From contig CAWJGT010000030.1 in NCBI GenBank assembly GCA_963842525.1, positions 1 through 64,000 of the forward strand: a DNA stretch of 64,000 nucleotides. Direction: 5' to 3'. Source of the stretch: an uncultured Holophagales bacterium. GTDB taxonomy: Bacteria > Acidobacteriota > Thermoanaerobaculia > Multivoradales > UBA5704. Of this stretch, positions 1 through 64,000 are shown piece after piece. Both the position numbers and the translations under genes were made by a program. A model generated the notes under the pieces. It made no database searches and was not told the origin of the DNA. It worked only from the letters and a program-made list of their open reading frames with translations. Every line of letters begins with the position of its first letter. Position 1 is the first letter of the stretch.

Positions 1-332
1 GCTTCGACGGCGCGGCCGACCGCGGCGACCTTGCCGTCGCGCAGCAGCACGGCCCCGTCCTCGATCCGGTCGCCGGCGGCCGTCAGCACCGTGGCGTGCG
101 TGATCAGGACAGGGCGGGAGGGCAGCGGCTTGTAGGTAGACGGGTAGATGTCCTGTGGGCCGGAGGCGCTGCCCGCGGCCGGCTCCTGTTTCGTCTGCGC
201 GGGCGGGCTCGCCGGCTGGGTATCTGCGGCCGGGGCGGCCGGCCGGGGAGCCGCGGGTGCGGTGCTGGCGCAGGCGGCGAGGCCCAGGGCGAGCAGCGTC
301 AGCAGAGCTGCGGCGGTCGGTCTCTCGGGCAT
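1..332 (-). CDS. Amidohydrolase-family lipoprotein, N-terminal part (runs off the window edge)
   Basis: ATG at 332 preceded by GAGGAG. Translation MPERPTAAALLTLLALGLAAC (lipobox) ... RPVLITHATVLTAAGDRIEDGAVLLRDGKVAAVG, the typical amidohydrolase N-terminal beta domain. Not in the ORF track. Confidence 0.75.
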   Translation of the reverse strand, partial: MPERPTAAALLTLLALGLAACASTAPAAPRPAAPAADTQPASPPAQTKQEPAAGSASGPQDIYPSTYKPLPSRPVLITHATVLTAAGDRIEDGAVLLRDGKVAAVGRAVE

Positions 333-391
333 GGGGCTCCTCTCATCGCAGGTCAAGAATCCATGGCGGGACGGGATCGTAGCATGGTGGA

Positions 392-564
392 CCCTCACCC
401 CCTGGCCCCCTCTCCCATCCGCACTCACGCCCTCCCGGGAGAGGGGGAAACGTTGTTGATGCCCTGCGTGGCGAGCTCGCGGAACAGCTCCGGATGCGTT
501 CCCCCTCTCCCGTTCGGGGTGGGGGGCAGGTGGCCGCACGGGAGAGGGGGCCAGGGGGTGAGGG
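392..564. repeat. Palindromic REP/MITE-like element, intergenic copy (subtype A)
   Basis: Arms ccctcaccccctggccccctctccc...gggagaggggg and ccccctctccc...gggagagggggccagggggtgaggg. The central spacer matches the reverse complement of the spacer of the copy at 22984-23146. Confidence 0.85.
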
Positions 565-637
565 CTCCGTGCTAGCATTTCCTATCCCCCTCCGGCCGGC
601 AGCCGGGTGTCCGCGGGGAACCATCGGAGGTTCGCGA

Positions 638-3088
638 ATGACCCTTCCGCTCACCGACCGGGACGCTGTGCCGGGCGACCGATCCGAGAGCAATCCCGAG
701 CAGTTCACGAAGGAGAGCATCCTTCGCGACTACCGCATCGCCTTCGAAAGCCGGGAGACCAGCCTCATCGGCGAGAGGCAGGTGTTCACGGGAAAGGCCA
801 AGTTCGGCATCTTCGGCGCCGGCAAAGAGGTGCCTCAGGTCGCCCTGGCGCGCGCCTTCCGCCGCGGAGACTTCCGCTCGGGCTACTACCGCGACCAGAC
901 CCTGATGTTCGCGCTCGGGCTCCTGACGGTCGAGCAGTTCTTCGCACAGCTCTATGCGAATGCCGACGTGACCCTCGAGCCCTGCTCGGCCGGGCGCTCG
1001 ATGACCGCGCACTTCGGGACCTGCCTGCTCGGGCCGGACGGCAGCTTCCACGACCTGGCGCAGCTCCTCAATTCCTCGTCCGACGTGTCGCCGACCGGCT
1101 CCCAGATGCCGCGGCTGGTCGGCCTGGCCTATGCCTCCAAGCTCTACCGGGAGCTACCGGAGCTGCGCGGCGATCGCCAGTTTTCGAGCCATGGCAATGA
1201 GATCGCCTTCGGCACCATCGGCAACGCGAGCTGCGCCGAGGGGATGTTCTGGGAGGCCATCAACGCTGCCGGCGTCCTTCAGATCCCGATGATGGTCTCG
1301 ATCTGGGACGACGGCTACGGCATCTCGGTCCCCAACGAGCACCAGATCACCAAGGGAGACCTGTCCGCGGTCCTCTCCGGCTTCCGCCGCACCGCCGAGA
1401 CCCGACAGGGCTTCGACCTCTATACGGTCAAGGGCTGGGACTACCCGGTCCTCTGCGAGACCTACCTGAACGCGGCCCAGATCGTGCGTCGCGAGCACGT
1501 CCCGGCGATCGTCCACGTCACCGAGCTGACGCAGCCGCAGGGGCACTCCACCTCGGGCAGCCACAAGCGCTACAAAACCGCGGCGCAACTGGCCTGGGAG
1601 GAGGAGTTCGACGCCCTACGCAAGATGCGGGAGTGGATCCTGGAGCAGGGAATCGCCAGCGCCGCGGAGATCGAGGAGCTGGAGAAGGCGTCCGCCCGCT
1701 ATGTCCGCGAGTGCCAGCAGCGCGCCTGGGACGCCTATGTCGGCCCGATCGAGGAGGAGCGCAAGGTCGTTCTGGCGATGACCGGAGAGATCGCCGCCTC
1801 GGCCCCCGCCGAGACCGCCAGGGAGATCCGGAAGACCCGGGAGGAGCTGCTGCGCGCGCCCGCTCCGCTGCGCCGGGACGTGATGGCGGCCGTCCATACG
1901 ACCCTGATGGCGACCGTGGGCGAGGACCTTCCCGCCGTCCGCGAGCTGCTGGCGTGGAAACGGGAGCAGGAGGCCCTGAACGAAGACCGCTTCAGCTCCG
2001 AGCTCTACAGCACGACGCCGCAGTCGGCCTTGAAGGTGCCGGAGATCGCGCCGGTCTATGGCCCGGATGCGCCGGAGAAGAACGGCTTCGAGATCGTGAA
2101 CGCCTGCTTCGACGCGGCGTTCCAGCGCTACCCGAACCTCATCGCCTTGGGCGAGGACGTGGGCAGAATCGGTGACGTCAACCAGGGCTTCGCGGGCCTC
2201 CAGACCAAATATGGCCCGCTGCGAGTGACTGACACCGGCATCCGCGAGACCACGATCATCGGCCAGGCGATCGGCATGGCGCTGCGCGGCCTGCGCCCTG
2301 TCGCCGAGATCCAGTATCTCGACTACATCCTCTACGCCCTGCAGATCCTGTCAGACGACCTGGCGACCCTGCGTTGGCGCACCAAGGGACAGCAGAAGGC
2401 GCCGGCCATCGTGCGCACCCGCGGTCATCGCCTCGAAGGGATCTGGCACTCCGGCTCACCCATGGCCGGGATCATCCACTTGGTCCGCGGCATCTACGTC
2501 TGCGTACCGCGCAACATGACCCAGGCGGCCGGCATGTACAACACCCTGCTGCGGTCGGACGATCCGGCGATCGTCGTGGAGGTCCTGAACGGCTACCGCC
2601 AGAAGGAAAAGCTGCCGGCCAACATCGGCGACTTCACCGTACCGCTGGGAGTCCCCGAAGTGCTGCGGGAGGGGAGCGACGTAACGGTCGTCACCTACGG
2701 CGCCTGCTGCCGCATCGCCCTGGAAGCCGCCGACCGGCTCGCACAGATGGGGATTGATGTCGAAGTGATCGACGTCCAGACCCTGCTGCCGTTCGACCGT
2801 CACGACCGGATCGTCGAGTCCCTGAAGAAGACCAACCGCGTCGTCTTCGTGGACGAGGACGTCCCCGGCGGAACCACGGCCTACATGATGCAGCAGATCC
2901 TCGAAAAACAGGGCGGCTACGCCTGGCTCGACGCCGAGCCGCGCACCCTCTCCGGCAAAGAGCACCGTCCCGTCTACGGCTCCGACGGCGACTATTTCTC
3001 CAAGCCCAACCGCGAGACGATCTTCGAGACCGTCTACGAGCTGATGCACGAGGCGTCGCCGGAGGAGTTTCCGGTGTTTTGGCGGTAG
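638..3088 (+). CDS. Fused alpha/beta E1 subunit of a 2-oxoacid (branched-chain type) dehydrogenase, ThDP-dependent
   Basis: GGAGG RBS before ATG 638. Motifs GTIGNASCAEG...WDDGYGISVP, GHSTSG, GEDVG, DTGIRE, AEIQYLDY and a transketolase C-terminal domain. Confidence 0.92.
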   Translation: MTLPLTDRDAVPGDRSESNPEQFTKESILRDYRIAFESRETSLIGERQVFTGKAKFGIFGAGKEVPQVALARAFRRGDFRSGYYRDQTLMFALGLLTVEQFFAQLYANADVTLEPCSAGRSMTAHFGTCLLGPDGSFHDLAQLLNSSSDVSPTGSQMPRLVGLAYASKLYRELPELRGDRQFSSHGNEIAFGTIGNASCAEGMFWEAINAAGVLQIPMMVSIWDDGYGISVPNEHQITKGDLSAVLSGFRRTAETRQGFDLYTVKGWDYPVLCETYLNAAQIVRREHVPAIVHVTELTQPQGHSTSGSHKRYKTAAQLAWEEEFDALRKMREWILEQGIASAAEIEELEKASARYVRECQQRAWDAYVGPIEEERKVVLAMTGEIAASAPAETAREIRKTREELLRAPAPLRRDVMAAVHTTLMATVGEDLPAVRELLAWKREQEALNEDRFSSELYSTTPQSALKVPEIAPVYGPDAPEKNGFEIVNACFDAAFQRYPNLIALGEDVGRIGDVNQGFAGLQTKYGPLRVTDTGIRETTIIGQAIGMALRGLRPVAEIQYLDYILYALQILSDDLATLRWRTKGQQKAPAIVRTRGHRLEGIWHSGSPMAGIIHLVRGIYVCVPRNMTQAAGMYNTLLRSDDPAIVVEVLNGYRQKEKLPANIGDFTVPLGVPEVLREGSDVTVVTYGACCRIALEAADRLAQMGIDVEVIDVQTLLPFDRHDRIVESLKKTNRVVFVDEDVPGGTTAYMMQQILEKQGGYAWLDAEPRTLSGKEHRPVYGSDGDYFSKPNRETIFETVYELMHEASPEEFPVFWR

Positions 3089-3145
3089 AAAGTCAGGCGT
3101 ACTCGTAAAGAGGTACCGAGCGAGCCGGCTTCGCGGCTTGAACCC

Positions 3146-6100
3146 ATGACGGTGGATCTCGCAATCTTCACGACCTTTCTCGTTCCGAGAACGCTCTCGC
3201 CAGCCCGCCGACCCAAGGAGTCCGAAGAGGGAGGCGGAGAGTCGCGGCCGGTGAGCAGCTTTTTCGATCGAGCCGCGGTTGTGGTCCTCGGAGATCCAGG
3301 CGCTGGGAAGACGGAGACCTTCAAGCAGGCGGCGAGAGAGGAAGCCGGAGTCTATCTGTCGGTCCGGAAGTTTGTCCGGCTCTCGCCCGAGCCCTACCGT
3401 GGGCAGGTTCTCTACCTGGACGGACTGGACGAGGTTCGGGCTCATTCTGCGGATGGCAACACCGCGATTGACGACGTGATCCGCAGGCTGGACCAGATCG
3501 GTCGCCCGAGGTTCCGCCTCTCCTGCCGAGCGGCTGATTGGTTCGGAGGGCTGGACAGGGGGGCTCTCCAAGAGGTCTCGCCGGACGGGGAGCTGACCGT
3601 CCTTCGCCTGGACCCCCTGACCGAAGAAGACATCACCGCCATCGTTGCCCAACAGGTGTCTGATCCTGAAGATTTCGTATCCCAGGCCAGGGCACGAGGA
3701 GTGTACGGGCTCCTGGAGAACCCCCATACGCTCGGGCTCATCCTCAAGGTCGTGGTGGGGCGCGGAGACTGGCCCGCTACGAAAAGAGATCTTTACGAAG
3801 AGGCCTGTCGGAGTCTGGCTCAGGAGAGAAACGAGGAGCATGCCCGCGGGCCGCGAGGGAGGATCGCTGAGGAGGCGGTGCTCGATGCCGCTGGCCAGCT
3901 CTGTGCCGTTCACCTCTGTGCGGGCACGGCGGGATTCGCCGTGGAAAGGCCCGCCGAAGACCAAGACTTTCCGTATATCGGCGTTCTCGGGGAGGACCGG
4001 CTTTCGGCTGCTTCTATCGCAGGTCGCCTCAATCTCTTCCGTTCGGAAGACCCAGAGACGATCGTCCCCCTGCACCGTTCTCGACGCCCTGGTCCATGGA
4101 ACGGCCATGCCGCAGCTCAGAGAACCGCTCCTGGCGATCGTGCGCGACCCGGAACGCCATTCGTTCCTGCGGAGAGACGCTCTGGCTGCATACCGCCATG
4201 CCTGTTCGGATGAAGAGGATTCCTTGCGTCAACTTTTGGATGAAATCCATGAGGGGGATCTCTCGGATCCACAAAATGACTTGCGCGTTTGGCTGCTCGA
4301 GGCGCTGTTTCCGCGCATACTCGGACTACGAGAGGTATTGCCCTATTTCGTCCTTGGGAATGAGAGATTCATTGGTCCCTACGCGAGTTTTCTGCGCCAT
4401 GGATTTCTCGATCGACTGGACGACGCGCACTTGGCGGACTTCCTCGACATCCTCTCTGAAGACTCGCGGCTCGCCGTCCCTTCCAACAGCCGCGTCCGCG
4501 ATTTCATCGGAGGGGCTGTGCTCCGCGGTCTGGAACTGCTGAAGGATCGAGTGCCTGTCGCGCGGCTTTATCGATGGCTGGGAGCGCAACTGGACGAGTA
4601 CGGATTCTCGTTTCTGGAATGGGAGCAAAAGAAGCGCTTGGTGGACTGGCTAAACGGCAATCCGGAAGTGGTGCGTGCCCTTTTCCTGCACTGGTTATCG
4701 ACAATGTCGCCTGACGATCTCCTGAAAGGGAGCCTCGACTTCTGGATTCACCGTTGCCCGGTCTCAATAACCTCTGACCTCCGCCGCTGGCTGTTGACCC
4801 TGGTGGATCAACAGCAGGATCCGCGAGTCGCAACCTTTCTGGTCTGGGGCGTCGCGAGATGGATTCTCCGGTGGGACCAGAACCCTCCGACTCAGGAAGA
4901 GGTGTCCGAGTTCGAGGATCTGGCCAGATTCGTTGGAGAGAGGCCTCACCTGAGTCCGGCATATCTCGAGGAGATCTCAAGGCCTGTCGATGAATTCCGG
5001 TTCAGGCATGCACGGATGGAGCAGGAGGGGCGCCGCAAATGGGAAGAACAGAGGCAAGCTGATCTCGAATCGCTCCGGCCGCGCACGGAAGAGATTCGGC
5101 GAGGCATAGGTCCTGGAGCACTCAACTTCCTTGCTGCGATCTACTTTGACAATACCGAAGAGCTCGGCGAAAAAGTGGAGCCCCGATTTCGGATCGAGCG
5201 GTATCTGGGGCCGGAGATCTCTGCGGCTGCACATTCCGGGTTCATCGCCGTGCTCGGCTCTTCGGGGGAGCCGGACCCCTCGGACATTGGAAGGGTCCGC
5301 AGCCAGGGACAGTCCTTCTACATTGACCGAGCCGTCCTGGCTGGAATCGAGATTCTCTGGGCCCAATCGCAGGAGGAGGTCCTGGCGCTGCCGAGGGAGT
5401 GCCTCGGCCGAGCGTTGGTGTTCCTGCTTGATCGTGGACGCTCTCTGAACACCGACTGGTCTCTGGCTGCCATTGCCCAAGATCCATCTGTAGCGGCCGA
5501 GTCTCTGGGGGCATACTGGCGCGCGCTTCTCGATCACAACCACGAAGACATCCAAGGGCTCTACGAGCTCGCTCACGAGGAATACATGAGGGCTGTTGCG
5601 GCGATGGTTGCGCCACGCCTCCTTGCCGACTTACCGAACGCCTCGCCCCGACCGCTCGAACACCTCTTGCTCGCCGGGTTGACACGAGGCGATCGAGGAA
5701 GCTTCGCATCTCTGGCGCAGGAAAAGCTCCAGTCGCCGGACAAGCTCGGGGAGGAGCAGCTAGGCTTATGGTTGACTGCTGCGTTCCTGGTGAGCCCGGA
5801 GGAGTTAGGGCCACGGCTTCAGATGTACGTAGCCCAGCATCCTGGACGTGCGCACGCGATGGCTTCCTTCGTTCACCAGGCTACAGATCTATCCGGCGAG
5901 CTGCTCGAGAACCTCCAAGTGATGAGATTTCTTGTCTTGGTTTTCGGCGTTGCTTGTCCACGACCCCAAGGCGAAGATCTCAATTTCGATCCGAGTTGGA
6001 GGACTTCGTCACTGGTTTCCTCGTTGCTCTCGAGACTGGGAGCTGATCCGTCGGAAGAGGCTCGCGAGAGTCTCTTGGCGTTGAAGGGAGACCAGCGCCT

Positions 6101-6794
6101 CTCCTCTTGGCACGTCCAGATCGCCCACCTGCTGGAGCTGCATGCCAGAAAGCGACGCGAAACCGCTTTCTCCTATCCAACTGTCGAGCAGGTCGTTGCC
6201 ACGCTCAAGAAAGGATCTCCTGCCAACGCAGCCGACCTCCAAGCTCTCGTCTGTGATCAGCTCCGAGGCCTGGCTGAAGAGATTCGAAATGGCGCGACCG
6301 ACGGCTACAAGGTCTTCTGGAATGTCAATTCTTACGGGAAGCCCGTGAAGCCACGTCCCGAAAACGATTGCCGTGACCGACTGGTGGAAAGGATCAGGCC
6401 TCTCCTTCTGCCATCCGGTATCTCCATGGAGACGGAGGCACGACACGCCGATCAGACGCGTGCGGATATCAAGTTCGTGTACGGAAACGTCAACATTCCT
6501 CTCGAGGCCAAGGTCCACACGAATGATGAGATCTGGACCGCGGTCGAGGGTCAGCTCATCCCACGCTACATGCGGGATCCAGGAGCCGCAAGGCTCGGGA
6601 TCTACCTGGTGTTCTGGTTCGGCCTGGACGTCGGGCGCACTGCCGCACCTCCGGCGGGTCTCCAGCTTCCAAGCAATGCCCAGGAGCTCCAGGCAGCCCT
6701 GGAGCAGACGGTGCCCCTCGAGCATTGGGGCCGTATCGAAGTCATCTGCAGCGATGTCTCGCGGCCTCCGGAGGGGAATCGAAGGAGCCGGTGA
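3146..6794 (+). pseudogene. STAND/NACHT-like NTPase with helical region and C-terminal PD-(D/E)xK-like nuclease; frame break near 4075
   Basis: Walker A GDPGAGKT, Walker B YLDGLDE, LSCR and NP-x-L motifs in ORF 3146-4213. Continues in another frame (ORF 3645-6794) ending in RADI...IPLEAK...GQL..RY...GIYLVFWFG. Confidence 0.7.
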
Positions 6795-7224
6795 GCCCAT
6801 CCCGGCACCAGGACGGCCGACTTCTTGGTGTGCAGTTAGTGCCCGTCACAAATCAACTGTCTCAACTCTTGCGAGTCGCTGTTCTACTACCTCCGAGAAT
6901 CCTCGTGCGGCGCGCAGATTTCGTCTCCACCCGGCCCAACGGGCCGGCAGAACGGAGCCCAGGGCTAAGGCCGAAGGCCGATGCCCTGGGCAGAGAGGTG
7001 ATCAAACCCCGCGGCCTGAAAGGCCCGCGAGAGATTTCTGCCGGAGTCGGCTCAGCGCTCGGTTCAGCCAGAGGTCTCGCGGCCTTTCAGGCCGCCTGAA
7101 CGTGGGGCCTGTTGACCCAGGGCATCGGCCTTCGGCCTCAGATGCTATGCAGGGCGGGGATGCAAAAGCGGGTCGCCGGTTGTATGTTTCGGGGGAACTT
7201 TAGCGGTTAGAAAGGAGAACCCCG

Positions 7225-8361
7225 ATGAACCAGACAACCCGCATTGCAGAGTCTACGCGAACGGAGGCGGTGTTACATATGGCCCTGGAGCTCGGCGCCA
7301 GCGAGTGGAAGCTGGGGTTTGGTGTAGAGGCTGGACGGAGGGCAAGTCAGCGGACAGTTGCAGCCGGGGACCTTGCCGGGCTGATGCTGGAGATCGCGCG
7401 GGCCAAACATCGCCTTGGCGTGCCGGAGTCGGCTCGGGTGGTGAGTTGCTACGAGGCCGGACGGGATGGATTCTGGCTCCACCGGTTCCTGCTGTCGGAG
7501 GGAGTGGAAAACGTTGTCATGGACTCCTCGAGCATCGAGGTGAATCGGCGGCATCGCCGGGCCAAGACGGATGGGGTGGACGTGGAGAAGTTGCTGTCGT
7601 TGTTGATCCGTTACGAGCGCGGGGAGAAGAAGGTGTTCGGGGTAGCGCACGCGCCGACCCCCGAGCAGGAGGACGAGCGTCACCTGGCTCGGGAGCTTGA
7701 GTCTCTGAAGCAGGAGCGCACGGCCCACACCAATCGGATCAAGGGCCTGCTGGCCAGCGTGGGGGCTCGGGGGGTGAAAGTCGGCAAGGGCTTTCTGCAG
7801 CAGCTGGATCAGGCGAGGCAGTGGAACGGCGAGAGGCTGCTGGCGAGCTTGCGGGAGCGTTTGAGGCGAGAGGGCGAGCGTCTGGCTGTGCTGGAGAGTC
7901 AGATTGCCGAGCTTGAGCGGTTTCGCCGGACGGCCAGCGTGGAAGCGACGGAGAAGGTGCAGCGGCTGCAAGAGCTCAAGGGGATCGGAGGCAACAGTGG
8001 TTGGCTGTTCGTGGTGGAGTTCTTCGGCTGGCGGCAGTTCCGCAACCGCCGTGAGGTGGCCGGTTTGGCGGGTCTGACGCCGATGCCTTATCAGAGCGGT
8101 GACACGGTCAACCACGAACAAGGGATCAGCAAGGCGGGGAATCGTCGGGTCCGGGCGATGGCGATCGAGATCGCTTGGGGCTGGTTGCGCTTCCAACCGC
8201 AGAGTCGCCTGAGCTTGTGGTTTCAGGAGCGTTATGGTCCTGGGAGCCGCCGATCTCGGCGGGTGGGGATCGTGGCCCTCGCCCGCAAGCTGCTGATCGC
8301 GCTGTGGCGCTATCTGGACTACGGTGTGATTCCTGAGGGTGCTGAGCTGAAGACGAAGTAA
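7225..8361 (+). CDS. IS110-family transposase/recombinase
   Basis: RuvC-like DEDD motifs (ALEL, CYEAG, KTDGVD) and C-terminal GLTPMPYQSG...GISKAGNRRVR...VALARKL. RBS AGGAG. Confidence 0.93.
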   Translation: MNQTTRIAESTRTEAVLHMALELGASEWKLGFGVEAGRRASQRTVAAGDLAGLMLEIARAKHRLGVPESARVVSCYEAGRDGFWLHRFLLSEGVENVVMDSSSIEVNRRHRRAKTDGVDVEKLLSLLIRYERGEKKVFGVAHAPTPEQEDERHLARELESLKQERTAHTNRIKGLLASVGARGVKVGKGFLQQLDQARQWNGERLLASLRERLRREGERLAVLESQIAELERFRRTASVEATEKVQRLQELKGIGGNSGWLFVVEFFGWRQFRNRREVAGLAGLTPMPYQSGDTVNHEQGISKAGNRRVRAMAIEIAWGWLRFQPQSRLSLWFQERYGPGSRRSRRVGIVALARKLLIALWRYLDYGVIPEGAELKTK

Positions 8362-8691
8362 TCTGGGAGGAAAAAGCTCGGAGAGAAACGACTGGTGGAG
8401 CGTGCCCGGCCCAGGGCTTGGTTCGGCTTCCGAACCGTTCTCTCAGATGGGGCCGCTCCGAGAGCTTGCCTGAGTCGCTCGACAGCGCATGCTGCATTTG
8501 GTGTCCTGACCCAAAGAGGTCAGCACGGATAGAAGCTGGAAAGGACGACTCCCCAGGTCCCTGCACACTCCGGGCAAGCGCCAGACGGACTGAGAACCAA
8601 GAAGCGAGAAAACCGGTGACAGGAGGGGGCCAGGAAAGGGAAAACGACGAACCACCACCCCGAGACGCTTGACACCGGTGGCCCACATAGA
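8362..8691 (+). ncRNA. Predicted bridge RNA/seekRNA region in the IS right end
   Basis: gcccagggct (8409-8418) is the reverse complement of core plus right target flank; ctcag (8442-8446) equals left flank plus core; atagaag (8529-8535) equals IS right end plus core. Each guide pair brackets a hairpin. RNA boundaries are unknown. Confidence 0.65.
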
Positions 8692-8794
8692 AGCCCTGGG
8701 CTGGAGTCTCCCGGCCCGTTGGGCCGGCCTGGAAGGCTTGGGTTGCGGGCAAGCGCGAGCCCGCGCTGAGAAGTGATCTCCGTGGGTACTCGCA

Positions 8795-9249
8795 GTGGTC
8801 CCACGAGACCGGCAGTGTTCGTCGCGGGCCCATGTACATTCGCCGTGGTGGCTGGCGGTGGTCTCGCGGGACCGGCGGTGTTCGCCGCGGGCCCATGTAC
8901 ATTCCCCCGCGGTGGCTGGCAGTGGTCCCGCGGGACCGGCGGTGTTCGCCGCGGGCGCATGTACGTTCGCCGTGGTGGCTGGCGGTGGTCCCGCGGGACC
9001 GGCGGTGTTCGCCGCGGGCGCATGTACGTTCGCCGTGGTGGCTGGCAGTGGTCCCGCGGGACCGGCGGTGTTCGCCGCGGGCGCATGTACGTTCGCCGCG
9101 GTGGCTGGCGGTGGTCCCGCGGGACCGGCGGTGTTCGCCGCGGGCGCATGTATATTCGCCGTGGTGGCTGGCAGTGGTCCCGCGGGACCGGCGGTGTTCG
9201 CCGCGGGCGCATGTACGTTCGCCGTGGTGGCTGGCAGTGGTCCCGCGGG
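8795..9249. repeat. Tandem array of about 7 copies of a 63-bp unit (three related 21-bp subunits)
   Basis: Unit gtggtcccgcgggaccggcggtgttcgccgcgggcgcatgtacgttcgccgtggtggctggc(a/g) starts at 8795, 8858, 8922, 8985, 9048, 9111, 9174 and partially at 9237. Confidence 0.95.
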
Positions 9250-9269
9250 GCCTCCGGCGTCTGCTTGAG

Positions 9270-9465
9270 TATGCGACGAGGTTGCGCGCCGATGTCGTGG
9301 ACGGGCGATGGTCTGTTGGTCGACTTCGCCGCAGATGGCCGGCCGATCGGTCTGGAGATTACGGCTCCCGGCAAAGTTCCCGCTGCCACGATCAACAGCG
9401 TCCTGGCCGACCTCGGCCTAGCCATGTTGTCGGACACTGATCTCGCCCCTTTGAGAGCCGCCTAG
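9270..9465 (+). pseudogene. DUF2283-like protein, 5'-truncated remnant
   Basis: GDGLLVDFAADGRPIGLEI motif. The expected N-terminal half is replaced by the tandem array. Confidence 0.55.
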
Positions 9466-9533
9466 CACGCTGCACGGCGTGGATCTCCCCGCATTCGCGG
9501 TACAATCTCCCCACTGTTTCCCTGGGAGGTACG

Positions 9534-10582
9534 ATGAGCCGCGACCGCGAACGATGGCGGAGGTGTCGTCTTTGGCTGGTGCTGATCCTTGGGCTCGCCA
9601 TGCCGGCGGCGGCCGTGGCTCAGGCTCCTGAAGAGTATGACGAGGAGGCAGAGGAGTACGGCGGCACGCTGCACCTCCGTTTCGATCGCTCCGGCGAGGC
9701 CGAGCTGTCGGTCTGGGCGGCCGGGAACGAGGAATCGCCGGAGCTCCGAGAGCGGCTCCAGCGCGTCTTGCATTGCAGGATCGAGCCCTCTGCGGAGAGC
9801 GACGGGGAGGGTGAGCCCATTACTGGACGGTGCGGGGAGCTTCTGCGCCACAAGGGTGCGGCCTTCCAGCGGGCGCCTGCTGCCGTTCTGGGCGATGTCC
9901 CGCCGCGCTGCGGCAGTGGCTTGCCGCTCGCTTGGCTGGCGATGAGGTGGCGGCCACCGGTATGTTCTGTGGGTTCTCCCCGCACGAAGAGCCGCGCCTG
10001 TACGAAGGGCACACGGTCTGGGACGTGGGCTTTCTGCTGCTCGGCACCGATGCGCTCGTCTATCGCGGCGATCAGGCGGATTTCCGCCTGCGCCGGGAGC
10101 AGATCACGGGAGTGCGCCGCGGGCGCGCCTTTCCATCCTGGCTGCCCATCCCGCACATCTGTGTGGACTGGCGGGGCGACGACGGGGCGCTGCATACGTT
10201 CCGGATCTGCCCCCAGGCCCGCACGCTCCTGGGCATCCGGCGGCTCGCCGGGCGTTTTACCCGTACACTGGCTGCCTGGCATCGCACCGGGCAGGGTGGC
10301 GTGGACCTGCCGGTTTCGGCTGCCGCGCTGCCGCAGCCACCGACGGTCGCCGTGACCGGACAGCCTCCCCGCGAGGCCCTGCGATGGTATCCGCTGGTGA
10401 GCCTTCTCTGGATTGAGGCGACAGCACTGGGCCTGGCCGGGCTCCTGCTGGATGCGCTCTCCGCGATCCTGCCGGCGATCTTCCTGACAGTGCTGGTCTT
10501 CCTGGTCCAGCTCGTGCCCGTCTTCTTCTATCGGGAGAGGAAGACGGGCACGCGGCTGGACGGACAGGTGGTGCGGGGGTAG
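9534..10582 (+). pseudogene. Fragmented membrane/secreted protein
   Basis: GGAGG-ATG with signal peptide in ORF 9534. Protein-like C-terminal part (FCGFSPHEEPRLYEG...WDVGFL, two TM helices) lies in another frame (ORF 9830-10582). The junction looks like a deletion plus frameshift. Confidence 0.5.
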
Positions 10583-10620
10583 CCTGGGCTCTCGGAGGGT
10601 ATCTAGAAATTCTGCGCGAG

Positions 10621-10775
10621 CCCTGGCCCCTCACCCCCGACCCCTCTCCCATCCGCACTCACACCCGCCCGGGAGAGGGGAGCCCCCACCCAGGAGCTTC
10701 CTGATCATGCTTTTCTCCCCTCTCCCGGGGGAAGGGAGGGCGGATGGGAGAGGGGTCGGGGGTGAGGGGCCAGGG
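10621..10775. repeat. Palindromic REP/MITE-like element, intergenic copy (subtype B)
   Basis: Perfect 35-bp terminal inverted repeat (10621-10655 / 10741-10775). Spacer resembles the reverse complement of the spacer at 28957-29104. Lies between convergent genes. Confidence 0.9.
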
Positions 10776-10808
10776 CGACGCCCCCATCAGAGTTTTCCAA
10801 ACACCCTC

Positions 10809-12920
10809 TCAGGAATCCTGAGGCTCCGGCGCCGGCTCGCTGCGGACGAAATCCGATGGTGGCGGCGGGGCTTCGGCTCCCAGGCTGGGCTCGGCTCCGC
10901 CGTTGGTTTCGGCGTCAGGCTCCTGGGAGCGCGATCCTCCGCCCCCACCCCGGCGACGGCGGCGACGCCGGCCGCGCTTGGCAGGTCCGGCTCCGGTCGA
11001 CGATTCGGCCCCGGCTTCGGCCGATGCGGGCTCCTCTCCCTCGTACCCGTCTCCGTCGTCCTCATGCCCGTCCGGCTCGTAGCTCTCGGGCGCCTGGCCC
11101 GGCTCGGCGGAGAGGGTGGCGCCCGGGGCGATCGCTCCGTTGGTGCTGGCCTTCTTGCGCTTGCGTCCGCCGCGGCGGCGCTTGCGGCGCTTGGCCTCGG
11201 CGGTGCCGCCTTCGCCGGCCGCCTCGTCTGCCGAGGCGGTGGCCTCCTTTTCCTGGGCCACGCGAGGCTCCGGGAGCTTCGGCCGGTCCTTCCGGTCGCG
11301 CCGGCCCTTGCGGGCTTCGCGGCGAGCCGGGGCCGCCGGGGCCGCAATGGCCTTCTCCTCTTCTTCCTCCTCCTCGTCCTCAGGCAGGGCGAGGTCCCAG
11401 GGCTGGAAGGCGACGACGGCGGGCCGCGGCTTCGGCGGCGGCAGGGGCCTCTCGCGCTTGAGCCATTCGACCTGTTCGTCGGGGCGGTGGAGGCCCGGGG
11501 CGGCGACGATCTCGACGTTGATGTCGAACTCCGCTTCGAGGCCTGCGAGCTCCTTCCGGTAGTGGTTCTGGAGCGCGTCCGCGAGCTCGGGGTGGAGCTG
11601 GATGCGCGCTCCCTGGATAGCGCCCGAGGCCGCCTGGGCCTCGATGCGGCGTAGCAGGGAGAGGCCTACCATCTCCTGGCTCGCCAGCCGCCCGGTGCCG
11701 TTGCAGGTGGGGCAGCTACGGTGGGTGCGGAGCTCGAGAGCCTGTTGGATGCGCTGGCGGTTGATCTCCAGGAGGCCGTTGGGGCTGATCCGGCCTACCG
11801 TGGTGCGCGCCTTGTCGCTCTTGAGAGCGTCCTTGAGCGCCTTCTCGACCTTGCGCTGGTGCTTCGAGCCGCGCATGTCGATGAAGTCCACGACCACGAG
11901 GCCGCCGATGTCGCGCAGGCGGAGCTGGCGGGCTACCTCCTGGGCCGCCTCCATGTTGGTGTGGACCGCGGTCTCCTCCTGCGTCGCGGCTCGGGTCGAC
12001 CGGCCGGAGTTGACGTCGATCGAGGTGAGAGCCTCGGTGGGCTCGATCACGATGGAGCCGCCGCTGGACAGCTCGACCCGGCGCTCGTAGATGCGCTCGA
12101 TCTGGGCCTCGAGACCGTAGCGGGCGAAAAGCGGCAGGCGCTCGGCGTAGCGCACCAGGCGGGTCTTGGCGCGGGGCATGAAGGCCGTCATGTAGGCCTC
12201 CGCCTTGTGGAACGCGTCGTCGTCGTCGACCAGGACCTCTTCGATGCTGCTGTCGAGGTAGTCGCGCAGCGCCTGGAGGATCAGGTCCTGGTCTGTGTAG
12301 AGAAGGCGGGTCCCCTTGCCCTGGACGGCCGCGGTCTGCACCCGCTTCCAGAGGCGGAGGAGGGCGGCGAGGTCGCGGGCGAGGGTGGCCTTGGTCTGCT
12401 CCAGGGCGTTGGTGCGGACGATGACGCCGCAGCCGTCGGGGAGCTCGAAACCGTTGGCGATCGCCTTGAGCTTGCGGCGGAGATCCTCGTCCTCGACCTT
12501 GCGCGACACCCCGCGGGTGGTCTCGAAGGGAGTCAGGACCAGATACCGGCCGGCGAGGCTCAGGCTCGTGGTGAGCGCCGCGCCCTTCGTGCCGATGGCG
12601 TCCTTGGCGATCTGGAGGATGATCGGCTTGCCCTTTTCGAGGACCTCGTCGATCCTGGGTGGAGTCCCTCGGGGCTCCCTGTAGTAGGCCTCGGGGACCA
12701 CGTCCTGGATGGCCAGGAAGCCGTGGCGCTCGGCGCCGTATTCGATGAACGCCGCATTCAGGCTGGGCTGGATGTTGGCGATGGTGCCGCGGTAGATGTT
12801 GCCGCGGGTGATGCCGGATTCGGCGACGTCGACTTTGTAGTTCTCGAGGGTGTTCCCGTCGATGATGGCGATACGCAGCTCTTCCGGCCGCTGCGCGTTG
12901 ATCAGCATTCTGCGAGTCAA
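10809..12920 (-). CDS. rne: Ribonuclease E/G family
   Basis: S1 domain (GNIYRG...AAFIEYGAERHGFL), IDVNSG, LRLRDIGGLVVVDFIDM, CPTCNGTG zinc link, and a disordered Arg/acidic-rich tail. Confidence 0.93.
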   Translation of the reverse strand: MTRRMLINAQRPEELRIAIIDGNTLENYKVDVAESGITRGNIYRGTIANIQPSLNAAFIEYGAERHGFLAIQDVVPEAYYREPRGTPPRIDEVLEKGKPIILQIAKDAIGTKGAALTTSLSLAGRYLVLTPFETTRGVSRKVEDEDLRRKLKAIANGFELPDGCGVIVRTNALEQTKATLARDLAALLRLWKRVQTAAVQGKGTRLLYTDQDLILQALRDYLDSSIEEVLVDDDDAFHKAEAYMTAFMPRAKTRLVRYAERLPLFARYGLEAQIERIYERRVELSSGGSIVIEPTEALTSIDVNSGRSTRAATQEETAVHTNMEAAQEVARQLRLRDIGGLVVVDFIDMRGSKHQRKVEKALKDALKSDKARTTVGRISPNGLLEINRQRIQQALELRTHRSCPTCNGTGRLASQEMVGLSLLRRIEAQAASGAIQGARIQLHPELADALQNHYRKELAGLEAEFDINVEIVAAPGLHRPDEQVEWLKRERPLPPPKPRPAVVAFQPWDLALPEDEEEEEEEKAIAAPAAPARREARKGRRDRKDRPKLPEPRVAQEKEATASADEAAGEGGTAEAKRRKRRRGGRKRKKASTNGAIAPGATLSAEPGQAPESYEPDGHEDDGDGYEGEEPASAEAGAESSTGAGPAKRGRRRRRRRGGGGGSRSQEPDAETNGGAEPSLGAEAPPPPSDFVRSEPAPEPQDS

Positions 12921-13067
12921 TTTGGCTCCGTGTTTCTGGGCTGAGATGGCTGGTTGGTGTGGCTGGTAGGCCCTACAGGGTACAGGCGGGACGGTGGGAG
13001 GGCGTGCGGGTCACGGCGAATACCGCAGGGTATTGTGCAGATTTTGCCAGGAAACTGCAAGTCGGGG

Positions 13068-13551
13068 CTACGAACCGTCCTCGGCGGCACCGAGCCAGGA
13101 CGCGGGAGGCCAGTCCTGGAGGGGGGCTCCGGCCCCTTCGGCCAGGAGCCCGAAGGCCCGGACCATGCGCCGGAAGGAGCGGCAGCGCCGGTAGGCGGCG
13201 GCCATGTTGAACTGGGCGGTCAGGGCGGCCTGGTCGGCTCTTTCCCGATAAATCCGGCCGGCCATCTGGGTCTGGAGCCTCTCCTTGGCCCCTCGAACCT
13301 CTTCGGGAGCTGCCAGGGACATCGAGTCGCTTCGGATTCCTCGCTGGCCGCGAAGCGATTCGAGGGAGGCCAGGAACCAGGCTTCGTATTCCCGCTGCGC
13401 GATGACGACGGCGCACGGGATTCCAACCTCCGTCCCGGCCCAGCCTCCGATCTTCGGAGCGAGGTGGAGCGGGCAATCGTCATCCCCATCGAGGAGGAAG
13501 AGGAGACCGTCACAGACCTGCTGTACGCGAGCTCTTCGGCTGGATCTTCAT
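13068..13551 (-). pseudogene. DUF4276-family protein, N-terminally deleted or frameshifted
   Basis: LLLLDGDDDCP...AQREYEAWFLAS...RGAKERL...CRSFRRM motifs. The GTG overlapping the ATPase stop is out of frame with the body. Confidence 0.6.
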
Positions 13552-14273
13552 CCGGCTTTGCGGAAAAGCTCGATCTGCTCTGTATCGAGCTCGCGCAGAG
13601 GGGCAGCGTCCAGGGAGTTGGACCGCAGCATCTCTCCTGCACCTGCGAGGTGTTCCTGAAGGACCCGCCGGGATCCTTCGGAGATCCGGGAGACCCGGGT
13701 GGCGTCGCCTTCCCATTCCACGATGCGAAGATGGCGGTCTTCAATCCACTTCGCGTCCAGAAGCTCGGGGCTGTGGGTGGTGACCACGACCTGGCTTCGC
13801 GAGCGCGCAAGGTACAGAATGTCCTCGATCACGCCAAGAGCCCCTGGATGGACCGTGTTTTCCGGCTCCTCAAGAGCGATGAGGCTGAGGGGAAAAAGCT
13901 GGTAGACGGCGACCAGCAGACCCAGGATTCTGAGGATTCCATCCGACATGCTGGCCGGGGCAAATCTCGTCGTCGCACCGCTCTCGGATACCTGCGTGAA
14001 TTCGAGGGAAAGCTCAGAGCCTTGGCGGACGGTCTTGACGCTGAGCCAAGGGGTAACTGCCGCGCTGAGAAGCTCGGCAATCCTGTCAATGGTCTCCGGG
14101 GCTGATTTCTCAAGATCTTCGAGAACCAGAGCGATGTTGCCTCCGTCGCGCGAGAGCCGAGATGAGCCGCCCTGCTTGCGACCCACCAGAAAGGTCGGGT
14201 TGTCGAATTCAATACGCTCCGCCGCGATGCTGCGGAAGCCCTTGAGGGTCAGGCTGCGGATGACCGGCTCCAT
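13548..14273 (-). pseudogene. AAA_21/ABC-type ATPase with internal deletion through Walker A
   Basis: IRSLTLKGFRS...TFLVGR jumps directly to LSRDGGNIA. Retains MSDG, LEEPENTVHP and VVTTHSP. About 240 aa, versus about 400 aa for the intact homolog at 33785. Confidence 0.7.
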
Positions 14274-14339
14274 CAGGAGCAAGCATAGCAGCACCCGGTC
14301 CTACCGCCTCCCGCCCACCCTGGTACACTACCCTCTGCC

Positions 14340-15923
14340 ATGACCGCCGCCTCCCCCGGCCCACTCCGCCCGCGCTACGACGTCGTCATCCTCGGCGGCG
14401 CGTTCAGCGGCGCTTCGGCGGCGATCTTGCTGCGGCGGGACCGGCCGGAGCTGTCGGTGCTGGTGGTCGAGCGGCTGGAGGCGTTCGACTCCAAGGTGGG
14501 GGAGGCGACGACCGAGATGTCGGGGATGTTCCTCACCCGGCGGCTCGCGCAGTGGGAGCACCTGGAGCGCGAGCAGCTTCCCAAGGAGGGGCTGCGCTAC
14601 TGGTTCCGCAACGAGAAGGTGCAGAGCCACGCCGAGGCCAGCGAATCCGGCCCCTATGTGCGCAGCCTGGTCCCCTCGTTCCAGCTTCGGCGCGATGCGC
14701 TCGACGAGCACCTGCTGGCCACGGCCGTGGCCGAAGGCGCGGAGCTCGCCCGGCCGGCCCGAGTCCGGGATGTCGATCTCGGCGATTTCGACCACCGGGT
14801 CACGATCGAACGGAATGGCGAGGCGGGTGGAACGGAGACCGTCGCCTGCCGCTGGGTCCTCGACGCCACGGGGCGGGCCACCTGGCTGGGCAAGAAGCTC
14901 GGCCTGATCGAGCGCAACAAGGAGCATCCGACCGCGGCGGTCTGGTGCCGCTGGCAGGACGTCCGCCACATCGACGACCTCGCCGCCCGCGGACCGCTCG
15001 CCCGCGGCAACGTCGGCTCGCGCCGGCTCGCCACCAACCACTACATGGGCTTCGGCTCCTGGACCTGGTTCATTCCCCTGGGCAACGGTGAGACCAGCAT
15101 CGGAATCGTGTTCGACACCCGGCTCGTCCATCTCGACCGCGGGAGCGACCTGGAGGCGAGCTATCTGCGGTTCCTCCGCGCCAATCCCCTGATGGCCGAG
15201 CTGATCGAAGGCGCGCGGATGCGGCGCGAGGATCTGAAGACCTACTCGGCGCTCGCCTATGCGTCGCGCCAGTACATGGGCAACGGGTGGGCCCTGATGG
15301 GAGATGCCGCGGCGTTCCTCGATCCCTACTACTCGCCGGGGCTCGATCATGCCTCCTTCTCCGTCGAAGCCACCGTGGAGATCGTCAAGGCCCAGACCTC
15401 CGGAGAGGACGTCTCCGCCCGCATCCGCGAGCACAACGAGACCTTCCTGCGTTCCTATTGGCGCTTCTTCCGGGCGGTCTATCAGGACAAGTACTTCTAC
15501 ATGGGCGAGCACGACCTGCTGACCGCCTCGTTCCTGATCGACACGGCGCAGTACTACATCTTCGTCGTGATTCCGGCCTACCGTCTGTTCGGGCGGTTCT
15601 TCTGGATGCCGGTGCTCGGCCCGAAGCCGGCTTTCATCAGCTACCACCTGATGCGGATCTACAACCGGCGTTTCAAGGCGCTCGCCCTCGCCCGCCGCTC
15701 CGCCGGGGAGGCGGGCCGGCGCAACGACGGCCGCCGCATCAAGGCCTTCTACAGCCTCCATCTCGCTCCCTTCCGCATGGTTGCCCGCGGCCTGAAGCTC
15801 TGGGCCTTGGCGGAGCTGGATGGCGTCCGGCTGGCGTTGAAGCGGGTTTTCGGGGGGAACCTCACCCCCTTGCCCCCTCTCCCATCGCCCCCCCTGCCAC
15901 CGGGAGAGGGGGAACGTAGCTGA
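14340..15923 (+). CDS. Flavin-dependent halogenase-like FAD oxidoreductase
   Basis: GGAFSG Rossmann motif, KVGEAT, DATGR, WTWFIP (WxWxIP halogenase motif), GDAAAFLDPYYSPG. Confidence 0.8.
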   Translation: MTAASPGPLRPRYDVVILGGAFSGASAAILLRRDRPELSVLVVERLEAFDSKVGEATTEMSGMFLTRRLAQWEHLEREQLPKEGLRYWFRNEKVQSHAEASESGPYVRSLVPSFQLRRDALDEHLLATAVAEGAELARPARVRDVDLGDFDHRVTIERNGEAGGTETVACRWVLDATGRATWLGKKLGLIERNKEHPTAAVWCRWQDVRHIDDLAARGPLARGNVGSRRLATNHYMGFGSWTWFIPLGNGETSIGIVFDTRLVHLDRGSDLEASYLRFLRANPLMAELIEGARMRREDLKTYSALAYASRQYMGNGWALMGDAAAFLDPYYSPGLDHASFSVEATVEIVKAQTSGEDVSARIREHNETFLRSYWRFFRAVYQDKYFYMGEHDLLTASFLIDTAQYYIFVVIPAYRLFGRFFWMPVLGPKPAFISYHLMRIYNRRFKALALARRSAGEAGRRNDGRRIKAFYSLHLAPFRMVARGLKLWALAELDGVRLALKRVFGGNLTPLPPLPSPPLPPGEGERS

Positions 15924-16052
15924 AGCCTCAGGGGACAAGATCGCGGCCATCTCCGCAATGCGACGCAATGGCCTTGCGAAGACGGCTCCAACCACGTTCC
16001 CCCTCTCCCGGTGGCAGGGGGGGCGATGGGAGAGGGGGACAGGGGGTGAGGT
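15859..16052. repeat. Palindromic element (subtype C); left arm lies inside the halogenase 3' end
   Basis: Near-perfect inverted arms of about 59 bp. The halogenase stop TGA (15921-15923) falls just after the left arm. Confidence 0.9.
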
Positions 16053-16116
16053 CTCAGGCATCCGTCTTGTATGCGTTTCCGGGCACCCGCCCGCGGGGAT
16101 CTGTCAAGGAGGATCG

Positions 16117-19100
16117 ATGACAACCCCTAGCCCCAACCTTCGCCGGACAGCCCTCTGGCTGTCGCTCCTGTTCATCGCCATCGCCGTCTTCCCCAGCGTC
16201 GCCTCGGCCCAGTATTTCGGCCGCAACAAGGTGCGTTGGGAGAGCTTCGACTGGCGGGTGCTCAAGACCGAGCACTTCGACGTCTATTACTACCCCGAAG
16301 AGGAAAAGGCGGTGCGGGATGCCGCGCGCATGGCGGAGCGCTGGTACGACCGGCTGAGCTCGGTCTTCCAGCGCGAGTTCGCCGAGCGCAAGTCGATCAT
16401 CCTCTATGCCGACCACAGCGACTTCCAGCAGACGAGCGTGATCTCCAGCCTGATCAGCCAGGGGACGGGGGGCGTGACGGAAGGGTTGAAGACGCGCGTG
16501 GTCCTGCCGCTGACCGGCAACTACGAGGACACGGACCACGTGCTCGGCCACGAGCTGGTGCACGTCTTCCAGTACGACATTCTGAAGGACCCGCGCGGTA
16601 CCGGGGAGGGCCGGGGGACCGGACAGGTGTCGGGAGTCGACCTGCCCCTGTGGTTCATCGAGGGCCTCGCCGAGTACCTGTCCCTCGGCCGGGAATCGGC
16701 CCAGACATCGATGTGGCTGCGCGACGCCCTGGCCCGCGACTCGCTGCCCGACATCAAGCAGCTCTCGCGCGACCCGCGGCTCTTCCCCTATCGCTGGGGA
16801 CACGCCTTCTGGGCCTACGTCGGCGGGCGTTGGGGGGACATGGCGGTCGGCCGGCTCTTCACCCGCGGGACCTACATCGGCATCCCGGGCGCCTTCGAGG
16901 AGGTCCTCGGGGCGACCCTGGAGAGCTTCTCGGAGGATTGGAAGAATTCCATCCGGCAGGCCTATGCGCCGGTCCTGGAACGGCGCCAACCGCCCACAGC
17001 CGTGGGCACCCGGGTGCTCCCGCGCGACGGAGACTCGACCGACATCCACATCTCGCCGGTGGTGAGCCCCGACGGCAGCGAGGTCATCTTCCTGTCGACC
17101 CGGCGGCTCTTCACCTTCGATCTCTATCTGGCGGATGCGCAGACGGGTGAGATCAAGAAGAAGCTCCTCTCCGAGGACGCCGATCCGCATTTCGACTCGT
17201 TGCGCTTCATCGACTCGGCGGGCGCCTGGTCGCCCGACGGCCGCAAGTTCGTCTTCGTGGTGTTCGCCCGCGGCGACAACGAGATCGCCGTCCTCGACGT
17301 GCCGTCGCGCAACATCGAGCGGCGTTTCGAGGTGGACGGCGTCGGCGCCATGTGGAACCCGGCCTGGTCGCCGGATGGCCGGTCCATCGTGTTCTCGGGC
17401 TCGGCCGGAGGGATCACCGACCTCTACCTGCTCGATGCCGCGAGCGGCCAGGTGCGCCGCCTGACCAACGACATCTACGCCGACGTCCAGCCCGTCTGGG
17501 CTCCGGACGGGAAGTCGGTCGTCTTCGTCTCGGACCGCAGCCCGGGCGCGGGCCCCGACGAGCTGACCCAGACCGCGATGGGGATTTGGCAGATCGAGGT
17601 CGCGGGCGGGCGCATCACCGAGCTGGTGCCGGCGCGGGGGAACGTGGAGCGGGGAAACCGGTTCGACCCGCACTTCGGGCCGGGCGGGCGCGATCTCTAC
17701 TTCCTTTCCGACGGGGCCGGGGTCAGCGACCTCTACCGGATGTCGACCGAGACCGGAGAGATCTTCCGTGTCACGCGGCTGACGACCGGGGTGACCGGCA
17801 TCGCCCGGCTGTCCCCGGCCGTGTCAGTCGCGGAGCGCTCCGGACGGGTGATGTTTTCGATCTTCAACGACACCCGGTACGAAATCCACTCTCTGGAGCC
17901 CGAGCAGACCCGGGGCGAGCCGCTGGTGGCGGAGGCGGAGCGGGAGACCGCGGCGCGGGCGGCGCTGCTGCCTCCACCGCCGCTCCAGGCCGGGCCGCAG
18001 AGCATCGTGGCGCGCTACCTGGGGGATCCTGAGCCGCTGCCGCCTTTGGACGCCGCCGAGGTCGCCGACTACAGGTCCCGCCTGCAGCTCGACTTCGTGG
18101 GGCCGGCGGTCGGCGTGGGAGTGAGCAACCTGGGCTATGGGTTTGGGGGCGATGTCACGGCCTACTTCAGCGACACGCTCGGCGAGCGCGAGGTGGGGTT
18201 CTCCATCTATGGCGGCACCGGCGAGCTCAACGAGCTCGGGGGCCAGGCCTATTACCTGAACCAGAAGGACCGCTGGCAGTGGGGCGCGGCCGGTGGGCAC
18301 ATCCCCTATACCTCCGCATTCACCACGGCCCGCGAAGGGCCGGTCGAGATCGACGGCCAGGTGGTGCAGGGGACGATCTTCGAGCAGATCCGCCAGAGGG
18401 TCACCCTGGATCAGGCGCAATTGATCACCCGCTATCCGTTTTCGACCACGCGGCGCTTCGAGGCGAACTTCGGCGTCCAGCGGCTGGGGTTCGACAACGA
18501 GCTGCTGCGCGTCGTCGTGGTCGGCAACCAGGTGGTCGACGAGGACGAGGACGATCTGCCCTCCGAGCCGTCTCTGCAGCTCTACCAGAGTGCCTTCGCG
18601 CTGGTCGGGGACAACAGCTACTTCGGTTTCACCTCGCCGGTGCGCGGCTGGCGCTACCGCTTTGAGATCGAACCCACCTTCGGCGATTTGTCGTTCCAGT
18701 CGCTGACCCTGGACTACCGTCGCTATTTCTTCTTTCGGCCGCTGACCCTGGCCTTCCGCGGCCTGCACGTGGGACGCTACGGCACGGACGCCGAGAGCGA
18801 TCGCCTCTCCCCCTTCTACCTGGGCCGGCCGACCCTGGTCCGCGGGTACGAGATCGGAGACCTCAGCGCGAACGAGTGCACGGTCGTGCCGGGCTCGCCC
18901 AATGCCTGCCCGGAGTTCGACCGCCTGATCGGCAGCCGGGTCGGCGTGGCCAACATGGAGCTGCGGTTCCCGCTGCTCGGGACCCGGGGTTTCGGGATTT
19001 TCGATGTGCCGTTCCTGCCCACCGAGCTGGCGCTGTTCGTCGACGCGGGCACGGCCTGGACGGAGGACAGCTCGCCCGACTTGCGTTTCGACCGGAATTC

Positions 19101-19248
19101 GATCGAGCGGGTGCCGGTTGTCAGCGCAGGCGTGTCGGCCCGCATCCTGCTGGGCGGCTTCGCCGTCCTGCACTTCTACTATGCGAAGCCTTTCCAGCAG
19201 CCAGACGAGGACTGGGTCACCGGCTTCACCATCGCGCCTGGCTGGTAG
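16117..19248 (+). CDS. Omp85/BamA-type outer-membrane protein with N-terminal zincin-like domain and TolB/PD40 propeller
   Basis: AGGAGG RBS, signal peptide, QYFGRNKV, HELVH...WFIEGLAEY, WSPDG repeats, VRGY and LFVDAG motifs, C-terminal Trp. Confidence 0.85.
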   Translation: MTTPSPNLRRTALWLSLLFIAIAVFPSVASAQYFGRNKVRWESFDWRVLKTEHFDVYYYPEEEKAVRDAARMAERWYDRLSSVFQREFAERKSIILYADHSDFQQTSVISSLISQGTGGVTEGLKTRVVLPLTGNYEDTDHVLGHELVHVFQYDILKDPRGTGEGRGTGQVSGVDLPLWFIEGLAEYLSLGRESAQTSMWLRDALARDSLPDIKQLSRDPRLFPYRWGHAFWAYVGGRWGDMAVGRLFTRGTYIGIPGAFEEVLGATLESFSEDWKNSIRQAYAPVLERRQPPTAVGTRVLPRDGDSTDIHISPVVSPDGSEVIFLSTRRLFTFDLYLADAQTGEIKKKLLSEDADPHFDSLRFIDSAGAWSPDGRKFVFVVFARGDNEIAVLDVPSRNIERRFEVDGVGAMWNPAWSPDGRSIVFSGSAGGITDLYLLDAASGQVRRLTNDIYADVQPVWAPDGKSVVFVSDRSPGAGPDELTQTAMGIWQIEVAGGRITELVPARGNVERGNRFDPHFGPGGRDLYFLSDGAGVSDLYRMSTETGEIFRVTRLTTGVTGIARLSPAVSVAERSGRVMFSIFNDTRYEIHSLEPEQTRGEPLVAEAERETAARAALLPPPPLQAGPQSIVARYLGDPEPLPPLDAAEVADYRSRLQLDFVGPAVGVGVSNLGYGFGGDVTAYFSDTLGEREVGFSIYGGTGELNELGGQAYYLNQKDRWQWGAAGGHIPYTSAFTTAREGPVEIDGQVVQGTIFEQIRQRVTLDQAQLITRYPFSTTRRFEANFGVQRLGFDNELLRVVVVGNQVVDEDEDDLPSEPSLQLYQSAFALVGDNSYFGFTSPVRGWRYRFEIEPTFGDLSFQSLTLDYRRYFFFRPLTLAFRGLHVGRYGTDAESDRLSPFYLGRPTLVRGYEIGDLSANECTVVPGSPNACPEFDRLIGSRVGVANMELRFPLLGTRGFGIFDVPFLPTELALFVDAGTAWTEDSSPDLRFDRNSIERVPVVSAGVSARILLGGFAVLHFYYAKPFQQPDEDWVTGFTIAPGW

Positions 19249-19266
19249 GAGGTAGGATCTCAGGCG

Positions 19267-19647
19267 ATGCGATATCTGGTGACGGCGCGGGTGCGGCCCG
19301 GCAAGGAAGAGGCCCTGCTGCAAGCCATTGAGGATGGGACGCTCGGCCTCGGCTCGGTCGCCGGGGACGAGTACCTGCACGACATGGCGAAGGCGCGCCG
19401 GCTCGGGGACGGGGCCGTCCGTTGGGTGGAGGTCTGCTTCTGCTGGGAGCCGCTCCAGGAGGAGCGCCCCTACTGGGAAGAGTACTTCGAGCTGGTGCGC
19501 ATCCAGGATGCCCACAGCCGGCAGATCTGCCGCGACGAGAACGGCACGGAGCCGTGGGCCTGCGGCGACTGCGACTGCACGGAACGGCTGGAGGCGCGGA
19601 TGGAGGGCTGGGGGCGGCCGTTCCTGGAGGTGCTGCGAGAGAATTGA
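19267..19647 (+). CDS. Small Cys-rich hypothetical protein
   Basis: 126 aa with RBS. Six Cys (VCFC, IC, WACGDCDC). Stop overlaps the next ATG. Confidence 0.75.
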   Translation: MRYLVTARVRPGKEEALLQAIEDGTLGLGSVAGDEYLHDMAKARRLGDGAVRWVEVCFCWEPLQEERPYWEEYFELVRIQDAHSRQICRDENGTEPWACGDCDCTERLEARMEGWGRPFLEVLREN

Positions 19648-20714
19648 TGCACCTGCCGCAGCGTCTTCTTTCCCTTGTTTTCCTGGGGCTCGTCCTGGCA
19701 GCTCCCGCGGGAGCTGCGGATACCCCTGCGCCCGGCTGGCGGTGGATCGAGATCACCGCGGCCGGCTCGCACCTCTGGCGCTACGTCCCGCAGAGCCTCG
19801 ACCGCACACGTCCGGCGCCGGTGGTGCTGTTCTTCCACGGCTCGGGCTCCCGGCCTTCCCCCTACAGGCCCTACGTCGAGCAGGCCGCCGAGCGGGCGCG
19901 CTGCGTCGTGGTGATGCCGAAGTCGACGAGCGACCTGGGCTGGGGGATCGGCCAGGACGAGCTCATCGTGTCCGAGAGCCTGCGGCTGATCCGCGAGGAG
20001 CTGCCGGTCGATTCGCAGCACGTCGCGGTCGCCGGGCATTCGGCGGGCGGTGCCTGGGCCTACCTCCTCGCCTACGCGACCCGGTCCGGCTACAGCGCGG
20101 TCTTCTCGCTGGCGGCCCGGTTCTACCCGGTGAGCGCGGTCGCCGATCCCACCTACAAGGCGCCGATCCGCATGTTCTATGGCACGGACGACCCGAACTA
20201 CATCGGCTCCTACAGCGCGCTCAAGCAGCAGTGGGACCGCCTGGGCATCCCCTGGGAGGAGGACATCCAGCCGGGACTGGGGCATGGCGATCTGCCGGGT
20301 CCCTCGATGGAGCAGGGATTCCTGTTCCTGGTGAGCAAGAGCTACCCCGCCGACGCGGGTGGCTGCGTGCCGAGCGCGACGAGCCTGTGTCTTGGCGAGG
20401 GCCGCTTCAAGGTCGAGGTCTCCTGGCGGGACTTCGCGGGCAAGACCGCCCTGGGCTCGGTCGTCCCGGTCGCCGCGAGAGACTCCGGTCTCTTCTGGTT
20501 CTTCGGCCCTGACAACTGGGAGCTGATGGTGAAGGTGCTCGACGGCTGCTCGCTGAACGGGCATCATTGGGTCTTCGCCGCCGCGACCACCACCGTCGAG
20601 TACACTCTGACGGTCACCGACACGCAGACCGGCCAAGTGGCGGTCTATCGCAACCCCCTGGGCAAGCTGTCTCCCTCGGTGACCGACACGTCGGCCCTGG
20701 CGGGCTGCTCCTAG
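19647..20714 (+). CDS. Secreted alpha/beta hydrolase (esterase-like) with conserved C-terminal domain
   Basis: Signal peptide, FFHGSG, GHSAGG nucleophile elbow, LGH. C-terminal LCLGEGRF...FWFF...KVLDGC...EYTLTVTD domain shared with the ELWxxDGT proteins. Confidence 0.8.
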   Translation: MHLPQRLLSLVFLGLVLAAPAGAADTPAPGWRWIEITAAGSHLWRYVPQSLDRTRPAPVVLFFHGSGSRPSPYRPYVEQAAERARCVVVMPKSTSDLGWGIGQDELIVSESLRLIREELPVDSQHVAVAGHSAGGAWAYLLAYATRSGYSAVFSLAARFYPVSAVADPTYKAPIRMFYGTDDPNYIGSYSALKQQWDRLGIPWEEDIQPGLGHGDLPGPSMEQGFLFLVSKSYPADAGGCVPSATSLCLGEGRFKVEVSWRDFAGKTALGSVVPVAARDSGLFWFFGPDNWELMVKVLDGCSLNGHHWVFAAATTTVEYTLTVTDTQTGQVAVYRNPLGKLSPSVTDTSALAGCS

Positions 20715-20745
20715 CGGTCCGGTCGCGGCCCGCTCTGCTCCTCCC

Positions 20746-23700
20746 GTGGCACCTCGCTTCGCATCCTCCGCTCTGCACCTGCCGCTGTCGCCCGGCCAGC
20801 GAGGTCTCTGGTTCCTGCACCGCCTGCATCCGGACAGCTCGGCCTACCACTTGGCCCTGGCGTCGCGGATCCGCAGCACGATGCCGGCGGAGGCGATCCG
20901 GGATCTGTTCCAGGCCCAGATCGACCGCCACGAGGCCCTGCGCACCACATTCCCTCTCCAAGGCGACGAGCCGGTCCAGCGTGTCGCCGACCGGGCGGAT
21001 CTGGCGTTCGAGGAGATCGACGCCACCGGAGGGGACGAGGACGCATTCCGGGGTCGTCTGGAAGAGGAGGCCTGGAAGCCGTTCGATCTGGAGCGCGGGC
21101 CGCTGTTCCGGGTCCAGGTCTTTCACCGGACCGGCGAGCGGGTGCTGCTGGTCGTGGTGCACCACATCGTGGTGGATTTCGGGTCGTTTGCCGGCATGCT
21201 GAGCAGCCCTCTCCCCCTGGCCCCCTCTCCCGCGAGAGCGGGAGAGGGGGAACGCCTCCAGTACCGGGATTTCCTGCGCTGGCAGGCCGAGATGTTGGAA
21301 GGGGCGGAAGGGGAGGCGCTGTGGTCGTTCTGGCGGCAACGGCTGGCGGGGCTGCCGGTGTTGGATCTGCCAACGGACCGGCCGCGGCGCACGGGTGTTC
21401 CCAAGCGGGGCGGTTGCCGTTGGCGCGAGATCGGCCCGGAGGTGGTCCGGCCGCTCAAGGCGCTGGCGCGTTCCCAGGGAGGGACGCTCTATGTGGCGCT
21501 CATGGCGGGGTTCCAGGCTCTGCTCTCTCGCTACACAGGGCAGGCCGACTTCGCGGTGGGATCTCCCGCGGCCGGCAGGCCGAAAGGCTTTGCCCGGGCG
21601 ATGGGCTACTTTACGAATCCGCTCGCCGTTCGGGCGGACCTCTCCGGCGATCCGTCGTTTGTGGAGCTTCTCGGCCGGGTCCGCGCACGGGTGTCCGGGG
21701 CCCTGGATCATCAGCATCTGCCGCTGCCGGTCATCGTCGAGCGGCGCGGGGAGGGGGCCCCGTTCAGGACGCTCTTCGTATTTCACCGTGACCCTTCGGG
21801 TCTGGAGGGAATGGTGGGCTTCGCTATGGGCGAAGGAGGCGGCCTGCTGCGCTGGGGTGATCTGGAGCTGGAGCCGCTGGCGCTGCCGCCGCGGGCGGCA
21901 CAGTTCGATGTGACTCTGGCGGCCGGGGAGAGACGGGGTGTCCTGCGTCTCCAACTCGTGTACGACGCTGACCTGTTTGAGGCTTCGACCGCGGCTCGGT
22001 GGCTGGAGCACCTCGCGGTGCTGCTCGAAGGAGCGGCAGCCCATCCGGAGACGGCGGTCGGAGAGCTGCCGCTGTTGACCTCGTGGGAGCGGCAGCAGGT
22101 GCTGGTGGAGGTCAATGACGCGGGGGTCCAGCCTCCCTGGAGCCGCCTGGAGGAGGGATTCGAACGGCAGGCGGAGAGGACGCCGGAAGCGGTCGCGGTC
22201 ATCGACGGCGAGAGGCGGATCACCTACCGCGAGCTGAGGGATCGCGCCACCGCCTTGGCTGATCACCTCAGCCTTCTGGCCGGCCAGGTGGTGGGGGTAC
22301 GGATGCCCCGGACCGCCGAGATGGTGGCGGCGTTGCTGGGAGTCCTGAAAGCCGGCGCCACCTACCTGCCGCTCGATCCGTCCTATCCCGAGGAACGGAT
22401 CAACTTTCTCCTGGAGGATGCAGGGGCATCCTATACCCTGCAGAGCGCCAACGACGTTCCCCCTCTCCCGGTGGAGGGGGGGCGATGGGAGAGGGGGCCA
22501 GGGGGTGAGGTCGCCTACCTCATCTACACCTCAGGCTCCACCGGACGCCCCAAAGGCGTGGCCATCGAGCACTCCAGCGCCGTCCGCCTCGTCGCCTGGG
22601 CTGGAAAGACCTACTCACCCGAGGAGCTCTCCGGCGTCCTGGCCTCGACCTCGATCAACTTTGACCTCTCGATCTTCGAGATCTTCGTCCCCCTCTCCTT
22701 CGGCGGGACGGTGATCCTGGCCGACAATGCCCTGGCTCTGCCCACCCTCCCTGCCGCCGGGGAGGTGACCCTGATCAACACGGTGCCTTCCGCCATGGCG
22801 GCCCTGCTGGACCTGGGGCCGCTTCCGCCGCAGGTGCGGACGGTCAACCTGGCGGGCGAGCCGCTGCGGCGCTCGCTGGCCGAACGGGTTTACGCTGCCG
22901 GGGTCGAGAAGCTGTGGAATCTCTATGGTCCTTCGGAGGACACGACGTATTCGACTGGCTCTGTGGTCGAGCGGGGCCGGGGACCTCACCCCCTGTCCCC
23001 CTCTCCCATCTCCCTTCCACCCCCCGCCGGGAGAGGGGGGACGCATGCGGAGCCGTTTCGCGAGCTCGCCACGGAGGCATCAACAACGTCCCCCCTCTCC
23101 CGGGGCTGGGTGGGTGGGAGATGGGAGAGGAGGACAGGGGGTGAGGACCCACGGCCGGAGCCCGCAATCGGCTGGCCGGTGGCGGGCTCGCGGGCCTACG
23201 TCGTCGATGCTGCGCTCCAGCCCTTGCCGATCGGCGTCCCTGGGGAGCTGTGCCTGGGTGGGGGCGGGCTGGCCCGAGGGTACCTGGGCCGGCCGGATCT
23301 GACGGCCGAACGGTTCGTGCCTGATCCGTTCTCCGGCGGAAGGCTCTATCGGACGGGCGACCTGGCCCGTCGGCGGCCGGACGGGAGCCTCGAGTACCTG
23401 GGACGTCTGGACCACCAGGTCAAGATCCGCGGCTTCCGGATCGAGCCGGGCGAGATCGAGGCGGTCCTGCTTTCCCACCTCGGGGTGCGCGAGGCGGTCG
23501 TCGTGGCGCGGGAGGGAGCGCTCGTGGCCTACGTCTCGCTGACCTCGGAGACTCCAGAGGCAGAGTTGGCGGCCTACCTGCGCTCCCGCCTGCCGGCTCC
23601 CTTCGTGCCCTCGGCCTTCGTGGTGCTGCCGGCTCTGCCTCTCACGCCCAACGGCAAGGTGGACCGCAAGGCCCTGCCAGCTCCGGAGCGGATCGGGCCA

Positions 23701-26700
23701 GAGACCTTCGAGGAGCCGGCCGGCCCCATCGAAGAGGCGCTCGCCGGGATCTGGGCCGAGGTCCTGGGCTGTGAGCGGGTCGGCCGGCACGAGAGCTTCT
23801 TCGAGCTGGGGGGGCATTCGCTCCTGGCCACTCGGGTGCTGGTCCGGATCTCGCGGCAGCTCGGCACGGATCTCCCGATGGGCATGCTCTTCGAGGCGCC
23901 GACCGTGGCGGCTCTGGCCGGCAGGATCTCAGCCGCGGGTGGAGAGGCGCCCCCGCCGTTGTTTCCGGTGCTCCTCCCCCACGAGGGACGGGAGGACCTG
24001 CCGCTCTCCTTCGCCCAGCAGCGGCTCTGGTTCCTCCACCAGCTCCAGCCGGGCTCCGTGGCCTACAACCTTCCGGGTGTCGTGCTCCTCGCGGGGCGGC
24101 TGGACGTGGCGGCGCTCGCGGCGGCCCTCGGGATGATTCAGCGGCGCCACGAGGCGCTGCGAACGGTCTTTCCCATGCGGGAGGGCGAGCCGGTGCAGGC
24201 CGTTCTGCCTCCCGCTCCGGTCCCCATGCCGGTGATCGATCTCGCCGGGATACCGCCTGGGGTGCGCCGGAGCGAGGCAGAGCGGCTGGCGAACGAGGAG
24301 GCGCGGACGCCCTTCGACCTCGCCTGCGGTCCGGTCTGGCGAGTCCGCCTCCTCCGTCTTCAGGAGGCCGAGCACCTGCTGATCGCCAACCTCCACCACA
24401 TCGCCGCGGACGGTTGGTCGCTCGGGTCGTTCCTGCGCGAGGTCGCGGCCCTCTACGCGGGCTCGGCGCTGCCGGATCTCCCGGTCCAGTACGCCGACTA
24501 TGCGATCTGGCAGCGCGGCTGGATGCGGGGGGAGGTGCTCGACCGTCAGCTCGGCTGGTGGCGGGAGCGGCTCACGGACCTGCCGGTCCTCGAGCTGCCT
24601 GCGGATCGGACGCGCCCGGCCGTGCGCGATCCTCGGGGCGGCGTCCGCGTTCTCGGGCTCGACCCGGGGCTGGCCGGCGAGGTGGAGCGGCTCGCCCGGG
24701 GCGAAGGGATGACCCTGTTCATGGCCCTTCTCGCCGCCTTCCAGGTCCTGCTCGCCCGGTACACCGGGGAGGAGGCGATCGCAGTCGGCTCGCCCGTTGC
24801 CAACCGGCGGCTGCTCGAGGTCGAGCCCCTGATCGGGTTCTTCGTCAATACCCTCGTGCTCGCCGTCCAGGTCGGGGATGACCCGCCGTTCCGGGAGCTT
24901 CCTGGGGCGGGTCCGCGCAACGTGCCTGGGGGCCTATGCACACCAGGACCTCCCGTTCGACCGCCTGGTGGAGGAGTTGCAGCCGGACCGGGACCTGTTC
25001 CAGAACCCGCTGTTCCAGGTGGCGTTCCAGGTCGAGGAGGCGTTGCCGCTCGTACGGTCCGGGGACCTGTCCCTGGAGGTGCGTCCGGTCGAGAACGGGA
25101 CCTCCAAGCTCGACCTCACCTTGTCCATCCTGTTCCTGCCGGCAGGGGGATGGCTCGCACGGGCCGAGCACGCATCCGTCTTCGAGCCCTCCACCATCGA
25201 CCGCCTGCTCGGTCACTGGCGGAACCTCCTCGCCGGCGCCACGGCCGATCCGGCAGCGCGCCTCTCCGACCTGCCCCTTCTGGCGGACGCCGAACGGGTC
25301 CAGCTCCTGGGCTCGGCGGGAGCGGAGAGGGTGACAGCGGAGGAGCGCTGCCTGCACCATCTGGTCGAGGAGCGGGCACGGCTCTCCCCGGAAGCGCTCG
25401 CGGTCGTCCTGGACGGTGAGGAGATCGCCTATGGAGATCTCGACGTCCGTGCCAACCGCCTGGCCCGCCACCTGCTCGATCTGGGTCTGCGTCCTGAGGC
25501 GCCGGTTGCCGTGCTCCTCGGCCGCTCGCCCGACCTGGTGGTGGCGCTGCTGGCCGTGCTCAAGGCCGGCGGAGCCTATCTGCCGCTCGATCCGTCCTGG
25601 CCCCCGGCACGGCACGAGCTCCTGTTGACCGACTCGAAGGCAGCCGTCCTGGTGAGCCGCGCAGCTCTGGCCGGGACTCTCGGTACGGGCGGCATGGGCG
25701 GTACGGGCGCGCTGGCCAGGGTCCTGCTCGACGTCGATGCCCAGGCGATCGCTGGGCGGAGCGCCAGGGCTCCGGGAGTCAGGATCGATTCACGACACCT
25801 GGCCTATCTCATCTACACCTCGGGCTCGACCGGCCGGCCCAAACCGGTGGGTGTCGAGCACGCCGCGGCGGCGGAGCACTGCGCAGCGATCCAGGGGGCC
25901 TATGGTCTGGGCCCCGGCGACCGGGTCCTCGCTTTCGCCTCGCCCGCCTTCGACGCTTCGCTGGAGCAGATCCTGCCAAGCCTCGCGGCGGGCGCCACCG
26001 TGGTGCTGCGGGGTGAAGGAGTCTGGGAGATCCACGGCCTGGGGCGCCGGATCGCCGAGCTGCGGCTCTCCGTGGTCAACCTGCCCATGGCCTATTGGGT
26101 GCTCTGGGTGCGCGAGGGAGAGGATCTCGGGGTGGTGGGCTCCGCGCTCCGCCTCGTCATCGCCGGCGCGGAGGAGATGCCGGCCGAAGCGGTCCAGCTC
26201 TGGCGCAGATCGCCGCTGGGCGGCATCCGCCTGCTCAACGCCTACGGTCCCACCGAAGCCGTGATCACCGCGACCCTGCACGAGGCGGGGAGGGAGGAGG
26301 ACGGCGTGACAGCGCCGGTCGCCCTGATCGCCTCGATTGGCCGGCCGCTCCCCGGGCGGTCCGCATACATCCTCGACGCCCGGGGTGGCCTGCTCCCTGC
26401 GGGTGTGCCCGGCGAGCTGGCGCTCGGCGGGCTTCTGGCGCGAGGCTATCCGGGCTCGCCGGACCGGACCGCGGAGCGCTTCGTGCCCGACCCGTTCGGC
26501 TCGTTCACCACGGCGCCCGGAGCCCGCCTGTACCGCACCGGCGACCTGGTGCGGCGGCGTGCGGACGGTGACATCGACTTCCTCGGGCGGATCGACCGGC
26601 AGGTCAAGATCCGTGGCTTCCGGGTCGAGCCCGGGGAGATCGAAGCCGTGCTCGCGCGGCACCCGGGGGTGGCCCAGGCGGCTGTGCTGGTGCAAGGCCG

Positions 26701-29700
26701 GAGAGACGGAGACCGGCGGCTGGTCGCCTTCGTGGTCTCTGCCAACGGCGGCGGCCTCTCCCTGCCCGAGCTGCGCGACTGGCTGGGAGAGCGCCTGCCG
26801 TCCTTTTTCGTCCCCCTGCTCGTGACGGCCGCCGAGCTGCCGCTCACCGCGAACGGCAAGGTGGACCGCGCTGCGCTGGCCCGCCGGCTCCCGGAGCTGG
26901 AGAGCGGCCTCCAGCCGGATGCCGGGTATGCCGCGCCGCGGACGCCGGCCGAGGAGCTGCTGGCGGGGATCTGGGCCGAGGTCCTCGGTCGTGAGCGCAT
27001 CGGCGTCGACGACGATTTTTTCGATCTGGGCGGTCATTCGCTGCTCGCCACCCGGCTGGTGTCTCGCATCTCCCGTGCGTTCGGGATCGAGCTGCCGGTG
27101 TCCGCGGTCTTCCGGGCTCCAACCGTGGCGGCCTTGGCCGCGGAGGTCGGCGCGGCGGCGGACGGCTGGAAGGCCCCTCCGCTCCGGCAGGTCCTTCGGC
27201 CTTACGAGGACGGGGAGGACCTGCCGCTCTCTTTCGCCCAGGAGAGACTCTGGTTCCTGGATCGGCTGGAGCCCGGCTCGGCCGCTTACAACCTGCCGGT
27301 GGCGGTCCGGCTGCGCGGGGATCTCGACGTCCCGGCCCTGGAGAGGAGCCTGGGCGAGATCCTTCGCCGGCACGAGGCGCTGCGCACCACCTTTCAGGAG
27401 CTCCCAGGAGGCCCCATCCAGGTGGTCGCCCCTCCCGCGCCGTTCCAGCTGCCGATCGAGGAGGCCGGAGCCGGAGCGCTCCGCAGGATGGAGGAAGAGT
27501 CCCGGCGGCCTTTCGATCTGGAGAGGGGGCCGCTCTTCCGCGCGATGCTCTTCCGGCTGGCTTCCGGGGACCACCTGCTCCTGGTCAACCTCCACCACAT
27601 CGCCAGCGACGGCTGGTCCCTGGGCATCGTCGTCCGCGAGCTGGCGGCGCTCTACGGCGCCTTCAAAGAGAGCCGGCCTTCGCCCCTGCAGGAGCTGCCG
27701 GTCCAGTACGCCGACTATGCCCACTGGCAGCGGAGCTGGCTTTCCGGCGAGGTTCTCGACTCCGAGCTGGCCTGGTGGCGTGAGGCCCTGGCGGGCCTGC
27801 CCGAACGGCTCGATCTACCCACCGATTATCCGCGCCATGCGCGCCGGCGCGGGACGGAGAACCGCCGTGGAGCCAGACGGCCGGTGCGGCTCGGCAGCGA
27901 CCTCACGCGGCGGATCACCGACCTGTCCCGCCGCGAGGGGGCCACGCCGTTCATGGTGGTCCTTGCCGGCTTCCAGGCCCTCCTGGGCCGCTGGGCCGGT
28001 CAGGAGGACCTGGCCGTGGGCAGCCCGATCGCCGGCCGGACGCGGGTGGAGGTGGAAGATCTGATCGGGTTCTTCGTCAACACGCTGGTTCTGCGGGGGG
28101 ATCTCCGGAGCGATCCCATGGTCCGCGAGCTTCTCGCCCGGACGCGGCGGACGGTGCTGGCCGCCCACGAGCACCAGCATCTCCCGTTCGAACGGCTGGT
28201 GGAGGAGCTGGCGCCGGCACGGGACCTGGGGCGGACCCCTCTGTTCGAGGCGATGCTGGCCTTCCAGACCGCCTCGCCCGGGGCACCCGTGCTGCCGGGT
28301 CTGGAGGCCGAGGTCGTGCCGGTCGAAACCGGGACTGCGAAATTCGACCTCCTCCTGGACCTGACCGAGCACGACGGCGAGCTGATGGGCTGGCTGGAGC
28401 ACGACGCCGATCTGTTCGACGCGCCGACCCTCGACCGCCTCCTGGGGCACTTTGAGGCCTTACTGTCCGGCATGACGGCCGGTCCTGGGGAGAAGGTCTT
28501 CGATCTGCCGATGCTGTCCGTAGCGGAGCGGCACCAGCTCCTCGAGTGGAATGCGAGCGCAGTCGCTTGGCCCGTGGAGGCTTCGATCCCCGCCCTGTTC
28601 CTGGAGCAGGTGGACCGGACGCCCCAGCGGGAGGCCGTGCGCTTTGACGGCGAGAGCCTGACCTATCGCGAGCTCGACGAGAGGTCGGGCCGGCTCGCCC
28701 GTCACCTGCGCCGTCTCGGCGTCGGGCCGGAGAGGGTGGTGGGGATCGCCCTGGAGCGCTCCCTGGAGCTGATCGTCGCGCTCTACGCCACGCTCAAGGC
28801 GGGCGGCGCCTACCTGCCGCTCGACCTCTCCCATCCCGACGAGAGACTGGCCTTCCTCTTGGCCGAGGCCGGCGCCCCGGTGGTCCTGACGCTCGCAGAG
28901 CACGCGCCGCGCTTCGCCGGCTCCCGGGCCGCGGTCGTCCATCTCGACGCCGAGGACCCCTCACCCCCCTGGCCCCCCTCTCCCATCCGCCCTCCCGACC
29001 TCCCGGGAGAGGGGGGAAGAGGCACTGCCAGGGAGCTTTTGAGTGGGGGCTCCCCTCTCCCGGAGGTCGGGAGGGCGGATGGGAGAGGGGCCGGGGGTGA
29101 GGGGCCCAGGCTCGCGCAGGGTCTTCGCGACACCCCTCTGGAGATCCGGGGCGATCATCTCGCCTACGTCATCTTCACCTCAGGCTCGACCGGGGCTCCC
29201 AAAGGAGCGATGAACACCCACGCGGCGATCGCCAACCGGCTGCTCTGGATGCAGAAGGCCTACCGGTTGGAGGCTTCGGACAGGGTCCTGCAGAAGACGC
29301 CGTCCACCTTCGACGTTTCGGTCTGGGAATTTTTCTGGCCCCTGATCGCCGGTGCGACCCTGGTGGTCGCCCGGCCGGAGGGGCACCGCGATCCTTCCTA
29401 CCTGTTGCGGACGATCCGCGACGAGGCGATCACGGTCCTCCATTTCGTGCCTTCCATGTTGCAGGTCTTTCTCGACGAGCCGGGGGTGGAAGAGCGGGCT
29501 GGCGTCCTGCGGCAGGTGATGGCGAGCGGCGAGGCGCTCCCGGCCGACCTCGCACGCCGTTTCGGAGAGCGCCTGCCGGGGGTGCGGCTGCATAACCTCT
29601 ATGGACCGACCGAGGCGGCCGTGGACGTCACCGCCTGGACAGTCGAGACCGGGCAGATGGAGCCGTCGGTCTCGCTCGGCCGGCCGATCGCGAACCTCGA

Positions 29701-32700
29701 GATCCACATCCTGGACCGCTCCTTCCAGCAAGCGCCGATCGGCGTGGCCGGGGAGCTGTGCATCGGCGGCGCCGGGCTCGCCCGCGGCTATCTCGGCCGT
29801 CCGGAGCTGACCGCGGAGCGCTTCGTCCCTGCTCCGCACACGGTTCCTGGTGCACGGCTGTACCGCACCGGCGACCTGTCCTGTTTCCGTCCCGATGGCC
29901 GGATCGAGTACCTGGGACGGATCGATCACCAGGTCAAGATCCGGGGGCTCCGTATCGAGCCGGGCGAGATCGAGGCCGCGCTCCTCGGCCATCCCGCCGT
30001 CAAGGAAGCCGTGGTGGTGGTCCGCGAGGATCGGCCCGGGGACCGACGCCTCGTGGCCTATCTCGTGCCTGGGGATGGGGCCCTGCGGATCGAGGATCTG
30101 CGGACCTCCCTCCGCGAGCGGCTCCCTGAATACATGGTGCCGTCGGCTGTCGTGGTCCTGGAGGCCTTGCCACTGAGCGCGAACGGCAAGCTCGACCGCC
30201 GGGCCTTGCCGGCTTCGGAGGGGGGAGCACGGGCCGTCCGCGTCCCGCCGCGGACCGAAATCGAGCAGGCCCTCGCCGGCTCCTGGCGCGAGGTGCTCGG
30301 CCTGGAAGAGCTCGGGGTCGAGGAGAGCTTCTTCGAGCTGGGCGGCCACTCCCTGCTGGCGACCCGCGTCGTCGCCCGGATCCGCAACGACCTCGGCCTC
30401 GAGGTCCCCGTGCGCGCGCTCTTCGAGGCACCCACGATCGCCAGGCTGGCCCAATGGATCTCACGCCAGGCACGCGACGTGGAAGCTCCGCCCCTCAGGG
30501 CCGCTCCACACGTGCGGCCGGCGCCGCTCTCCTTCGCGCAGCAGCGGCTCTGGTTCCTCTCCCAGCTCGATCCTTCTTCGGCGGTGTACAACCTCCCGGT
30601 CGCTGTGCGGCTGCGGGGCCGGCTCGACACATGGGCTCTGGAGCAGAGCCTGGCCGCAATCGTCCGCCGGCACGAGGCGCTGCGGACTACCTTCCAGGTC
30701 GTCGGAAGCGAGCCGGCCCAGGTCGTCGGCGAGCCCTGGGGCTTCGCGCTCCCGCAGGTCGATCTTCGGTGCCTGGGGCTGCGCGCCGAGGCCGAGACGG
30801 TCCGGCTTACCGGCGAGGACGCCTTCCGGCCCTTCGACCTCCAGCAGGGGCCGGTCCTCCGGGCGCTCCTGTTGCGCCTCGGCGAGGAAGAGCACCGGCT
30901 GGTCGTGACCCAGCACCACATCGCCAGCGACGGCTGGTCCCTGGGTATCTTCATCCGCGAGCTCACCGCTCTCTATCAGTCATCCCCCCTGCAAGAGATG
31001 CCCGTCCAGTATGCCGACTTCGCCGTCTGGCAGCGGCGATGGCTCTCCGGCCCGGCGCTCGAACGGGAGCTGGCCTTCTGGAGGGAGCAGCTCCACGGTT
31101 TGCCGCCCGGGCTGGAGCTGGCGACAGACCGCCCACGGCCACCGGTTCAAACCTTCCGCGGAGCCAGCCGGTCGCTGTCCCTCGGGCCGGATCTCACCCT
31201 GGACCTCCAGGCGTTCGCTCGCGAGGCGGAATCGACTCTCTTCATGGTCCTGATGGCGGCGTTCCAGGCCCTTCTCGCCCGCTGGTCGGGCCAGGATGAC
31301 CTCGCGGTCGGCACCCCGGTCGCGGGGCGCACGCGCGTCGAGCTGGAAGGTTTGATCGGGTTCTTCGTGAACACCCTGGTGCTGCGCGGTGACCTCGGCG
31401 GCGATCCCGGTTTCAGCGCTCTCCTGATCCGCCTTCGGGAACGTTTTCTGGCCGCGCAGGCGCACCAGGACCTCCCCTTCGAGCGTCTGGTGGAGGAGCT
31501 CAAACCGGAACGCAACCTCTCCCGTCCGCCGCTTTTCCAGGTGCTCCTGGTCCTGCAAAACACCCCCAGGGAGCCGCTGGCCCTTCCGGGCCTGGAGGTG
31601 CTTCCGCTGGCTGTCGAGACCGGGACGGCCAAGTTCGAGCTGCAGCTCACGCTGATCGAGGAGGACGACGGGATTTCGGCCGCCCTCGACTACAACCGCG
31701 ACCTGTTTGACGCTACGACCGCCGGCCGCCTCCTGGGCCAGTACGCGGCGTTGCTCTCCGCCGTCGTCGCCGAGCCGGACCTGCGGCTCGCGGACATGGA
31801 CGTCCTGCTCCCGGCCGAGAGGCACGCGATCCTCGTCGAATACAACGCCGGGGCGTCCTGTCAGGCCGACCTTCCCATCCATGCGCTCTTCGGGGAGCAG
31901 GCAATGCTCCGGCCTGAGGCCCCGGCCGTGATTTGCGATGGCGACCGGCTCACGTACGGCGATCTTGACCGGCGGTCGCGGGCCCTGGCGCGGCGCCTGC
32001 GACGCCTCGGTGTCGGCCCCGAGGAGCGGGTGGCGATCTGCCTCGACCGCTCGGTCGGCATGCTGGTGGCGATCGTGGCAACGCTCCGCGCCGGGGGCGC
32101 CTACGTCCCGCTCGACCCCGAGCATCCGGCCGAGCGCCAGATCCTCATCCTGGAGGACGCGAGGCCCCGGGTCCTGATCACAAGCCCGGACCTCGCCGAG
32201 CGCCTGCCTGTGCCACCGGGCCTGCCCGTCGTCTTTCTGCCTGCCGAGGGAGACGACGAGGCCGGGGATGACCTGCCGCCGGTCGAGGTCCTGCCATCCA
32301 ACGCGGCCTATGTCATCTACACATCCGGCTCCACGGGCCGGCCGAAGGGGGTTGTGGTGACCCACGCCGAATTGGTCCGCCTGTTCACGGCGACCCGGCC
32401 CTGGTTCGGCTTCGGGCCGGACGACGTCTGGACCGCCTTCTTCTCCTTCGCCTTCGACTTCTCGGTCTGGGAGACCTGGGGAGCGCTCGCGCATGGCGGC
32501 TGCCTGGTCGTCGTGCCCCACTGGGTCAGCCGCTCGCCGGAGGCCTTCCTCGATCTCCTCGCCGAAGAGCGGGTGACCGTGCTCAACCAGACTCCCACGG
32601 CGTTCCGCCAGCTCGTGCAGGCCGACGAAGATCGACCACGGGAGCTGGCGCTCCGCCATGTCATCTTCGGCGGCGAGGCCCTGGATCCAGCGATCCTCAC

Positions 32701-33730
32701 CCCTTGGATCTCTCAGCGCGGGGACCGCCTGCCGCACCTGACCAACATGTACGGCATCACCGAGACGACGGTACACGCCACCTACCGTCCGATCGGAGCG
32801 ACCGACGTGGCGCTCGCGCCTGCGAGCCCGATCGGCGTGCCACTCCCCGACCTCCAGGTCTACGTGCTCGACCGTTGGCTCCAGCCGGTCCCGGAGTCCG
32901 TGCCGGGCGAGATCTGCGTCGGCGGCGGCGGCCTCGCCCGCGGCTATCTGGGGCAGCCGGACCTGACGGCGCAGCGCTTCGTCCCCGACCCGTTCAGCGG
33001 CCGGCCGGGGGCCCGCCTCTACCGCTCGGGCGACCTCGCCCGCCACCTTGCGCACGGCGACGTCGAATACCTCGGGCGGATCGATTTCCAGTTGAAGATC
33101 CGCGGCTTCCGCATCGAGCTGGGGGAGATCGAGGCCGTCCTCGCCGCCCAGCCGGCGGTGCGCGACGCCGTCGTCCTGGCGCGGGAGGACCGGCCGGGCG
33201 ACCGCCGCTTGGTGGCCTATCTGGTGCTCCAGGACGGCGACCTGCGGATCGAGGAGCTGCGCAGCTCTCTCCGCGAGCGTCTCCCCGAGCACATGGTTCC
33301 CGCGGCCTTCGTGGTCCTGGACGCCCTGCCGCTGACCGCCAACGGCAAGCTCGACCGCCGGGCCCTGCCGGCTCCCGACAAGGGAGCACGGGCCGCGAGC
33401 GTCCCGCCGCGCACCGAGACCGAGCAGGCCATCGCCGGAGCCTGGAGGGAGGCGCTCGGCTTGGAGTCTGTCGGAGTGGACGACAACTTCTTCGACCTGG
33501 GAGGTCACTCGCTGCTGGTCGTCCAGGTCCACCGCCAGCTCGCCCCGCGCTTCCCCGATCTCGCCGTGGTGGACCTCTTCCGCTATCCCACTATCTCCGC
33601 CCTCGCGCAGTTCCTCGCCCGCGAAAAGGTGGAGCAGGTCTCCCTCGAAGAGAGCCGCGAAAGAGCCGAGAGCCGCACCGACCGCTCCCGCCGCCAGCGC
33701 GAGTTGCGCCGGCAGGTGCGGCCGCGGTAG
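20746..33730 (+). CDS. Non-ribosomal peptide synthetase, four C-A-T modules, no TE; one frameshift near 24900
   Basis: C motifs HHIVVDF, HHIAADG, HHIASDG (x2). Four A domains (YTSGSTG/FTSGSTG, YGPxE/YGITE, YRT/SGD, NGK). Four GGHSL carriers. ORFs 20746-25419 and 24878-33730 join in the second C domain. Confidence 0.93.
21207..21254. repeat. Single hairpin of the palindromic element, in frame in NRPS C1
   Basis: ccctctccccctggccccctctcccgcgagagcgggagagggggaacg encodes PLPLAPSPARAGEGER. Confidence 0.75.
22448..22512. repeat. Half element (subtype C right arm), in frame in NRPS A1
   Basis: Nearly identical to 15988-16053. Encodes NDVPPLPVEGGRWERGPGGEV directly before AYLIYTSGSTG. Confidence 0.9.
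22984..23146. repeat. Full element (subtype A, inverted), in frame in NRPS A1
   Basis: Two arms plus a spacer matching that of 392-564. Adds about 54 aa between YGPSEDTTYST and AIGWP. Confidence 0.92.
28957..29104. repeat. Full element (subtype B, inverted), in frame in NRPS A3
   Basis: Two arms plus spacer and flank matching 10610-10775. Adds about 50 aa before HLAYVIFTSGSTG. Confidence 0.92.
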
Positions 33731-33784
33731 TTGGTGAAACGGCTGGACGGGCTGTGCCATGATGCTGGAGTGAAAGAGAGCACG

Positions 33785-34996
33785 ATGGAGAGCCCGTTGG
33801 AGAGCCCGTTGCCGCTCTTGAAGAGCATCACGCTGGAAGGATTTCTCTCCTACGGACCAGAAGCCGTCACGATTCCGCTGGCCCCGCTCAATGTACTCAT
33901 CGGGCCTAATGGGTCGGGAAAGTCAAACCTGGTCGAGGCGCTGTCCGTGCTGCGCGCAGTCCCCAAGGATCTTCCCCTCCCGATTCGACAGGGCGGCGGC
34001 GTCAAGGACTGGCTCTGGCGGGCGAATCACACAGGAGCTGCCTCCGCGCGCCTGGAGATCCTGTTCGCCGAAGGAAAGGTGGCCAGCTCGGCGCCGGGAA
34101 AGCCCGCCGTCCGGTACCGCCTAGTCTTCGGGGCGGAGGGCGGCTCGTTCACTGTGCTCGACGAGCGGGTGGAGAACGAGAAGCCGGAGCGGTGGAACCG
34201 AAAGCCATACTTCTACTTCGGCTACGAGAACGGGCGGCCGATGCTCAACGTCCAGAAGGAGCCGCGGGAACTCCAGAGGGCGGACATCGATCCGACGCAG
34301 TCGATCCTTTCCCAGCGACGGGATCCGGAGGCGTACCCCGAGCTCACCCGGCTCGCAGACCTACTGCGCCGGATCCTCATCTTCAGAAACTGGCAGTTCG
34401 GCCCGGATTCTGCGGTCCGCAGGAGTTGCCGCGCCGACGTGCGCACCGACGCGCTCTCCGAGAGCTTCGACAATCTTCCTGCCCGGCTGGCTGTGCTGAT
34501 GGGCACGCCGACCGTCAAACGCCGGCTCATTGAGCTTCTTCGCGAGCTCGCGCCGGGGTTCGACGACCTCGTCGTCGTGCCGGAGGGCGGTACGCTCCAG
34601 ATCTACCTCACCGAGGGGAGCCGCTCGGTGCCGGCGCACCGGCTGTCGGACGGCACTCTCCGCTACCTCTGCCTGCTGGCGATCCTCCTCGACCCCGATC
34701 CCCCACCTCTCGTGGCCATCGAGGAGCCAGAGCTCGGCCTGCATCCGGATGTCCTGCCGGCGCTGCGCGATCTGATGGTCGCGGCGAGCGAGAAGACCCA
34801 GCTCATCGTGACCACGCACTCTACCCAGATGGTCGATGCCATGACCGACTACGCGGACTCGGTGTTGGTTTGCGAGAAGAAAGACGGGCCGACCGTTGTG
34901 ACGCGCCTCACGCAGGAGGAAGTCGATCGCTGGCGCGAGCACGGGAGCCTCGGTGCCTTGTGGATGAGCGGCCACCTGGGAGGAACCAGGTGGTGA
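33785..34996 (+). CDS. AAA_21/ABC-type ATPase
   Basis: GPNGSGKSN, LSDGT signature, IEEPELGLHP, VTTHS, C-terminal LGALW..G.LGG. Confidence 0.88.
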   Translation: MESPLESPLPLLKSITLEGFLSYGPEAVTIPLAPLNVLIGPNGSGKSNLVEALSVLRAVPKDLPLPIRQGGGVKDWLWRANHTGAASARLEILFAEGKVASSAPGKPAVRYRLVFGAEGGSFTVLDERVENEKPERWNRKPYFYFGYENGRPMLNVQKEPRELQRADIDPTQSILSQRRDPEAYPELTRLADLLRRILIFRNWQFGPDSAVRRSCRADVRTDALSESFDNLPARLAVLMGTPTVKRRLIELLRELAPGFDDLVVVPEGGTLQIYLTEGSRSVPAHRLSDGTLRYLCLLAILLDPDPPPLVAIEEPELGLHPDVLPALRDLMVAASEKTQLIVTTHSTQMVDAMTDYADSVLVCEKKDGPTVVTRLTQEEVDRWREHGSLGALWMSGHLGGTRW

Positions 34997-35607
34997 GCCC
35001 GCCGCGGAAACTCTTTGTCGAAGGCGGCGGCAACCACAACGACGCCCTCAAGACCGAGTGCCGCCGAGCGTTCACGGCGCTCCTGGAGAGGGCGGGCTTC
35101 AAGGGACGTATGCCACGTGTCGTGGCTTGTGGCGGACGGCGGAATGCGTACGAACAGTTCGGCACCGCGATCCGTGGCGGGGAGGGCTCGGCCATTCTCT
35201 TGGTGGATTCCGAGGCGCCCGTGGTCGCGGAGGATCCGTGGCAGCATGTAGCGCAACGCCCAGGCGATGAGTGGAGCCGGCCGGCTGGCGCGACCGAAGA
35301 TCACCTCCATCTGATGGTCCAGTGCATGGAAGCGTGGTTTCTGGCAGACCGGCGGGCGTTGGAAGAATTCTTTGGGCAGGGTTTTCATGGCAACGCGCTA
35401 CCTGCCGCGACGTGCGTGCCTGAGGATGTGGACAAGCTCGACCTCTACAACCGGTTGAAGCAGGCTACCGGGAGGACGAAGACGAAGGGCGTCTACGACA
35501 AGGGCAAGCACGCGTTCAAGCTGCTTGCGATGCTCGATCCAAACCTGGTTCGCAAAGCCGGCGACTGGGCCGCACGGTTCTTCTCGACTCTCGACAGATT
35601 GAGATGA
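34993..35607 (+). CDS. DUF4276-family (TOPRIM-like) protein
   Basis: GTGA overlap with the ATPase stop. Motifs FVEGGG, CGGR, LLVDSE, MVQCMEAWFLAD, YDKGKH. Confidence 0.82.
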   Translation: MSPPRKLFVEGGGNHNDALKTECRRAFTALLERAGFKGRMPRVVACGGRRNAYEQFGTAIRGGEGSAILLVDSEAPVVAEDPWQHVAQRPGDEWSRPAGATEDHLHLMVQCMEAWFLADRRALEEFFGQGFHGNALPAATCVPEDVDKLDLYNRLKQATGRTKTKGVYDKGKHAFKLLAMLDPNLVRKAGDWAARFFSTLDRLR

Positions 35608-35629
35608 TCTCGCGGCTTGCGCGGCGTGG

Positions 35630-35990
35630 CCTCGCACCGCGGCACCGCGGCCCTGAGCTCCAGCCCCGCGACCTCGCGCTGCTGCGAATCACCCTCGCGC
35701 CGCTGTGACTCGGCCGTATTTCGCAGCAAACCGAGGCCGTTGACGACGCAAGACGGCTCCCTCCACTCGTGCTCGACCTCCAGCCGCTGCCACTCGACCC
35801 TCCGCCGCTCGCGCTCGGGCTTGTTTTGCTGCGACTCGACCCTGAGCCGGGGCGGATTCTCGCCGTCTTGATGCCAACTGTCCTCGCGTTGATGCGACTT
35901 GACAGCGAGTCGCAGCCGCTCGACCGTGCGCGGCTCGTGCGCGACCTCGTGTTGCAGCATATCGACCTCGTGTTGCAGCATATCGACCTA
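35630..35990. repeat. Degenerate array with 21-bp periodicity
   Basis: Exact duplication cgacctcgtgttgcagcatat (35942-35983). The minus-strand reading shows heptads MLQHEVD/MLQHEVA/HEPRTVE/.../WQRLEVE/SQRREGD/SQQREVA. Confidence 0.6.
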
Positions 35991-36108
35991 ATGTCGCATC
36001 GTAATGGCTTCGCAATGATGTAGAACGACGAGCTTTCGCTGCAAATCATCTCTGAGTTGCAGCGAACGCCAGGTGCCGCGGAGGCGCTTTCCCTCGTTGT
36101 GAAGACGG

Positions 36109-36138
36109 TTGACATCGTTGGCGACTATCTTTATAGTC
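36109..36138 (+). promoter_or_regulatory. Sigma70 promoter with overlapping BlaI-type operator
   Basis: TTGACA (36109-36114), 17 bp, TATAGT (36132-36137). Palindrome gactat-cttt-atagtc (36123-36138) overlaps the -10. Confidence 0.8.
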
Positions 36139-36155
36139 CGTGTCGAAGGGAATCG

Positions 36156-36575
36156 ATGACGATGGCGCGACCCAAGACCCGGACCGAGGACCTGAAGGAG
36201 CTGTCCGACCTCGAAGTGGCGGTGATGGACGTGGTGTGGGACCTGGGGGACTGCGGCTCGGCCGAGGTGGTGGAGCGCTTCACGGCGCGACGGCCGCTGG
36301 CGGCCACGACCATCCGCACCGTGCTGGCGAGCATCGAGAAGAAGGGCTACCTGGAGCGCGTGCCGACGATCGAGCGCGGGCTGCGGTACCGGCCGCGGGT
36401 CAGCCGCGAGGCGGTGGCCGGCCGCTCGCTGCGCAAGCTGGTGAGCACGCTCTTCGGCGGCTCGCCGCGGCACGCGGTGGCCTATCTCGTCAATCAGGGG
36501 GACCTGGAAGAGGCGGACCTCGATGAGATCGGTCGCATGATCGAGACCCACAAGCGTCAAGGAGGCCGGTCATGA
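36156..36575 (+). CDS. BlaI/MecI/CopY-family repressor
   Basis: LSDLEVAVMDVVW...LAATTIRTVL...EKKGYL...LFGGS. Confidence 0.9.
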   Translation: MTMARPKTRTEDLKELSDLEVAVMDVVWDLGDCGSAEVVERFTARRPLAATTIRTVLASIEKKGYLERVPTIERGLRYRPRVSREAVAGRSLRKLVSTLFGGSPRHAVAYLVNQGDLEEADLDEIGRMIETHKRQGGRS

Positions 36576-37918
36576 GCCTCAAGATCCTGAGCACGAGCCT
36601 GCTGGCCGCGAGCCTCGACCTCGTCCTTTTCGCGGCTCTGGCCTGGGTGGGGGCGCGGCTCCTCGGCCGGCGCTCGCCTCGGGTCGCGGCCCTCCTCTGG
36701 GTCCTGGTCATGGTCCGGTCGGTTGCGGGTCTGGCCGGGATGTCGTTTCCTGTCGATCCGCAGGCCCTGGGCCTGAGCCTGCCGCTCGTTTCGGGGGGAA
36801 GCCCGGAACTGAGAGAAGAGGAGGTCGAGGTCCTGCGCGGCGGGCCGGGGCTCCGGTACACCGGGACGTCGGTGGGTTGGGTCTCCTGGCGTCACCCGCG
36901 GCAACCCGCGCTGGCGCTCTGCCTGGCGTGGGCGGCGGGCCTCGCCGGTTTTTCGCTGTTGGCGCTCCGCGACCGCCTGCGTCTGCGGAGACTGGTCGCC
37001 AGCGCCGCTCTGGCGCCGCCGCTCCTGACGGCGCGGCGCGACGCCGTCGCGGCCCGGCTGGGGATCCAGCGCCCTCCTGCGCTCCTGGTCACCGAAGAGC
37101 TCGAGTCCCCGGCTCTGGCGGGGACGGTCTCTCCGGTCATCCTGCTCCCGCGCTGGCTCGCCGAGGAGGGGACCCCGGAGCAGCTCGACTGGGCTCTCGG
37201 CCATGAGCTCGTGCACCGCAAGAGGAGAGACCCGCTGGCCGGCGCCGTCCGGCAGGCCTTCCAGGCCCTCTTTTTCTTCCATCCGCTGGCCTGGTGGGTG
37301 GGGGCGAAGTGGGAGGAGGCGGCGGAGCTGGCGTGCGACCGGGCACTGGTTCGCAACGAAGAGGAGGCCGCCTCCTATGCCGAACGCCTCTACGAGATCC
37401 TGGTCAAGGCGCGGGGCCGGCGCCGGGCGGCGCTCGCCGGTGGGCTCTTCGCCACCCGCACCCAGATCGGCCGGCGTATCGCTGCGTTGCTCAAGGACCC
37501 CATCGGCTCCAGCCGTCTTTGGCCCGGCGCAGTCCTCGCTCTCGCCCTGTTTGCCTTGTTGAGCGCGTCCGTGGGTTTCGGCGGGAGGAAAGCCCCGATG
37601 TCCGGTGACCTCAGCGCGGAGCTCCAGCTCACTTACGACGGCGGGACCGCTGATTTCCAGGCGAAGGGCCGCGTGGAATTCGCGGCGGATGGGCGCGATG
37701 TCCTCCGCATCCTGCCCGGCGGGCACGTCCATCTCTCCGAGACCAGCAACGGCATCACCCGCCATCTCACGGTCCGGCCCGGCCAGGACGGCCGGCTCGA
37801 ACGCACGTACCAGGTTGACGGACGGCGCCGGGAGTACGACCGCGAAGCCCGGGAGTGGGTTGCGGCCACTCTCCCCCGGTTCGTCTGCACCCTGGACAAA
37901 GATAACTGCCGACCCTGA
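36572..37918 (+). CDS. BlaR1-type M56 metallopeptidase (antirepressor)
   Basis: TM segments, HELVH, FFFHPLAWW, ELACD. ATGA overlap with the BlaI gene. Confidence 0.88.
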   Translation: MSLKILSTSLLAASLDLVLFAALAWVGARLLGRRSPRVAALLWVLVMVRSVAGLAGMSFPVDPQALGLSLPLVSGGSPELREEEVEVLRGGPGLRYTGTSVGWVSWRHPRQPALALCLAWAAGLAGFSLLALRDRLRLRRLVASAALAPPLLTARRDAVAARLGIQRPPALLVTEELESPALAGTVSPVILLPRWLAEEGTPEQLDWALGHELVHRKRRDPLAGAVRQAFQALFFFHPLAWWVGAKWEEAAELACDRALVRNEEEAASYAERLYEILVKARGRRRAALAGGLFATRTQIGRRIAALLKDPIGSSRLWPGAVLALALFALLSASVGFGGRKAPMSGDLSAELQLTYDGGTADFQAKGRVEFAADGRDVLRILPGGHVHLSETSNGITRHLTVRPGQDGRLERTYQVDGRRREYDREAREWVAATLPRFVCTLDKDNCRP

Positions 37919-37942
37919 CTCGGCGCCAAGGAGGAACGATCC

Positions 37943-39713
37943 ATGATCGGGAAGCTTGCGTGGTCCCTGGCCGCCTTGATGCTCGTGCTTTGCCTTGTCG
38001 CTCCGCTCACCGCGGCCAGCGCCTCTTCCGCCGTGGTCAGCGGCCCCACTGGAGAGAATCTTGACCAATATCTGTCACGCCTGGAGGCGCTCGGCTTCTC
38101 GGGCGCGGTGCTGGTCGCCAAGGATGGCAAGGTCGTCCTCCACAAGGGCTATGGTCTCGCCGACCGCGAAAAGAAAACCCCCTACACGCCCGAGACTGTC
38201 TTCGACGTCGGTTCCATTACGAAGCAATTTACCGCTGCAGCCATCCTGAAGCTGGACATGGCGGGAAAGCTCCAGGTCACCGATCTCATATCCAAATATT
38301 TCGACGGGGTGCCGGCGGACAAGCAGGGCATCACCCTCCACCACCTCCTCACCCACAGCTCGGGCCTTGAGGACGGGTTCGGCGGCGACTACGAGGAGAT
38401 GCCGCGCGACGTGCTGGTGCAGAAGGCTTTCGCGTCGAAGCTCCTGTGGGCCCCGGGCACCCGGTACCGCTATTCGAACGCGGGCTACAGCCTGCTCGGC
38501 GCCATCGTCGAGAAGGTCTCCGGAAAACCTTATGAAACCTTCCTCCATGAGCAGCTTTTCAAGCCTGCCGGGATGGAGAAGACCGGCTACCGCATCCCCA
38601 AGTGGAAGCCGGAAGAGCTGGCCCACGGCTACCAGGGAGACGAGCCCTGGGGCACGCCGCTCGACCATGCCTGGGCGCCGGAGGGCCCGTGGTGGAACCT
38701 GCGCGCCAACGGCGGCATCCTCTCGACCGTCGGCGACCTCTACAAATGGCACCAGGTCCTGGAGGGCGAGGCGATCCTGTCCAAGGACGCCAAGGCCAAG
38801 TACTTCGCCCCCCACATGCCCGAGGACGAGGAGGGGGAGCTCCCACTACGGCTACGGCTGGGCGGTCTTCAAGACGCCGCGCAACACGAAGCTGATCGCG
38901 CACAACGGCGGCAACGGCATCTTTGCGGCGGACTTCCGGCGCTATGTGGATGAAGGGGGCGTCGTCCTCGCGGGCTCCGCACAGTCGGGCTTCCGGTCGA
39001 CCTGGATCACCAACACGATCGCCGGCCTCCTCTTCGGGCAGGAGGCCGTCCTGCCGCCGGCCGTGGCCCGGATCGACCCTGTGGCGCTGGCCCGGTATGC
39101 CGGCAACTACGCCCTTCCCACTGGAGGAAAGCTGGTGGTGACGGCCGCTCCGTCCGGTCCGAACGGCACGCCGCGCCTGGAGGTCTCTCCCGAGGGAAGG
39201 GACGCCTTCGAAGCCATGGCCGGAGGCGTCAGCCCGGAGGTCCGTGCCCGCATGACGGACCGGGAGGCGCGGCTGCTCGCCGCCCTGGAGCAGACCCGCA
39301 AGGGGAGCTACGGGCCGCTGGCCGAGGTGTACGGTGTACCGGTCGAAAACGTGAAACAACGGGCTCTGGACACTCTCGCGGAGCTCGAAGCCCGGCTCGG
39401 CCCCTTCCAGCGCTTCGAGATCCACGGCACCGCGGTCCGCGGCGAGACCGTCTCGACCTGGATTCGCTTCGGGTTCGAGAAGGGAGCGCAGGTCTTCGAG
39501 CACGTCTGGCAAGGGACGGAGGTCGTGTTCGTCCGTCCGGTCGAAGGGCTCGGCGGCAGCCTCTTCCTGCCGGAATCCGACAAGGACCTCTTCTCCTACA
39601 ACCCGCGCACCCAGGCGGTCCAGCGGATCGGCTTCGAGGTGGGGGAGGACGGCAAGGTCAAGGCGCTCGTCCTGCGCGCCGCGGGCGGGGAGGTGCGGGC
39701 GGGACGGAGCTAG
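37943..39713 (+). CDS. Beta-lactamase-family serine hydrolase, frameshift near 38835
   Basis: Signal peptide, SITK (SxxK), LLTHSSG, YSN. HYGYGW...HNGG continues in a second frame (ORF 38367-39713). Confidence 0.85.
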
Positions 39714-39767
39714 ACGCCACGGCAATGCTAAAATGGGGGTTCCGGACTTCCCAAGGAGGGCCCCCGC

Positions 39768-42700
39768 GTGCATTCACGCCACCTGACTCCCCTGGTTCTT
39801 CTGGCCCTCCTCGGGGCCGGCCGGGCTCATGCCTCCGCGACCGCCACCCTCGTCGCCGATCTCAGGACCGAGGCCCCTTCGTCCGACATCGGGCTCGAAA
39901 GACTCCCTCATGCCGCTCGGAGACAAGGTCTTCTTCGCGGCTCTCGATTACGGCGTTGGCATCGAGCCTTGGCTGAGCGACGGCACCTCTACGGGCACCT
40001 CGCTCGTGCGAGATCTCTGTCCAGGAGAATGCTGGGTGGAGATCCGTCTCCTCGGGACGATCGGACGGACGGGCCTGTTCCTTGCGGTTCCAGACCCGTT
40101 CCGCGAAGCGAGTGGCGAAGTGCTCTGGCGCAGCGACGGCACGCGGGAGGGTACGGTGCCGGTCGTCACCGCCGAGCAGGGTGGACCCGCGCCGTGCTTC
40201 TTCGATCACATGCAGTCCACGACTGTGAACGGAGTCATCCTCTTCACTGCCGGTTCTCACCACAGGTGCGGATTGTGGCGCACCGACGGGACCCGCGCAG
40301 GCACGCGGCCGCTGGCGCCCGAGCTCTCCGGCTTTGGCAGCGACCCGATCCTTCGGGACGCGATCGTGACCGGTGGCTTCCTCTTCTTCTTCGAAGCCCT
40401 GGGAAGAGAGGCGGCTCTCTGGCGTTCAGACGGTACCGAGGCCGGCACCGTGCGCCTTCGCAGCTTCCCTTGGAACGACGACTCGTTCAACGATCATCCC
40501 AGGTTCCTCACCGCCCTGGGCTCGCGGGCCTACTTTCTCGCTCGTGGGGAAGAAGACGGGGACGAGGAGCTGTGGACCAGCGATGGCACCGCCGCCGGAA
40601 CCCGGCCGGTCACCCGGTTCGCTCCTGCGAACCCCTTCTTGCGGACCCATTTTCTGAAGGTCCTCGACGGCGTTCTGTACTTCGTGGCCGACGACGCCAC
40701 CAGCAACATGGACCTCTGGCGCAGCGATGGCACGGAGGGAGGGACGCGGCGGGTGACGGAGTTCGGCTATGCCACGCCGTTTCCGTTCGAATTCCGCCCA
40801 GACCAACTCGCCAAGGCCGGCGACCGGCTGGTCTTCTTCGCGAGCGACGGGCTCTCAGGGGAGCGGATCTGGACGAGCGGCAGTACGCCCACGGCCATGA
40901 AGCCGCTCGAGGGCTGCCCGGGCGGCTGTCCCAGGGTCGACTACAGCACCCGTTTCATGACGGTGGGACGGCGGGTCGTGTTTACAGGATTCGACGAGGT
41001 CCGCGGTATGGAGCTCTGGAGCACCGATGGCACCGGCGCCGGCACTCGGCTTATCGGCGACTTTTGCAGCGGGAGCTGCAGCTCCCAGCCTTCCAGCATC
41101 GTCAGCGGTTTTGGACGTCTCCTCTTCCCCGCTGGCGGCGCTCTCTGGTCGACCGACGGCACTCCGCAGGGGACCGTCCGTCTCGCCAATTTCGATGGCT
41201 GGTCGTTCAGCGATCTGCCGTTCGGACAACCCTTTCGCCTGGTGTTTGCCGGACAAAAGGCATTTTTCTCGGCCGGCCACCAGCAGCGCGGGCAGCAGCT
41301 CTGGGTCACGGATGGAACACCGGAGGGTACCGGGCTGGTGAGCTTGATCGGCGACACCGGGCCCGGATCGGCGCCCCGCGAGCTCACTCCTTTCGGCAAC
41401 GACGTCGTGTTTTCCGCGTGCGACGGCCAGGGCGAGAGCCTCTGGCGCAGCAGCGGCACGGCGGCGGCGACCTTGCCTCTCGCGCCTTTATGGCAAGGCT
41501 GCTCCTCCGCCTCGTTCTTCACGCAAGGTGCGGTGAAATCGGCGGGTCTCCTGTTCGTTGCCGGTGCGGCGGGTCTCTGGCGTTCGGACGGCACGGACGC
41601 CGGCACCTTCCCGGTCACGCCCACTGTGCCCAGTCCTGAACGCCTCGTCGCGTTCGGGAATGGAGTGGTCTTCGCGGTCAGCGGGCCTGGCTCGTTTCAG
41701 GTCTCGCTTTGGGCCAGCGATGGCAGCGCGGGCGGGGCGCGCAAGCTCTTCGAGACGCCGCCGGACCTCATCGGCATGGTGAGCCTGCGGAACCTTGGGA
41801 GGAGCCCTCTATTTCATCGGCATCGATGTGGCCGACACGGGCTCCACACAACTCTGGGTGACGGACGGCACGGTCGGAGGGATCGCAGCAGGCTGACCAG
41901 CTTCGAATCGAATGCCTTCGATAGCTTCAGGTCACCGGAGATGATCCGCATCGGGACGACTGTCTTCTTCGTTGCGGGAAGCCAGCTTTGGAAGACCGAC
42001 GGCACGCCGGCGGGTACCGCGCGCGTGCTCCCGTCGGGAGGCTTCAACGGAAGCCACTCCGACGGATCTGACCGAATTCCAGGGGGCTCTTTACTTCATC
42101 GGCTCGATCCAGGGGGACCCGGTCCGCCGGGGCCTCTGGCGGTCTGACGGTACGGCGGCGGGGACGGTCCTCGTCAAAGCCGTTGCTCCTCCATACGACA
42201 GTTTCAATCCGGCGCCGGCATGGCTCACCCGGGTCGGGCCGTACCTCTACTTCGTGGCCGACGACGGCGAGCATGGCCTCGAGCTCTGGCGCACGGACGG
42301 CACGGACGACGGAACCGTCCTGGTGCGCGACATCCTGCCCGGCTCCGGCTCCGCGGGTCCCAGGGCTCTCGCTGCGGCCGGCGGTCGACTGTACTTCTCG
42401 GCCACCGACAGTGTGCACGGTATGGAGCTCTGGGAGAGCGACGGCACGGAGGCCGGCACACGCATGGTGCAGGACATCGCTCCAGGGGGGGTGGCCTCGA
42501 ATCCCGGGGAGCTGACCGAGGTGGGCGGTCGGCTCTTCTTCGCCGCCGACGACGGGGTGCACGGAAGGGAGCTATGGGTCCTGCCGCTCGCTGGGCCGGC
42601 CGGTTGCCAGCCTTCGGAAGAGGCGCTCTGCCTCGGCGGCCGGTTCCGCGTCGAGGCCGACTGGCGCGACTTCGCGGGGAGCCGAGGCCGGGGCAAGGCC

Positions 42701-43378
42701 GTCGCGCTCACGGCCGACACCGGGTACTTCTGGTTCTTCGATCCGGCCAACGTCGAGGTGATCCTCAAAGTGCTCGACGGGCGCACCACCAACGGCCATC
42801 AATGGGTCTTCTACGGCGCCCTGTCGAATGTCGAGTACCGCCTGACGGTCACCGACACCCAGACTGGCGCAGCCCGCCGCTACATCAACCCGCCGGGCCG
42901 GCTCGGCAGCGTCGCCGACACCCTTGCCTTCGGGCCTCGCGGTGCGACCGGCTCCGCCCTGACCTACGGGCCGGCGGCCGTGGCCGCCGAGCCGATTGTC
43001 CGAACGGGGAGAACCGGCCGGAGCGCATCGGCAGCAGCCTCCTGTACACCCAGCGCGACGCGTCTCTGCCTGCAGGAAGGACGCTTCGCGATCGAGGCCC
43101 GCTGGAAGGACTTCCAGGGCAAGACCGGCTCCGGCCAGGCGGTTCCCTTGAGCGGAGGAGATACCGGCTACTTCTGGTTCTTCGGCCCGGACAACGCTGA
43201 GGTGGTCCTCAAGGTGCTCGACGGCCGGCCGCTCAACGGCAAGCACTGGGTCTTCTACGGGGCTCTTTCCAGCGTTGAATACACCCTGACGGTGACCGAC
43301 ACCGAGACTGGCAAGGTCAAGACGTACACCAACCCGAGCGGACGCCTCTCCAGTGTGGCGGACACCGCGGCGTTCTGA
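39768..43378 (+). CDS. Secreted ELWxxDGT-repeat protein with two C-terminal conserved domains; frameshifts near 39900, 41800, 42060
   Basis: AGGAGG-GTG plus signal peptide, many (E)LWxTDGT repeats across ORFs 39829 and 41972, ends ADTAAF. Confidence 0.82.
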
Positions 43379-44445
43379 AGGAGGAGACGATGATGCGCCG
43401 GCTCGCGATCCTCACAGCTTCGGCCCTCCTCTCCCTCACCGCGGCAGGCCCTCTGCGGGCGACGGGGACGGCGACGTTGCTTGCCGACCTCCATCCCTCG
43501 GGGTCGATCCCTGACCACGGCGGGGGGATCTCGGGAGGGCTCGTCCTGGCCGGTGGAGGGGTGCTCTTCGCGGCCTCCGAAACGAGCTCCGGCCGGGAGC
43601 TCTGGGTGAGCGACGGGACTCCTTCCGGGACACTGGCCCTGCTGGACTTCTGCCCGGGGCCCTGCTCGTCCAGGATCACCTTCCTGGGAGCGCTCGGCAA
43701 GGCGGCGATGCTGGTCCTCAGGCCGGAGGCCTCGAACCAGCCGTCGCAGCTCGTGCGCACCGACGGGACGCGTGCGGGGACGGTGGTCCTGGCATCTTTT
43801 GATGGGGAGGGGCCGGCCGCTTGCGATACGGAGCCCGTGACGATGGGCGGCACTCTGTTCTTCCTCGCCCCTCCCCCGGGCTCGCGAGGCTGCGGGCTCT
43901 GGCGAACGGACGGGACGCCGGCCGGCACGCGGCTGGTTCTGGAGGTGCAGGTACCGCCCTATGGCAGCTTGATCCAGGGACTGGCGGCCTTCGGAGGCCG
44001 GCTCTACTTCTCGGCCTACGACAGCGAGGAGCTGCCGCCGGGCCTCTGGCGGACCGACGGTGCTGAGCCCAACCCGGAGCTCGTGCGGCGCCTCCGGTCC
44101 CGCCCCTCACGCCTCACAGCGGTCGGCGCTCACCTCTTCTTCATCGCGCAGGAGGAGGGAAACGAGCTGTGGGCGAGCGACGGCACCGCAGCGGGGACTC
44201 GGTCTCTGACGAGCTTCGCGGCGCCGCTGCCATTCCCCATCGACAGCAATTTCCTCCCCAATCGACCCGGCCTGTTCCGCGATTTTGGCAATGTCCTCTA
44301 TTTCTGGGCGGACGACGTAACCGGCGGCCTCGACCTCTGGCGCAGCGACGGTACGCCGGCCGGCACGCGGCGGGCCACGGCGTTCGGGTATGCCTTTCCG
44401 TTCCCCTCCGGCTTTGCGGAGAGTCAGGTCGTCCAACTCGGCTCA

Positions 44446-46023
44446 GAGGCTGTGAAGGAATCGCGGGTCCGAGATTGGAAGGCGGAGGGCGGTAACAAGG
44501 CGCATAATAGATGTGAGGATCCTAAAGCGTGCGCGGTCAGGGGCCACATCGTATCCGACGCGAGCTAAGGCAGCGACAAGCGGTCGAAAACAGACTTGGA
44601 CAGGGGAATTACCCTCCTTTTCGCCGCGAGGCCCTGACCTTTATGCCGATGCGACGCAGCCCGCGCCGAGCGAGAGGGTGCGCATCAGGTTGTGGGCAAT
44701 GGCGAACCAAAGCAGCACCGCTCGGGCCTTGTGCAGGCCTCGCACTAACAGACGTTGCAGCCCGCGGTTGCGAGCCAGAGCGTTGACACATTCCACGCTC
44801 GACGCCCGCTGCTTGTAGATCTCTTTGGCCTCCGGTGTGCCCATGCGTTGGCGCCACTGCGCGATTGCCGGTGAATCGGTCGACAGAGGCACATACGGAT
44901 CGCGCGTCTTGTCCTTCGGCTTGGCGACCGGCGCATAGACCGTGGTGCCCAACTCGCTGGCCTTCTCGATATCTTTCAAACCGGCAAAACCACCATCGAC
45001 CAAGCTCTCTGGCGGAATCACTTCATAGCGCTCTTCCAGTTGCTCCAGCATCGGCACCAACTGACCCTGATCGCTGCCGCTGTTGCTGACATCCACTCCC
45101 ACCACGATCTGCGTCTCGGCGTCGACCGAAAACTGACCGTTGTACGCTGGACGAAATCCTCCATCCCCCATCTTCATCACCCGTGCCTCGGCATCCGTCG
45201 TCGACACCCGCGCCTGGTCTTTCTTCTCCGCTGGCTTCTTGGCCGCAACCTCTGCCATCTGCGCCAACGCCGCCTTGACCCGATGCTGGCGGTCCTCCGC
45301 CGCGCGCTGCCGGGCTGCCGTCTGACGACGATTCGTCGCCTCCGGGTCTTTCTCCAGCTCCGCGCGCAGGCGTTCGACCTGCTCCTGTGCCTCTTGTAGA
45401 CAGCGCTCCAGACTCGATTGACGCCGAAACGAGGCCGCACCGGCACTGGCACGCACACGGATGCCGTCCTGCGACACACGGTTCAGTGTCACCAGCTTCT
45501 GCTCCATCAACACCGCCACGCTCTGCGTCAGCACCTGATCGAGAAATTCCTCGTGCTGCACCCGAAAGTCCGACAAAGAGTGGTGGTTCACCGATACACC
45601 CCCCAAGATCCACCGATACGCATCGTGTTGAAGCGTCAGACGCTCCAGGGCTCGCGCGCTGCCCACGCCCTCAATCGTGGCGTACAACCATAAGGCCATG
45701 TAGATCCGCGGGTCGATGGCTGGACGGCCGGCACCCCCCTCCACCGATTGCACCTCCGCGTACAGAGGGCTCAGATCCAGGGACTCCACGAACTCCCAGA
45801 CGGCACGCGCAACGTGATCCGGCGGCAGAAGACTTTCCAGGTCCACGGGGCGCAGTTCCATCTGCGACCGGTTAGGAACCACCAAACGAGGAACCCCTTT
45901 CGCTTTGGCGGGCTCAGCACTCACTTCCGGCGCAGGGATAGGGAACAGAGTGTCGCTCATGCAGTAAGTATCTCATGGATACGCTCCGCTACGAACCGCT
46001 TACCGGGATTTTTTCACAGGCTC
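44446..46023 (-). mobile_element. IS1182-family insertion sequence (1578 bp)
   Basis: Terminal inverted repeats gaggctgtgaaggaatc / gattttttcacaggctc, flanked by a TCA direct repeat (44443-44445, 46024-46026). Confidence 0.9.
44641..45960 (-). CDS. IS1182-family DDE transposase
   Basis: GRPAIDP...LWLYA...SAR.LE, QDG.RVRASA, DAEARVMK, YNGQ, LVDGGF, YKQR...VE. Confidence 0.88.
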   Translation of the reverse strand: MSDTLFPIPAPEVSAEPAKAKGVPRLVVPNRSQMELRPVDLESLLPPDHVARAVWEFVESLDLSPLYAEVQSVEGGAGRPAIDPRIYMALWLYATIEGVGSARALERLTLQHDAYRWILGGVSVNHHSLSDFRVQHEEFLDQVLTQSVAVLMEQKLVTLNRVSQDGIRVRASAGAASFRRQSSLERCLQEAQEQVERLRAELEKDPEATNRRQTAARQRAAEDRQHRVKAALAQMAEVAAKKPAEKKDQARVSTTDAEARVMKMGDGGFRPAYNGQFSVDAETQIVVGVDVSNSGSDQGQLVPMLEQLEERYEVIPPESLVDGGFAGLKDIEKASELGTTVYAPVAKPKDKTRDPYVPLSTDSPAIAQWRQRMGTPEAKEIYKQRASSVECVNALARNRGLQRLLVRGLHKARAVLLWFAIAHNLMRTLSLGAGCVASA

Positions 46024-48681
46024 TCACGGCTCCTCTTCGTCGCCACCGACGGGATCACCGGCTACCGGATCTGGGCCAGCGGCGGCACCCCCGAGACCAC
46101 GGCACCGCTCGCGGCCTGCCCGGAAGGCTCCTGCGTCACGATCACCGACTACCGAGTGTCCCTGGTGAAGCTGGGGAACCGGGTTCTCTTCCCGGGGATC
46201 CAACCGGGCCGGAGCCCCGCGGTCTGGAGCACCGACGGCACCGCCGCGGGGACGCGGGCCATCCACGAGGTCTGTTCCGGGAGCTGCGACCGCACCGTCG
46301 TGGGGTTCGAGCCGGTGGCCGGCCGCGTGCTCTTCGTCGTCGGGCCCGCGGACGTGTTCTCCAGCGGGGATTACGTGCTCTGGCAGACGGACGGAACTGC
46401 CCAGGGGACCCGCCGGCTCGCCTCGTTCGAGACGAACCCCTTCGCCTTTGGAGCCCAGATCGAGCCGGTGGCCGCTGGGGGCCGCATCCTCTTCCCGGCC
46501 GAGGTCGAGGGGTCGGGCAGCCGGCAGCTCTGGGCGACGGACGGCACCCCCGAAGGCACCGGACCAATCAGCCTGATCGGCCGCAACGGGTTCGGGTCCA
46601 ATCCTACCGGGTTCGTGAGCGACGGCCGCGGAGTCTGGTTCGCGGCGAGCAGCAGCGCCTGGCGCAGTGAGGGGACTGCGGCGACCACCGTGGAGGTCGG
46701 AGGCCCCGAGCCCGTCATCGTGCGCGGGCTCGCGCTTTACGTCAGATGGGATGGCGTGGAGTCCGAGGGCCTCTGGCGCTCCGATGGGAGCCCGGGCGGA
46801 GATCTCCTCCTGACACCGCCCGGGTCCGGCCGTTTTCTCGCCCTGTCCGCCTTTGGCGAGCGGGCCGCCTTCGTCCTCCAGCGGCCGGATGGGGCGGTCT
46901 TCCTCGGCGAGAGCGATGGCACGCCCGCCGGGACGCGCACGCGCTTCGAGCTGCCTCCGCACTTCGGAGACGAGCTGACCAGGATGGTGGCCCTAGGGCC
47001 GGAGCTGTTCTTCCTGGGCCGGAACCGCAACACCTCCGAGCCGTACTTCTGGCGCAGTGACGGCACGCCGTCCGGGACGTTCGAGATCGACCTCGGCGAG
47101 GTGCGGTTCCTCGGCCCGGACCCGGTGCGGGTGGGGAACCGGATCTTCTTCCTGGGCTACTCGTCCCGCGCCCAAATCTGGAAGCTCGAAAACCCCGCAG
47201 GCCCCCCCGAGCCGCTCTTGCCCGTAGAGCTCCCGGGCTATGCCGGATCGGACCCTTCGAATCTGATCGAGTATCAGGGAGCCTTGTACTTCATGGCGGG
47301 CAGCGGCATTGCGTCCGGCGGCCGGGGGCTCTGGCGATCCGATGGCACGACGGCGGGTGTGGTCCTCCTGGCCTCCTTCAACGGGTCCAGCCAGCCCCAA
47401 ATCGTGGGATTCACACCCTTCGGAGGTCGACTCTATTTCGCCAGCGACGACGGCGAGCACGGCGTCGAGCTCTGGCAGACCGACGGCACGGCCGCGGGCA
47501 CCGTCCTGGTCCGCGATATCCGGCCCGGACCGACCTCTTCGTCTCCCCAGGCGCTCGCTGCGGCCGGCGGCCGGCTCTTCTTCTCGGCCAACGACGGCGT
47601 CCACGGCTTCGAGCTGTGGGAGAGTGACGGCACGGCCGCGGGTACCCGTATGGTGCAGGACATTGCGCCAGGCGTTGCCTCGTCCGATCCCCGCGAGCTC
47701 ACCGCGTCCGGCGGGAAGCTCTTCTTCAGCGCCGACGACCACGAGCATGGCCGCGAGCCCTGGGTCCTCGACCTCGCCGGGTCCGGCTGCCAGCCCTCGG
47801 AGGAGGCCCTCTGCCTGGGCGGCCGGTTCCGTGTGGAAGCCACTTGGCGTGACTTCGAGGGCCACAGCGGCCGGGGCAGAGCGGTTTCCCTAACCGCCGA
47901 CACCGCGTATTTCTGGTTCTTCGATCCCGCCAACGTCGAGGTGGTCTTGAAAGCGCTCGATGGACGGACGACCAACGGCCACCATTGGATCTTCTATGGA
48001 GCCCTTTCCAGTGTGGAGTACACCCTGACGGTGACCGACACCGAGACCGGTGCCACCCGCCGGTATGTCAATCTGCCGGGCCGGCTGTCGAGCGTGGCCG
48101 ATACCCGCGCCTTCGGCCCCTTGGGAGCGACCGGCTCTGACCTGACGTCCGCGCCAGCCACTGCGGATCCGGACACCATCGTCCGCACGAGCCGCGCCAC
48201 TGCAGCGTCCTGTTCTCCCAGCGCCACGCGACTCTGTCTCCAGGGAGGCCGCTTCGCTGTCGAAGCCCGTTGGAAGGATTTTCAGGGGAAGACCGGTACC
48301 GGTCAGGCTGTGCCCCTGAGTGGCGACACCGGTTATTTCTGGTTCTTCGGCCCGGACAACGTCGAAGTCGTCCTCAAAGTGCTCGACGGCCGGCCGCTCA
48401 ACAACAAGTTCTGGGCCTTCTACGGCGCCCTATCGAGCGTCGAATACACGCTGACGGTCACCGACACCGAGACAGGAAAGGTCAAGACCTATACCAATCC
48501 GAGCGGACGACTCGCCAGCGTGGCGGACACCGCGGCGTTCTGAGGGGGTGATCTGATAGACTTTCGACAGGTTTCCCGCCATATCGGTCATACATGGCTG
48601 AGCAAAGGCCCCGTGGAAGGCTGGGGATCGCGCGTCCCCTCTTGCCGGGGGCCTGACCAACTCACGGCGAAGGGAGGAAGC

Positions 48682-49053
48682 ATGTCTAGAATGCGCTGGA
48701 TGGGGCTGTTGCTCCTGGTCGTCCTGGTGGCTGGATGCAACCCGGGGCGGACGAAGACCGAGAAACTGCTGTTTGATTGGGCCAATGCGCTCAACCTGCA
48801 TCTCACGACCGAGCCGAGCAGCAACTACACCTTCCCGGAAAGGCTGGAGGAGGTTTCTCCGGTCCTGCGGGGCGAGTTGTCGTTCGAGGACGCCTGGGAC
48901 AACCAACTCCACTACCGCCGTCTGCGCGACGATCTCTATCAGTTGATCTCGCCCGGCCCGAACGGCAAGCTGGGCGACTCGGACGACGTCATCGTGGAGA
49001 AGGGAATCCTGCAGAGCCCGGAGAAGGTGTACGCGGCAAATCCGATCACGTAG
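48682..49053 (+). CDS. Small lipoprotein with GspG-like C-terminal motif
   Basis: GGAGG RBS, lipobox LVAGC, DAWDNQLHY...LISPGPNGKLGDSDDV. Confidence 0.7.
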   Translation: MSRMRWMGLLLLVVLVAGCNPGRTKTEKLLFDWANALNLHLTTEPSSNYTFPERLEEVSPVLRGELSFEDAWDNQLHYRRLRDDLYQLISPGPNGKLGDSDDVIVEKGILQSPEKVYAANPIT

Positions 49054-49223
49054 CCGCGACCGTCCGGGCTCACCACGCTCTCGCTCCTCGCTGCTTTTCT
49101 GCCGGCATCCCGGCGGCCGGCTCGCTTTGGCCGCCCGGGAGCACCTGTCTAAGCAGTGACCTAGGCGGAAAGCCGTCCTCCGCATTCATCCAACTCAACC
49201 GGGAAGATAAGGAGGTTTGTCTT

Positions 49224-51893
49224 GTGACAAAGCGCCTTTCCTGTTTCATCCTGGCTGCTGTTTTTGTCCTGCCCCTGGTGACTGCCTTTTCGGCAGACGC
49301 CCAGGCGCCGGCGGTAAATGTTCGCATCGATGCTGCGAAAGGAGTCGACAGAAGGGTCGATTACGCCGCCCTGACCCAGATCGGTCCGTGGGATGATCGC
49401 AACTATTCGTTGACTTTGAAGGATCTGGCTCTCCTCCCGCCGAATGAGCACGAGCAGCTCAATCCGATCCCCGCCTTTTTCCGTGTCGAGATGCGGCGCA
49501 AGAACCCCAGCATCCCGCGCACGGGCGAGGGCCAGTATCCGCGCAGCGCGCTCCAGATCTTCTTCCTGCGTCACGGCGGCTTCCTGGTCGACGGCCTCCT
49601 CTACCAGCGCGCGGTCCGCCGCAACGGCTCCTACGTCGTGCTCAAGGACCGGCCGCGGACGATCGCGGAGTGGGAGGAGTCCAAGGCTCTCGGGGGCGAC
49701 GTCCGCGTCACTTCGCCGACCGGCGGCGCCGAGTCCGCGGTCAAGATCAATCCGCTCGACGCCAACAAGGTGATCGGCGGCGCGAACGGTCCCGGCTCGG
49801 GCCAGAAGATGTTCTATTCGACCAACGGCGGCTCCACCTGGACCGCGTCCGCCGCGCTGCCGCTCGGGAGCACCTGCTGCGACCCCACGGTGGACTGGTC
49901 GTCCGACGGCACCAAGGCCTATGCCGCGACCCTCGGCGGCTGCGGCAGCGTCTGCAACGTCTGGGTCTACCGATCGAGCGACGGCGGCGCGACCTGGAAC
50001 GATTTCGAGTCGTTGACCCCCGGCGACCCGCGCCGTGAGGTGACCAGCGCGAGCACCTCCGACAAGGAGTTCATCCACGTCGACAAGTTCGGGACCTCGC
50101 CGCGGAAGGACAACGTCTATCTCACCTGGCACGACAACAACGTGCTCAAGTTCTCGCGCTCGACCGACTTCGGCCACACCTGGAGCGCGGCGCTCACCAT
50201 GTCGTCGGGCACGACCCAGTCGGGTATCGGCAGCGACATCACGACCGACAAGAACGGCAACGTCTACTACGTCTGGCCGGCCACCAACGGCAAGACGATC
50301 CTGTCGCGCAGGTCGACGGACGGCGGCGCCACCTTCGCCGCGGCCGTCACCGTCGCCAATACGCAGGACGGCTACGACTTTGCCATCCCGGCCATGGAGA
50401 CGCGGCGCGCCTTCATGTACGCCGCGGCCGACGCCGACCTGTCGAGCGGCGCGTTTGCCAACCGCGTCTACGTCGCCTGGACGGATACCACGGCTCCCGA
50501 GTCCGGCACCGCCGCGAACAACCATGCCCGCATCCAGGTCGCCTATTCGGACAACGGCACCACCTGGACCGTGCGCACGCCTCACGAGACCGCCGACGCC
50601 AATACCGTCGACCGCTTCCATCCGTGGATCGGCGTCGGCTCGGACGGCGTCGTCCACGTGATGTTCTATGACACGCGCCAGAACGCGGCGCGCACCAGCG
50701 TCGACCTCTACTACAGCAAGTCGACCGACGGCGGCAACACCTGGTCGACGCCGGTCCGCGCCACCAGCGTCACGTCGCCGCACATCGAGGACACGTTCCA
50801 GTGGGGCGACTACAACGGCCTCGACGTCCTCGGCTCGCAGGTGATCGGCGTCTTCACCGACAACCGGAACGAGAGCGGCGGCGCGCCCGACTCGGTGGAC
50901 GTCTATGCCGCCTCGGCGCCTGCCGGCGGCTGCACGCCGCCGCCGGTACCGACCGGCGTCATTGCCACGGCCGCGAGCCAGACGCAGATCAATGTGTCGT
51001 GGAGCGCTTCTGCCGGAGCCTCCTCGTACAACATCCTGAGGTCGACCACGAGCGGCGGCCCCTACAGCCTGGCCGGCACCTCGGCCACCACGTCGTTCCC
51101 CAACACCGGCCTGACCTGCAATACGACCTACTACTACGTGGTCCAGGCGGTGGGGGCCTGCACCTCGGCCAATTCGGCACAGGCGTCGGCGACGACGTCG
51201 GCCTGCACGGGCAGCGTGCTGACCAACGGCGTTCCGGTGACCGGGATCTCGGGGGCCTCCGGCAGCCAGCAGTTCTGGACGATGAGCGTGCCGTCGGGCG
51301 CGTCCAACCTGCAGTTCCAGATCTCGGGCGGCACCGGCGACGCCGACATGTATGTGCGGTTCGGCTCGGCGCCGACCACCTCCACATATGATTGCCGGCC
51401 GTACCTGGGCGGCAACAACGAGACCTGCACCTTCCCCACGCCGTCGGTGGGCACCTGGCACGTGATGCTGCATGGCTTCTCGGCCTACTCGGGCGTGTCG
51501 CTCGTGGGGAGCTACTCGACGGGCCCGACCTGCACCGCCACCACGGAGGTAGAGCCGAACAACAGCACCGGCGCGCCGCAGGTGATCTCCGGGACCTGCA
51601 ACCAGATCTCGGGGACGTTCCTCAACGACTCCTCGACGCAGCAGAACGACTACTTCCGCCTCAGCCTGCCGGCGGGCGCCACGGTGACGGGGCTGCTCAA
51701 CGGCCTGTCGGTGGACTACGACCTCTACATCTACAACTCCGTGGGAACCCAGGTGGCGAGCTCGACGAACGGAGGCACCACCGCGGACCAGGCGTCCTGG
51801 ACCAACACGGGCGGCTCGGCGACCAACGTCTTCGTCCGGGTCTACCGCTTTTCGTCCACCCGGACGACCTACCAACTGAGAGTCAGCTACTGA
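49224..51893 (+). CDS. Secreted BNR/Asp-box (sialidase-like) propeller protein with FN3 and PPC domains
   Basis: AAGGAGG RBS, signal peptide, repeated STxGGxTW boxes, GDY, FN3 (VSWSAS...YYYVVQA), PPC (GGTGDADMYVRFG..PT; EVEPN...DYDLYIY). Confidence 0.85.
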   Translation: MTKRLSCFILAAVFVLPLVTAFSADAQAPAVNVRIDAAKGVDRRVDYAALTQIGPWDDRNYSLTLKDLALLPPNEHEQLNPIPAFFRVEMRRKNPSIPRTGEGQYPRSALQIFFLRHGGFLVDGLLYQRAVRRNGSYVVLKDRPRTIAEWEESKALGGDVRVTSPTGGAESAVKINPLDANKVIGGANGPGSGQKMFYSTNGGSTWTASAALPLGSTCCDPTVDWSSDGTKAYAATLGGCGSVCNVWVYRSSDGGATWNDFESLTPGDPRREVTSASTSDKEFIHVDKFGTSPRKDNVYLTWHDNNVLKFSRSTDFGHTWSAALTMSSGTTQSGIGSDITTDKNGNVYYVWPATNGKTILSRRSTDGGATFAAAVTVANTQDGYDFAIPAMETRRAFMYAAADADLSSGAFANRVYVAWTDTTAPESGTAANNHARIQVAYSDNGTTWTVRTPHETADANTVDRFHPWIGVGSDGVVHVMFYDTRQNAARTSVDLYYSKSTDGGNTWSTPVRATSVTSPHIEDTFQWGDYNGLDVLGSQVIGVFTDNRNESGGAPDSVDVYAASAPAGGCTPPPVPTGVIATAASQTQINVSWSASAGASSYNILRSTTSGGPYSLAGTSATTSFPNTGLTCNTTYYYVVQAVGACTSANSAQASATTSACTGSVLTNGVPVTGISGASGSQQFWTMSVPSGASNLQFQISGGTGDADMYVRFGSAPTTSTYDCRPYLGGNNETCTFPTPSVGTWHVMLHGFSAYSGVSLVGSYSTGPTCTATTEVEPNNSTGAPQVISGTCNQISGTFLNDSSTQQNDYFRLSLPAGATVTGLLNGLSVDYDLYIYNSVGTQVASSTNGGTTADQASWTNTGGSATNVFVRVYRFSSTRTTYQLRVSY

Positions 51894-51904
51894 CCTGACC
51901 GCTC

Positions 51905-51936
51905 TCGCGCCCGCCTCTCGACGGAGGCGGGCGCGA
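51905..51936. terminator. GC-rich hairpin downstream of the BNR protein gene
   Basis: tcgcgcccgcctc-tcgacg-gaggcgggcgcga, a 13-bp stem without a U-tract. Confidence 0.45.
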
Positions 51937-51989
51937 TCGGGTCCTTGCAGATCCTGCCGTAGAATGGTCCTGTCACAGGACCGAAATGA

Positions 51990-54638
51990 ATGCCAGATCC
52001 AGAGCCCTCGCCTTCTGAAGGGCCGGCCTCTTTCGTGGAGGAGCGGATCGGTGCGTACCGGCTGGAGCGGCCTCTCGGCCGGGGCGGCATGGGTGAGGTG
52101 TTCCTGGCGCGCGACGAGCGCCTGGGCCGTTGGGTGGCGATCAAGCGGGTCCGCCACGGGACTTCTCCGGCACTGCGGGAGAGGTTCCGCCGCGAGGCGC
52201 GGGCGGCGGCGCGCCTGAACCATCCTGCCGTCGTGCAGATCTACGACATCCTGGAGGACGGCGCGGGAGACGCCATCGTCCTGGAGTATGCCGAAGGGCG
52301 CACGCTCCGCGCGGTGCTGGCGGACGGTCTGCCACCTCCGGCCCTGGCCGTGCGCCTGGCGCGTGAGATCGCCGAGGGGCTCGCGGCGGCCCATGGCGCG
52401 GGTCTCGTCCATCGCGACCTCAAGGCCGAGAACGTGGTGGTCAGTCCGGACGGACACGCCAAGATCCTGGATTTCGGGTTGGTCAAGGCTCTGGAGCGGG
52501 AGGCCGCCGAGGACAGGCTGACCGACCACGGCACGGTCCTGGGGACGTATCACGCCATGTCTCCCGAGCAGGCGAGCGGCGGCGAGGTCGACGCTCGTTC
52601 GGATCTCTTTTCTCTCGGGGTCCTCCTCTACGAGATGCTGGCCGGTCGCTCGCCCTTCCTCGGCCGGAATCCTCGGGAGACCTTGAAACGGGTGCTCGTG
52701 GACCAGCCGCCGCCGATCGGCGCGTTGCGGCCCGACCTCCCTGCCGGGCTCGGCGCCCTGGTCGGCCGTCTGCTGGAGAAGGACCCGGACGCCCGTCCCC
52801 GGTCGGCCAGCGAGGTGGCGAGGGCTCTGGAGGAGACCGCCTCGTCCGTCTCTCTCGTGGATCTCCCTGCGCTGGATGCGGATGGGATGGGGGAGCTCGC
52901 GACTGCCTGGACGACCCCGGCAGGCTCCGGCTCAGCGTCCGGACGGCCGAGCGCGCTCCAGCCTTTGCAGGGATGGTCCCGGCCGCTGTCTGCCCTGGGT
53001 GCCTTGGTGGTCCTTGCGCTGACGGCATTCCTGCTGCTGGGACGAGCCACGACGGAGCCGCTCCGCGGCCCCCTGCGCGTCGCGGTCCTCCGGCCCGAAG
53101 TGGTTCCGGCCGGAGGCGAAAAGCTCGATCTCGCGGCCTCGGGGGTCTTCACGTCGGCCCTCTCCGCACTGACCGGGCTGGAAGGGCTTGCGCCGCTCGA
53201 TCCCGGCGAGGTGGATGCCGGAGCAGCCACGCCGGTCGCGGCGGCGCGCTCGGCGGCGGCGGACGAGGTGCTCGCGGCGACCCTGGAGGATCAGGGCACG
53301 ATGGGGGCGCGGCTGTCGCTGCGCCGCGTCCTGGGCAGCGACGGCCGGGTGCTCTGGGCGGACAGCTTCGTCGTGCCGACCGATCCAGGCGACCTACGGC
53401 TCCTCGCCGACGCCGTCGCGGTCCACCTGCAGCGGGCCTACCCCGGCCACCTGTTGCGCGAGGGCTTCCCCGCCCTGGACGTCCGCGACGAGGACTACGC
53501 CGCTTTCCTGCGCATCAAGCTCCGGGTGGATCAGGGCAACGTCCCGTCCGAGCCCGAGCTGGCGACTCTCGCAGAGATCCGGCGGAGCTCTCCGAGGTTT
53601 CTGGAGGCGCATCTCCTGGTGGCCAAGACGGCTCAAAATCTTTTCATCTCGACGCGGGAGGCCGCCTGGCTCGAACGCGGCGAGGAGGCGGCGCGCGCCG
53701 CCCTGGCGCTCGCCCCCGGCGATCCCCGCCCCGTTTCCGTCCGGCTGCGGCTCGCCCTCGCCGTCCGGCGTCCGGCGGAGGCACGCGCTCTCCTGACCAG
53801 TCTGGAGAGGCTGCTCACCGGGGATCCGGAGCTGCTGGCCCTGTCCGGACAGGTCGCGGAAAGCGAAGGCGACCTGGACCGGGCGATCTCCGATCTCGCT
53901 GCCGCCGTGGCGCGCGTCCCGTCCTGGATGAATCTCTTCCGGCTGGCCGACCTGGAGGCCAGGCGGGGCCGGACCGGCGAGGCCAGGCGTCACCTGGAGC
54001 AGCTCCTGGAGCGCAACCCGGGTAATGCCTGGGGCCTCGGCCGGCTGGGCGGCCTCGAGCTGCTGGCCGGCGACCCGGCGCGCGCCGAGCGGATCTACCT
54101 CGATCTCCTCCAACGGCAGCCGCAGCGGTCCCACTACACCAACCTGGGGCTCGCCCGGATGCTCCTCGGCCGGCCCGCGGGCGCCGTCGCGGCGTACCGT
54201 AAGGCCCTGGAGCTGGCGCCCGGCCACGTCGCGGTCCTCCTCAACCTGGCCGATGCCGAGCTGGAGCTGGGCCATGAGCCGGCGGCGCGCGCCCTCTACG
54301 AGCAGGCCCTGGCCGGTCTCCAGAAGCGCGGGGCCTCGGCGGCTCTCTCTCCCACCGACAGCCTCGTCAAGGCCCAGTGTCTCGCCCGCCTCGGCCGCGC
54401 CCGCGAGGCCGTTGAGGAGGCGCAGAGGACGCTCCGGACCGCCTCCGAGGACCCCGAGGTCGTCTATCTGGCCGCCGTCGTCTACGCCCTGGTCGGAGAC
54501 CGCAGCTCCGCGCTCGTAAACGCCCAGGCCGCGCTCGACGGCGGAGTCCAGCCGCGCTGGCTCACGATCTCCGCCTTCGACGGCCTGCGGGACGATCCGG
54601 ATTTCCGGGATCTCCTGCGGCGACCGGCCGGCTCCTAG
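51990..54638 (+). CDS. Hanks-type Ser/Thr kinase with hydrophobic segment and TPR repeats
   Basis: GRGGMGEV, VAIK, HRDLKAEN, DFG, MSPEQ, DLFSLG. A TM-like stretch is followed by TPR-like helices. Confidence 0.92.
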   Translation: MPDPEPSPSEGPASFVEERIGAYRLERPLGRGGMGEVFLARDERLGRWVAIKRVRHGTSPALRERFRREARAAARLNHPAVVQIYDILEDGAGDAIVLEYAEGRTLRAVLADGLPPPALAVRLAREIAEGLAAAHGAGLVHRDLKAENVVVSPDGHAKILDFGLVKALEREAAEDRLTDHGTVLGTYHAMSPEQASGGEVDARSDLFSLGVLLYEMLAGRSPFLGRNPRETLKRVLVDQPPPIGALRPDLPAGLGALVGRLLEKDPDARPRSASEVARALEETASSVSLVDLPALDADGMGELATAWTTPAGSGSASGRPSALQPLQGWSRPLSALGALVVLALTAFLLLGRATTEPLRGPLRVAVLRPEVVPAGGEKLDLAASGVFTSALSALTGLEGLAPLDPGEVDAGAATPVAAARSAAADEVLAATLEDQGTMGARLSLRRVLGSDGRVLWADSFVVPTDPGDLRLLADAVAVHLQRAYPGHLLREGFPALDVRDEDYAAFLRIKLRVDQGNVPSEPELATLAEIRRSSPRFLEAHLLVAKTAQNLFISTREAAWLERGEEAARAALALAPGDPRPVSVRLRLALAVRRPAEARALLTSLERLLTGDPELLALSGQVAESEGDLDRAISDLAAAVARVPSWMNLFRLADLEARRGRTGEARRHLEQLLERNPGNAWGLGRLGGLELLAGDPARAERIYLDLLQRQPQRSHYTNLGLARMLLGRPAGAVAAYRKALELAPGHVAVLLNLADAELELGHEPAARALYEQALAGLQKRGASAALSPTDSLVKAQCLARLGRAREAVEEAQRTLRTASEDPEVVYLAAVVYALVGDRSSALVNAQAALDGGVQPRWLTISAFDGLRDDPDFRDLLRRPAGS

Positions 54639-55384
54639 CCCGGGATCGGCGGCCCCAGGTTGTCGATCACCGGATCGTGCCCCCCGAGGTGCTCGCCTTG
54701 TACGCTCCAGACGTCGATCCAGTAGGTGAAGCGGGCCGGGATCGACTCCGGCGGCGTCGGCGAGCCAGCCCCCGTCATGAATCCCGTCGCATGAGCGCGG
54801 AGCTCTCCGTTGCCGCCTCCAGCCATCCCGATGAAGGCGGCGAAGGGCCCGGTACGGTTCGTCGAGGTCGTGTGGTCGTCGGACTTTTCGAAATGGAAGG
54901 TGATGAACGTGTCGGGCTCGAGGCCGGAGACGGCCCAGATGGCCGTATCCCCGGCATTCAGGCAGAGCGTGTCCGGCGTGACGTCGACCAGGTATTTCGG
55001 GGCACCGGGGCTGAGGTCGGGATTGGGAGTGACAACGACCTGCGCCTCGGGCGACGTATCGGCCTCTTCGACCTGGTTATCGATCTCGCCCACGTAGCCG
55101 GAGGTCATCGTCGTGCCGGTGTCCGGATCGAGGAGGATCGCCCGATAGGTGTACGTGCCTGATTGGCCGGTGTTGCCTTTCCCGATCACGGCATCATTGC
55201 CAAGCGAGCGCACCGAGTGGAACGGGCCGAGCTGGGGGTCCTGGAACTGGATGAACGGGACGTAGCCCGCCGGGACATGCGAGAAGTGCCACCACACCCA
55301 GTCTCCTTGCGCGAGCGTCGTATGGGTTGGAGTGAACGCCAGGCTTTCCCCTACGACACGGACCTCGACTTGATGGACGGACAT
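54635..55384 (-). CDS. Hypothetical protein with two beta-sandwich (cupredoxin-like) repeats and a C-terminal DP motif
   Basis: GGAGGAG RBS. Repeats TP..L..GD...W...F...GPF...(Y/F)TY, ending HDPVIDN. Confidence 0.72.
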   Translation of the reverse strand: MSVHQVEVRVVGESLAFTPTHTTLAQGDWVWWHFSHVPAGYVPFIQFQDPQLGPFHSVRSLGNDAVIGKGNTGQSGTYTYRAILLDPDTGTTMTSGYVGEIDNQVEEADTSPEAQVVVTPNPDLSPGAPKYLVDVTPDTLCLNAGDTAIWAVSGLEPDTFITFHFEKSDDHTTSTNRTGPFAAFIGMAGGGNGELRAHATGFMTGAGSPTPPESIPARFTYWIDVWSVQGEHLGGHDPVIDNLGPPIPG

Positions 55385-55424
55385 GTCTCTCCTCCTTCGT
55401 TGGTTTGGCTGCGCAGCCGGTCAG

Positions 55425-55440
55425 AGCACGGCGCGTGCCT
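55425..55440 (-). promoter_or_regulatory. Sigma54 -24/-12 promoter
   Basis: AGGCACGCGCCGTGCT (GG-N10-GC), 40 bp upstream of the 55384 ATG. Confidence 0.65.
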
Positions 55441-55448
55441 GGCCGAGT

Positions 55449-55652
55449 CCTCACCCCCCTGTCCCCCTCTCCCATCGCCCTCCCACCGACCGGGAGAGGG
55501 GGGACGTCGCTGGAGCTTGGAGGCGAGGTCGATGCTTTCTCAAGACAGGATCTCTGAGAAGAAACTGCCAGCTATCCCCTCGAAGCACCAACCACGTCCC
55601 CCCTCTCCCGGGGGAAGGGAGTGCGATGGGAGAGGGGGACAGGGGGTGAGGT
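55449..55652. repeat. Palindromic element, intergenic copy between divergent genes
   Basis: cctcacccccctgtccccctctccc...gggagagggggacagggggtgagg arms. The inner right arm ccaaccacgt resembles subtype C. Confidence 0.88.
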
Positions 55653-55700
55653 CTCTCGGATTGGTTACACTCTAGCCGAACCGTTAGGATCTCGCGACCC

Positions 55701-57639
<1,939 letters not shown>

Positions 57640-57648
57640 GCCCCGGGT

Positions 57649-57688
57649 CTCACCTTCTGGTGAGGCCGCTCTCACCGAAGGGTGAGAG
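57649..57688. promoter_or_regulatory. Two tandem CTCACC-N4-GGTGAG palindromes (candidate upstream activator sites)
   Basis: ctcacc-ttct-ggtgag (57649-57664) and ctcacc-gaag-ggtgag (57671-57686), 22 bp apart and 70-105 bp upstream of a sigma54 promoter. Confidence 0.65.
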
Positions 57689-57753
57689 AAAAGCGGTTCT
57701 TTTCTCCCGCTCGGGGTGGGGGATGTTTCCCGCAGGGAGTTTCGGGGGGGCCA

Positions 57754-57769
57754 TGGCACCGTTCGTGCT
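57754..57769 (+). promoter_or_regulatory. Sigma54 -24/-12 promoter
   Basis: TGGCACCGTTCGTGCT matches TGGCAC-N7-GC with exact spacing. Confidence 0.75.
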
Positions 57770-57824
57770 CTTTCCGTCCTCCGACAGCACCTGACCGGAG
57801 GAGACCGAGGCACATGAGGAGAAC

Positions 57825-59101
57825 GTGAGCTTTCCACGCTGTCCCCAGGCTCTAGCCGTCGACTCCGTCGTCGAGCTGCCCGGCCTCGGCCCGGTCGCAG
57901 GGACCCAGTTCGCCGGCTACGCGCCGGTCGATGTTGGGAAAATGCGCGGCCCGATGCCGCCGGTATCTTCTACTGGTTCGCCGGGCCCGAGGACTACGAG
58001 CAACGGCCGACGATCCTATGGACCAACGGCGGGCCGGGATCGAGCAGCTTCTGGGGCTTCTTCCTCGGCAACGGTCCCTACGAGATCGACGCCTCCGGGA
58101 ACCTCAACCCACGGCCGATGGCCTGGAGCGATACGGCCGGTTATATGATCTTCGATCAACCGCTGAGCGTGGGGCTCTCCTTCGCCGAGGACGACGCGCA
58201 AGTGCCGAAGAACGTCCAAGAAGGCACGAGCCAGCTCTACCAGGCCCTCGTCCATTTCATGGCGAAACATCCGGAGATCCGCCGGCAGCCGCTCATCCTC
58301 GCCGGCGAATCCTACGGCGGAACCTATGTGCCGCTGCTCGCGAAGGCGATCCTCGATGGCAACGCGAGCAGGCCCGAGAGCGAGCGCATCCAGCTCGGCG
58401 GCGCGATTCTGGTTTCGGCATGGGTCTCGCCGGGCATCCAGCAGGGGATGGACACCACCTACGCGTTCACGCATGGCCTGATCACCGCGGCTGACAAGGA
58501 GGAGCTCGACAAGGTCTGCACCGAATGCCAGATCGCAATTGCCGCCGAAACGCCCTCCTCAAAGCGCGCTTACGATGTCTGCGGCCAGCTCAAGAGCACG
58601 ATCGAAAAGATCAGCGGTCGCTACCTGTATAACCTCGCGCAGACGGGCGACCCCGACACGGGCCCGGTGACGGCCTACCTGTCCCGCGCCGATGTCCGCG
58701 CGGCGATCCATGCGAAGCCTGAGGGCGAGTTCACGTTCTACTCGGAACGCATCGGCACCAACTACGAGATCGGCGGCCAGGACTCCTACGCCTGGACGGT
58801 CGAGGAGATCCTCGCGGCCGGAGTGAAGGTGATGGTGATCTCGGGCCTCAACGACGCCGCCGACGTCAATTTCCTCGGGGCCGGTGCATGGTTGCATGCG
58901 CTGAACGGCGACGCCGCGGCGGCGTTCAAGGCGGCCCCCACCGCGCAGTGGAAGCCCGCGCAGGAGGTCCTTGGCTACATCCAGGACGGCGGGGCGCTGT
59001 CGTGGGTGAAGGTCCTCAATGCCGGACATATCACGGTGATGGATCAACCCCTGCTGATCGATCTGATCCGCGAGAAGCTCATGGCGGATCTGTCTGACTG
59101 A
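57825..59101 (+). CDS. Serine carboxypeptidase (S10 family), frameshift near 57950
   Basis: FAGY, FYWF, WTNGGPGSSS...NGP, DQPLSVGLSF, GESYGG, AGH. Confidence 0.85.
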
Positions 59102-59113
59102 AGGAGACCGAAC

Positions 59114-59959
59114 ATGAAATCGAAACGTTGGAAGAGCCTGTTCCGCCTCGCCGTGGCGCTTGCCGTCCCGGTCTTATGGAGCGCGTGTGCCACCGAAACA
59201 GGCAGCAGTGCCGGCAAGACTCTCGAGCCCGGCGTCTTGAAAGTGTGCATGTATCCCGGCTTCGCCCCGTTTAACAGCAAGGACGAGCAGGGTCAATGGG
59301 TCGGCTGGGATGTATCGTTCATCGAGGACTTCGCGAAGCGGGAAAAGCTCGCCTTCCAGCCGGTCGAAGTGGCGGACTTCAACGGCATCTGGAACCTGCC
59401 GGGGGAGGGTAAGTGCGACATCGCAGCCTCGGGCATCTCCGACACCGAGGACCGCCGGAAAGAGACCGGCGACGCCGGGACCTGGTCGCAGCGTTACTAC
59501 CGCGTGGTTCGGTCGTTCGCGGTGCGCGCCGCAGACGAGGGCAAGCTGAACAGTATCGAGGACCTGCGGGATAAGACAGTGATCGTGACCGGCGGCTCGA
59601 CCGCCGACTACGACCTGCGCAACCGGTTGAAGCGCGCCGGCATCGAGTCGGTGACCATCGAGACCACGACAGACGAGGCAGCGGCGGCGACAAAGGTGCG
59701 CGACGGCGGAGGCGTGCCATTTGCCTACGGCGGCGGGCTCGGAAGCATCCAGCTCCTGGTCGAGCAACTGGGCGGCCTCGCGGTGGCGTGGCCGCACTGC
59801 AACATGCTGGAGAACGGCACCGAGGTCGACGAGCCCTTCTCATTCGTCGTGCGCGCGAAGAGCTCCGGCCTTGCAGCGGCCCTCGACCAATACATCGCGA
59901 ACCCCGACGCACCCTACGAGGGCGTGCTCCCCGACCTGAAGTGCCCGCCGGCACCCTAG
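59114..59959 (+). CDS. Amino-acid-type solute-binding lipoprotein (SBP family 3)
   Basis: Lipobox WSAC, PGFAPF, GWDV, CDIAASGISDTEDR, GSTA. Confidence 0.82.
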   Translation: MKSKRWKSLFRLAVALAVPVLWSACATETGSSAGKTLEPGVLKVCMYPGFAPFNSKDEQGQWVGWDVSFIEDFAKREKLAFQPVEVADFNGIWNLPGEGKCDIAASGISDTEDRRKETGDAGTWSQRYYRVVRSFAVRAADEGKLNSIEDLRDKTVIVTGGSTADYDLRNRLKRAGIESVTIETTTDEAAAATKVRDGGGVPFAYGGGLGSIQLLVEQLGGLAVAWPHCNMLENGTEVDEPFSFVVRAKSSGLAAALDQYIANPDAPYEGVLPDLKCPPAP

Positions 59960-60047
59960 CGAACAATACCTTCCTCCACCTGGCGCATGGCGCAGCGAAC
60001 CCGCAAGGGCCCGCGACAGGGGAGGTTTATCTGCAAGGAGACCGAAC

Positions 60048-61421
60048 ATGAAATCGAAATCTGGGAAGAGCCTCTTCCGTCTCGTCCGCCTCGCTGTGAT
60101 TTGCCTCGGTCTGCTGCTCTGGGCGGGCGTCGCGCGAGCCGATGATCCCTGCCTGGGCAGCTCGGCGTGGATCCAGAAGCCCGGCCTGCCCGACTTCACC
60201 AAGGAGCCGGCGAACGACTGCGCCTTCCACCAGTTGGCCTGGCAGAGCTTCCTCTACCTCGTCCAGCCCGTAGGCCCCGCGAACAAGGTCCTGCGCTTCG
60301 AAACGTTCGAATCGGTCGCCGACATCTTTGGGCAATCCGCGACCGCCTCGCCATGCACCGATCAGGATGAGCGCAACAACGGACACCGGCGCACCTTCCT
60401 GCCGCGAGCCCGCAAGAGCAGGACGCCAGGGATCGAGCAGTCCGGCACGAACGGCATCCTGATCGATCAGGAGGGCAGCGTCACTCTCTACGAAACCTAC
60501 TTCGATCCGACCTTCGTCTCCTTTATCGCCTCCTGCAATCTGACCGTCAAGGCGTGCGAGACGGTCGATCCCACTCTGCAGGTACCGGTGGGAACCTTGG
60601 AGCTCAAGGTGTCGTGGCGTCCCATCCGGCGCGAGGACCCCAACTACAACCGCTTCCATACGCTCAAGGACGTCACCTTCGACGATCCGCAGACCGGCAA
60701 GTGCGTGACGCGCGACGTGGCGATGGTGGGGCTCCATCTCGTCTACGCGCCACAGAATCATCCCGAGCTGGTCTGGGCGACCTTCGAGCACGTCGCCAAC
60801 GCACCGGACGGCCCCTGCACCGGGCCGACGACCCCGCCGCCCGGCTTCGTGCGATGGACGTACAACGATTCCAAATCGACGGACTGCACGAACATCAACA
60901 ACTGGCCCTCACCGGCGCCGTCAGCTCCCTATCCGGTGACGCAGGTGGTCCGCAACTGGGCCTATGGCACCAACCCGGCCGCCGTGTTCGGGACCGACAC
61001 CATCAAGCAGCTCAAAGCTCTGAACACGTCGATGGCCGCTCTGCTCCCCGGGAAGTCTGTGTGGAGGAACTATTTCCTGGTGGGATCGGTGTGGACCGAG
61101 AACGGAGCGCTGCCGGCCGTCCCGCCGACCTCCCCGGAGGTGTCCGGTAACCTCGCCGGCTCCACCCTCCTCGCCAACGCCACGATGGAGACGTTCGACC
61201 AGAGCCCGAATCCATTGATCACACCTCCTCCCAACAGTTGCTTCACCTGCCACAATACGAGCGCGACAAACCCGCAGCCTGTCCACGTCACCCACTCCAT
61301 TACGAACGCATCGGACCTGAGGGCCTGCCCCTGGAAGACGCCCCCACCGGCCTGCCTGGCTACGCAGCCCAAGAAGACGCCCGCACAGACCTCGGCGATC
61401 CAGCCCGTGGCCTCGCACTAA
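60048..61421 (+). CDS. Secreted Cys-rich protein with a single C-terminal CxxCH (c-type cytochrome-like)
   Basis: Signal peptide, AWQSFLYL, VGLHLV, WATFEH..N, LANATMET, SCFTCH. Confidence 0.72.
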   Translation: MKSKSGKSLFRLVRLAVICLGLLLWAGVARADDPCLGSSAWIQKPGLPDFTKEPANDCAFHQLAWQSFLYLVQPVGPANKVLRFETFESVADIFGQSATASPCTDQDERNNGHRRTFLPRARKSRTPGIEQSGTNGILIDQEGSVTLYETYFDPTFVSFIASCNLTVKACETVDPTLQVPVGTLELKVSWRPIRREDPNYNRFHTLKDVTFDDPQTGKCVTRDVAMVGLHLVYAPQNHPELVWATFEHVANAPDGPCTGPTTPPPGFVRWTYNDSKSTDCTNINNWPSPAPSAPYPVTQVVRNWAYGTNPAAVFGTDTIKQLKALNTSMAALLPGKSVWRNYFLVGSVWTENGALPAVPPTSPEVSGNLAGSTLLANATMETFDQSPNPLITPPPNSCFTCHNTSATNPQPVHVTHSITNASDLRACPWKTPPPACLATQPKKTPAQTSAIQPVASH

Positions 61422-61431
61422 AGGAGACATC

Positions 61432-62768
61432 ATGGCCCTCATCGATCTTCACACAGACTGCGATTACCGGGTACCAGGGACGACAAAACCGATCAGGTCC
61501 TGGAGTACGCGGCTCTGCTCGCCAAGGCGATCCCCTACGTCGGTGGCGTGCTGTCCGGAGTGCTCAGTTTCTTCATCTCCGCGGAGGAGGTGATTTCGTG
61601 GCAGGACATCGAAGACTATGTCGACGACGCGATCGACAAAGCCCTGCTCGAAAAAGACATCCGCGATACCCAGACCGATCTCGATGCGATTCGCACCCTG
61701 CTGTCCGACTACGCGGAAGTCCCGGCCGAGACGCGGGAGAAAGCCCCGGAGAGCTACTACGACGACCTCCACGACCTTTTGCACGACATGGAGCTGCTAT
61801 CCATCAAGACCCTGGGCAACGAGGGCTTTCCGGACTCGCTGAGCAGCGACGGCCTCTGGCATCGGGCTCCCTACGCCCTGCTCGGCACGATTGGGCAGAT
61901 GGCGGTCCTGCATGTCGCCGTCCTGCGGGAGATGCAGGCGGAGATCTACGACATCGAAGAAGGCCGCGCCAAGTACCTCCAGGACAAGCTCGACAAGGCG
62001 ATCGAGGGATACCTCGCGGCCTCGTGGCAGCTCCTGCCCGCCTCGTACCGGCAGCGTATCGGCGAGCTGAGGCTGGTTTGCGACAAGACCGACGAGGACA
62101 TCCAGTGCAACGCCGGGCATTGCCACACCTATACCGAATACCGTTTTGAGTGGCGCGACGACTGGGCAAACGCGCGCGTGGACCATAGAAAGTCCACGAC
62201 CGACGCCAGCTCGAAAGAGGAAAGAGAGGCCAAAGCGCTCCTGAACGACTGGCGGCGCGAGTACCACGATGCCTGGCTGGCCTTGAGCCAGGAGACGGCC
62301 ACCGCGATTTTCGATCAGGTAACCGCTGTGCTCGACACCCTGCTCCCGGTGGCGAGCGCAGCGGTGCGGGACGCCGAATATGCGGAGCGCAAGAAGACAG
62401 GCCTCGTCTTCGGCGGCCTGCGGTGCCAGGTCTCCGTCAGCGCCGACGACACGAGCACCGCGCTGGAAGTGACCGCCTACGCGGCCGGTGAAGCGGACAA
62501 GGTCCTCGACGTCCACTGCATGTCCTGGCAGAAGAACGACGACCGGGAATTCTGGAGCTGGAGGATCGAGCTGAGCGCTGAGCCCAAGCTGCGCGTGATC
62601 TATGGCCTCTGGCACGAGGGTGCCTTCGACAAGACCTGGAAGGCCGAGTCCGCCTGGGTCGCCTGGACGGACCCAGGGCGCACCGCATCGATGAACGGAG
62701 TCAACGGCAAGTACGAGTGGCTGAAGATGAGCGCCAAGTGGCTCGAGCCGGAGATGCCTCAGGTTTGA
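61432..62768 (+). CDS. Protein with Cry delta-endotoxin domain I-like N-terminus; probable frameshift in the first ~50 nt
   Basis: AAGGAG-ATG 61432 is out of frame with the main ORF. Main frame reads AIPYVGGVLSGVLSFF...WQDIEDYVDDAIDKAL...LLGTIGQMAVLHVAVLRE. Confidence 0.6.
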
Positions 62769-62857
62769 GAGGGGCCCCTGGGAGCGCGGGCGTCCCGCCC
62801 GCCTCCCGGACTCTCATCGACCGCGGCGTTGCCTCTGTAAGCCCTACGCCAAGCTCT

Positions 62858-63316
62858 TCATAGGCCGCCCCGCCGCGACACTCTGGACCAGTCGATCAGG
62901 CGGAGGTCCACTCCGGATGCCTTGCTCAGCTGCTCGAAGTCCCGTTTGTTCCGGGTCACGAGCGGAAGCTGACGCGATACCGCCACTGCGGCGATCAGGA
63001 TGTCGCCGAGCTGCTGATGCTGGCTGCGCGTCGCGCCAGACCAGATTTCGGCCGCCACGCTGGCCGCTTCCTGGTCGAAGGGAAGGACGATACAGTCGGC
63101 GACGAGCAGCTTGAAGGCGTGCAACTGCCGTTCGAACGGCTTTCCGGCACGAATCGCGATGCGGTATCCGCGCAAGCGTTCGAAGACTGTCACTGCAGTG
63201 ATCGTCAGCCGCCCAAAGGCGGTCAGATAGGCAAACGTTCGTTCCCTGACCAGGGGGTTGCCTCGGCTCAGCTCGGATAAGGTGTCGGTGTCGAGAACGA
63301 CAGGCTCGTCGTCCAC
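62858..63316 (-). CDS. vapC: PIN-domain (VapC-type) toxin
   Basis: VVLDTDTLS, TVFE, LPFD, DILIAAVA, LVTRNKRDF. Confidence 0.85.
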   Translation of the reverse strand: MDDEPVVLDTDTLSELSRGNPLVRERTFAYLTAFGRLTITAVTVFERLRGYRIAIRAGKPFERQLHAFKLLVADCIVLPFDQEAASVAAEIWSGATRSQHQQLGDILIAAVAVSRQLPLVTRNKRDFEQLSKASGVDLRLIDWSRVSRRGGL

Positions 63317-63320
63317 CGGC

Positions 63321-63599
63321 TCATCGCTCCGGCTCTCTGAGCTTGCGGGTGAGAAGGGGAAGATCCGCAGCAGGGACGTCCCCAAGGCTGGCGGTTGCCA
63401 GCGCGAGGATTTCGGCGGGACTCGGAGCAATGTCTACATCCTCCCCGAAGTGCCGTCGCAGCAACGCAATGACCTGTCCCTCGAAGCTCCGCCCACACCT
63501 CTCCGCATCTGCCGCGATCTTGTCCCGGAGCCTGGCTGGAAAGCGGATGGTGCGGGCGACCGTGGATTCCTGTACATGGGCAAGAGAGGAGCGACTCAT
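63321..63599 (-). CDS. Arc/ribbon-helix-helix DNA-binding protein, likely antitoxin
   Basis: RTIRFPARLRDKIAADAERCGRSFEGQVIALL, directly upstream of the PIN gene. Confidence 0.72.
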   Translation of the reverse strand: MSRSSLAHVQESTVARTIRFPARLRDKIAADAERCGRSFEGQVIALLRRHFGEDVDIAPSPAEILALATASLGDVPAADLPLLTRKLREPER

Positions 63600-63775
63600 A
63601 ACCGAAAAGATACCAGATTGGTGGCTCCTACGCAATCCCTTGTTTGTTGCGCAAGAAGACTGCAGCGCAACAAAATTGTTGTGAAAGGAACCAGTAGCCC
63701 GGGACGTCCTACTTTGCCAGGATAGGTCCCAGCCGACCCGCGGCCAGTTGTACTCGTTGCTGCGCCGGTACGGCC

Positions 63776-64000
63776 TCACTGACGCGCGGCATTGAGGTCG
63801 GCGGGGCCGCCCCGAGAGGCGCTCGCCAACTCATCCGTGCTCCCGAGGATCTTCAGCCAATGGAGGTGGGCGAGAAAGGCTCCCGTAATCGTCCGGTTCT
63901 CGCGGTAGGAGAGCCCGTACTCCTCGGCGGTCGCTTTCACGATCCTGGTCAAGGCCGGATAGTGGACGTGGCAAATGCCCGGGAACATGTGATGGATCAC
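63776..64000 (-). CDS. Fatty acid desaturase, C-terminal part
   Basis: Third His box HHMFPGICHVHYP followed by IVKATAEEYGLSY...HL.WLK.LG. Confidence 0.8.
   Translation of the reverse strand: MIHHMFPGICHVHYPALTRIVKATAEEYGLSYRENRTITGAFLAHLHWLKILGSTDELASASRGGPADLNAARQ

Follow-up and report, generated by a model that had tools for sequence, protein, structure and literature searches.

Does the long non-coding right end of an IS110-family element in this DNA from an uncultured Holophagales bacterium encode an RNA that specifies both the insertion site and the element's own ends? RNA-guided IS110 recombinases are under development as programmable DNA-insertion tools. The mechanism, in which the guide is termed bridge RNA or seekRNA, has been known since 2024, as described in PMC11187229 and PMC11208160. 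In the window, that is the whole stretch of 64,000 nucleotides analyzed, positions 7140-8693 very probably represent an intact IS110-family insertion sequence with an IS1111-like layout that encodes a bispecific bridge RNA (seekRNA) of about 150 nt. All features given below are on the + strand.

The element is composed, in this order, of an AG core dinucleotide (7140-7141), a left end of 83 nt (7142-7224), the gene for a recombinase of 378 amino acids (7225-8361), a right end of 330 nt and a second copy of the AG core (8692-8693), and a REP-like palindrome serves as its host site. The left junction reads ggcctc (7134-7139)-AG-atgc (7142-7145) and the right junction cataga (8686-8691)-AG-ccctgggc (8694-8701). 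The left target half, ggcctc, forms part of the REP-like repeat and contains the CTC (7137-7139) matched by the left-target guide, whereas the right target half, CCCTGGGC (8694-8701), is matched by the right-target guide. The bridge RNA gene is placed at 8391-8539, an extent that corresponds to the match of a covariance model and not to mapped transcript ends. The rest of the right end (8540-8691) is poorly conserved in an alignment of the element's three lineages in this genome (A, B and C), except for its last 45 nt or so, which contain a TTGACA (8669-8674) and the subterminal repeat GGCCCACATAG (8680-8690). Its counterpart in the left end, CTATGCAGGGC (7145-7155), agrees at 8 of its 11 positions with 8680-8690 read in reverse complement; in relatives, only (C)TATG/CATA(G) of this repeat is conserved. 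The core AG, which reads CT on the other strand and thus equals the IS621 core in guide polarity, is present at both junctions in all 11 full copies of the genome, and the core columns of the left-target guide are AG in 53/53 relatives. Insertion is site specific, with no terminal inverted repeats and a single AG common to ends and target, as each uninterrupted site holds one AG.

The genome contains these 11 full copies, distributed over the three lineages, together with one truncated copy. The three lineages have identical ends and are inserted into three different repeat families; their proteins are 95% identical between A and B and 78% between A and C. The five full copies of lineage A, all with ggcctc as left target half, are located at five different sites and are approximately 100% identical. 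Four of the five encode the same protein, one A copy is frameshifted and another is truncated. That five near-identical copies occur at different sites, four of them with the same intact protein, argues for recent movement. Uninterrupted target sites were found for each lineage (11 for A, 5 for B and 19 for C). The first-pass annotation had predicted the empty target of the copy in the window, and the corresponding 16-mer ggcctcAGccctgggc is indeed uninterrupted at 11 sites in the genome, every one of them inside the same REP-like repeat.

Clear links emerge between these insertion sites and the letters of the RNA. The right-target guide GCCCAGGGCU (8409-8418) is complementary to the top strand of AG plus CCCTGGGC (8692-8701). 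The 10-mer GCCCAGGGCT occurs three times in the 64-kb window, once each in the RNA, the right flank and a neighboring REP, as compared to a chance expectation of 0.44, and none of 100 shuffles reached three occurrences. At the same position of the RNA, lineage A carries CCCAGGGCU, lineage B GGCGGAGCU and lineage C CGCCAGGCU, and in each lineage these letters reproduce without mismatch the reverse complement of AG followed by 7 nt of its own right flank (the target is ctcAGccctgggc for A and taaAGcctggcgc for C). This amounts to a match at 21/21 non-core positions. Any two lineages differ by 3-4 letters, each of these differences being compensated, and the 13 nt upstream of these letters are identical in A, B and C. 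The other target arm is CUCAG in A and B and UAAAG in C, in each case equal to the lineage's own left flank plus core. While the letters of the target loop change in step with three different insertion sites, those of the donor loop and of the ends remain constant. From this natural retargeting, the element may be considered potentially reprogrammable.

The strings named in the first-pass annotation for the two loops and the junctions were all found at their positions: gcccagggct (8409-8418), the hairpin ggttcgg/ccgaacc (8420-8426 and 8430-8436) and ctcag (8442-8446) in the target loop, and gcattt (8494-8499), the hairpin ctgacc/ggtcag (8506-8511 and 8518-8523) and atagaag (8529-8535) in the donor loop. 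Its reading of the RNA as bispecific agrees with the finding that target-loop letters differ between homologues with different targets, and the covariation of loops and targets that it anticipated was seen in the same columns in lineages A, B and C and in foreign relatives. Its assignment of individual letters to guides held in part. The ctcag of the target loop does match left flank and core, with a length of only 3 nt plus core in this copy and up to 5 nt plus core in relatives. Of the donor-loop string gcattt, GCAU (8494-8497) behaves as a guide, but the two letters facing the core do not: UU (8498-8499) would form at best U.G and U-A, and the pair expected for this core, CU, is present in only 1/49 relatives.

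Among relatives, the right-target guide matches its own flank at a mean of 7.3/10 positions, as compared to 5.47 for non-self flanks, a value reached in 0/2000 permutations with 52 unrelated RNAs; the median is 7/10, a few loci have 5/10, and z values in the column scan are 5-9.5. The left-target guide, CUC plus AG (8442-8446), has the same sense as the left flank. In 49 relatives, flank positions -1 to -5 match in 100, 92, 88, 67 and 73% of cases, as compared to 24-44% for non-self flanks (0/5000 permutations), and all three proximal bases match in 39/49. It is followed by AU (8447-8448), a handshake-like extension with which the left end agrees in its first two bases. In 47/53 relatives, AU faces AT, but both are invariant and so lie outside the reach of covariation.

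Similar relationships exist between the donor loop and the ends. The right-donor guide GCAU (8494-8497) is complementary to the ATGC (7142-7145) of the left end. Left ends with ATGC are accompanied by GCAU in the RNA in 11/12 cases and those with ATCC by GGAU in 9/9, but ATAC ends by GUAU in only 5/15 and ATAA ends by UUAU in only 5/13; covariation is thus partial, with 0/5000 permutations reaching the observed agreement, and the column scan finds covariation of alignment columns 150 and 151 with the donor. The left-donor guide AUAGA plus AG (8529-8535) has the same sense as the right end plus core, and hardly any variation is seen across the clade in either AUAGAAG or the right end CATAGA|AG. 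The base after the guide, C8536, is handshake-like and identical to the one with which the right target flank begins. This agreement holds in 51/53 relatives (C-C 19, G-G 20, T-T 12), as compared to 34% under the null model (z 9.6). For the top-frame handshake bases adjoining the right-target and right-donor guides, no covariation was found, and these bases (U/G, then the GG of an invariant GGUG) are structural. An unbiased scan of columns by positions leads to the same arms, in the strand sense expected for them.

The letters are embedded in a conserved fold. The covariance model R1, whose seed was a consensus fold on a MAFFT alignment that is not structure aware and in which the rows of lineages B and C lack the first ten columns or so, matches 8391-8539 with 119.5 bits. 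In 92 sources it gives 93 matches, every one of them on the strand of the gene and just downstream of it, with none upstream. In the element's own genome there are exactly 12 matches, all inside copies of the insertion sequence, and at 80 foreign loci from many phyla the model places the same structured RNA just 3' of the gene. Paired bases are found in 97.2% of the paired cells, and 12/18 pairs show compensatory changes on both sides. The alignment behind these pair counts was fitted to R1 and so leans toward the structure of the model; an artifact of this kind is argued against by slid controls, which give 24-52%, and 0/500 shuffles reach the observed value.

The covariation assigns the helix that closes the target loop to GGAGCG.GCCC (8397-8407) and GGGC.CGCUCC (8450-8459), in which GGAGCG (8397-8402) and GCCC (8404-8407) pair with CGCUCC (8454-8459) and GGGC (8450-8453), respectively; it replaces the cggcc/ggccg stem proposed in the first-pass annotation. 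Six of the eight pairs of this helix 1 show changes on both sides, 96.5% of its cells are paired, and two of its pairs tolerate G-U on the gene's strand (10 GU and 10 UG). The apical hairpin of the target loop, GGUUCGG CUU CCGAACC (8420-8436, helix 2), has a conserved base and is paired in 99.6% of cells. That of the donor loop, GUG..CUGACC / GGUCAG CAC (8501-8526), comprises helices 3-5, in which 5/7 pairs have changes on both sides and 92-99% of cells are paired. The scaffold around the guide letters is conserved across phyla and can be described by simple rules: a right guide of 7-8 nt plus core, a left guide of 3-5 nt plus core, four donor bases that are read and one handshake base coupled to the base with which the right flank begins. 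As a side observation, AAG (8533-8535) might be bound by CUU (8465-8467), in which case the left-donor guide would be partly masked as long as the RNA is free. A search of Rfam returned no family at its gathering score. A mir-105 match (31 bits vs 68) is spurious and falls in a tandem array (8792-9249), and the Acido-Lenti-1 and BSnc115 matches have E values above 1 and fall on REP hairpins.

The identity of the protein as an IS110 recombinase, also part of the initial annotation, is supported by several lines of evidence. It exceeds the cut-off of the NCBIfam model NF033542, 'IS110 family RNA-guided transposase' (183 vs 140 bits), and that of PF02371 (63.1 vs 21.3 bits, E 3e-17), whereas the Pfam model DEDD_Tnp_IS110 (PF01548) scores 22.3 bits, under its own cut-off of 29. 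The N-terminal domain of the protein is RuvC-like, the C-terminal domain is of the Tnp type and carries the motif GLTPMPYQSG, and a coiled coil can also be distinguished. The AlphaFold2 model has a pLDDT of 82.5, and its best Foldseek matches are the ISCro4 and IS621 bridge recombinases in their synaptic complexes, with E values of 5e-12 to 8e-10 over 361-367 columns and TM scores of 0.46-0.57, at a sequence identity of only 16-20%. In sequence searches, the alignment to IS621 and ISCro4 was limited to the C-terminal domain. The serine of the motif, S291, aligns with the ESG serine motif of both proteins. Candidates for the catalytic D-E-D-D tetrad beyond its first position (E77, D116 and D119) and for the conserved serine of G--P----SG (S291) were chosen on the basis of motifs and secondary structure prediction, and 52-53 of the 53 clade members retain them. 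As first acidic residue, the RuvC-like domain has a glutamate (E22, located where predicted strand 1 ends) instead of an aspartate, as in 51/53 members of the clade. Membership was confirmed for 551/591 candidate stretches, and the relatives align over 373-378 residues. In a plasmid collection, the best identities are 43-54%, with relatives from Cupriavidus, Paraburkholderia and others, which are labeled only 'IS110 family transposase', with no ISfinder names.

With respect to expression, a scan for sigma-70-like promoters found none between 7000 and 8800. At the joined right end-left end junction, inspected by eye only, TTGACA (8669-8674) has no good -10 hexamer at a spacing of 16-19 nt. Five public runs contain 5-17% of the words sampled from the stretch. 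In the four of these that were examined, all contigs are 90-99% alike to it, for which reason they were assigned to relatives, and they show neither RNA ends nor strand; two of the four, registered as RNA, span the gene only in part. The public runs therefore weigh neither for nor against the RNA.

Three other explanations need to be considered. In IS200/IS605 elements such as IS608, a single-stranded DNA guide and an HUH transposase choose the target. The present element shares with them that its own sequence pairs with the target, so that its single-stranded right end might fold and act as a DNA guide, in the manner of IS200/IS605 subterminal hairpins and guide bases. All of the evidence consists of DNA sequence, no transcript was seen in the public runs, no promoter was found in the region scanned, and the covariation of guides and flanks would look identical for a DNA guide. 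We nevertheless regard this as very improbable, given that the recombinase is of the RuvC/serine IS110 type and not an HUH transposase, that the RNA is always encoded on the coding strand immediately 3' of the gene, and that the G-U tolerance of the helices on the gene's strand points to the sense strand; moreover, RNA guidance has been demonstrated experimentally for this protein family, as described in PMC11187229 and PMC11208160. The chance of a complementarity that is fortuitous, or that stems from a captured piece of REP with no guiding role, appears negligible. Because the target repeat is palindromic, any fragment of a REP would be expected to match the opposite arm, and the left arm of the REP, ACCCAGGGCA, is like the guide in 8/10 positions. 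However, lineages B and C have unrelated targets, and yet their letters match exactly at the same position of the RNA; the same relation links the 52 unrelated RNAs to their flanks (0/2000 permutations), and different phyla have kept the surrounding scaffold.

A functional bridge RNA system may also have become inactive in this lineage, which would then not be reprogrammable in practice, due to the glutamate or to missing expression signals. This is unlikely, if conceivable: the first aspartate is replaced, the promoter scan was negative, and one A copy is frameshifted and one truncated, but the glutamate is the rule in a clade with hundreds of members, and the near-identity of five A copies at five sites, four with the same intact protein, argues for recent movement.

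According to the bridge RNA reading, the non-coding region of the right end would encode a bridge RNA with two internal loops. In the target loop, the 5' arm GCCCAGGGCU would pair with the top strand of core and right flank, and the 3' arm CUCAG with the bottom strand of left flank and core. The donor loop would read the joined ends, GCAU contacting the left end and AUAGAAG the right end plus core. Judging from the homologous IS621 and ISEc11, the recombinase, which is of the serine/RuvC type, may hold both loops as a tetramer, and strand exchange would occur at the common AG (CT) core, by which the circularized element would be inserted into a site of 12-13 bp inside the REP-like repeat. Transcription of the RNA, its binding by the protein, the circular intermediate and the chemistry are steps that we infer. 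AU (8447-8448) and C8536 match the recombined junctions and not the substrates, and they are probably handshake guides that favor insertion.

The locus adds a complete orthologue mapped to the base, with recombinase, RNA of about 150 nt, target of 12-13 bp and donor junction. It also provides a natural experiment, in that three sister lineages of one genome share a donor loop but differ from each other in target loop and target, and it shows the spread of such elements among different small repeat families in one large genome. More tentatively, the several hundred loci of the clade, mostly from uncultured soil and sediment bacteria, could form a distinct group spanning many phyla, characterized by the replacement of the first catalytic aspartate by glutamate, a near-fixed donor CATAGA|AG|AT with a CT/AG core, and an RNA in the right end. 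In this group, the single donor-loop base after the left-donor guide would have to agree with the base at the start of the right target flank. If so, retargeting through the target loop would be coupled to a single donor-loop position by a simple natural rule, not yet stated for right-end (IS1111-like) RNAs, and this rule would explain why the targets of A, B and C all begin with C. The clade may already be contained in the supplementary trees or tables of PMC11187229 and PMC11208160.

Comparison with known systems places the element closest in layout to the IS1111 type (ISEc11, ISPa11 and ISKpn4), in which, as described by Siddiquee et al. (2024, PMC11187229), a long non-coding region follows the recombinase gene and the seekRNA carries the complement of the top strand 5' of that of the bottom strand; bridge RNAs of IS1111 elements are located in the right end according to Durrant et al. 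(2024, PMC11208160). The present element has the same arrangement, with an 83-nt left end, a 330-nt right end, the RNA downstream of the gene at 8391-8539 and the top-strand-complementary guide 5' of the bottom-strand-complementary one. Further features in common with the description in PMC11187229 are RNA segments that overlap at the insertion point, the protein motif GL-P----SG, lineage-specific targets and, less clearly, subterminal repeats at the ends. Differences are the protein length (378 amino acids here vs 330-350 in that description), the subterminal repeats (inverted repeats of 7-17 bp there vs a short repeat alike in 8/11 positions here, of which the clade keeps only (C)TATG/CATA(G)) and the score of the Pfam N-terminal model, which is under its cut-off here. 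Because of the protein length, and since the comparison was by description and not with a named IS1111 protein, the element is filed as having an IS1111-like layout and not as a proven IS1111 member.

IS621 and ISCro4, as described by Durrant et al. (2024, PMC11208160) and Hiraizumi et al. (2024, PMC11208158), share with it two internal loops that each read both strands around a common 2-nt core, a long arm (7 nt plus core) and a short arm (3-5 nt plus core), bases 3' of the short arms that match the partner DNA in a handshake-like manner, and a REP-like target; IS621 also has a CT core in guide polarity, and these recombinases are the best fold matches of the protein. In IS621, the RNA gene lies in the left end, whereas here it lies in the right end and would be transcribed toward the flank read by the long guide; the left end of 83 nt gave no R1 match, which speaks against the narrow, IS621-like IS110 group. 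The donor-loop handshake comprises two bases in IS621 and one covarying base here, the putative first catalytic residue is a glutamate here, and identity to the solved proteins is low, as given above. The ISPpu9 and ISPpu10 elements of Pseudomonas putida, also of the IS110 family, occur like the present one in several copies in repetitive extragenic palindromes, and ISPpu9 has by description a small RNA gene downstream of its transposase gene (PMC12288879; bioRxiv 10.64898/2026.03.19.712850). According to the same sources, ISPpu9 has additional orphan copies of its small RNA, whereas all 12 RNA copies found here are inside copies of the insertion sequence. With a putative non-coding RNA gene whose target and donor loops each match both strands at the DNA level, the element belongs to the known bridge RNA/seekRNA elements of the IS110 family.

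The IS110-family insertion sequence at 7140-8693 is supported at the sequence level as a complete bridge RNA/seekRNA-guided element, a kind already known. The first-pass annotation had read a recombinase, RNA, donor and target as forming a complete element, and this reading holds with small corrections; every string reported there was found in place. The left junction reads ggcctc (7134-7139)-AG (7140-7141)-atgc and the right junction cataga (8686-8691)-AG (8692-8693)-ccctgggc (8694-8701). Between them, flanked by a left end of 83 nt and a right end of 330 nt, lies a single long ORF (7225-8361, plus strand) for a recombinase of 378 aa. The right end carries the predicted RNA (model match 8391-8539), with a target loop (loop 1; right-target guide 8409-8418, left-target guide 8442-8446) and a donor loop (loop 2; 8494-8499 and 8529-8535). 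We infer RNA-protein binding, the circle and the chemistry from the family. Of the stretch, public runs contained only minor parts, in contigs belonging to relatives; no transcript was observed, and a promoter scan found nothing. TTGACA (8669-8674 in the right end, 17 nt ahead of the core) is conserved in all three lineages of copies in this genome and might be a junction promoter's -35 box, as in IS621 and ISEc11; inspection of the joined end sequence by eye found no good -10 box after it. Directly right of the element is a tandem array (8792-9249; 63-bp unit, 7.3 copies, 93% matches) in which long ORFs are open in several frames and from which a spurious Rfam match to mir-105 arises, and a 1049-aa ORF (3645-6794) ends ~350 nt to the left.

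Clear links emerge between guide and target when the copies within this one genome (9.95 Mb, 34 contigs, the window being contig C30) are compared. A DNA search gave 18 matches, which comprise lineage A, to which the window copy belongs (5 full-length copies, ~100% identity to the window copy), lineage B (2 copies, 87-88%), lineage C (4 copies, 77%), an A copy truncated at its 5' end, a solo right end of 66 bp and small pieces. AG-ATGCTATGCAGGGCG opens and CCACATAGA-AG closes each of the 11 full copies, whose flanks are ggcCTC-AG-CCCTGGGc for A, (a/t)CTC-AG-CTCCGCCCga for B and gcaTAA-AG-CCTGGCGc for C. The uninterrupted A site occurs as 11 exact 16-mers, all within one REP-like palindrome, the B site as 5 exact 13-mers, 3 of which share one repeat context, and the C site as 19 exact 13-mers (46 as a 10-mer) in a different palindromic repeat; with exemplar repeats as blastn queries, the A, B and C repeats have 25, 5 and 13 copies of at least 80% coverage, respectively. 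In the alignment of the A, B and C right ends, 13 invariant bases, GGAGCGTGCCCGG, are followed by nine lineage-specific bases, namely, CCCAGGGCT in A, GGCGGAGCT in B and CGCCAGGCT in C. Taken in reverse complement, AG and the adjacent seven bases of a lineage's own right flank give exactly its nine (21/21 non-core positions), and the 3 or 4 of seven guide positions at which any two lineages differ are all matched in the DNA. The other arm of loop 1, which follows the conserved hairpin GGTTCGG/CCGAACC, is CTCAG in lineages A and B and TAAAG in lineage C, in each case the final three left-flank bases of that lineage followed by the core. Loop 2 (GCATTT ... ATAGAAG) and the element ends are identical in the three lineages. 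The annotation would have been contradicted by homologues with different targets that keep the same loop letters; here the target-loop letters switch with the target and the donor loop stays constant, a result in favour of the annotation.

Two of the occupied sites are imperfect: the A copy on contig C21 has CCCTGAG and the C copy on contig C19 has CCTGGGGT, with a guide mismatch at right-flank position 6, far from the core, in both and also at position 8 in the latter. The identical 378-aa protein is encoded by 4 of the 5 full A copies, the fifth being frameshifted; protein identity is 95% between A and B and 78% between A and C. Decayed A copies are found at C11:201257-202822 (a 1-nt insertion cutting the ORF to 325 aa), C9:1835716-1836563 (5'-truncated, with RNA and right junction retained) and C12:20664-20729 (the 66-bp solo right end). 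Among A copies, a G run in the left end (7156-7160) is GGGG or GGGGG, and a second one in the right end likewise varies in length. At 6955-6990 and 7079-7097, a second lineage-A REP-like repeat lies inverted ~150 nt left of the occupied one, with the 10-mer GCCCAGGGCT at 6957, and at most A sites a small GC-rich hairpin, cgcggcctttcaggccgc, is located beside the repeat. In the B (L006/L007) and C (L009-L012) loci, the recombinase frame is open back to an ATG inside nt 1-10 of the left end, giving extended frames of 404 and 405 aa, so transcripts from outside or from the circle junction could be translated from that ATG; in lineage A this frame is closed.

Scanning prokaryotes with each species represented by one genome yielded at least 591 candidate stretches, at least 551 of which encode a relative, and the best 80 of these were used as a clade sample. 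They are 51-63% identical, except for one at 83% from an Acidobacteriota MAG, and their hosts belong to the Acidobacteriota, Chloroflexota, Planctomycetota, Gemmatimonadota, Armatimonadota and others. Relatives from cultured hosts in a plasmid collection, such as Cupriavidus and Paraburkholderia, show 43-54% identity and are labeled only 'IS110 family transposase'. Searching the 80 loci with a sequence profile made from the RNA region of A, B and C gave 75 matches, and a covariance model built from 23 sequences had 93 matches (E <=0.001) in 92 sources, each on the strand of the gene and just downstream of it. In the own genome it matched exactly 12 times, always within IS copies, and there are thus no orphan RNA genes. 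Some foreign loci hold two nearby RNA copies (L022, L023 and, inverted, L032 at 2879-3021 + and 3736-3878 -), which suggests neighboring or nested elements.

Covariation of the loops with target sites in homologues, proposed at the outset as a check, was found for both target guides. Element ends were located by the near-invariant CATAGAAG (right) and AGATnnTATG (left). For the right-target guide, each of 52 distinct RNAs from the 58 loci having a right flank was scored by placing its 5' arm without gaps where it best fits G and nine flank bases taken in reverse complement: the self mean was 7.3/10, as compared to 5.47 (sd 1.0) over 2642 non-self pairings, and was reached by 0/2000 permutations. 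Scores were at least 8 in 22 RNAs, 9 in 11 and 10 in none, and a few were only 5. For the left-target guide, read in fixed register in 49 distinct RNAs, positions -1 to -5 agree in 100, 92, 88, 67 and 73%, as compared to 24-44% in non-self pairings, and positions -6 to -8 are at background; the three proximal bases match 3/3 in 39 RNAs and 2/3 in the other 10 (0/5000 permutations). An unbiased scan of each RNA column against each target or donor position (53 distinct RNAs with both ends, 200 permutations) identified 5'-arm columns complementary to right-flank positions 1-5, 3'-arm columns identical to left-flank positions -5 to -1, and two donor columns that complement bases 3 and 4 of the left end.

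In the donor loop, left-end bases 3-6 and the right-donor guide are fully complementary in 11/12 cases for ATGC with GCAU, 9/9 for ATCC with GGAU, 5/15 for ATAC with GUAU (GCAU in 6) and 5/13 for ATAA with UUAU, a match reached by 0/5000 permutations. The RNA bases facing the core are CU in only 1/49 (UG 15, UU 8, UA 7), so the 5/6 donor match reported earlier is better read as four guiding bases plus a non-pairing or wobble spacer. Across the clade, there is almost no variation in AUAGAAG, the left-donor guide, or in the right end CATAGA|AG, a constant match beyond covariation testing. New with respect to the initial list is the base right after AUAGAAG (C8536 here), which equals the first right-flank base in 51/53 RNAs (C-C 19, G-G 20, T-T 12; null 34%, z 9.6). 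The two bases after the core of the left-target guide are AU in 47/53, facing the AT with which the left end invariably starts. With matches after both, the 3' arms extend into the recombined junctions ctc-AG-AT (left) and ataga-AG-C (right). The donor loop shared by A, B and C would require a right flank starting with C in all three, and this is observed. The extension into the recombined junctions has the same logic as the handshake guides of IS621, which are described as lying beside short guides, pairing with partner DNA only after strand exchange and driving the reaction towards insertion (PMC11208158, PMC13626964).

Structure counts were taken from a model-fitted alignment of 77 distinct rows, which leans to the model's structure by construction: 97.2% of 1348 cells are standard pairs, and 12/18 pairs show changes on both sides (169 cells). 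The observed values were reached by 0/500 shuffles for four of five measures and by 19/500 for the count of pairs, and sliding the partner by 1-3 columns lowers pairing to 24-52%. Supported helices are the loop-1 closing stem (8397-8407 with 8450-8459), the base of the loop-1 apical hairpin and the loop-2 apical hairpin (8501-8526). A real and strand-specific RNA structure is favoured by the slid controls and by the abundance of G-U pairs on this strand. A possible pairing, also invariant, of CUU (8465-8467) with AAG (8533-8535) would leave the left-donor guide partly concealed while the RNA is free.

The ORF product passes NF033542 (NCBIfam, 'IS110 family RNA-guided transposase'; 183 bits, cut-off 140) and Pfam PF02371 (63 bits), and scores 22.3 bits with the N-terminal model PF01548, below the cut-off of 29. 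Its AlphaFold2 model (pLDDT 82.5, pTM 0.72; 26-sequence alignment) predicts a RuvC-like domain (strand-strand-strand-helix-strand), a long coiled coil and a helical C-terminal domain. The ten best Foldseek matches in the PDB are all chains of ISCro4 and IS621 bridge-recombinase complexes (E 5e-12 to 8e-10, 361-367 aligned columns, TM 0.46-0.57, 16-20% identity); sequence alignment to both covers the C-terminal domain only, with GLTPMPYQSG opposite their GLTPRRYESG. IS110 recombinases are described with Asp as the first residue of DEDD. Catalytic residues were assigned from motif position and predicted strands, without superposition; on this basis, residue 22 (7288-7290), at the first acidic position in the RuvC-like domain, is Glu in 51/53 clade members (A-x-E-L-G/S), with one Asp and one gap, and E77, D116, D119 and S291 are each conserved in 52 or 53 of the 53 members.

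For specialists, these results offer more confirmation than surprise; their added value lies in natural retargeting across three lineages inside one genome, in guides mapped to the base for a widespread clade, found mostly in uncultured bacteria, and in the one handshake base that covaries. For IS621, the long guide is described as the 5' arm of each loop, in top-strand sense, the core as CT and the RNA gene as located in the left end (PMC11208160). In the present element, the 5' arm is instead complementary to the top strand, and on the other strand it corresponds to the reverse complement of the right flank plus CT. Read in guide polarity, the architecture is that of IS621, with a long 5' arm, a CT core, a short 3' arm and then handshake bases; unlike in IS621, the block of gene and RNA is flipped with respect to the recombination site and has its RNA gene in the right end. 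This arrangement is that described for IS1111-type elements, with a downstream non-coding region and a top-strand match 5' of the bottom-strand match (Siddiquee et al., PMC11187229), and Durrant et al. infer it for 93% of IS1111 entries (PMC11208160). However, the recombinase of 378 aa, as compared to the quoted 330-350 aa, and a short subterminal repeat matching at 8/11 positions, of which relatives conserve only TATG/CATA, argue against simple IS1111 membership, and a group of IS110-type elements is described as also having a downstream non-coding region (Siddiquee et al., PMC11187229).
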